Of a stretch of DNA of 31,652 nucleotides, positions 1-31,652 are shown piece by piece; the first letter of the stretch is position 1; each line of letters begins with the position of its first letter. The translations under genes and the position numbers were made by a program. The notes below the pieces were generated by a model. The model made no database searches. It was not told where the DNA came from and was given only the letters and a program-made list of their open reading frames with translations. Source of the DNA: Candidatus Altimarinota bacterium (GTDB taxonomy: Bacteria > Patescibacteriota > Gracilibacteria > BD1-5 > UBA2023); NCBI GenBank assembly GCA_043720755.1, contig JAYSSB010000130.1:1-31652 (forward strand). The letters are read 5' to 3'.

Positions 1-98
1 TCAACAAAATATGATTCTTTATGGTACTGAATCAGAAAAAGTCGCAGCGCTACAAGAGGGACTCGCACAAAATCTCCGAGAGACGACTGACACTCTCA
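1..98. repeat. Terminal direct repeat, left copy (circular assembly overlap)
   Basis: Bases 1-98 are identical to 31555-31652, and the tape measure reading frame runs through the join. Confidence 0.95.
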
Positions 99-925
99 AT
101 GGAGTGGACGTCGCTAGTGCTAAAGCCTCAAGGCAATTTGGCGAAATACAAGAATCAATCGGAGGAGCACTTGCTCCGGCCTTTCTCGAGCTCACAAATT
201 CTATCGTCCCGGTACTAACGAAAGTTACTGAATGGGTATCAGAAAATCCGAAACTTACTGCAACCATTGTCGCAGTCGCAGCCGGGGCCGCAGCACTTGT
301 CACAGTGATCGGGGTGATCGGCTTAATTCTGCCGCCGGTCATCGCTGGATTCGGATTACTGGCCGCCGGAATTGGTCTCATCTCACTCCCGGTCATCGCA
401 GTCATTGCCGTGATCGGAGCTCTTGGAGCTGCGATATATTTGCTCTGGAAAAACTGGGATACAGTAGTCGGATGGATGAAAGCGGCATGGACCGAACTCG
501 GAGCAATCGTCAGCGGAATTGCAGAGGGTATCAAAAACGTCTGGACGTCTCTCGTGAAATGGATCGAGGATAAAGTCAAAGGCATTATCGATTCAGTGAA
601 AAAAGCACTCGACGCGCTTGCTCAATTGCCGGGTGTAAAATCAGTCGTGAGCGTCAGCAAATCTGTCATCGGTGGAATCTCAGATTTTTTCCGGGCTGAG
701 GGTGGTCCGGTCCGCGGTGGCGGATCCTACATGGTGGGAGAACGCGGTCCCGAAAGATTCATCCCGAAAACTGACGGCCGGATAATTCCATCCGGGAACT
801 CAAGCGAGTCCGGAGTCACAATCATGATCAGCAACAATTCATTTATGGGGAAAGAGGGTATCGCTCGAGAGATAGGTGATGAGATTATGGATCAGCTTGG
901 TCTCCGATCTAAATTGTCGTACTAA
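11..925 (+). CDS. Tail tape measure protein, C-terminal part (full gene 31013..31554 joined to 1..925, about 488 aa)
   Basis: Ala/Gly/Ile-rich amphipathic repeats with Trp periodicity; C-terminal RAEGGPVRGGGSYMVGERGPERFIP motif typical of TMP ends; in frame with the ATG at 31013; follows the G/GT chaperone. Confidence 0.9.
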   Translation: MILYGTESEKVAALQEGLAQNLRETTDTLNGVDVASAKASRQFGEIQESIGGALAPAFLELTNSIVPVLTKVTEWVSENPKLTATIVAVAAGAAALVTVIGVIGLILPPVIAGFGLLAAGIGLISLPVIAVIAVIGALGAAIYLLWKNWDTVVGWMKAAWTELGAIVSGIAEGIKNVWTSLVKWIEDKVKGIIDSVKKALDALAQLPGVKSVVSVSKSVIGGISDFFRAEGGPVRGGGSYMVGERGPERFIPKTDGRIIPSGNSSESGVTIMISNNSFMGKEGIAREIGDEIMDQLGLRSKLSY

Positions 926-927
926 AT

Positions 928-2379
928 ATGATTACAGTCGAAATCGCCACAGTGAACGTCTCAGCTCTGATCAAGATGGGCTCTTTGACGATCACAGATC
1001 AAATAAATCAGGCGACTGATACGGCAACTTTTACGATTGAAAAGTGGCCGACTCGCACATTTACTCCGGAGCTCGGAAGCGAAGTTGTGATCACTATGAA
1101 TGATGGTGTCAATCCCCCGTCTCGAATTTATGCCGGAGTGATCATTGAAATTGACGCAAGTACGATCGGAAAAAATCATCTCGAGTTTTCTATAAAATGT
1201 AAAGACTACTCGCAATATATGGATCGACTGCTCATCGTCGATCGATTTGATAACACGAATGCTGAATCGGTGATCAATACTCTCGTGACGAGTTATGCTG
1301 CGGCTTACGGATTCACCACGACCGGCGTGAATGCATCGGGGATCTTAATTAAATCAATCTCATTTAATGAAATTACTCTCTCCGGAGCGCTCGATAAAAT
1401 TGCACGTCTGATCAATTACGTGTGGTATGTCGATTTTTACAAAGACATTCACTTCTTTCCTAAAAATGGAGAGACGGCTGCATTTGATATTACTGACACG
1501 GCCGGAAATCATATTTTTAAATCACTTAATCTCAAAAAAGATTTCAAACAGATCCGAAACTCAGTCAAGCTCCGCGGCGGTGACGTCCGAGGGATTTCTC
1601 GAAATGAGCCGTTTCTCGGAGATGGATTTCGGACAACATTTGCACTCGCAAATCGATTCGCTGAAAAGCCGACAGTTACGATCGCCGCGGTCCCGGTGAC
1701 GGTAGGGATCGAGTACCTACAAGATGAAACTCTTTTTCAATGGATGTGGTCATATACTGAAAAATCTTTGCGCCGTGTAGCCGGTGCGCTTACTGCATCA
1801 ACTCAGGGAATCGCCACTGGAATTCCGCTGCGGCCGCTTGTGGTCGAAGTTGCTGACGGCATCTCAATCAGTCAACATGGACTCTATCAATACTATATCG
1901 AGAATGACAAAATTGAGAATCGAGACGAGGCAATTCGATACTGTATCGCGGAGCTGCAAAGTTATTCCGAGGGCATTCGGGCCGGATCATTCAGCACGTA
2001 CAGATCTGGGCTCCGCTCAGGTATGGGAATTTTGATCAATAGCACTCTCCATGATGTAAACGAGAGATTCGTGATTCAGTCGGTACAATTCAGAATGATC
2101 TCTAATGAAAAGTATCAATGGTCCGCACAGATCGCGACAGCAAAAACTCTCTCAATTATCGATGCTCTGCAAATGCTACTCGTAAAAGAGCGACTCAATT
2201 CTGGGGACGATGAGACACTTTTGAAATTTATTCAATTTGAGGATCGTTTTTCAATGACGGATGCCGTGGGAGCGATCACTGCCACTACAACTGAAAATTA
2301 TCTGGTCGAGCAAAATATCCCGGGATCTGATAGCTATCCAAATCCGGCTATAGTGAATAAATCAACGATCTCGGTATAA
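928..2379 (+). CDS. Tail tip / baseplate hub protein (Tal, gp27 or Mu gp44-like fold)
   Basis: Directly after TMP; N-terminal pattern (IYAGVI..., IKCKDY, ALDKIARLINYVWYVDFYKDIHFF) resembles hub proteins. Confidence 0.65.
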   Translation: MITVEIATVNVSALIKMGSLTITDQINQATDTATFTIEKWPTRTFTPELGSEVVITMNDGVNPPSRIYAGVIIEIDASTIGKNHLEFSIKCKDYSQYMDRLLIVDRFDNTNAESVINTLVTSYAAAYGFTTTGVNASGILIKSISFNEITLSGALDKIARLINYVWYVDFYKDIHFFPKNGETAAFDITDTAGNHIFKSLNLKKDFKQIRNSVKLRGGDVRGISRNEPFLGDGFRTTFALANRFAEKPTVTIAAVPVTVGIEYLQDETLFQWMWSYTEKSLRRVAGALTASTQGIATGIPLRPLVVEVADGISISQHGLYQYYIENDKIENRDEAIRYCIAELQSYSEGIRAGSFSTYRSGLRSGMGILINSTLHDVNERFVIQSVQFRMISNEKYQWSAQIATAKTLSIIDALQMLLVKERLNSGDDETLLKFIQFEDRFSMTDAVGAITATTTENYLVEQNIPGSDSYPNPAIVNKSTISV

Positions 2380-2380
2380 T
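2372..2380 (+). promoter_or_regulatory. Putative extended -10 promoter (CGG-TATAAT), 7 nt before ATG 2388
   Basis: TATAAT at 2375-2380 contains the upstream TAA stop; no SD. Confidence 0.55.
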
Positions 2381-2387
2381 TACTTAT

Positions 2388-3038
2388 ATGAAAAACGGCA
2401 CAATCAATCCTCATGATGATCACAGCACTTCCGAAAATAAAGAATCTTTGATCTCTCTTGATATGAGTATAAATTTAAATGATCAGCCACAGTCAAATCA
2501 GGTTTCAGAATTCGAGCAGCATGGAGCTTTTAAAATGCGTGGGCGATATCAAATACTATCTCTAAAGCCAAAGCCGGAATGGATCCCGGATGCAGTGTGG
2601 CTTGATATGGTCCGAACTGGAAAAGCGGATGAATTTATCATCTCTCGCTCCCCTACCATTGAAAATTTGATTATGCTTGATACTGACAAAGGATTAAATC
2701 TCATCATGCAGCATTTAAATGCCGTTACTACCTATCCGCTCGGAGTGAGCACTCTTTCGATCGGTACTGGTACGAATGCTCCAACGTCAACTGACTCAAA
2801 TCTGCAAACTCCGGTCACGACAGGTATTGCAAAAGCAGTCGGAGCCGTGACATCTCCAGGAGTATTTTATTCGGAATGGTTTATCACTGATACTGAGCTG
2901 CCTAATGGAACGTATAATGAGCTCGCACTTTTTTGTGGATCGCAAATTTTTACCCGATCACGAATCATTCCGGGCCATGTCAAAGCAGCACTTACTGACA
3001 CTTTAATCGTTTACACAATCACTGCATCGAATGCATAA
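2388..3038 (+). CDS. Tail collar / fibre-attachment-like structural protein
   Basis: SIGTGTNAPTSTDSNL...TYNELALF pattern resembles tail-collar-fibre (DUF3751-like) domains; lies in the tail tip block. Confidence 0.5.
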   Translation: MKNGTINPHDDHSTSENKESLISLDMSINLNDQPQSNQVSEFEQHGAFKMRGRYQILSLKPKPEWIPDAVWLDMVRTGKADEFIISRSPTIENLIMLDTDKGLNLIMQHLNAVTTYPLGVSTLSIGTGTNAPTSTDSNLQTPVTTGIAKAVGAVTSPGVFYSEWFITDTELPNGTYNELALFCGSQIFTRSRIIPGHVKAALTDTLIVYTITASNA

Positions 3039-3047
3039 TATATCTAT

Positions 3048-3857
3048 ATGGGATTACTAGCAGGTGAAAAAATAAGAGAAACAGATTTTATTTTGACGGC
3101 TCAAGCCGGTGAAAATATATCAGTTGGACAAGCGGTCATGGTAGGAAACGGCACAGATTCAGGCGCCGTTATTTTGCAAGTAACCACAAGCGATAACGCG
3201 AGTCAGGTGTGTAGTGGTACAACGTGGGTCGCTCAAAGAGTGCGATTTTCTGCAGTCCGAAATATAACTCACATCGGATTTCGACATGATCAGCAACAAT
3301 CAGTCCCTATGACTGTTCGTATTCGAGCGACGCTCACTGGAGCAGATCTTGGATCCGGGACATTTAACCCGGGCTCAACAAATGGCGGAACTGCATATCG
3401 AACAGTAGCTCTCGGCGCTGCCGTCAACTTGAGTCCTAATACTGACTACTATGTGATTTTTAGTGGTGCTTATACACTTTTTGGTCAAACTACGAGCACA
3501 GATCCAAACGGAGAAGCTCGCGTATCAACTAACAGCGGTGGAGCGTGGGCTCTCCACGGTACAGCGGCCGACTGGGGAGTTTATCTAGTCGGTGGAATTA
3601 CTGAGGCCGGAAAAATTTATAAAGCCCTGGACTCGCTGCCAAATCAATTCATCGGCTTTGCAGAGGAAACACGAACGGCAGCACAAAATATCCGAGTGAA
3701 TCCTCAAATGGTAATTCATGATTTATTGACTGGACTCGCTGCCGGAACTCGGTACTTTCTCGGTCCGACTGCCGGGGTGCTCTCAACCACTGGCACAAAT
3801 TTGGTCGGGATTGCTATCAGTGCAACTTTATTCGTCAGAGATTATATGAAAATTTAA
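3048..3857 (+). CDS. Putative receptor-binding / fibre protein (cement-like DUF2190-type scaffold with an inserted beta-sandwich)
   Basis: N-terminal AGENISVGQAV and C-terminal GKIYKA..FIGFA..GLAAGTRYFL..GVLST..VGIAISAT flank a roughly 150-aa beta-rich insert containing LSPNTDYYVIF. Confidence 0.45.
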   Translation: MGLLAGEKIRETDFILTAQAGENISVGQAVMVGNGTDSGAVILQVTTSDNASQVCSGTTWVAQRVRFSAVRNITHIGFRHDQQQSVPMTVRIRATLTGADLGSGTFNPGSTNGGTAYRTVALGAAVNLSPNTDYYVIFSGAYTLFGQTTSTDPNGEARVSTNSGGAWALHGTAADWGVYLVGGITEAGKIYKALDSLPNQFIGFAEETRTAAQNIRVNPQMVIHDLLTGLAAGTRYFLGPTAGVLSTTGTNLVGIAISATLFVRDYMKI

Positions 3858-3860
3858 TAT

Positions 3861-4139
3861 ATGGATATAGATATTTACAAATCTTTCGCAGTAGGATTCG
3901 CCATCGGCGCCACTATCAGCGGATATATCGGTTTTCATTTTGGAAAAAAGGCAAGTAAAAAAGCCGCAAATCCGGAATTCAGAATGATCATCGCCTCAGT
4001 CATTGTCATGATTTGGGGTATTGCTCACGTACTCTCTTTACTTACTGGTCAAACAGTAGATCCGTGGTTAAATGCTATCATGGGAGCAGTGGCCGGATTC
4101 TTATTCGGCGATGGTCTCGTCGAGACTTTCAAAAAATAA
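3861..4139 (+). CDS. Small membrane protein, holin-like
   Basis: 92 aa with about 3 hydrophobic segments, upstream of the endolysin. Confidence 0.5.
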   Translation: MDIDIYKSFAVGFAIGATISGYIGFHFGKKASKKAANPEFRMIIASVIVMIWGIAHVLSLLTGQTVDPWLNAIMGAVAGFLFGDGLVETFKK

Positions 4140-4142
4140 AAT

Positions 4143-4265
4143 ATGTTTATGAGCACGATTAAAAGGAAAAAGTATGCAATCACTGGAGCCATCATCGGGG
4201 CTTTTCTACTATCCACACTCTCCATGCTAGTTGACATTGTCGCTCAAATTTTTGGTATAATCTAA
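4143..4265 (+). CDS. 40-aa single-TM peptide (not in ORF track): MFMSTIKRKKYAITGAIIGAFLLSTLSMLVDIVAQIFGII
   Basis: Hand translation; aaatATG context like other genes; fills the gap between 4139 and 4269; basic N-terminus followed by a hydrophobic helix. Confidence 0.6.
   Translation: MFMSTIKRKKYAITGAIIGAFLLSTLSMLVDIVAQIFGII
4231..4261 (+). promoter_or_regulatory. Putative sigma70 promoter TTGACA-N19-TATAAT with TGn extension, 7 nt before ATG 4269
   Basis: Both hexamers are perfect consensus and TG is at -15/-14, but the 19-nt spacer is long. Confidence 0.6.
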
Positions 4266-4268
4266 AAT

Positions 4269-5339
4269 ATGCAATATAAAGATCCCGGCCTATTGGACGA
4301 AGATCGATCGGCCGAAGAAATGCGTCAGGATTACTTTTTCGAGGAACTTGTCTCAGGTCCGGCGCCGGTTTCCTGGCGTGAAAAAAAATTAACTGAGTGG
4401 AGATCATTCCCTATTTATGATCAGAATGGATCTGGATCATGTGTCGCTCAAACTTTGCGGAAAATGCTTGGGATCTATGTTCACACAAAAACTGGCAAAT
4501 TTGTACCACTTTCCGCATCTCATATTTATCAGCGACGTAGCAACCGGCCATCATCCGGAATGCATGGACATGATGCTTTCAAGATTGCTCAGAAAGGTAC
4601 AACTCTTGAGATCCTTGCTCAGTCTGAAAAAATGACTGACGCAGCTATGGATGAAATGCCGGTCAATGATTTTAATGCATCTATCGGAGAAGTATTTAAA
4701 ATCGGAAATTATGTCGCAATAAAAGATCTAAAGATTGATACAATCGCATCAATCATTGAGCAAACAAAAAAGGGGGTGATGGTCTGGTTTTATTTTTCGT
4801 CTGGTATTAAGCCAAAAGAATGGATCGACGTCCCTACAGTGCAACATAAAGATCTCACGGTCTCAGGATCTAATACTGCTCGCCATTCGGTCACTGCAGT
4901 CGATTTCACTTTATACAAGGGTAAAAAAGCTCTGATCATTGAGGACTCATGGGGTCTGGATGCTGCTATGCAAGGGCGCAGAATCATCACTGAGGACTTT
5001 TTCAATGCCCGGTGCTACTATGCAGCACATTTCATGAATTTCGCTCTTGAGGATCAATCTGAGGCCGTTCCGGAGGGGAAACCGCGTCACACTTTCTCTG
5101 CAGATCTGGATTTTTCAGTTACCATCACATATTCAAACGATGTCAAGATGCTGCAGAATTGTCTCAAGTATCTCGGACTCTTTCCGACAAATGTCGAATC
5201 GACCGGATATTTTGGAGCAGTGACTCAAAAAGCCATCGAGAAATTTCAACTTAATGAGGGAATTTCTACTCCGGGAGTCGCTGGATTTGGCCGCGTGGGT
5301 CCACGGACTCGGGCGGTATTGAATCGTTTATTCGCTTAG
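4269..5339 (+). CDS. Putative endolysin: papain-like (C1) cysteine peptidase plus C-terminal peptidoglycan-binding domain
   Basis: DQNGSGSCVAQ (Gln/Cys), HSVTAV (His) and EDSWG motifs; C-terminal VKMLQNCL..TGYFGAVTQKAIEKFQ..GRVGPRTRAVLN matches PG_binding_1. Confidence 0.8.
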   Translation: MQYKDPGLLDEDRSAEEMRQDYFFEELVSGPAPVSWREKKLTEWRSFPIYDQNGSGSCVAQTLRKMLGIYVHTKTGKFVPLSASHIYQRRSNRPSSGMHGHDAFKIAQKGTTLEILAQSEKMTDAAMDEMPVNDFNASIGEVFKIGNYVAIKDLKIDTIASIIEQTKKGVMVWFYFSSGIKPKEWIDVPTVQHKDLTVSGSNTARHSVTAVDFTLYKGKKALIIEDSWGLDAAMQGRRIITEDFFNARCYYAAHFMNFALEDQSEAVPEGKPRHTFSADLDFSVTITYSNDVKMLQNCLKYLGLFPTNVESTGYFGAVTQKAIEKFQLNEGISTPGVAGFGRVGPRTRAVLNRLFA

Positions 5340-5352
5340 TAATTAAAAATAT

Positions 5353-5586
5353 ATGGAAATCAATGATTTCGTCGGAATTGTAGTTGTGGGAGCTTTGCTC
5401 TCTGGTATCGTTCAGGCCATTAAAAATCGATTTGGAACTGAGTCAGGTGAGACTAAAGCTCTCACAATCTTTCTCGCTCTGATCGTCGGCGCGGCTTACG
5501 TCGCTATCCGCAGCACATCATATTTCGAGACTGTCATTCTGGTACTCTCGAGCGCATCTGCCGTGTACGCACTTCTCATGCGATAG
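5353..5586 (+). CDS. Putative holin
   Basis: 77 aa with 2-3 TM segments, immediately after the endolysin. Confidence 0.6.
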   Translation: MEINDFVGIVVVGALLSGIVQAIKNRFGTESGETKALTIFLALIVGAAYVAIRSTSYFETVILVLSSASAVYALLMR

Positions 5587-5615
5587 AGACCGTCCCGGGC
5601 GGATCCCGGATCATT

Positions 5616-6119
5616 ATGAAAAAAGACATCATCGATCTCGCGATGATTCTCACATTCGCTGCATTCTTTTTCGGTATTATGCCGACTCCACCACTCTCTG
5701 AGAATCATCACGATCAGACTCTGATTGCGTCATCGACTCCGGCATTCGTACCGATCGATCTCGCTTTAATTTCTGTACCAACGACGACAATACTGACTCC
5801 GAAATTAAAGGCGGAGCCGGGGAAGTCAGACGGATATAAATGGCCGGGTGATCTCATGAGAATTTGCTCATGTGAATCGACTGGCGGTCCGGATAATATG
5901 CCACGGCATTTCGATCAATTTGGAGAAGTGCTCAGGGGGAAAGTAAATCACAATGACATCGGCATGTGTCAGATCAATCTCACGTATCATGAGGCTGAGG
6001 CGACACGAATCGGACTAGATTTATTTGATCAGGATCAAAATTTTGAGTATGCGGTCCGGCTTTATGAGTCGCAAGGATCGCAGCCGTGGTCATGGTCTCA
6101 ATCGTGTTGGGGTCAGTAA
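5616..6119 (+). CDS. Membrane-anchored or secreted SLT/lysozyme-like lytic transglycosylase
   Basis: N-terminal hydrophobic segment and Pro/Thr linker, then ICSCES (catalytic Glu), DIGMCQIN and GSQPWSWSQSCW. Confidence 0.7.
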   Translation: MKKDIIDLAMILTFAAFFFGIMPTPPLSENHHDQTLIASSTPAFVPIDLALISVPTTTILTPKLKAEPGKSDGYKWPGDLMRICSCESTGGPDNMPRHFDQFGEVLRGKVNHNDIGMCQINLTYHEAEATRIGLDLFDQDQNFEYAVRLYESQGSQPWSWSQSCWGQ

Positions 6120-6159
6120 AAAGAAAAAATCTGAGTCATCTGACTCAGATTTTTTCTTT
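6120..6159. terminator. Bidirectional intrinsic terminator
   Basis: Perfect 19-nt inverted repeat aaagaaaaaatctgagtca / tgactcagattttttcttt, with an A-tract on the left and a T-tract on the right. Confidence 0.85.
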
Positions 6160-6167
6160 GCACTGAT

Positions 6168-6311
6168 CCCCCACTCCCCCACTCATGACGTCTCTCAAAT
6201 GATCAGTTTTGAGATATTTCATCGACGATCAAGAGGGGAGGGGAGTGGTAAAAATAAAAGCAAAACATCCGAGAAAGCGTTATATATAGCCGTATATTAC
6301 TGGGGGAGTGG
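6168..6311. repeat. C-rich / G-rich inverted repeat cluster (CCACTCCCC / GGGGAGTGG)
   Basis: (CCCCCACT)x2 at 6168-6183; reverse complements at 6240-6248 and 6302-6311; internal hairpin tctcaaa/tttgaga at 6193-6214. Confidence 0.7.
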
Positions 6312-6434
6312 TCGATGTATATTCAAATATACAAGCAATCAAATATCCGTATTTAAAGTATTTAAAATCTATCCCCGGCCGATAAAATCTCGGATTGACG
6401 CGATGGGTATATCATAAATATAGGTCCGCTCTTT

Positions 6435-6447
6435 TAAGGAGGTCATC
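6435..6447 (+). promoter_or_regulatory. Extended Shine-Dalgarno TAAGGAGGTCATC
   Basis: 12/13 match to TAAGGAGGTGATC, directly before ATG 6448; the only well-placed SD I found at a gene start. Confidence 0.8.
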
Positions 6448-6615
6448 ATGGATCATCAACGGCAGCCGGAGACATCTCATGAAATCCAGCTCGAGCTCGC
6501 ACTCGAAATCTATCACTCGCCTATTCCGACGCCGCGGCCGGTCGAAGCGCAATCGCGTCCATTCGTCTGCCCGGGATACTGCCCGATCTGCCCGAAATGC
6601 CGGGAATCAAACTGA
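6448..6615 (+). CDS. 55-aa Cys-rich small protein (not in ORF track): MDHQRQPETSHEIQLELALEIYHSPIPTPRPVEAQSRPFVCPGYCPICPKCRESN
   Basis: Hand translation; strong SD; C-terminal CX3CX2CX2C motif. Confidence 0.7.
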   Translation: MDHQRQPETSHEIQLELALEIYHSPIPTPRPVEAQSRPFVCPGYCPICPKCRESN

Positions 6616-6630
6616 AAGGAGGTGATCCAA
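6614..6630 (+). other. 16S rRNA 3'-end complementary element GAAAGGAGGTGATCCA(A), overlapping the TGA stop
   Basis: Exact reverse complement of the conserved UGGAUCACCUCCUUUC; no ATG at SD distance downstream. Confidence 0.8.
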
Positions 6631-6670
6631 TCTAATCAGGCGGAAAAAATATCGCCGACTCCCCTACTCG

Positions 6671-6696
6671 CTCCCACGAATTTCGTGGGAGTTTTT
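6671..6696 (+). terminator. Intrinsic terminator
   Basis: Stem ctcccacga-att-tcgtgggag followed by TTTTT. Confidence 0.8.
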
Positions 6697-6698
6697 AC

Positions 6699-6754
6699 TT
6701 GTCCACACAATCCACAGTCTCCCCACTTTGCGAGCGATGATGATGCGCTATAAT
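6699..6754 (+). promoter_or_regulatory. Putative early promoter (TTGCGA...GCGC-TATAAT) preceded by tandem DnaA-box-like 9-mers
   Basis: TTGTCCACA 6699-6707, CAATCCACA 6708-6716, GTCTCCCCA 6717-6725; TTGCGA 6728-6733; TATAAT 6749-6754. Confidence 0.5.
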
Positions 6755-6831
6755 GACGAACAGATGAAGCGACGGAGGTGCTCTTTGACAACTAAATATC
6801 AAAGTTATAAAAATTTAATTTAATTCCGCTT

Positions 6832-7032
6832 ATGGAAAAACAATCAGTCGATGTCATTGCGACATTCGACGCCGCTGACGGCCGTGTGGTCGTCAAAGAA
6901 GTTACTCAATACCGTCAATATGAAAGAGATGATGTCATCGAATTCATGGCGGAAAACGGAAAGCGCTATATCGCGTATGTGGGCGACATCATGCTCATGT
7001 CTCGAATGAAGCTCTCCGCACTATCAATCTAA
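6832..7032 (+). CDS. Hypothetical protein (first early gene)
   Basis: 66-aa ORF with an AT-rich leader, first gene of the early block. Confidence 0.65.
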   Translation: MEKQSVDVIATFDAADGRVVVKEVTQYRQYERDDVIEFMAENGKRYIAYVGDIMLMSRMKLSALSI

Positions 7033-7042
7033 TTTATAACAG

Positions 7043-8101
7043 ATGTCAAAAATTCAAATTCGCAAGGCGGAGCGTACAAAAGCAAAGCTCCGACTCGCAA
7101 TCGCTGGACCGTCAGGATCAGGAAAGACGATGGGATCATTAAAACTCGCAAAAGGACTCGGAGGCAGAGTGTGTCTAATTGATACAGAGAGGGGATCTGG
7201 GGATCTCTATGCAAATCTCTATGAGTACGACGTTATTACTCTCGAGCCGCCATTTAAGCCGGACATCCTTATTGAAGCGCTTAATGCTGCAGAGGCGGCC
7301 GGATACGATGTGATCATCGTGGACTCTCTCTCTCATTTCTGGGCTGACGAGGGTGGACTGCTCGATCAAGCTGACAAGATGGAATCAGCCGGGAAAAATC
7401 GATTCACGCTCTGGGCGGAAATTACTCCGCAGCATCGTCGTCTCGTGAATGCTCTGCTCAATTCACCAAAGCACATCGTCGCCACTATGCGATCAAAACA
7501 ATCTTACGAGATGGAGAAAGACGAAAAGACCGGAAAGAATACTGTCAAAAAAATGGGACTCGCTCCGGTACAGCGTGAGGGGATGGAGTACGAATTCACT
7601 GTCTTTTTCGATGTCGATTCGACTCACAACGCGAAAGCCTCAAAGGACCGGACGAATATGTTTGGGAATGAGTATTTCAGAATCGATGAAACAATCGGGA
7701 AGCGGATTTTCACATGGCTCAATGATGGGTCCGTGGACGTCCGTGGGCTCAAGCGTGACATTCTCTCTCAGATGAAAGACCGTCTCGAGATCGCGATGCC
7801 AAAAGAGACTCATGAGCTTGCTCAATTTATTAAAGGTGCAATCATCAATCTGACTCGCATCGAATGGAAAGAGGAAAATCTTGAGGCTATTCTCGGAAAG
7901 CTAGTGAGTATCTCAGATAAAGAGTGGGCTCAAAAAGTGTCATGGGATCCAATCATTCCACTTGACGTCCCGGAGAAAACTCCAGCGCCAAAAACTACTC
8001 CGAAAAAGGCCGCAGCAAAAAAAGCCGCTCCGGTAGTAGAGCCGGAGCCGGAGGATGAAAAAGAAGAATTATCAGATGAGGAAATGGCTGCAGCTCTTTA
8101 A
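7043..8101 (+). CDS. Sak4-like AAA ATPase / single-strand annealing recombinase (AAA_24)
   Basis: Walker A GPSGSGKT, IDTERGS, Walker B VIIVDSLSH and APVQREGMEYEF; adjacent to ssb as in Sak4-SSB modules. Confidence 0.8.
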   Translation: MSKIQIRKAERTKAKLRLAIAGPSGSGKTMGSLKLAKGLGGRVCLIDTERGSGDLYANLYEYDVITLEPPFKPDILIEALNAAEAAGYDVIIVDSLSHFWADEGGLLDQADKMESAGKNRFTLWAEITPQHRRLVNALLNSPKHIVATMRSKQSYEMEKDEKTGKNTVKKMGLAPVQREGMEYEFTVFFDVDSTHNAKASKDRTNMFGNEYFRIDETIGKRIFTWLNDGSVDVRGLKRDILSQMKDRLEIAMPKETHELAQFIKGAIINLTRIEWKEENLEAILGKLVSISDKEWAQKVSWDPIIPLDVPEKTPAPKTTPKKAAAKKAAPVVEPEPEDEKEELSDEEMAAAL

Positions 8102-8103
8102 TT

Positions 8104-8562
8104 ATGAATGTAAATTCAGTCATGATCGTGGGCCGACTGGTCCGAGATCCGGAGATGAAATCACTGCCGTCAGGCGCGTCAGTGACGACGTTCTCGCTCG
8201 CTACGTCGAGCAGTTATAAAAAGGGAGACGAAAAAATTGAGGAGGTCGAGTATCACTCGATCGTGGTATATGGAAAGCAAGCCGACAACTGCGCTCGCTA
8301 TCTGACAAAGGGTCAGATCGCCGCGATCGATGGGAGACTCAAGACGCGCTCATGGGAGAAAGATGGAGCAAAACAGTATCGCACTGAGGTCGTCGCCGAT
8401 CGAGTGCAATTCGGTCCATCTGAGGGAGGAGATCAAAAAGCAAAACCGGCACGCAAAGAGTCGAGCGGTCCCGGTGATTACTCGCAAAATAAGAAGTCAT
8501 CGCATTCAGTGCTCCCGGAATATCCGGATGAGGATATCAATCCCGATGACATTCCATTTTAG
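8104..8562 (+). CDS. ssb: Single-stranded DNA-binding protein
   Basis: OB-fold motifs VGRLVRDPE and GRLKTRSWE..YRTEVVADRVQF; acidic tail ending DDIPF. Confidence 0.95.
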   Translation: MNVNSVMIVGRLVRDPEMKSLPSGASVTTFSLATSSSYKKGDEKIEEVEYHSIVVYGKQADNCARYLTKGQIAAIDGRLKTRSWEKDGAKQYRTEVVADRVQFGPSEGGDQKAKPARKESSGPGDYSQNKKSSHSVLPEYPDEDINPDDIPF

Positions 8563-8566
8563 TCGT

Positions 8567-8737
8567 ATGAATTCAGTAAATGTCGAAAATGCTATCATGA
8601 ATGAAAGAGCTCGGATCCACGATGAGATCATGAAAATTGATCTCAAAGATTCGATCATCAAGGACGGTAAAGCGTTCGTCAGAGTGCCGGAAGTGCTCAA
8701 AATTATCGGATACGATATTCACGAGCAACCGATATGA
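8567..8737 (+). CDS. Hypothetical protein, 56 aa (start revised from 8330)
   Basis: ATG 4 nt after the ssb stop; the track's longer start overlaps ssb out of frame. Confidence 0.65.
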   Translation: MNSVNVENAIMNERARIHDEIMKIDLKDSIIKDGKAFVRVPEVLKIIGYDIHEQPI

Positions 8738-8922
8738 TGGAGGGAAAGTGGCTGATTTGGTCCATTGAGCATAATGCATGGTGGGCTCCAAGACGCTGCG
8801 GCTATGTTCAGTCACGCGACAAAGCCGGGCTATATACATTCGATGAAGCGTGTCAAATTGTCAGATCTGCGAACGAGCATCGAGGGAATTCTTTTCCATT
8901 CGAGGCGATGATCGCTATATAA
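8734..8922 (+). CDS. Small conserved-type phage hypothetical protein
   Basis: WLIWSIEHNAWWAP..GY...AGLY..EA pattern recalled from phage early genes; ATGA-coupled. Confidence 0.65.
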   Translation: MMEGKWLIWSIEHNAWWAPRRCGYVQSRDKAGLYTFDEACQIVRSANEHRGNSFPFEAMIAI

Positions 8923-8929
8923 ATTAAAT

Positions 8930-9115
8930 ATGCAAAAGCAATATAAAATTCCAAAGTATCCGAGAGTGCAAGTCAATGAAAAACGTCACGCACTACTCGC
9001 GAAAGAGGCAGCAAAAGAGGGCGTCAGTATGATGAATCTAGTCGAAGCAAAACTAAAGCTCGCCGAAAAAGTGCTCAAGGGTCTCCGGGCTCAGGAAAAA
9101 GCGGCCGTAAAATAA
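8930..9115 (+). CDS. Ribbon-helix-helix (Arc/CopG-like) DNA-binding protein
   Basis: PRVQV strand, HALLAKEAAKEG helix and VSMMNLVEAKL helix. Confidence 0.55.
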   Translation: MQKQYKIPKYPRVQVNEKRHALLAKEAAKEGVSMMNLVEAKLKLAEKVLKGLRAQEKAAVK

Positions 9116-9117
9116 AT

Positions 9118-9519
9118 ATGGAAAATTTAATCATAGGGATTATAGGGATCACGATCGGATTTTGTATCGGCCATATTCTAGGATCACGCCGGGAGATTGA
9201 ACGTCATCGACTCTGTCATAGGCGACAGAAAGAGGCGCGAGAAAAGATGCATGGATTTAGTAAATTTTTAGGGATTGACATTGGTCATGAGATCGATCGC
9301 GCAGTCGCATTTCAGGCAGAAGTGAAACAGGGAAAGATCACATCAATAAAGCCGGTCGAACTGCCAAAAGATTTCGGAAAAATGAAAGACGAGATCAAAA
9401 CAACTGAGACAGTGGTCCCGGTTATACGAAAAAGAAAGCCACGAAATGCAGCGCAGAAAAAAGCCGCTCGAGACAAAATGAGAATCTATCGCGCTCGAAA
9501 GCGTAAGGCCCAAAAATAA
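9118..9519 (+). CDS. Hypothetical protein with N-terminal TM anchor and basic C-terminus
   Basis: Hydrophobic residues 4-21; Lys/Arg-rich tail. Confidence 0.65.
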   Translation: MENLIIGIIGITIGFCIGHILGSRREIERHRLCHRRQKEAREKMHGFSKFLGIDIGHEIDRAVAFQAEVKQGKITSIKPVELPKDFGKMKDEIKTTETVVPVIRKRKPRNAAQKKAARDKMRIYRARKRKAQK

Positions 9520-9522
9520 AAT

Positions 9523-10002
9523 ATGGGAAAGAAAAAATCAGATCTACTCGATGACGAGACATATACCGGGACCATTGAATCAAAGATTCAGCTCGAGCAG
9601 CTCACTCTAAAAAATAAGAGATGGGAGGCAAAACTGATCGTGAATACAATTCTCCCCCGGTCATACCATCGATACACAATCGAACTGTCACTCGATGAAA
9701 AGCCGTATCTCGAAAGAATTGAAGCAATCGAAAAAGATCTCCGATCATCACTTTTTGCTGAGGAAAAAGTCTCAAAGAAAAAATCAATCGAGACGATCAA
9801 TGGAATTCAAAAAGAGCTCGATTCTATGCGTAAGCAGTGCGAAGAAATAAAATTCGGAGCAGTCGTGCAAGAGATAAAATATAAAGATGGAGAGACGGTC
9901 GTGATATGCCGAATCCCGGACGACGTTATTGAGCCGCTTAATCGGCAGAAATACAAAATGGATGCATATCGCATATTACTCACGCCAATCTATACAGAAT
10001 AA
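9523..10002 (+). CDS. Hypothetical protein with central coiled coil
   Basis: 159-aa ORF, tightly packed in the operon. Confidence 0.7.
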   Translation: MGKKKSDLLDDETYTGTIESKIQLEQLTLKNKRWEAKLIVNTILPRSYHRYTIELSLDEKPYLERIEAIEKDLRSSLFAEEKVSKKKSIETINGIQKELDSMRKQCEEIKFGAVVQEIKYKDGETVVICRIPDDVIEPLNRQKYKMDAYRILLTPIYTE

Positions 10003-10004
10003 AT

Positions 10005-10247
10005 ATGCAGCCATATAGAGATCACGAGGACATTCCGCCGCAATATCTCAATCGTCATGGACGGAGATCTGCAGTTGCTATCGCTCGAAAAAGACCATAT
10101 CTCGCTCGTGTCGCTCGAGCAAAAGATCACATCGAAAGAGAAGTCATGAAACGCGCAGCCGGGCTCAAAGCTCGTATTGCGAGACATCAAGCTCGCAAGT
10201 CGGCCGCCGGTGCATTTATGAGTACACTTAAATCAGTTAAAATATGA
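10005..10247 (+). CDS. Basic helical hypothetical protein
   Basis: 80 aa, Arg/Ala-rich, aaatATG start. Confidence 0.65.
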   Translation: MQPYRDHEDIPPQYLNRHGRRSAVAIARKRPYLARVARAKDHIEREVMKRAAGLKARIARHQARKSAAGAFMSTLKSVKI

Positions 10248-10513
10248 TCATTGTCATTTTTGTGGTAGCGATGCTCTGTCTGATCGCGGTGCTCGCGCCG
10301 ATGGTCATGATCAGTAATAAAAAGCATCTCATGCTCATGATTCAGCGATCTCATGAGTACAAACTCGATCGAAAGCGAGGCAACTATCCGGATCCCGATC
10401 TCATGATCAGTGATTTAATTGAACTTAAAAGCAAGATTGTCGCTGATAAAAAAGCGATCGAAAAAGCAGATGACATTTACAAGGCAGCACTCTCATTCAC
10501 TCAAGGTATATGA
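10244..10513 (+). CDS. Hypothetical protein with N-terminal TM segment
   Basis: ATGA overlaps on both sides; first 22 aa hydrophobic. Confidence 0.65.
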   Translation: MIIVIFVVAMLCLIAVLAPMVMISNKKHLMLMIQRSHEYKLDRKRGNYPDPDLMISDLIELKSKIVADKKAIEKADDIYKAALSFTQGI

Positions 10514-11160
10514 ATCAATACACACAGGACCATCTCATCGTCTGGGATCTCGAGACAACCGGATTCGTCGGCGATGAAAAAGCGCAGATCATTGAAATCG
10601 GCGCCATGATATTCGAGGGTCCCGGAATGAAACTCATCTCGGAGCACAACTGGATTCTAAATCACGGTATCGAAATCCCGGAAAAAATTACTGAGATCAC
10701 AGGCATCACGAAAGAATTGATCGATCGTGATGGTAAGGAGGCGATCATCTGTCTCCGGGAATTCACAGATCTACTCGTCGCAGTCATTCGTGGTGGAGGA
10801 ATACACCTCACTCACAATGGATTCCGATTCGACATTCCGTTTCTCGTGAAACAGCACGCGCATTTTCAGGTGATGGATGATCAATACCAAAGGGAATTCC
10901 GGAACACTCTTGAATCTGCAGCCGTCGATACTGCCGTTTTATTCAAGGGGCGAAAGCTCGGATTTCATCCGAGAGAGAATGAATCGTCTCGACAATACGC
11001 TGATCGAGTCATGGATACTCGAGTATTTGGATTGAAATTTAATGTCGGTGTATGCTGCGATGAGCTCGGGATCTCCCGGGAGGGCATTGATCAGCATCGA
11101 TCGAATGCTGACGTGTATCTTACAAGTGAGATATTCAAAAAACTGCTCGCCACTGCATAG
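10510..11160 (+). CDS. DEDDh 3'-5' exonuclease (DnaQ/epsilon-like)
   Basis: ExoI WDLETTG, ExoII HNGFRFD and ExoIII HRSNAD motifs. Confidence 0.9.
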   Translation: MNQYTQDHLIVWDLETTGFVGDEKAQIIEIGAMIFEGPGMKLISEHNWILNHGIEIPEKITEITGITKELIDRDGKEAIICLREFTDLLVAVIRGGGIHLTHNGFRFDIPFLVKQHAHFQVMDDQYQREFRNTLESAAVDTAVLFKGRKLGFHPRENESSRQYADRVMDTRVFGLKFNVGVCCDELGISREGIDQHRSNADVYLTSEIFKKLLATA

Positions 11161-11169
11161 ACTCTGATC

Positions 11170-11580
11170 ATGAATGAGTCAAAATTCAAAGATCTGAAAT
11201 GTCCGGAATGTGACGCTCCGATGGAATTGGTATTCACGAATTATCGTTATAGAAACGGAAAGCAACGTCCGCGATATCAATGCATTCATTATCCGGATTG
11301 CTCAGGTGCTCACGGATCTCATCCGGACGGAACTCCACTCGGGGTCCCGGGTGATTCAAAGACACGAATGCTCCGACAATCGCTGCATGAGATATTTGAA
11401 ATCAAGTATCCCGGACCGATCGAAAGAGTAAGGAAAAAAACGGCGCTCTGGTTATCTGGAAACGGATTCCCGGATCACATTGGAGAAATGTCGGCTATAG
11501 AATGCCGCACAGCTATCCACATAATTATCAACAAAAAGACGCAATCACACGATGATGAAAATCAGATGAGTGCGCTATAA
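11170..11580 (+). CDS. Zinc-finger protein, DUF3268-like
   Basis: CPEC...CIHYPDC..HGSHPDGTPLGVPGD...R..LHEIF and HIGEM motifs. Confidence 0.7.
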   Translation: MNESKFKDLKCPECDAPMELVFTNYRYRNGKQRPRYQCIHYPDCSGAHGSHPDGTPLGVPGDSKTRMLRQSLHEIFEIKYPGPIERVRKKTALWLSGNGFPDHIGEMSAIECRTAIHIIINKKTQSHDDENQMSAL

Positions 11581-11581
11581 T
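11572..11581 (+). promoter_or_regulatory. Putative extended -10 promoter GCGC-TATAAT, 8 nt before ATG 11590
   Basis: Hexamer contains the upstream TAA stop; no SD. Confidence 0.55.
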
Positions 11582-11589
11582 GATTCGAT

Positions 11590-12408
11590 ATGGCAACGAA
11601 AAGGATGTTCGCAAAGTCAATCACTGATTCAGATGCATTTCTGGACATGCCGCTCTCATCTCAAGCTCTATATTTTCATCTCGGAATGGAAGCCGACGAC
11701 GATGGATTTGTCGGCAATCCGAAACGAATTCAAAGGATCATCGGGGGGAATGAGGACGACATCAAAGTGCTGATCGGGAAAAAATTTCTGATCACATTCG
11801 AGAATGGAGTGGTGGTCATAAAACATCATCGCATCAATAACAACTGGGACCGGCACAACTGCAAGCGGACCACGTATCTCGATCAATTCAATCTGCTCCG
11901 TGTAAAAGAAAATAGAGCCTATACACTGGACGAAACCAAAGGAGACCGGGCTCAGACTGTTTTCAGTCTGGATTCAGTCTTTAGAGGAGAAGAAAGGAGA
12001 ATAGAGGAGAAGAAAGGAGAGGAGAGTAAAACTCCGGCTCCGCCGTCGAAACCGTCAGCTCCCAAAAAGGAAAAAGCTCCGGAAAAAATCGCGTGTGGAG
12101 AATTTGGAAATGTGATGCTCTCTCAAGAGGAAAAAACCGCACTTGTCGATCGCTATGGATTTGCTACTGCAAAGCAGCTCGTGACATCTGCCGATCTCTA
12201 CATCGGCAGCACTGGAACGAAATATAAATCTCACTATCTGACGATTTTAAACTGGGCTCGAAAAGATAAGGTCCCGGAACGATCAAAGACGGTCCCGATC
12301 AAAGACGCTCCGGAGATCCCACTGACTCAGGATCAAAAGAAAAAGATGGAGGAAATGCGGAGTCAGATCTCCGAGATGGTAAAATCAAAAAAATTCACCA
12401 CTCAGTAA
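11590..12408 (+). CDS. Phage replication initiator (replisome organiser)
   Basis: N-terminus KRMFAKSITDSDAFLDMPLSSQALYFHLGMEADDDGF and C-terminal GEFGNVML...YKSHYLTILNWARKD are typical of this family. Confidence 0.85.
   Translation: MATKRMFAKSITDSDAFLDMPLSSQALYFHLGMEADDDGFVGNPKRIQRIIGGNEDDIKVLIGKKFLITFENGVVVIKHHRINNNWDRHNCKRTTYLDQFNLLRVKENRAYTLDETKGDRAQTVFSLDSVFRGEERRIEEKKGEESKTPAPPSKPSAPKKEKAPEKIACGEFGNVMLSQEEKTALVDRYGFATAKQLVTSADLYIGSTGTKYKSHYLTILNWARKDKVPERSKTVPIKDAPEIPLTQDQKKKMEEMRSQISEMVKSKKFTTQ
11953..12020. repeat. Putative replication origin: inverted repeat plus 19-nt direct repeats inside the initiator gene
   Basis: cagactg-tttt-cagtctg at 11953-11970; TAGAGGAGAAGAAAGGAGA at 11982-12000 and 12002-12020 (period 20, not a multiple of 3). 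Confidence 0.55.
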
Positions 12409-12469
12409 CGGTCCTCATGTAGTCATATTTCTTGATTCTCATGGGGTACGTTCATCAAAAATTCACTTT

Positions 12470-12673
12470 ATGAGAAATGCATCAGGTCGAGGGGTAAACC
12501 GCAGCAAAGCTCAAAAATGGGCCTCACAATGCAAACGATGCAAAAGCATCGAATCAGTGAAACCGGACGGACGCTCTCACTGGATTCCATCGATCGTCGA
12601 TCTGCCGTCGCTGCAGCATCGAGAATGTCCGTCATGTAACATTAAATTCAAAGATGAAAAAGCCGAATTATAA
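12470..12673 (+). CDS. Small zinc-ribbon protein
   Basis: CKRC...CPSC motifs. Confidence 0.55.
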   Translation: MRNASGRGVNRSKAQKWASQCKRCKSIESVKPDGRSHWIPSIVDLPSLQHRECPSCNIKFKDEKAEL

Positions 12674-13160
12674 TCCGGAAATGTGCGAATGCTGCAGTCA
12701 GTCAAAGACTTATTTGCTCGCCATTGATCCGGGGACTATCAAGATCCTCAGAGCCGTAGCACGCGCAATCGGGATCAAAAAAGTAAACGTCATCCATGCT
12801 CACAAAGAGCTGCTCGCGAATGGATACATCACAGCAAACGAACGATCAAACATAGCTCGTCCGAGAGCTCATGGATTGATTGCAAAAGTGAAAGGTGAAT
12901 CAATGGCCGGAAATTACTGTCTCACGAAAAAAGGAGCAGACTTTCTCCGAGGATCTCGAATCCCTAAATTTGCGATCATGAGTAAAACTCAGCATCATCA
13001 AATCGGATATCTTGAGCCGGAAGAATTGACAGTCACAATCAATGACGTCATGCGTGGAGAGGAATACTGGGAGGGCATAAATTACACGATTGAAGCCGGT
13101 CGAGTGGTCTATGATCCGGAGGGCGAAAGTATCACGATGCCACTTTTTGCACAGCAATGA
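12654..13160 (+). CDS. Hypothetical protein, possible winged helix with N-terminal Cys cluster
   Basis: CECC motif, then helices and a GLIAKV...YCLTKKGADFL wing-like motif. Confidence 0.6.
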   Translation: MKKPNYNPEMCECCSQSKTYLLAIDPGTIKILRAVARAIGIKKVNVIHAHKELLANGYITANERSNIARPRAHGLIAKVKGESMAGNYCLTKKGADFLRGSRIPKFAIMSKTQHHQIGYLEPEELTVTINDVMRGEEYWEGINYTIEAGRVVYDPEGESITMPLFAQQ

Positions 13161-13179
13161 TCAAAAAATCAAACTGATC

Positions 13180-13189
13180 GCGCTACAAT
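13180..13189 (+). promoter_or_regulatory. Putative extended -10 promoter GCGC-TACAAT upstream of the acidic peptide gene
   Basis: Same GCGC-TAyAAT motif as at 6745, 11572 and 28742. Confidence 0.45.
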
Positions 13190-13236
13190 GAAAAAGGTCG
13201 AAACGATTATCCAACAAATTCAATCGATTGAAAAAT

Positions 13237-13413
13237 ATGTCAGAAGACAACATGACTGACGGCGCTCGAGCAGAAGCAGAAGCTCGAGAAGCTGATCAAT
13301 CCGGTGAAGCTGAAACGTCAGCCGAAGCGGAAACAACTACTGAGGCAGCTCCGGAAACGGAAGCCGCTGCAGAAAGTACAGAAAGTGAGGACACAGCGGA
13401 AGCCGCTGCATAA
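13237..13413 (+). CDS. 58-aa highly acidic, low-complexity (Glu/Ala/Thr) protein
   Basis: 19 Asp/Glu and 2 Arg, with no aromatic, Leu, Ile, Val or Lys residues; aaatATG start preferred over the track's TTG at 13228. Confidence 0.7.
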   Translation: MSEDNMTDGARAEAEAREADQSGEAETSAEAETTTEAAPETEAAAESTESEDTAEAAA

Positions 13414-13426
13414 TCGTAATCTTTTA

Positions 13427-13476
13427 GATCTCGGGAGGGAGCTCCCGAGATCAATAAAGATCTCGACGATCTTTTT
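13427..13476 (+). terminator. Tandem hairpins / intrinsic terminator
   Basis: gatctcgggag-ggag-ctcccgagatc (11 bp), then aaagatc-tcgac-gatcttt running into a T-tract. Confidence 0.7.
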
Positions 13477-13481
13477 ATCAA

Positions 13482-13487
13482 TAGAAT
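13482..13487 (+). promoter_or_regulatory. Putative -10 (TAGAAT), 7 nt before ATG 13495
   Basis: Lies just after the terminator; no SD. Confidence 0.4.
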
Positions 13488-13494
13488 TTTCAAA

Positions 13495-13926
13495 ATGGAA
13501 ACACCATCACAGCCAAAAAATCCGATGATCGAAGCCGCTGAAAGATTCATCGAAAATATGACATGGTCACAGGACGCAAGCGATCATGAAAAAAGTCTCG
13601 TCAAAGGAAATATCATGGGATTTGTTTCGTCTCTCGGCGGTCAGATTCCGGCTGTCTCACAGTACGCATCAAAGCAAGCTGGATCACGTCGAAAGATATT
13701 CCCGATCGCGACTGAGATTCTCCGACAGATGATTACTGAGGGAGTAGAAGTTAAATATAAAATCATTTCAGGTCTCCCGGCTGACGCAAAGATTCTCGAT
13801 ATTTGCCCGGACATTTTCAATATGGGAAGCGCATCGCTACTCGTAGAATCTGAATCATTCGATCAGATTGCAGAGGGTGGTCAGTATCCGATGGGGAAAG
13901 ATATCACGGCAGAGACAATCGCATGA
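13495..13926 (+). CDS. Hypothetical protein
   Basis: 143-aa ORF, ATGA-coupled to the next gene. Confidence 0.7.
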   Translation: METPSQPKNPMIEAAERFIENMTWSQDASDHEKSLVKGNIMGFVSSLGGQIPAVSQYASKQAGSRRKIFPIATEILRQMITEGVEVKYKIISGLPADAKILDICPDIFNMGSASLLVESESFDQIAEGGQYPMGKDITAETIA

Positions 13927-14378
13927 TCGAATTCACGATATATGGAAATCATGAGAACAAAAACGGCAATCCGCTCCCCAAAGCTCGCAAGACAGGGAGA
14001 CAGCAATATACAGCGGCCGCTCATCGATACCATGATTATCTCGACTATGTCCGCACATCATTCATCGATCAATGCGCTCCCAACGGACGTGCAAAATTCG
14101 ACGCGAAACATCTTTCATTCGTCGGACGAAAGCCGCTCAATACCGGAGATCGAAAATGCAAAATGTGGATCTTTATTGAGTATGGAAACAATGCTCACGG
14201 AGATCCCGAAAACATTTTCGGAGCCATCGCGGACGCCTTATTCGAGAACGACAAATATCTCGCCGGAGATATCGACTTTGCTCCGGACCCAACCGGAGAG
14301 GGACGTGTCTATGTCAAAATCGAAATCTCAGAAACTCGATGTGGTGTACCTACTCGGAAACGGAAGCAAGTGGAATGA
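13923..14378 (+). CDS. rusA: RusA-like Holliday junction resolvase (divergent active site)
   Basis: GNPLPKAR N-terminal motif; DPENIFGAIADAL..ND aligns with RusA DLDNLQKAAFDAL..DD; ends with GRVYVKI strand. Confidence 0.65.
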   Translation: MIEFTIYGNHENKNGNPLPKARKTGRQQYTAAAHRYHDYLDYVRTSFIDQCAPNGRAKFDAKHLSFVGRKPLNTGDRKCKMWIFIEYGNNAHGDPENIFGAIADALFENDKYLAGDIDFAPDPTGEGRVYVKIEISETRCGVPTRKRKQVE

Positions 14379-15060
14379 TAATGAGATCAGATATTCTCTC
14401 CGATCAATCGAGCTCAATCTGCCGCATCGTAATGTCTATATCGTCGGATCAAAACCGGCATGGATGCGAAATGTGATTGAGATCCCGGTCGCTGATTTTT
14501 ATCAATCAATCACTCCCGGATTCAAAGCAAAAAACGCACTCTGGAAAATAAAAAATGCGTGCAATCGAATGGAAGTCACAGACAATTTCATTCTCATGAA
14601 TGATGATTTCTATTTTTTGAAATATACTCCACAGGTCGAAACCTATCATCTTGGACCATTGATCGATGCAGAAAAAAAAGGAGCTCCACATCATTCTCAG
14701 TATGATCATTCTATTCGTCAAACAAGGCAACTGCTCACATTCATGGGGATGCGAGAGCCTTTAAATTTTGGATCTCATCATCCGATGATTATCAATAAAA
14801 TAAAATTTATTAAGATGTCGGACGCTATGGATTGGAGAGGAAATCAGTATCTATTCCGAAGTGTGTACGGTAACATATACGAAAGACATCAAGCATTAAA
14901 AATGCGAGAGGATGTTAAAGTATTTAATACCGATGATCTCCGGAGACTACAACATCGAGCTCTTATCTCCACATCGGATGACGTCGTGCTGACGAAAGAA
15001 TGGCACTCATTCATTCATGAAAAATTCCCGAGACCGTCGAAATATGAATATCATCAATAA
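14311..15060 (+). CDS. Stealth-like sugar phosphotransferase / GT-A fold protein, 249 aa (start revised from 13942)
   Basis: DVVY, NEIRYSLRSIE, NVYIVG and FILMNDDFYF motifs resemble Stealth CR1/CR2; the track's upstream 123 aa overlap rusA. Confidence 0.7.
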   Translation: MSKSKSQKLDVVYLLGNGSKWNDNEIRYSLRSIELNLPHRNVYIVGSKPAWMRNVIEIPVADFYQSITPGFKAKNALWKIKNACNRMEVTDNFILMNDDFYFLKYTPQVETYHLGPLIDAEKKGAPHHSQYDHSIRQTRQLLTFMGMREPLNFGSHHPMIINKIKFIKMSDAMDWRGNQYLFRSVYGNIYERHQALKMREDVKVFNTDDLRRLQHRALISTSDDVVLTKEWHSFIHEKFPRPSKYEYHQ

Positions 15061-15063
15061 CAC

Positions 15064-15315
15064 ATGAGCAAAAAATACGATCAGAAAACAATTACTCAAG
15101 CGTGTAGTCTATACATTAAAGGAACTCCACTCCGAGCAATCTTAAAAGAGACAGGAATAAAATCGACATCGACGGTGCTCTTTCAATGTAACCCCGGATA
15201 TCGTCGTGACATGGTCGCTAGAAATGCTGCATGGAGACAAAAGAATCCAGAGAAATGGACCGCAATTTGGAAAAGAGCTCACGAAAAACGAAAGAAAAAA
15301 GCGGCCAAAAAATAA
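15064..15315 (+). CDS. Small HTH-like protein with basic tail
   Basis: ACSLYIKGTPLRAILKETGIKSTSTV resembles an HTH. Confidence 0.55.
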   Translation: MSKKYDQKTITQACSLYIKGTPLRAILKETGIKSTSTVLFQCNPGYRRDMVARNAAWRQKNPEKWTAIWKRAHEKRKKKAAKK

Positions 15316-15318
15316 GCT

Positions 15319-15819
15319 ATGAAAAAAATTCCCGAGAAAAAAAAGAGGGTAAGACGAACACCACAGCCGCCAATAAAACCCACAATATCAGATGAAGAAA
15401 AAAAGGGCCGATACAAGCTCAATGAATTTGAGCAATACGCTCTTTTCCTATCTCTGCCGAAAAAAGATCGCAAGCTCGAATTCGGATTTGATACTGACAA
15501 AGATTTTGCAAAAGAATTTGAAATGAATGCCGGGACTCTGTCTGAATGGAAGTGGGACGCAAAGCTCTGGGAAAAGCGCGATGAATATCTACTCCGACTC
15601 CGAAAGCATACGGCTGATATTCTCGAGGCCGTCGCTCAGCGTGCCATCAAGTCCGGAGATTCTTTCCATGCTTTAAACTATATGAAAATGGTGGAGGACT
15701 ATACCGATCGGACCGGACTGGATCTGACATCAAAGGGAAAGAAAGTCGAGGGATTCAAATTCGTGGTCCATAAAGCTCCGAAGCGAGCAGATAAAAAAGA
15801 CCATGAGACAACTACTTGA
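15319..15819 (+). CDS. terS: Terminase small subunit
   Basis: HTH-like DFAKEFEMNAGTLSEWK; directly upstream of, and overlapping, terL. Confidence 0.75.
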   Translation: MKKIPEKKKRVRRTPQPPIKPTISDEEKKGRYKLNEFEQYALFLSLPKKDRKLEFGFDTDKDFAKEFEMNAGTLSEWKWDAKLWEKRDEYLLRLRKHTADILEAVAQRAIKSGDSFHALNYMKMVEDYTDRTGLDLTSKGKKVEGFKFVVHKAPKRADKKDHETTT

Positions 15820-17083
15820 CGACGATATTGACATCAAGCTCGATGAAAATGGTCTCGTGGAGATCGGAGTCACTGATCAGGCGGTGCAAGTCTTTGAATC
15901 GACTGCTCGCATTGTAGCTCTCGAGGGCGGTACACGATCCGGAAAGACAATCGCCATCGCTCAGAATTTCATTCGTCTCTCAAAGGATCAGACGAAGCGG
16001 AGAAAAATGTCGATTGTGCGAAAGACATTTCCATCTCTCCGGGCGACTGCTATGGAGGATTACTTTACGCTGCGAAAAGAGTATGGAGTATATGAAAAAA
16101 GGCAGCACTCTCTCTCATTGCACAATTATGTCGATGGTAAAAACATCACTGAATTTTTCTCTCTTGATAATGAGCAAAAGGTCCGCGGCCGAAAGCGAAA
16201 TCATCTGTGGATCAATGAAGCAAATGAGCTCGAATACAATGAATTTGCTCAGCTCGCTTTTCGTACTGACGGACAGATATTTCTCGATTTTAACCCGGTA
16301 GAGGAGGACCACTGGATCGTGCAAAAAATTCTCTCCCGGAAAGACGTTTTATATATTCGCAGCAATTACCGGATGAATCCATTTCTGCCGGTCGAGATCG
16401 TCCGAGAAATTGAGGAGCTCGAGCGTGCCGATGAAAACTACTGGAGAGTATTCGGACTCGGGGAGCGTCCGGTCAAAGGTGCAAAGATATATACTCATTA
16501 CAATACCGTCGATGATTTCGTGATTGAGGACTTTGACGAGGTGATCTATGGTCTCGATTTTGGATACAACAATAAATCAGCGATTGTCCGGATCGGGGTG
16601 AAAGATAACGAATGGACATGGGATGAGCTGCTTTATAAATCTCATCTGACTAACTCAGATCTAAAGCGTGAGATGCATCAAATGCGAAAAGACGGACTGA
16701 TCACATCATCGATGCAAGGATTCGCCGATGCTGCAGAGCCGGACCGTATCGATGAGCTGAATCGAACTGAGGACGATGCGACTCTCGGAGAGACGATCGA
16801 TGGATTCAATGTGGTGAAAGCTGACAAATCAGTGTCGGGTAATGATGCAAAGAAAAATCCCGTCGGTATTGATTTCGTAAAGTCTCGCCGTCTCAATATC
16901 ACAAAAAGATCAGTGAACATTCTTTCAGAGATCGGGAAGTATTCATTCAAGACCGATCGAAACGGAAACATTCTCGATGAGCCGGTAAAAGTGAATGATC
17001 ACTTAATGGATGCCGGTCGCTATGGTGAGTACACATTCGGAAAGGAAATGATGGATGGGGGAGTGAATATCCGCACACTCTAG
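15803..17083 (+). CDS. terL: Terminase large subunit, PBSX/SPP1 type (Terminase_3)
   Basis: Walker A EGGTRSGKT; RGRKRNHLWINEANE; DFNP; nuclease motifs GLDFGY and NDHLMDAGRY. Confidence 0.95.
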   Translation: MRQLLDDDIDIKLDENGLVEIGVTDQAVQVFESTARIVALEGGTRSGKTIAIAQNFIRLSKDQTKRRKMSIVRKTFPSLRATAMEDYFTLRKEYGVYEKRQHSLSLHNYVDGKNITEFFSLDNEQKVRGRKRNHLWINEANELEYNEFAQLAFRTDGQIFLDFNPVEEDHWIVQKILSRKDVLYIRSNYRMNPFLPVEIVREIEELERADENYWRVFGLGERPVKGAKIYTHYNTVDDFVIEDFDEVIYGLDFGYNNKSAIVRIGVKDNEWTWDELLYKSHLTNSDLKREMHQMRKDGLITSSMQGFADAAEPDRIDELNRTEDDATLGETIDGFNVVKADKSVSGNDAKKNPVGIDFVKSRRLNITKRSVNILSEIGKYSFKTDRNGNILDEPVKVNDHLMDAGRYGEYTFGKEMMDGGVNIRTL

Positions 17084-17096
17084 CGCGATAATGAAT

Positions 17097-17106
17097 GTGA
17101 TATCAT
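17097..17106 (+). promoter_or_regulatory. Putative extended -10 promoter GTGA-TATCAT, 8 nt before ATG 17115
   Basis: TGn plus TATCAT. Confidence 0.5.
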
Positions 17107-17114
17107 TCACGTAT

Positions 17115-17405
17115 ATGGAAACACCAATTCTTTCACCAATTCAGCCGATCTCTGACGAGAAAAGAAAAACTCTCATGATCAAACAAGTGGCAGAGCAAAA
17201 CGTGCTCGCAGCGGCGCAGCGATACATCAAAACTCGGGACCGGAAAGAGCTCGAGTATATTCAAGCGATCTGCGACACTCTCGACGATGCATTTTGTCTC
17301 ATGATCGATCAGACTGACGGAATCCCGGTCTGCGTGACGTTCAATCCCGGTGCAGATATTCCCACTCTCGGGGATGATGACAGATCTCCGGAGGTGCTAT
17401 CATAA
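17115..17405 (+). CDS. Hypothetical protein between terL and portal (start 17115 preferred over 17091)
   Basis: tatATG context with a -10 hexamer 8 nt upstream. Confidence 0.65.
   Translation: METPILSPIQPISDEKRKTLMIKQVAEQNVLAAAQRYIKTRDRKELEYIQAICDTLDDAFCLMIDQTDGIPVCVTFNPGADIPTLGDDDRSPEVLS
17394..17403 (+). promoter_or_regulatory. Putative extended -10 promoter GTGC-TATCAT, 7 nt before the portal ATG
   Basis: TGn plus TATCAT. Confidence 0.55.
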
Positions 17406-17410
17406 AAAAT

Positions 17411-19678
17411 ATGAAATTCACTGATCGTATAAAAGACGCGGCGCGAGTGCTGAGTGGAAAAGCATTTGGAATGAGCTCATCACAGTATTTTTTCAGCCTT
17501 GCCGGGAAAGGCAGTCTCCGCAAAGCATCGATCGAAGCAGATCCGGCCGGTGGATATGCCGGATGGGTATATGCAGCAATCTCAAAACGAGCAAAGCGGA
17601 TCGGAGCGATCGATCTACATCTTTTTGAACTCATGCGAAATGGAGATCTCAAAGAGCATGACGATCATGAGGTGCTATCACTTTTATACAAGGCGAATCC
17701 AATGCAGACTCAGTATCAATTTTTCTATACGCTCGAGATGATGCTCGGAATCTGGGGATCTGCTCCAATTTACAAGGACCGCGCCGGAGCAAAACGAATT
17801 CAAAATCTATGGCCGCTCCGTCCAGATCTACTTTCAGCACAGACCGATCGAAACGGTCGAGTGCTTTCATACACGTATCGAATCCCGGGCAGAATGATGA
17901 ACATCCATCCCGAGGATATTATCAATATCAATGAGCCGTCTCCGATCTCACTCATCGCCGGGCATTCGCCTACAATGGCAGCCGGTCTCGAGATCGACTC
18001 TGACATCGCCGCGGCTGTCTGGAATAAGCACTTGCTCGAGAACTTTGCAGAGCCGGGTGGAGTGCTCACAACTGATAAATCTCTCAGCGATAAGGAATTC
18101 GAGCGCTTGAAAGAGCAGTGGGAAAAGCGTCAGTCAGGTCCGACAAATGCCGGACGATGGGCCATTTTAGAAAAGGGATTGAAAGCCGAAGTGATGGCGA
18201 AAGGTCCGAAAGATATGGAGCTGCTCGAGTCACGTCGATTCCATAGAAACGCTATCACAGCGATTCTCGGAGTACCGATGGCGCTCATGACTGCAGAGGA
18301 TGTGAATCTTGCTAATGCTGAGGCCGCTGAGCGTGTATTCGCCACAGATACAGTCGATCCTCAAATGAAACTGATCACAGGATGTCTCAATGAATTCATG
18401 ATCACTGAATTCGGAGAGAATCTTTATGTTGATTATGAGTCGCCGATTCCGGAGGATACTCAAAAGAAAATCAATCTCGCTCTCGCCGGGGAGGGACGAT
18501 GGATGACGGTCAATGAAGCTCGTGACATCTTTGATCTCCCGGAACTGGAGGGCGGTGACGCTATTTTCAAACCGCTGGGAGTAATGGCACAGGTAGGGAA
18601 AGACAAAGAGTCGGTCCCGGAATTTTCTGAGAATTCAATTCGTGGATATGAGCGAATCGAAATGCCAAAAAGCGATCGTCCTAGTCGTAAGAATGCAAAG
18701 ATCATTCGTGCGATCAAGTCTCGATCTGCGGTCCGTCGTAAGCTGCAAAATGGAATCGTCGAGCGTGTGATTTCAGAGATTGAAGCTCACTCGAGTCACG
18801 TATGTGGAAAAACGTGTGAACATGGGGATAAAAAAGTGATGATCAAATTCAAGGGAGCAACGTCAGTCAGACTGAAATCAGACGAAGAATCAGAAATGCA
18901 TCCGAGACTGATCGCTGAGCGAAAGTCTTTTCTCCGGTCCTTGCCGAAAGCGCAGCTCAAATATCGCCGCCGATTTACAAAGTTTTTCACTGATCAAAAA
19001 TCAGAGGTGCTCGCTAATGTGACAGAGGCCGGGATTCCGAAAGGTCGCGGCGGAGCAATTGCTGCAAAGTCATCGGCTGATAAATGGATCAACCGGATTC
19101 TATTCAATATGAGTGATGCAGATGATGCCGTCGAGGAAATCGGAGGCGATATGTATCGAGATAACATCTCAGTCGGATCAAGTGCAATTGCATCACTGCT
19201 CGGAGTGGATCCGTCTGATATTCTTGCAGCTCCATTCGTGCTCAAATTCGTCGAGAAAAAATCATTTGAGCTGCTCAAGGTGAATGAAACAACTCGAGAG
19301 GATCTGCGAAATACTCTCCGCGACGGTCTAGCTCTCGGGGAAGACATTGGACAGATCCGGGGACGTATCGAGGACACATACAAAAAAGCTGAATCATTCA
19401 GGGCGGAAACAATTGCTCGCACTGAGGTCGGATCAGCGCAGAATTTCGGACGTCTCGCAGAAATGGAGCAGCAAAATGTCGAGAAAAAGATCTGGATTGC
19501 TATCTTTTCAGACACTCGAGAGGACCATAAAGAGGCCGATGGACAGGTGGTCGGACGCGATGATTCTTTCATTGTCGGAGGCGAATCTCTCGAGTATCCG
19601 GGTGATCCGTCAGGCTCAGCGGCTAATGTCATCAATTGTCAGTGCAGCGTATCCCCTACTCTGAAAGATGTGACATAG
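17411..19678 (+). CDS. HK97-family portal protein fused to a Mu gpF / SPP1 gp7-like minor head domain
   Basis: Portal motifs LWPLRP, NFAEPGGVL and ILGVP in the N-terminal half; C-terminal RAETIARTEV, H..ADGQ and EYPGDP..VINCQC of gpF-like proteins. Confidence 0.9.
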   Translation: MKFTDRIKDAARVLSGKAFGMSSSQYFFSLAGKGSLRKASIEADPAGGYAGWVYAAISKRAKRIGAIDLHLFELMRNGDLKEHDDHEVLSLLYKANPMQTQYQFFYTLEMMLGIWGSAPIYKDRAGAKRIQNLWPLRPDLLSAQTDRNGRVLSYTYRIPGRMMNIHPEDIININEPSPISLIAGHSPTMAAGLEIDSDIAAAVWNKHLLENFAEPGGVLTTDKSLSDKEFERLKEQWEKRQSGPTNAGRWAILEKGLKAEVMAKGPKDMELLESRRFHRNAITAILGVPMALMTAEDVNLANAEAAERVFATDTVDPQMKLITGCLNEFMITEFGENLYVDYESPIPEDTQKKINLALAGEGRWMTVNEARDIFDLPELEGGDAIFKPLGVMAQVGKDKESVPEFSENSIRGYERIEMPKSDRPSRKNAKIIRAIKSRSAVRRKLQNGIVERVISEIEAHSSHVCGKTCEHGDKKVMIKFKGATSVRLKSDEESEMHPRLIAERKSFLRSLPKAQLKYRRRFTKFFTDQKSEVLANVTEAGIPKGRGGAIAAKSSADKWINRILFNMSDADDAVEEIGGDMYRDNISVGSSAIASLLGVDPSDILAAPFVLKFVEKKSFELLKVNETTREDLRNTLRDGLALGEDIGQIRGRIEDTYKKAESFRAETIARTEVGSAQNFGRLAEMEQQNVEKKIWIAIFSDTREDHKEADGQVVGRDDSFIVGGESLEYPGDPSGSAANVINCQCSVSPTLKDVT

Positions 19679-19686
19679 AGAATCAG

Positions 19687-19696
19687 GTGATATCAT
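19687..19696 (+). promoter_or_regulatory. Putative extended -10 promoter GTGA-TATCAT for the fibre module
   Basis: 27 nt upstream of ATG 19724, with an AT-rich leader. Confidence 0.5.
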
Positions 19697-19723
19697 TTAT
19701 TCATAAAGTTATAAATCAATTAT

Positions 19724-20272
19724 ATGGCGACATTCATTTGGACATTACAGGGGACCACTCCCACAACAATCGACGCAACTGATCGCGTGCAGCTTGCCGG
19801 AGCCGGAGGATTTGATTCAAAGATCACAGTGGGTCAGTATAACGACTCAAGTCATGTGAAAACTAGCGGCAACGCAAACAAGTCATCTGCTAATGCTCCA
19901 CGCAATAACAAATTTTTGACTGGGACCACTATCTCTATCAATGGTGCTGGGGGAATTAACTTAAACACTGCCACAAATGCAAACTGCGCTCTGCTCATCA
20001 ACTTTGCAGATCCGGCATCGGTCGCCATCACTGGAGCGATTTTCTATGCATACGATGGCACTACTCCGGCCACTCCCCCGGTCGGAATCACATTTAAAGC
20101 GGCCGAACAGGGAGACGCTGCATGGACTGACGCTGAGGGATCTGGATCTGGAGTCACTCTCAATGACAAAGCCGCATCAACATCTCATAACTACTTTGTA
20201 TTGATCTCAGGATCTCCGGATTCAGTCGGACTCAAGTCATACGCATTCCGATGTGAGCTTACTTATTCTTAA
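19724..20272 (+). CDS. Putative virion structural protein (beta-rich, Ala/Thr/Gly/Asn-rich)
   Basis: Composition and position in the head region; no catalytic motif seen. Confidence 0.55.
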   Translation: MATFIWTLQGTTPTTIDATDRVQLAGAGGFDSKITVGQYNDSSHVKTSGNANKSSANAPRNNKFLTGTTISINGAGGINLNTATNANCALLINFADPASVAITGAIFYAYDGTTPATPPVGITFKAAEQGDAAWTDAEGSGSGVTLNDKAASTSHNYFVLISGSPDSVGLKSYAFRCELTYS

Positions 20273-20281
20273 AATATCAAT

Positions 20282-20590
20282 ATGAAATTTTTATCTAGCG
20301 AACTACTCGCAAAAACCAGAGTCGAAAATGTTGCAGATATGATCGGTAAGATCAGTATCAGTATCGGAGGAATATCAGTGAATGATTCAGGTCATGTCAT
20401 TGATCTCGGAGAATCTAAATCAGTAGAGGTGATCATCGGTGACGATATCCATTCAGTCGAAATCACTGAGGCAGATGATAGCGACATGAGTGAGGGCCTC
20501 AAAGCTCTCCGCACTGCCGAAGTTGAAGCAATCGAAGCCGCAGAAAAAGAAGCTGAGGAAAATAAATCTCAGGATCTCATGGGCGCGTAA
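20282..20590 (+). CDS. Hypothetical acidic protein
   Basis: 102-aa ORF in operon. Confidence 0.6.
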   Translation: MKFLSSELLAKTRVENVADMIGKISISIGGISVNDSGHVIDLGESKSVEVIIGDDIHSVEITEADDSDMSEGLKALRTAEVEAIEAAEKEAEENKSQDLMGA

Positions 20591-20631
20591 ATTACTCATT
20601 AAAAAAAAGAGGCCTCACGGACTCAAAATAT

Positions 20632-21039
20632 ATGCATAAGGTTCAATTCATCATCGGTCTCTCAAATGGCGAGATGATCACAGAGGGAAAAGGAAACTTT
20701 CAGCGAACAGCCGGAGATCTTTCACCATACATGAGAGCACTCAGGTACATCGCGGAGCAAGGCGTGAAAATCACGTCTTTTTCTCTATACACTGCAGATG
20801 GTCGGAGGTGGAATCTACCATCGGCCGGAAAGAATCCAAAATTCAAAGAGGTGGGAGAATACCCAGTCCCGATATCATTTCATTTTTTCAGGAAAGCCGG
20901 GATCGATATTGATCCGGATGATGGCACTCAGACTCTCACTGATTCATTCGTGGTCGCTGAGGCACAATATCCCGATGGTCATACGGTGCAGCTCTGGGTC
21001 AATGATGAGACAATGAATGCATGGACATTTTATAAATAA
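20632..21039 (+). CDS. Hypothetical protein
   Basis: 135-aa ORF in operon. Confidence 0.65.
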   Translation: MHKVQFIIGLSNGEMITEGKGNFQRTAGDLSPYMRALRYIAEQGVKITSFSLYTADGRRWNLPSAGKNPKFKEVGEYPVPISFHFFRKAGIDIDPDDGTQTLTDSFVVAEAQYPDGHTVQLWVNDETMNAWTFYK

Positions 21040-21048
21040 AAAAAATAT

Positions 21049-21861
21049 ATGATTACTACACGAGACCAACTGATTGACGCTATAGCAAACAACTCATCTC
21101 GAGTCGTTATTGATAAAGCAAGTATCGCCAACGCACTCGCCGGGCAATTTTTCAGCTTATGGACTGCTACAGGAATTCCGGGAGCCGGTGCTGCTCCGGC
21201 CGCTGCAGCCGTTCCGACTGGGGCAACAACTGGAGCGATGCCATTTGTAAATCAGACGCTCCCGGTAACGTCATATCTCGCATGGCTTGCCGGGCAATTC
21301 TCGCTCTCAGCATCAAATCTAGAAATCCACGATCGTCTCGCTCACATGGGTGGTCTCAATGGTACAGTAATCACAGCACAGGGAGCTCTCTCTCTAGTAA
21401 CTAACTCTCCCGGCGCTGCTCGACTTGGTGATGCGAATTACTCTGACGTGAGTTGGTGGCTTGAGATATTTACGACTCTAGGTACTGGAGTAGTAAATGC
21501 GACAGTCACAGTCGAATATAACGATGCAACGACAGGATCTCTCCCGGCATTTTCGCTTGGAGCAAGTGCTCGACAAGGACGACTCTATCCGCTCGTCTCT
21601 GCAGTGGCCGGAAAATTTATTCGAGCGGTCACTGGAGTCACTCTTTCAGCGACGACAAACACTGCCGGAAATTTCGGGATTACTGCTACACGTCCACGAA
21701 CATCTGTTTCGGCTCCCTTACTCAATAAAACTGAGACGTATGACTGGGCTCAACTCGGACTCCCAAATATACCAAATGATTCATGTCTCATGATGCTCAT
21801 GCTTTGTGGTACGACATCGACAGGGACCGTCAGAGGGCAAGGAAAGATCGCTCACGGTTAA
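21049..21861 (+). CDS. Putative fibre-associated structural protein
   Basis: Ala/Gly/Thr-rich beta protein with SLW..TGIPGAG motif, immediately upstream of the large fibre gene. Confidence 0.55.
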   Translation: MITTRDQLIDAIANNSSRVVIDKASIANALAGQFFSLWTATGIPGAGAAPAAAAVPTGATTGAMPFVNQTLPVTSYLAWLAGQFSLSASNLEIHDRLAHMGGLNGTVITAQGALSLVTNSPGAARLGDANYSDVSWWLEIFTTLGTGVVNATVTVEYNDATTGSLPAFSLGASARQGRLYPLVSAVAGKFIRAVTGVTLSATTNTAGNFGITATRPRTSVSAPLLNKTETYDWAQLGLPNIPNDSCLMMLMLCGTTSTGTVRGQGKIAHG

Positions 21862-21867
21862 AAATAC

Positions 21868-24552
21868 ATGAAAATTCCGTCCCCACAATTCGATCTCCCG
21901 AGAAATTTATCGGGAGGAAGTGACGCATGGGACGAAGTCCAGGGCGGAGTTGTTCTTAGTAATGATTTTTTTGACGATGCTCCGCCGGTTACTGGATGGC
22001 TGAGCGGATGGTCAAATCGTGTAAAAGTAACAATCGCAGCGTCACAAGTTACGGCAGATTTAACAGATTTCCCGGTCTATGTAGATCTCGCAACTCTACC
22101 GGCCGGATTTCATTCAATTGTTAAAACAGATGGGGGAGATATTCGTGTTACTACAGCCGACGGTCTCACTCAAGTCCCGAGAGAAGTAGTGGTATACAAT
22201 GCCGCCACTGATACCGGGGAAATGCACTTTAAAGGACCGCTCGTTTCAGATACCGTCAACACTGATTTTTATATTTATTTCGGGAATGCTGCAGCGAATG
22301 AGCCTACAGTGTCAGCGACATTCGGGGCTCAAAATGTGTGGACCAATGCATATCTTGCGGTCTATCACATGCAACAAGATCCGTCTGGTAACGGTACGGA
22401 CGCAGTCAAAGACAGTACGGCCAATGCTCATCATCTCACTCCGGCCGGAGCGCCGATCCTTGCCACAGGAAAGCTCTCCGGGAGGGCCATTGCATTCGAT
22501 GGAGTGAATGATCAACTCGTCGATGCTGATCAAGCATGGCTCAATTCCTATGATCAAGTCACTGTCTCAATGTGGTCGAATTTTGCGAGTGCCGATGGCG
22601 CTCAAAATGCCACGATCTATCGATATACATCTGCAGAGCCTCAGAGAAATTCAGCTCATTGTCCGTGGGCTAATGAATTTTATTTCGATTTCGGAGATGT
22701 CGGTGGTCCGGGCCGTGTGGCTGGGAGCTATCTACCATACGACGATAAATATACTCTGATCCATTTCACATCAAATGGATCTACTAGAAAAAGAATTTAT
22801 GGTGACGGCGCTCTCGCGTATTCAAATGATGTCACTGCAGCAAATCCGAATGTGACTCTGACTGGTCTCACTATCGGATCCGGTGGAGGCGTCGAATGGC
22901 ACAAAGGGATCGTCGATGAATTCCGAGCAGCTACAGTCGAAAGGACTGCTCAATGGATTGCGGCCGAAAATGTTAATCAGGCCACTCCGGGGACGTTTTA
23001 TGGAGTGGGAATTGTTGAGACTGCATCTGGATCCACTACAGTAAATAACAATCGAAATTCTGAGCTCTCAGGATCTATATCGATGAATGTCATCCGCTCT
23101 GCAGAAATGAGCGGCGGAAATGGCGCTGGAAATTTGGGAAGTGATACAAATGATGGAGGCACTCAAACTCGAGCGCTCGATCGTCTCTATCTTTCTCGAT
23201 TCATAGCAAGTGAAAACGGATTCGCAAAAACTGGATCCGCGTATCTCTCACATCTCACTGGAGCTGCAGCAATATCAAAATTTAAAATCGCAATATATAG
23301 CGACGTCAGTGGAGTACCGACTGCTCTGCTCGCAGTATCTCAAGAGGGAAATCTGATCGGGACCACAGAGGCTCTGTATACTCTCAATTTCCTTACTGGA
23401 AATCAGATCAAGCTCGTATCCGGGACCGCATACTGGATCGGAATATCAATCGAACTGAGCGACACTGGAGACAGTCATGCGATTTCACGACTGAATGATG
23501 CGAGTCTCGGATATATATGGGATCAAGAATATACAGGCGGTCCGGCGCCTACACTGCCGACAGCCGATTTTATTCTTAATGGTCCATACAATACCTTTGT
23601 TACATACGCGACAACTGGAGCCGCTAACGATATAAGATCGTCTGAGCTTTCTGGATCCGCTGCATCAAATGCCTTGAGATCGGCTGAATTAAGTGGTCAA
23701 GCATCATCAATTGACGTTCGATCTGCAGAGCTCTTCGGCTCAATCCTATCCACTGATCAAAGACCGGCTGAAATCAATGCAAGTGCTCCATCGAACTCAA
23801 TTCAATCGGCTGAAATTCAAGGTCAAGATACTGCATCATCAAATCGTCCATCGGAGATGACTGGTGTGCTCGGAGCTGCCGACAATCGACCGGCTGAAAT
23901 AACTGGAATTGCGACTGATAACAATATCCGCTCCGCTGAGATCTCAGGATCTCAATCAGCGGCAGTCAATCGATCATCTGAGTTGCAAGGAGCGGCCGGA
24001 TCAAACTCAGTGAGGTTCGCTGAAATGCATGGCCAAGATACATCGACAAATATCAGACCGGCTGAGCTTGCTGGAAAAATAGACTCATCATCAAATCGAC
24101 CGGCTGAGCTCTCCGGAGCAGCATCCTCAGCGGCAATCAGATCCGCTGAAATGGAGGGAGAAGTCGCGGCCGGTACAGCTATCAATTCAAATCGTCCGGC
24201 TGAGATCACTGGAGTTGATACAGGATCTAATATCAGATCGGCTGAAATGTCGGGAGCGGTCAGAGCAACATCTGATCGATTGTCAGAAATAAGATCGGAG
24301 GCGGCCATCGCATCTAATCGCTCAGCGGAAATGACTGGAGGATTTGCATCGTCATCAACACGTCTCTCCGAAATGAATGCAGCTTTCCGTCCTCAAGATA
24401 TCAAAGGTGATTTCACTATCGTATCAAAATCAGTGGACACAAATCTTGTCAGAGATATTGAGAATCTTTCATTGACTCGCAGTGAGGACAATTCAGATGT
24501 TACTCACAAGGGAGGGTCATACGGACTGACTCGAAAGGGTGATATCATATAA
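21868..24552 (+). CDS. Large fibre/adhesin: DUF2341 + LamG (ConA-like) head, 14-aa repeat stalk with an inserted beta-sandwich
   Basis: DUF2341 pattern W..R..VTI...LTDFPV..DGGDIR..YIYFGN; LamG pattern AVYHM..DST..AFDGVND; 20 copies of a xxxR(S/P)AE(L/I/M)xG repeat. Confidence 0.75.
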   Translation: MKIPSPQFDLPRNLSGGSDAWDEVQGGVVLSNDFFDDAPPVTGWLSGWSNRVKVTIAASQVTADLTDFPVYVDLATLPAGFHSIVKTDGGDIRVTTADGLTQVPREVVVYNAATDTGEMHFKGPLVSDTVNTDFYIYFGNAAANEPTVSATFGAQNVWTNAYLAVYHMQQDPSGNGTDAVKDSTANAHHLTPAGAPILATGKLSGRAIAFDGVNDQLVDADQAWLNSYDQVTVSMWSNFASADGAQNATIYRYTSAEPQRNSAHCPWANEFYFDFGDVGGPGRVAGSYLPYDDKYTLIHFTSNGSTRKRIYGDGALAYSNDVTAANPNVTLTGLTIGSGGGVEWHKGIVDEFRAATVERTAQWIAAENVNQATPGTFYGVGIVETASGSTTVNNNRNSELSGSISMNVIRSAEMSGGNGAGNLGSDTNDGGTQTRALDRLYLSRFIASENGFAKTGSAYLSHLTGAAAISKFKIAIYSDVSGVPTALLAVSQEGNLIGTTEALYTLNFLTGNQIKLVSGTAYWIGISIELSDTGDSHAISRLNDASLGYIWDQEYTGGPAPTLPTADFILNGPYNTFVTYATTGAANDIRSSELSGSAASNALRSAELSGQASSIDVRSAELFGSILSTDQRPAEINASAPSNSIQSAEIQGQDTASSNRPSEMTGVLGAADNRPAEITGIATDNNIRSAEISGSQSAAVNRSSELQGAAGSNSVRFAEMHGQDTSTNIRPAELAGKIDSSSNRPAELSGAASSAAIRSAEMEGEVAAGTAINSNRPAEITGVDTGSNIRSAEMSGAVRATSDRLSEIRSEAAIASNRSAEMTGGFASSSTRLSEMNAAFRPQDIKGDFTIVSKSVDTNLVRDIENLSLTRSEDNSDVTHKGGSYGLTRKGDII
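23626..24393 (+). repeat. 18 tandem 14-aa (42-nt) repeats, one with a 4-aa insertion
   Basis: From NDIRSSELSGSAAS to SSTRLSEMNAAFRP; two further copies at 23044-23127. Confidence 0.9.
24539..24548 (+). promoter_or_regulatory. Putative extended -10 promoter GTGA-TATCAT, 6 nt before ATG 24555
   Basis: TGn plus TATCAT. Confidence 0.5.
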
Positions 24553-24554
24553 AC

Positions 24555-24866
24555 ATGAAAATCGAAGTCATCAAAAACGATTTTGGATATGTGTATCGAT
24601 TTGCGCTTAAAGAGCCGAATGGCACAGCAACCGATCTCACTGCGGCCACAGTAATCATCCGAGCTCGTCACTCTGAGGATGCCGGATCTACACTCTCAAA
24701 AGCTCTGACGCTTGATACTCCACTCACAAATGGAATCGCATTTTATACACTAGCTGCCAACGATTTCCCGATCCCCGGCGTATACTATGCAGAGATTGAA
24801 ATGACGGTGACTGGGAAAAAAGTCACATACCCGGGATTCACGATCGTCGTTATCCCCAAAGTATAG
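24555..24866 (+). CDS. BppU N-terminal-like (Ig-fold) fibre adaptor
   Basis: DLTAATV..., GIAFYTLAANDF..PGVYYAEIEMT..TYP pattern. Confidence 0.65.
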   Translation: MKIEVIKNDFGYVYRFALKEPNGTATDLTAATVIIRARHSEDAGSTLSKALTLDTPLTNGIAFYTLAANDFPIPGVYYAEIEMTVTGKKVTYPGFTIVVIPKV

Positions 24867-24925
24867 CGAGCGAATCTGCGTGTGAGTTTATAAAATGAGG
24901 ATATCGGAAAACAACTTGTCAAATT

Positions 24926-25915
24926 ATGAAAAAAATTAAAGGAAAACTTATTGAGCGATCACTGGACACTGGAGAAAAAGTGTCTGTCATCCGTCTCGGA
25001 TATAAAGCAGATCTCAAAATCGTCGGTGAGATGGATGATCGATGGATCATTGAGGGCTATGCATCCGTTTTCGGAAATGTCGATTCGTACTATGAGATTG
25101 TAGACAAGGGAGCTTTCACTGGATTCCTCAAAGAGTATTTTCCACGATATCCAAAATTGATATGGGCTCATGACTGGGATAAACCGATCGGAGTGACTCT
25201 CGAAGCGCGTGAGGATGATTTCGGTCTTTATGTACGCGGCGAATTGCTCAAGGATGTCGCTCAAGCGCGTGAGGCATACGCTCTCATCAAGGCCGGAGCA
25301 ATGACAGATCTTTCATTCGGATTCAGAGTGGATGAGGACTATATCGATCCAACATCCGGAGCTCGCCATTTAAAAAAGATCTCGATCTTTGAATGGTCTC
25401 CGGTACTCGTCGGAGCGAATCCAAAAGCGACACTCACTGGAGTGAAATCTCTCGATGGAATCGATATCGATGAGGTCCCGGCTGAGGCAGTGATCGATCA
25501 GACTCCAGAGGAAACTCCGGAAGCTGAGCCGGTCGCAGCGACAGATGAGGAAAATACGGCAGTGGATACAGTGGTCCCGGAGGAAACTCCGACCGCTGCC
25601 GATAGTGAGACCACTCTCCCGGGCGATGACACTACCACTCAGGAGACTCCAAAGGCCGCAGCGGTCGATGGAGAAAAAGCCGGACGTGTACTGTCAGCAA
25701 AGAATCGAAAAGTGGTGGAAACCGCTCTCGAAGCGATGCGGACTGCTTTGAATACTCTCGAGGCCTTACTAGAGGCGGCAGATGAGGCCGGTGAAAATTC
25801 ATCGGTAGCTGACGAATCGAAGCGAGATGGAAATGTTGTTAAAGGTATTCTCCGGCTCGCTCGTCAGACGGATCAAATCAATGAAAAAATCATTGTCCGA
25901 TTAAAATCGATGTAA
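24926..25915 (+). CDS. HK97-family prohead protease with acidic linker and scaffold-like C-terminal helices
   Basis: IEGYASVFGNVD, LIWAH, GLYVRGEL, LSFGF and EWSPVLVGANP motifs; C-terminal AGRVLSAKNRK coiled coil. Confidence 0.92.
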   Translation: MKKIKGKLIERSLDTGEKVSVIRLGYKADLKIVGEMDDRWIIEGYASVFGNVDSYYEIVDKGAFTGFLKEYFPRYPKLIWAHDWDKPIGVTLEAREDDFGLYVRGELLKDVAQAREAYALIKAGAMTDLSFGFRVDEDYIDPTSGARHLKKISIFEWSPVLVGANPKATLTGVKSLDGIDIDEVPAEAVIDQTPEETPEAEPVAATDEENTAVDTVVPEETPTAADSETTLPGDDTTTQETPKAAAVDGEKAGRVLSAKNRKVVETALEAMRTALNTLEALLEAADEAGENSSVADESKRDGNVVKGILRLARQTDQINEKIIVRLKSM

Positions 25916-25941
25916 TTTATCAATTTATTAAATTTTATTAT

Positions 25942-27036
25942 ATGTCTAAGTTAATGATTCAGCTTGAGGATGGGAAAGAAGTGGATCTCCACGAAATTCT
26001 CGCAAAGGCTACGTCTGATCAGCTTGTCGAAATGGGATTCAGTCTCAGTGGTGGCAAGGCAGATTTCAGCGCATTCGCGCAAAAGTCTGACGGTCAAGTA
26101 GCGTCCGAAAAAATGGATGAAGCCGCCAACTTCATCAAGTCGATTGTATTGCCAGCGAAAATGCACTCGCAATATGGAGTTAAAGCAAACATCACAACTG
26201 ACGGAGGCTCATACGGTGCGTCAGTGCCGGTCGAGCTTGCAGATGTGATCCTTGAAAAGAAAGCAAAATTCGCAGTGATGCGAGCACGCGCTTTCTCTTT
26301 CACTCTTTCAGGTACGTTTGATCTACCGATGGAGGGAACTGGAGTGACTGGATTCTGGGTAGGTGAGTCAGATACAGCAGATGCAAACCTTGTTGGCGAT
26401 TCGACTCCAACACTCACGAAAAAGACATTGAATGATCATTATCTCGCAGCTCTCGTGAAAGTTTCATGGAAGCTCATGGATACGTCCTCAGTGAACATCG
26501 TGAATTTCGTGTCAAATCTCGCAGCTCGTAAGCTCGCAGAAATTGAGGAGGCAGCATTTATCGGTGGAGACGGTACTGGAAAGCCGAAAGGACTCCGGAC
26601 TGAAACCGTGACATCCGTTGCACAAGCTGCAGCGAGTCTCGCATATACAGATCTCGTCAATTTGTATTTCACATTGCCAGCTCCATACCGAGGGAACGCA
26701 GTATTCATCACATCTGCAAAGGGTGCGAAAACAGTGGTCGGATTGAGAGACACGAACAACATGCCGATCTTTGCTCCCGGAATGCCGTTGGATGAACTTT
26801 TCCGAAAGCCGATGCTCGAGTCAATCGACATCCCGGAAAACCTTGGAGCCGGTACGAATGAAACCGAAATCTGGTTCGGTGATCCGTACTACTACTGGAT
26901 CAAGGACGGTCAAGAATTGCAGATCGCAACTGACGAAGTGATCGAGCGATTGCAGACAAAAATCCTTGTCTATCAGGCAGTCGATGGAAAGCTCACTCAT
27001 GCTGAGGCATGGGCAAAGCTGACAGCGGTGAAATAA
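25942..27036 (+). CDS. Major capsid protein, HK97 fold
   Basis: GGSYGASVP, WVGES, LAALVKVSWKLM and AFIGGDGTGKPKGL motifs; follows the protease. Confidence 0.95.
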   Translation: MSKLMIQLEDGKEVDLHEILAKATSDQLVEMGFSLSGGKADFSAFAQKSDGQVASEKMDEAANFIKSIVLPAKMHSQYGVKANITTDGGSYGASVPVELADVILEKKAKFAVMRARAFSFTLSGTFDLPMEGTGVTGFWVGESDTADANLVGDSTPTLTKKTLNDHYLAALVKVSWKLMDTSSVNIVNFVSNLAARKLAEIEEAAFIGGDGTGKPKGLRTETVTSVAQAAASLAYTDLVNLYFTLPAPYRGNAVFITSAKGAKTVVGLRDTNNMPIFAPGMPLDELFRKPMLESIDIPENLGAGTNETEIWFGDPYYYWIKDGQELQIATDEVIERLQTKILVYQAVDGKLTHAEAWAKLTAVK

Positions 27037-27046
27037 CATTTCGCTC

Positions 27047-27089
27047 TGATCCATGCGAGAGATCTCCACGGAGGTCTCTCGACGGATCA
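27047..27089 (+). terminator. Stable stem-loop after the capsid gene (no U-tract; stabiliser or weak terminator)
   Basis: cgagagatctc-CACG-gaggtctctcg (one G-U pair), with an outer tgatcc/ggatca stem. Confidence 0.55.
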
Positions 27090-27098
27090 TCACGATAT

Positions 27099-27108
27099 GC
27101 ACTATAAT
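27099..27108 (+). promoter_or_regulatory. Putative -10 GCAC-TATAAT, 7 nt before ATG 27116
   Basis: TCGACG 18 nt upstream is a possible -35. Confidence 0.5.
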
Positions 27109-27115
27109 GAAAAAT

Positions 27116-27439
27116 ATGGAAAATAGAATCACAATCAAATTCATTCATGGGTATCGTCCAAATATAAAGGGAGATATTGCAACTGTCTCAAAAGAGGAAG
27201 CAACTCGACTCATTCGATATGGATATGCGGAGATCTATGTCACAGATTTAGAAAAGGAAGCCGCTGCGCTCGAGCAAATAGCAGATCCGGAAGCGCTCAA
27301 AACTGAGCCGGAGAACACAGGATCAGCTCAAGATGAGGCAAAGACTGAGCCGGTGATCGAAATTGAGGCTCAGGCCATCTCGGAAGCTCCACAGGATAAA
27401 TCAATTCACGGACCGAGAAAGAAAATATCGAAAAAATAA
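27116..27439 (+). CDS. Small head-associated hypothetical protein (start revised from 27053)
   Basis: Short IKF...KGDIATVSKEEATRLIRYGYAE domain plus an acidic disordered tail, typical of post-capsid genes. Confidence 0.65.
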   Translation: MENRITIKFIHGYRPNIKGDIATVSKEEATRLIRYGYAEIYVTDLEKEAAALEQIADPEALKTEPENTGSAQDEAKTEPVIEIEAQAISEAPQDKSIHGPRKKISKK

Positions 27440-27442
27440 ATC

Positions 27443-28033
27443 ATGAAACTCGCCACACTTTCACAACTCAAAAGCCATCTCGGAATTCCACAGGCCGACA
27501 CGTCGAAAGACACGGTGCTGGATTTTTTACTTGAGGGGGTGAGTGGATCGATCGAGACGATGACATCACGACGCTTTGAACTGCAGTCACATTCATTGAA
27601 ACTTTCTGGAGATGGCTTTGATTCTCTCGTACTCCCCCACTATCCAATCCATGTCGAGAATGATGTCGTCATGATTACTGAGCTCACACTCGATGGAGTC
27701 GCTATTGCACTTACAACTCTCGACATTGAAGCCGATGGAGCAATTCTCTATCGAAAAGCCGGAGTCTGGAATCTTGGCCGTCGAAATATCGAGATCACAT
27801 ATTCAGCCGGGTATAAACTTGCTCACACTGAGGAAGTAGGAAATACAGATGCAGCGACGGTCCCGGCTGAGCTGCAGCTTGCCACTGTACGGATTGCAGC
27901 GCGTGTATACGAGCGAAAGACTGCAGAGGGCGTCTCATCTGTTTCCCCGGCCTCATTTACGGTGAACTATAAAGACTATATCGATCCCGACGTCAAAGCG
28001 ATGATCGATGGTCACACTCGAATCCGATTTTAA
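27443..28033 (+). CDS. Head-tail connector / adaptor (HK97 gp6 or SPP1 gp15-like)
   Basis: LATLSQLKSHLGI, IEITYSAGY and VPAELQLA motifs. Confidence 0.85.
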   Translation: MKLATLSQLKSHLGIPQADTSKDTVLDFLLEGVSGSIETMTSRRFELQSHSLKLSGDGFDSLVLPHYPIHVENDVVMITELTLDGVAIALTTLDIEADGAILYRKAGVWNLGRRNIEITYSAGYKLAHTEEVGNTDAATVPAELQLATVRIAARVYERKTAEGVSSVSPASFTVNYKDYIDPDVKAMIDGHTRIRF

Positions 28034-28036
28034 TAT

Positions 28037-28348
28037 ATGCTCAATTTCCGTACATTCGAGATTACTCGATTCACAAAAGATGCAACGTCCGGAAACTTTG
28101 TTGCAACTGAGCAAAAGACATTCATCACAGGCTATCTCGAAACCGCATCGGCGGAATTTTCTGCGATGGTCGAGGGTGAATATGGAAAAACATTCCGACT
28201 CTTTTCAGATGACATCGAATGCGATATCCGAATCGGAGACCGCGTCACTCGCGATGCGGATGTGTATGATGTAAAGGGAGTCATGGCTGCAAATGATACT
28301 CCCGGGCGAAAGCTCGAGGTGATACTCGTGAAACCGATCGATCAGTAA
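28037..28348 (+). CDS. Head closure / stopper protein (SPP1 gp16-like)
   Basis: Synteny; DIRIGDRV...YDVKGV beta-barrel pattern. Confidence 0.7.
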   Translation: MLNFRTFEITRFTKDATSGNFVATEQKTFITGYLETASAEFSAMVEGEYGKTFRLFSDDIECDIRIGDRVTRDADVYDVKGVMAANDTPGRKLEVILVKPIDQ

Positions 28349-28355
28349 TCAATAT

Positions 28356-28847
28356 ATGGAATTCTCAATCTCACTCTCAGGAAATGTCATGAAAAAACTC
28401 GACAACGCATCTCCGAAAGTGCGATCTATCTTTTCCGATGCGATACGCGATGGATCGACCGCAGTGATGGAGGAAACTATCCGCGAAGCTCCGGCGTCCA
28501 CTGGTATTCTCCGCAAAGGTATTCGGCGAGAGTTGGATCCGACAAAATTTCGAGCTGAGATCTTTCCATCGACTCGCTATGGTGAAGATCTCCACGGTCC
28601 ATTTGAGGGCGGCGGATCACACTCTGCTCCAAAAGGTATCCCGGCGAGAGAAGCTCAAGAGGGTGGATCACTTTATCGATGGGCTAAAAAGAAAGGAATC
28701 AATCCGTGGGCGGTCCGGGCATCGATTGCAAAGAAAGGGACGCGCTATAATAAATATATGAAGCGAGCGGCTCAAAATACATCGGGGCAAGTACAAAGAA
28801 TTTTTGGAGATGCAATCGATCGAGTCGCAAAATATATTGGAGACTAA
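28356..28847 (+). CDS. HK97 gp10-like tail completion protein
   Basis: APASTGILRKGI motif, G..YNKYMKRA and synteny. Confidence 0.7.
   Translation: MEFSISLSGNVMKKLDNASPKVRSIFSDAIRDGSTAVMEETIREAPASTGILRKGIRRELDPTKFRAEIFPSTRYGEDLHGPFEGGGSHSAPKGIPAREAQEGGSLYRWAKKKGINPWAVRASIAKKGTRYNKYMKRAAQNTSGQVQRIFGDAIDRVAKYIGD
28742..28751 (+). promoter_or_regulatory. Putative intragenic extended -10 GCGC-TATAAT
   Basis: Same 10-mer as at 6745 and 11572; in-frame ATG 6 nt downstream at 28758. Confidence 0.4.
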
Positions 28848-28858
28848 ATTTCATTACT

Positions 28859-29287
28859 ATGTATCAAACTATCAGACAGGCAATCATCGACGTGATCTCA
28901 AATCCGGCTGTTACTCATGTAGAAAAAGCGTATCGGACAGATCGATCGGACATCGATGGGTATCCGGCCGCTCTCGTATTTCCGACAGAGCATCAAGCCG
29001 AGTATCATCAAACGTCTCCGGAATCTAACAAAGAGACATATCTTTTCACGGTCCGGGTGATCGTGCCATTCACTGAGGGTCAAGATGAGGCAGATATCAA
29101 ACTCGAGAAAGCAATGGATCAGCTCATCACTCTTTTCCGTGATCGTAATATACTCGGTCCGGGAGTCGCCGACTGGCTAAAGCCGGTCCCGGGACGATGG
29201 GGATATCAGGATCGAGGGAATGGAGTCAATCGCATCGGCGAACTTTCTCTACAGGTGACGAAGTATGTTGATCCATCATCATCATGA
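28859..29287 (+). CDS. Tail terminator protein
   Basis: YPAALVFP...YLFTVRV pattern; located upstream of the tail tube. Confidence 0.7.
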   Translation: MYQTIRQAIIDVISNPAVTHVEKAYRTDRSDIDGYPAALVFPTEHQAEYHQTSPESNKETYLFTVRVIVPFTEGQDEADIKLEKAMDQLITLFRDRNILGPGVADWLKPVPGRWGYQDRGNGVNRIGELSLQVTKYVDPSSS

Positions 29288-29406
29288 TAAAATCAGAGAG
29301 ACAACGACCGAAAGTCACAGTCAGGACGCGAGAGCTCAAAAATGATCGTGTCTCGATGAAAGTGGATTTCGATTTGCCGGTCAAGAAATTATCAATCAAA
29401 AAATAA
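29284..29406 (+). CDS. 40-aa basic peptide (not in ORF track): MIKSERQRPKVTVRTRELKNDRVSMKVDFDLPVKKLSIKK
   Basis: ATGA-coupled to the tail terminator stop; fills the gap to the tail tube gene. Confidence 0.5.
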   Translation: MIKSERQRPKVTVRTRELKNDRVSMKVDFDLPVKKLSIKK

Positions 29407-29413
29407 ATTTTAT

Positions 29414-30418
29414 ATGCCAATTTTAAGAGGTGAAGACGTAATCATGATGGTGGGATCTGAAACAGCTCGAGGGACTGCAGTCGTACCGACAATGTCGGTC
29501 CCGGGACGATCTCCATCTGGTATCCGTCCGATTCAGGATCGAGTCGCAATTAAGGAGACTCGCGGATTTAAGCTCGCGACATCCGCTGAGGAAATTATCC
29601 AAAAACGAGCAGAGGGAGACTTTGAAATGAATGTCCGTGTAAACAGCATCGGATTTTTCCTCAAGTCTTTGCTCGGATCATTATCATCGGTCGCAAAAAT
29701 CGCTCCGAATGCTGCAGTGTTTGATCACACTTTTCGTCTGCTCGAGGACACTCCAGAGCATCCGTCTTTGACTTTCGGACTGCATCAAAAAAACATTCAG
29801 GACTATACCTATCGTCTAGGAGGTGTAAGCAAAATGGAATTTGAGCTCACTCCGACAGATTTGATCATGGCAAAGCTCGCTCTCGGCGCTGCCGCAGAAG
29901 CAGAAAAAAATCCGGCATACGCTCCCGACTTTACAACTGCGATCCACACTGGGGATCATCATTTCCGACATCAAGACGTCACAATCAAAATCGCAGCGAA
30001 CGTCGCGGGGCTCGGTGCTGCTCCGGCTCTCAAAGTAAAATCACTCAATCTCACTCTCGACAATGGACTCCGTCCGGATCAGAATGTGACAGAACTTAAT
30101 CCCGGGAATATGCTCGTGACTGAGGTAAAATTTGAGGGTAAATTTGAGCTCGACTATCAGGACAAAGTGCTCCATGATCTATTCGATACAAATGCAAATC
30201 GCGCTTTGCAGATCTTAATGGTCCGCAGTGATATCACTATCGGCACATCTGCGAATCCTAGTGTATTGATCACATTCCCACGGATCACTTTTAACAACTG
30301 GGAGCCGTCACGTCCGATCGAAGAAGTGGTCCGAGAAGCTCTGTCATTCACAGTGTTACAATCTCCGACAGAGCAAGCGATCGAAATTGTGACATCTAAC
30401 TTAATCACTACATACTAA
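29414..30418 (+). CDS. Major tail (tube) protein
   Basis: 334 aa; VGSETARGT N-terminus; PSLTFG and FEGKFELDY motifs; synteny. Confidence 0.85.
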   Translation: MPILRGEDVIMMVGSETARGTAVVPTMSVPGRSPSGIRPIQDRVAIKETRGFKLATSAEEIIQKRAEGDFEMNVRVNSIGFFLKSLLGSLSSVAKIAPNAAVFDHTFRLLEDTPEHPSLTFGLHQKNIQDYTYRLGGVSKMEFELTPTDLIMAKLALGAAAEAEKNPAYAPDFTTAIHTGDHHFRHQDVTIKIAANVAGLGAAPALKVKSLNLTLDNGLRPDQNVTELNPGNMLVTEVKFEGKFELDYQDKVLHDLFDTNANRALQILMVRSDITIGTSANPSVLITFPRITFNNWEPSRPIEEVVREALSFTVLQSPTEQAIEIVTSNLITTY

Positions 30419-30422
30419 ATTT

Positions 30423-30794
30423 ATGATTGAAAGACAAACAGAAGTCATCACTCTCCCCCGGACTAAAACTGCCGTTACAGTTAAATCATGGCTTACAGGT
30501 GGAGAGCTAATTGATCTCGAGGCTACTACTGCCGGAGCCGGAGCGAAGTCAGTGAACAATCAATCAGGTGAAGTGATGATGGATGCTGAATCCGCATATC
30601 GAAAACGACTGCAAAAGTTGATCTCAATCATGATCACAAAGATTCAGGTCGGAGAAGAAGTGATCGAAGAAAAAGGAAAGATCTGGGACACTGTCTGCGA
30701 TCTGCCACATCTCGACTATAACGCTCTCATGATGAGAATCGATGGGATTACCGTATCCGGAGGCTCACTCACTGAGGAAGAAAAAAAAGCATAG
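30423..30794 (+). CDS. Tail assembly chaperone (gpG-like)
   Basis: Between the tube and TMP genes; ends at a slippery A-run. Confidence 0.8.
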   Translation: MIERQTEVITLPRTKTAVTVKSWLTGGELIDLEATTAGAGAKSVNNQSGEVMMDAESAYRKRLQKLISIMITKIQVGEEVIEEKGKIWDTVCDLPHLDYNALMMRIDGITVSGGSLTEEEKKA

Positions 30795-30991
30795 CGACCA
30801 CTTACCGGAGGCTATTCGAGGGGAATAGCACTGGATGGACTCCGCAAATCATGGTGGTCGAAGTCATGAAATATCTCGGGGTCGGATATTACGACGTTAT
30901 AAGCACTCCGCGGTGGGTGCTCGACGTCGTGCTCATTCGGATGCATGAGGACGCTGAGTATCAACGCTATCAATCGAAGCGATCTAGCTGA
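30780..30991 (+). CDS. -1 frameshift extension (gpT-like) giving a roughly 190-aa G-T fusion; not in ORF track
   Basis: GAA AAA AAA GCA TAG; the -1 frame reads open for 68 codons (KSIATTYRRLFEGNSTGWTPQIMVVEVMKYLGVGYYDVISTPRWVLDVVLIRMHEDAEYQRYQSKRSS) to TGA at 30989-30991. Confidence 0.8.
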
Positions 30992-30995
30992 GGTC

Positions 30996-31004
30996 GTGTA
31001 TAAT
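30996..31004 (+). promoter_or_regulatory. Putative -10 GTG-TATAAT, 8 nt before the TMP ATG
   Basis: Perfect hexamer; no SD. Confidence 0.5.
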
Positions 31005-31012
31005 TTTTATAT

Positions 31013-31652
31013 ATGTCAACTGCCACTATAAAATTGATCATGGACATGGATGACAAAGTGTCTCCAAAAATGTCCGGGGTAAAAAATTCTCTCGATAGTC
31101 TCAAAGGAAATATCGAATCGATGGCGCCTACATTCAGAGCAATGTCAGCGGCCGGGACTGCAGCACTTGTCGCAATTGGAGCGGCCGGATTTTCTGCGGT
31201 TAAATCATACGGCGAAGCGGAGAGAGCTCAGCGTCAGCTCGAGAATGCAGTGATCGGAGTATCTAAAGGGACCAAAGAGCAAGCGACTGCAATTTCAAAC
31301 GTGTCTGAGGCGCTACAGGAAAAAGTCGGGATCGATGGTGACGCTCTTAAAATGGGAGCTGCTCAGCTTTCTACTTTCGGACTGCAATCAAAATCAGTGG
31401 TGGATCTCACAAAGTCGCTCGCAGATCTCACAGTGAATCAAAATGGAGTGAATGCATCATCTGATCAGTACGTGCAAAGCGCCAACACAATCGCAAAAGC
31501 ATTGAATGGTCAATTCGGAGTGCTCGAAAAATCTGGAATTCGTTTCACTGAGGCTCAACAAAATATGATTCTTTATGGTACTGAATCAGAAAAAGTCGCA
31601 GCGCTACAAGAGGGACTCGCACAAAATCTCCGAGAGACGACTGACACTCTCA
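31013..31652 (+). CDS. Tail tape measure protein, N-terminal part (not in ORF track; continues across the join)
   Basis: Open frame MSTATIKLIMDMDDKVSPKM...; 184 codons before the ATG equivalent to position 11. Confidence 0.9.
   Translation, partial: MSTATIKLIMDMDDKVSPKMSGVKNSLDSLKGNIESMAPTFRAMSAAGTAALVAIGAAGFSAVKSYGEAERAQRQLENAVIGVSKGTKEQATAISNVSEALQEKVGIDGDALKMGAAQLSTFGLQSKSVVDLTKSLADLTVNQNGVNASSDQYVQSANTIAKALNGQFGVLEKSGIRFTEAQQNMILYGTESEKVAALQEGLAQNLRETTDTL
31555..31652. repeat. Terminal direct repeat, right copy
   Basis: Identical to 1-98. Confidence 0.95.

Follow-up and report, generated by a model that had tools for sequence, protein, structure and literature searches.

The STAB-SD of Bacillus thuringiensis cry3A and the polypurine 5′ stabilizer of phage SP82 bind the 30S subunit in the manner of a Shine-Dalgarno (SD) sequence without starting a protein, and the mRNA that carries them is protected. 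6S RNA serves as a sponge for RNA polymerase; we know of no small RNA or sponge that targets the 3′ tail of 16S rRNA. In phage genomes, morons are promoter-gene-terminator units inserted between modules and are defined by their architecture only. On Bacillus subtilis hbs mRNA, ribosomes at a strong SD are reported to block RNase J1 (PMC5737220). In Bacteroidia, an extended SD is found on rpsU alone, and this gene is translated by ribosomes that are free of bS21 (PMC9976891, PMC13000453, PMC7797042). Here we describe a phage locus in which a strong SD stands before the ATG at position 6448 of a small gene and a 16-nt complement of the 16S rRNA tail lies on the stop codon of that gene, followed by a hairpin and a terminator. 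This arrangement, reported in the original prediction, was confirmed in the sequence and recurs in the cassettes of other phages, so that the observation is strengthened by comparative data; the framing that had come with it (a Bacteroidia setting, suppression of host SD use and foreign ribosomes) is mostly not supported.

The window, that is, the whole stretch of DNA analyzed (31,652 nucleotides), is an entire 31.6-kb contig from a bin of 846 kb. It carries a siphovirus with every gene on the + strand, laid out as follows.

Before a 700-nt gap, + strand: end of the tape measure gene, tail genes, endolysin and two small genes.
Positions 4269 to 5339, + strand: the papain-like/PG-binding endolysin.
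Past the gap, + strand: Sak4/AAA_24, SSB, exonuclease, terminase, portal, protease, capsid and tail tube genes.

The cassette with the SD gene and the 3′ element sits inside the 700-nt gap. Positions 6395 to 6697 would form an autonomous unit of transcription, similar to a moron, that closes the lysis region of the phage, with a predicted promoter, a short leader bearing a true SD, a 55-aa Cys-knuckle gene and a structured 3′ untranslated module.

Positions 6395 to 6424, + strand: probable promoter region of the cassette, TTGACG followed by GGGTATATCATAAATA; the block is kept in the related loci L026, L030 and L036.
Positions 6435 to 6443, + strand: SD sequence TAAGGAGGT, 4 nt (CATC) ahead of ATG 6448.
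Positions 6448 to 6615, + strand: small gene of 55 aa with an N-terminal QLEL... motif and a C-terminal Cys knuckle FVCPGYCPICPKCRES.
Positions 6614 to 6629, + strand: extended anti-SD complement GAAAGGAGGTGATCCA, overlapping the TGA stop, with no start codon behind it.
Positions 6630 to 6638, + strand: linker ATCTAATCA, of which (A)ATCT is kept across the family; ATCTTGAC in other lineages (alignments A6 and A10).
Positions 6639 to 6656, + strand: hairpin hp1, GGCGG (6639-6643), loop AAAAAATA and TCGCC (6652-6656).
Positions 6670 to 6697, + strand: intrinsic terminator with its stem at 6670-6692 (GCTCCCACGA, loop ATT, TCGTGGGAGT), then TTTTT.

The genetic code of the phage differs from that of its bin. 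In the remaining bin, which is also without SDs, TGA is a sense codon (16 per 1000 codons), and opening TGA raises the number of ORFs of at least 300 aa from 31 under the standard code to 366. The phage has no in-frame TGA across 9,710 codons, ends seven genes with TGA and contains ATGA stop-start overlaps. Read-through of the small ORF to position 6753 under the code of the bin was therefore rejected, as the relatives L013 and L014 show the same TGA-stop usage and the corresponding ORF of L026 stops with TAG. The phage capsid gene was not found among 300 genomes of the class of the bin, and a search of 400 genomes of the phylum gave remote HK97-type matches only. The contig is probably mis-binned, given the genetic-code conflict, the degenerate anti-SD of the relatives of the bin and the lack of the capsid gene in the class, and for the same reasons the bin organism is a doubtful host. 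No close cultured relatives of the phage were found.

No 16S gene was found in the bin. The 16S rRNA of its same-genus relatives ends in GGACUAUCUCUUUAUC, where the CCUCC core has been lost, as it has in the order of the bin, and the 3′ element would bind this tail with only −15 kcal/mol. Standard-code genomes of the same phylum have a 16S rRNA ending in GGAUCACCUCCUUUCU, the canonical tail, and it is to this tail that the 3′ element is an exact 16-nt complement. The designation of the element as a complement of the 16S tail therefore holds for the rest of the phylum and does not hold for the same-genus relatives of the bin. In the standard-code genomes, SD-like 4-mers precede only 3-29% of starts, and T occupies position −1 at 31-58% of starts, compared with 56% in the phage; the start context of the phage (SD absent, T at −1) is the same as theirs. 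A few of their genes carry 12-nt SDs: about 30 non-rRNA AAGGAGGTGATC sites were read, 15 of which lie 1-7 nt ahead of ATG or GTG, often before genes for small hydrophobic proteins. This tally takes in one unpublished genome (G468), on which no claim is based. An SD-poor genome that retains CCUCC is thus a property of the standard-code members of the phylum and not of the order of the bin. Because they are SD-poor, possess the canonical tail and place extended SDs on few genes, these members are plausible hosts, as judged from their genomes. The phage uses TATAAT-type −10 boxes, and its start context matches theirs, which leaves the Bacteroidia setting without support.

The sequence upstream of the small gene agrees with the definition of an SD, that is, a purine-rich tail complement 4-9 nt upstream of a start. 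Its binding to the canonical tail is −13.8 kcal/mol, compared with a mean of −5.3 kcal/mol for the other starts. At the 46 other gene starts in the window, a 6-mer SD is absent throughout and a 5-mer SD occurs once, which bears out the claim that no other start carries a strong SD; these starts read ...AAATATG or have a TATAAT-like hexamer 6-8 nt before the ATG.

An exhaustive HMMER search returned one homologue of the small gene, on L026, a contig that shares its gene order with the window at 85% identity. There the gene starts with GTG behind AAAGGAGGTG. The last 17 codons of the two genes differ by six synonymous and three non-synonymous changes, and the C-terminus is under purifying selection. 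With profile searches and contig look-ups, the family grew to 15 members over several SD-less phage lineages, with ORF identity down to 28-63% (alignment A7). The family shares the N-terminal motif QLELPLDERYRxAEQYALDL and ends in one of three kinds of knuckle, FVCPGYCPxCPxCRES, CxRxGYCYCPKCNPR or CPxHxxFxYxCPxCNPR. A strong 6-mer SD is found in 12 of the 15 homologous cassettes compared with 2 of 149 neighboring genes (Fisher 8e-14, with family members being related to one another), and two further members have AAAGGA-type runs in its place. The SD is kept while spacing and start codon (ATG or GTG) vary, and the phages bearing the cassette are SD-less in its surroundings. On the basis of the 15 homologues, the purifying selection at the C-terminus and the SD counts, the 55-aa ORF is a real gene, and its SD is a genuine initiation signal. 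It would be the sole phage gene to rely on base pairing with the 16S tail for initiation, the others being SD-less or leaderless. The SD may serve strong expression as such, or, by analogy with rpsU in Bacteroidia, expression limited to one ribosome state.

The encoded protein is a Cys-knuckle miniprotein and not bS21. It matched no Pfam family and had no homologues in GenBank phages, its Atlas matches are hypothetical viral clusters only, and its AlphaFold model (pLDDT 66) shows no confident fold. The ORF, whose TGA stop lies at 6613-6615, has a GC content of 57.7% compared with 46% for the phage. In the closest IMG/VR relative, L013, the region is syntenic, the cassette is absent and a terminator alone occupies the slot. 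The unit has moron character because of this absence and the deviating GC content. It shows the terminator and variable presence expected of a moron; −10 boxes are seen in relatives, the promoter of the window itself being a predicted one, and other family members have a clear TATAAT 35-45 nt ahead of the start codon. No RNA runs containing the window were found. Four wastewater "RNA-Seq" runs, two of which are flagged as probably DNA, hold relatives of the L030 type at less than 90% identity, a variant without the 3′ element.

Within the window, the 3′ element does not serve as an ordinary SD. No ATG, GTG or TTG lies 3-15 nt past its GGAGG, as had been claimed, and the sole GTG (6622) falls within the SD itself, so that a start codon and ORF at functional distance are absent. 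In a sliding scan, positions 6611-6635 formed the best site for the canonical tail in the window (−31.0 kcal/mol), followed by a site at −21.8 kcal/mol. The AGGAGGT heptamer occurs four times in the window compared with 2.0 expected and is not enriched, while a given 16-mer has a calculated expectation of about 1.5e-5 occurrences in 63 kb (both strands). A chance origin was rejected on the 16-mer odds, the strongest-site scan and the conservation of the element. A 16S gene fragment or primer artefact was also rejected, as the match covers only 16-17 nt, its flanks are unlike 16S and the element is present in independent assemblies.

In the family, the core G[AG]GGTG[AG]TC is found in 12 of the 15 loci, 3-28 nt from the stop codon, and a bulged form in L041 brings the count to 13. 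The core is mostly preceded by GAAAG, with or without one extra base. Its substitutions are A-to-G changes facing a U of the rRNA, which keep G·U pairing, and the remaining differences are single-nucleotide bulges that also keep the pairing. The element is retained although the ORF falls to 28-63% identity. In L038 and L042 it lies 17-28 nt past the stop. In L041, GAAAGGAGGTG serves a real downstream gene (114 aa), and the full 3′ module then follows at 662-712. Use as an ordinary SD, which had been named as a finding that would count against the element, is therefore seen in 1 of the 15 loci, with the module reappearing past the gene concerned; elsewhere no conserved downstream ORF exists. 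Because the module follows the inserted gene in L041 and is offset by 17-28 nt in L038 and L042, the element appears to mark the end of the transcription unit and not to belong to the ORF. L030 and L031 are without the element and have a G-run folded into the terminator instead.

Neither a downstream ORF nor a mini-peptide is conserved, as reading frames are not kept across the family, and a 2-nt indel between the window and L026 behind the element shifts the frames so that no ORF is shared. Pairing of the start region (6449-6457) with 6621-6629 was considered and dropped, since it comprises 9 bp here and 6 bp in L026, lacks wider conservation and has a z-score of −0.64. Exact-word scans of viral and metagenome contigs with the 3′ untranslated region of the window gave no match. 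Both SD-like sequences of the cassette would be most simply explained as pairing partners of the 16S 3′ tail.

The hairpin that follows the linker has an equivalent in 12 aligned family loci, in which the stems differ. Across seven sequences, double changes occur in four of the five pairs and 97% of cells are paired; across 39 distinct sequences, 90% are paired, with 53 double-change cells. Slid controls reached 43% or less in the two tests together and 40% or less in the 39-sequence test. In L026 the stem of the terminator is swapped for different complementary arms, and other family members likewise finish in a GC-rich hairpin and a T run. Since the stem of hp1 covaries and a terminator always follows, the 3′ module is most likely read as RNA. 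Rfam gave no relevant match for the window, eight family loci and four enterobacterial loci.

A pattern built from the conserved blocks, GAGGTGRTC-N0-4-TCTTGRC-N4-8-GGAAYAGAC, was scanned over IMG/VR, and the canonical motif (GAGGUGRUC, UCUUGRC and a hairpin with a GAAYAGA loop) was found in at least 60 viral contigs. The small gene is present in only 7 of the 60 pattern-found contigs. Many of them are isolate prophages with flanks matching Escherichia, Klebsiella, Salmonella and Providencia phages. The motif is also found in Serratia phage Eta, Vibrio anguillarum H20-like phages, Edwardsiella GF-2 and an Aeromonas phage, and no feature is annotated at the motif in these phage records among the matches listed. 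The positions in two of them are as follows.

KC460990, positions 27108 to 27174: motif in Serratia phage Eta.
KX581090, positions 24853 to 24912: motif in a Vibrio anguillarum H20-like phage.

The motif of Eta comes after holin, lysin and Rz and begins 2-3 nt past the last gene there; that of Vibrio phage Her stands behind lysozyme and endopeptidase, and that of enterobacterial prophages behind Rz/Rz1. The motif thus appears always to come immediately after the final gene of a lysis block or of a moron. The description of the locus as a lone island in an SD-free genome is accurate within this phage and too narrow beyond it, as the motif also occurs in phages of SD-using Gammaproteobacteria.

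As the first pattern fixes the conserved blocks, the scan was repeated with the hairpin part alone. Of at least 46 matches with a true stem, 41 of 46 have a GGTGATC-like core directly upstream, compared with 5 of 34 stem-less chance matches (Fisher 1e-11, both counts among the matches listed). On this basis, the tail complement is an integral part of the motif. A 5-mer pairing with CCUCC is present in 31 of the 41 core-bearing motifs and absent from 10 (among the matches listed); the most invariant piece, GGUGAUC(C), pairs with GGAUCACC of 16S rRNA beside helix 45 and not with the CCUCC core. The motif model had no match in 150 genomes of the phylum, a near-match search of complete E. coli genomes with one enterobacterial variant gave no match, and a literature search by motif words returned nothing relevant.

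The window, L026 and L036 carry a diverged form with the same order of parts, another loop and no UUGAC, scoring 18-23 bits. The window has the tail complement, ATCT and the hairpin, does not contain all three canonical blocks and scores 19 bits with model R1. Since its parts stand in the same order and the gene upstream belongs to the same family, its 3′ module is most likely a diverged member of this widespread phage RNA motif. The motif is without an Rfam family and without annotation in the phage records checked, and the miniprotein family is new.

Our preferred explanation, to which we give somewhat less than an even chance, is that the 3′ module works in cis as a tether for a 30S subunit or post-termination ribosome. 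The tail complement GAAAGGAGGUGAUCCA, with the short linker, the covarying hairpin and the terminator, would capture the 3′ tail of a 30S subunit or of a ribosome that has just terminated, in an unusually long duplex of 11-16 bp. A ribosome parked in this way would shield the transcript end from nucleases, insulate it from downstream and might pass ribosomes back to the nearby 5′ SD. The anatomy, conservation, complementarity and hairpin covariation are observed; from these we infer the 3′ tail of the ribosome as the partner and an effect in cis. A function in cis is favored because the position is fixed beside stop codon and terminator, because ribosome-bound SD-like stabilizers provide a precedent and because the motif occurs in both SD-using and SD-less hosts. 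The candidate host group, with its complementary tail and its extended SDs on few genes, is also consistent with a tether.

Several observations do not sit easily with a tether. Known SD-type stabilizers are at 5′ ends, and the 3′ end here ought to be safe already behind its terminator. Tail pairing does not account for the invariant UCUUGRC or for the GAAYAGA loop, and the invariant GGUGAUC(C) pairs outside the CCUCC core, with 10 of the 41 motifs lacking a CCUCC-pairing 5-mer (among the matches listed). L030 and L031 manage without the element. The UUG of UCUUGRC, which lies at start-codon distance, keeps two other models alive, namely a sponge and a decoy initiation site.

In the first of these models, the released or accumulated module would act in trans as an RNA sponge or 3′UTR-derived small RNA that titrates 16S 3′ tails, thereby disabling extended-SD host genes or favoring SD-less or leaderless phage messages. 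This is a repaired version of the earlier proposal that the transcript suppresses SD-dependent host translation, which in its literal form is not supported, as the candidate hosts hardly use SDs and at most their small class of extended-SD genes would be affected. The architecture resembles that of a small RNA with seed, hairpin and terminator, the duplex is far stronger than that of any normal SD, the candidate host genomes own a small class of genes with 12-nt SDs, and a universal target would lead one to expect the observed spread of the motif over phages of different phyla. However, neither processing nor abundance is indicated, and the RNA would have to be very abundant to titrate ribosomes stoichiometrically. 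The sponge would also strike the SD-led genes of the phage itself in SD-using Gammaproteobacteria, and a search of 150 genomes of the phylum did not return the motif, leaving it with no host counterpart. We consider such a role unlikely.

A decoy or mini initiation site is similarly unlikely. The SD together with a conserved UUG 8-11 nt downstream would load a ribosome, which would stall on hp1 or translate a few codons through hp1 and the terminator. Like an attenuator, it would couple the availability of ribosomes to whether the lysis block ends in termination or is read through. Among the 13 family modules, identified through protein homology, 8 have a UUG at start-codon distance, the hairpin starts 2-4 nt past the UUG, and in L041 the homologous position behind a second SD is a true ATG start. 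Nevertheless, the lineage of the window (the window, L026 and L036) as well as L027 and L028 are without a start codon there, frames and peptides are not kept (L037 shifts the frame), and the covariation of the stem comes at the cost of the codons. The UUG of the pattern-found contigs is a consequence of the search pattern itself.

More doubtful is a sensor of ribosome state, in which the lone 5′ SD, in an SD-blind host, would limit translation of the small protein to ribosomes with an exposed anti-SD, with the 3′ copy tuning the response. The proposal is an analogy with rpsU of Bacteroidia, the one extended-SD gene translated by ribosomes without bS21 (PMC9976891, PMC13000453, PMC7797042), and it fits a candidate host phylum that is SD-poor yet keeps its anti-SD, as well as the SD retained in 12 of the 15 family members. 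However, the model presumes anti-SD sequestration in the candidate hosts. Since these hosts place extended SDs on small genes of an ordinary kind, the SD may be no more than a signal for strong expression, and the 3′ motif occurs in SD-using hosts too.

An element acting as DNA is improbable. The sequence would then be a recombination or exchange boundary of morons, or a packaging or replication signal by the lysis genes, with its likeness to an SD incidental or the relic of a lost gene. The absence of the cassette from the syntenic L013 fits a moron slot, the motif lies at module boundaries, sometimes near terminase genes, and GATC occurs within it. Set against this are its constant orientation to transcription, its placement between stop codon and terminator and the stem covariation with free sequence choice, which suits RNA and not a protein-binding DNA site; moreover, a relic SD would not survive divergence of the ORF to about 30% identity. 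Finally, signals meant for the ribosomes of another organism, as once proposed, or a recent and undegraded import from an SD-using donor, are very improbable, since, despite the GC content of the ORF (57.7% compared with 46% for the phage) and the degenerate anti-SD of the bin's own lineage, the cassette is old and conserved over SD-less phage lineages, the probable host group has an exactly matching tail that makes foreign ribosomes unnecessary, and the bin assignment is itself in doubt.

If a tether or another ribosome-directed role were true, phages would be shown to direct an RNA of their own at the 16S 3′ tail, including in hosts nearly without SD-dependent initiation, and this would give a reason why such hosts keep an anti-SD. 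It is possible, though not probable, that phages of SD-less small-genome bacteria, of Serratia and of Vibrio share an undescribed post-lysis RNA whose invariant 5′ arm docks on the universally conserved 16S terminus GGAUCACCUCC..., a general device for seizing or parking ribosomes of which the window would be the most extreme form, with its 16-nt match and no other SD. A new conserved RNA motif is open to study in the culturable Serratia phage Eta and Vibrio anguillarum H20-like phages. Additionally, a new phage miniprotein family has been defined, the motif offers a practical way to mark where lysis and moron transcription units have their 3′ end, and a probably mis-binned phage has been flagged in a TGA-recoded MAG.

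Compared with the known systems, the cassette is like rpsU of Bacteroidia and Flavobacteriales in having a rare extended SD while other genes are SD-less, in a setting where, for the candidate hosts, the anti-SD is kept, and in pairing beyond a normal SD (PMC9976891, PMC13000453, PMC7797042). It differs in that the gene encodes a phage Cys-knuckle miniprotein instead, the probable host is not a member of Bacteroidia, from which anti-SD sequestration is known, and a second tail complement without a start codon lies in the 3′ untranslated region. With the STAB-SD, the SP82 stabilizer and the ribosome block on hbs mRNA (PMC5737220), the module shares an SD-like sequence that is not used for initiation; those elements lie in 5′ leaders and act against 5′-to-3′ decay, whereas the sequence here stands behind the last stop, has a conserved hairpin and then a terminator after it, and can form up to 16 nt of pairing that takes in GGAUCACC. 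SDs of coupled operons may also lie at or over an upstream stop codon, and in L041 such an SD is indeed used by the gene that follows. Neither a gene nor a conserved ORF comes next in the window and in most relatives, however, and the complement is much longer than coupling needs. Small RNAs and sponges derived from 3′UTRs have the same single-stranded seed, hairpin and intrinsic terminator at the end of an mRNA, and a core machine of the cell as the target; processing and action in trans are features of those RNAs, while the module here is known from its sequence alone. Finally, the unit resembles morons as an autonomous unit at a module boundary, absent from L013 and deviating in GC content, with translation signals and a 3′ RNA module that form its conserved and unusual part.

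Codon usage was compared between the phage's contig, the largest in the bin, and the bin as a whole. The bin uses TGA as a sense codon at 16 per 1000 codons, whereas the phage contig contains no in-frame TGA and employs this codon as a stop. The phage's usage of GGA (37.7 per 1000) equals the sum of GGA and TGA in the bin (38.5 per 1000). The phage contig was probably mis-binned. Two in-frame continuations past TGA were identified in the window:

12654-13427, possible read-through extension of gene 12654-13160 over an otherwise empty gap
13495-15060, possible read-through fusion of 13495-13926 with the in-frame 13942-15060 (Stealth-like)

Because of the standard-code evidence for the phage, both continuations are probably coincidental.

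The comparison of 16S 3' tails covered four same-genus relatives (L003, L004, L005 and L010) as well as L001, L006 and L012. In the bin's order the tail reads GGACUAUCUC(U/C)UUAU, with a degenerate UCUCU or UCUCC in place of the anti-SD core CCUCC. Elsewhere in the phylum, GGAUCACCUCCUUUCU has been kept as the tail.

Promoter-type repeats were also present in the window:

6738-6757 and 11565-11583, two copies of GATGA(G)TGCGCTATAATGA, of early-promoter type, conserved in the cassette-free syntenic relative (L013) and in the cassette-bearing syntenic contig (L026)
6770-6783 and 17385-17400, CGGAGGTGCT 5' of two -10 boxes

Since CGGAGGTGCT precedes these -10 boxes, and since in two family phages (L027 and L028) the cassette promoter reads GGTGCTATAAT, GGAGGTG also belongs to promoter context in the window phage and the family phages. 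In front of the cassette, GGGGAGTGG(T) repeats and an AT-rich block, TGTATATTCAAATATACAAG, occupy 6238-6340; although non-coding, they show strong conservation in both L013 and L026, and this stretch may be an operator, origin or packaging region. An inverted copy, ACTCCCC, is located at 6659-6665.

Phages with homologous cassettes carry further genes, including a tmRNA in one phage (L033) and tRNA-Met(CAT) in that phage and two others:

L033 4416-4746, tmRNA (tag AKQSIPSPYQAFLNETALA), directly upstream of the cassette
L033 4849-4920, tRNA-Met(CAT), likewise immediately 5' of the cassette
L028 524-593 and L032 1786-1858, tRNA-Met(CAT) near the cassette
L037 2176-3180; L032 441-1199, peptide deformylase gene and N6/N4 DNA methylase gene
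L041 318-662, inserted gene for a 114-aa secreted-looking protein with its own extended SD

Extended SDs of 12 nt (AAGGAGGTGATC) are found on a few genes of the phylum's SD-poor genomes, 1-7 nt 5' of the start codon (loci L095, L096, L098, L105, L106, L113, L123-L126, L131, L133, L134, L137 and L138). Several of these genes encode small hydrophobic proteins, and the genes bearing such SDs in SD-poor genomes may constitute a special translational class.
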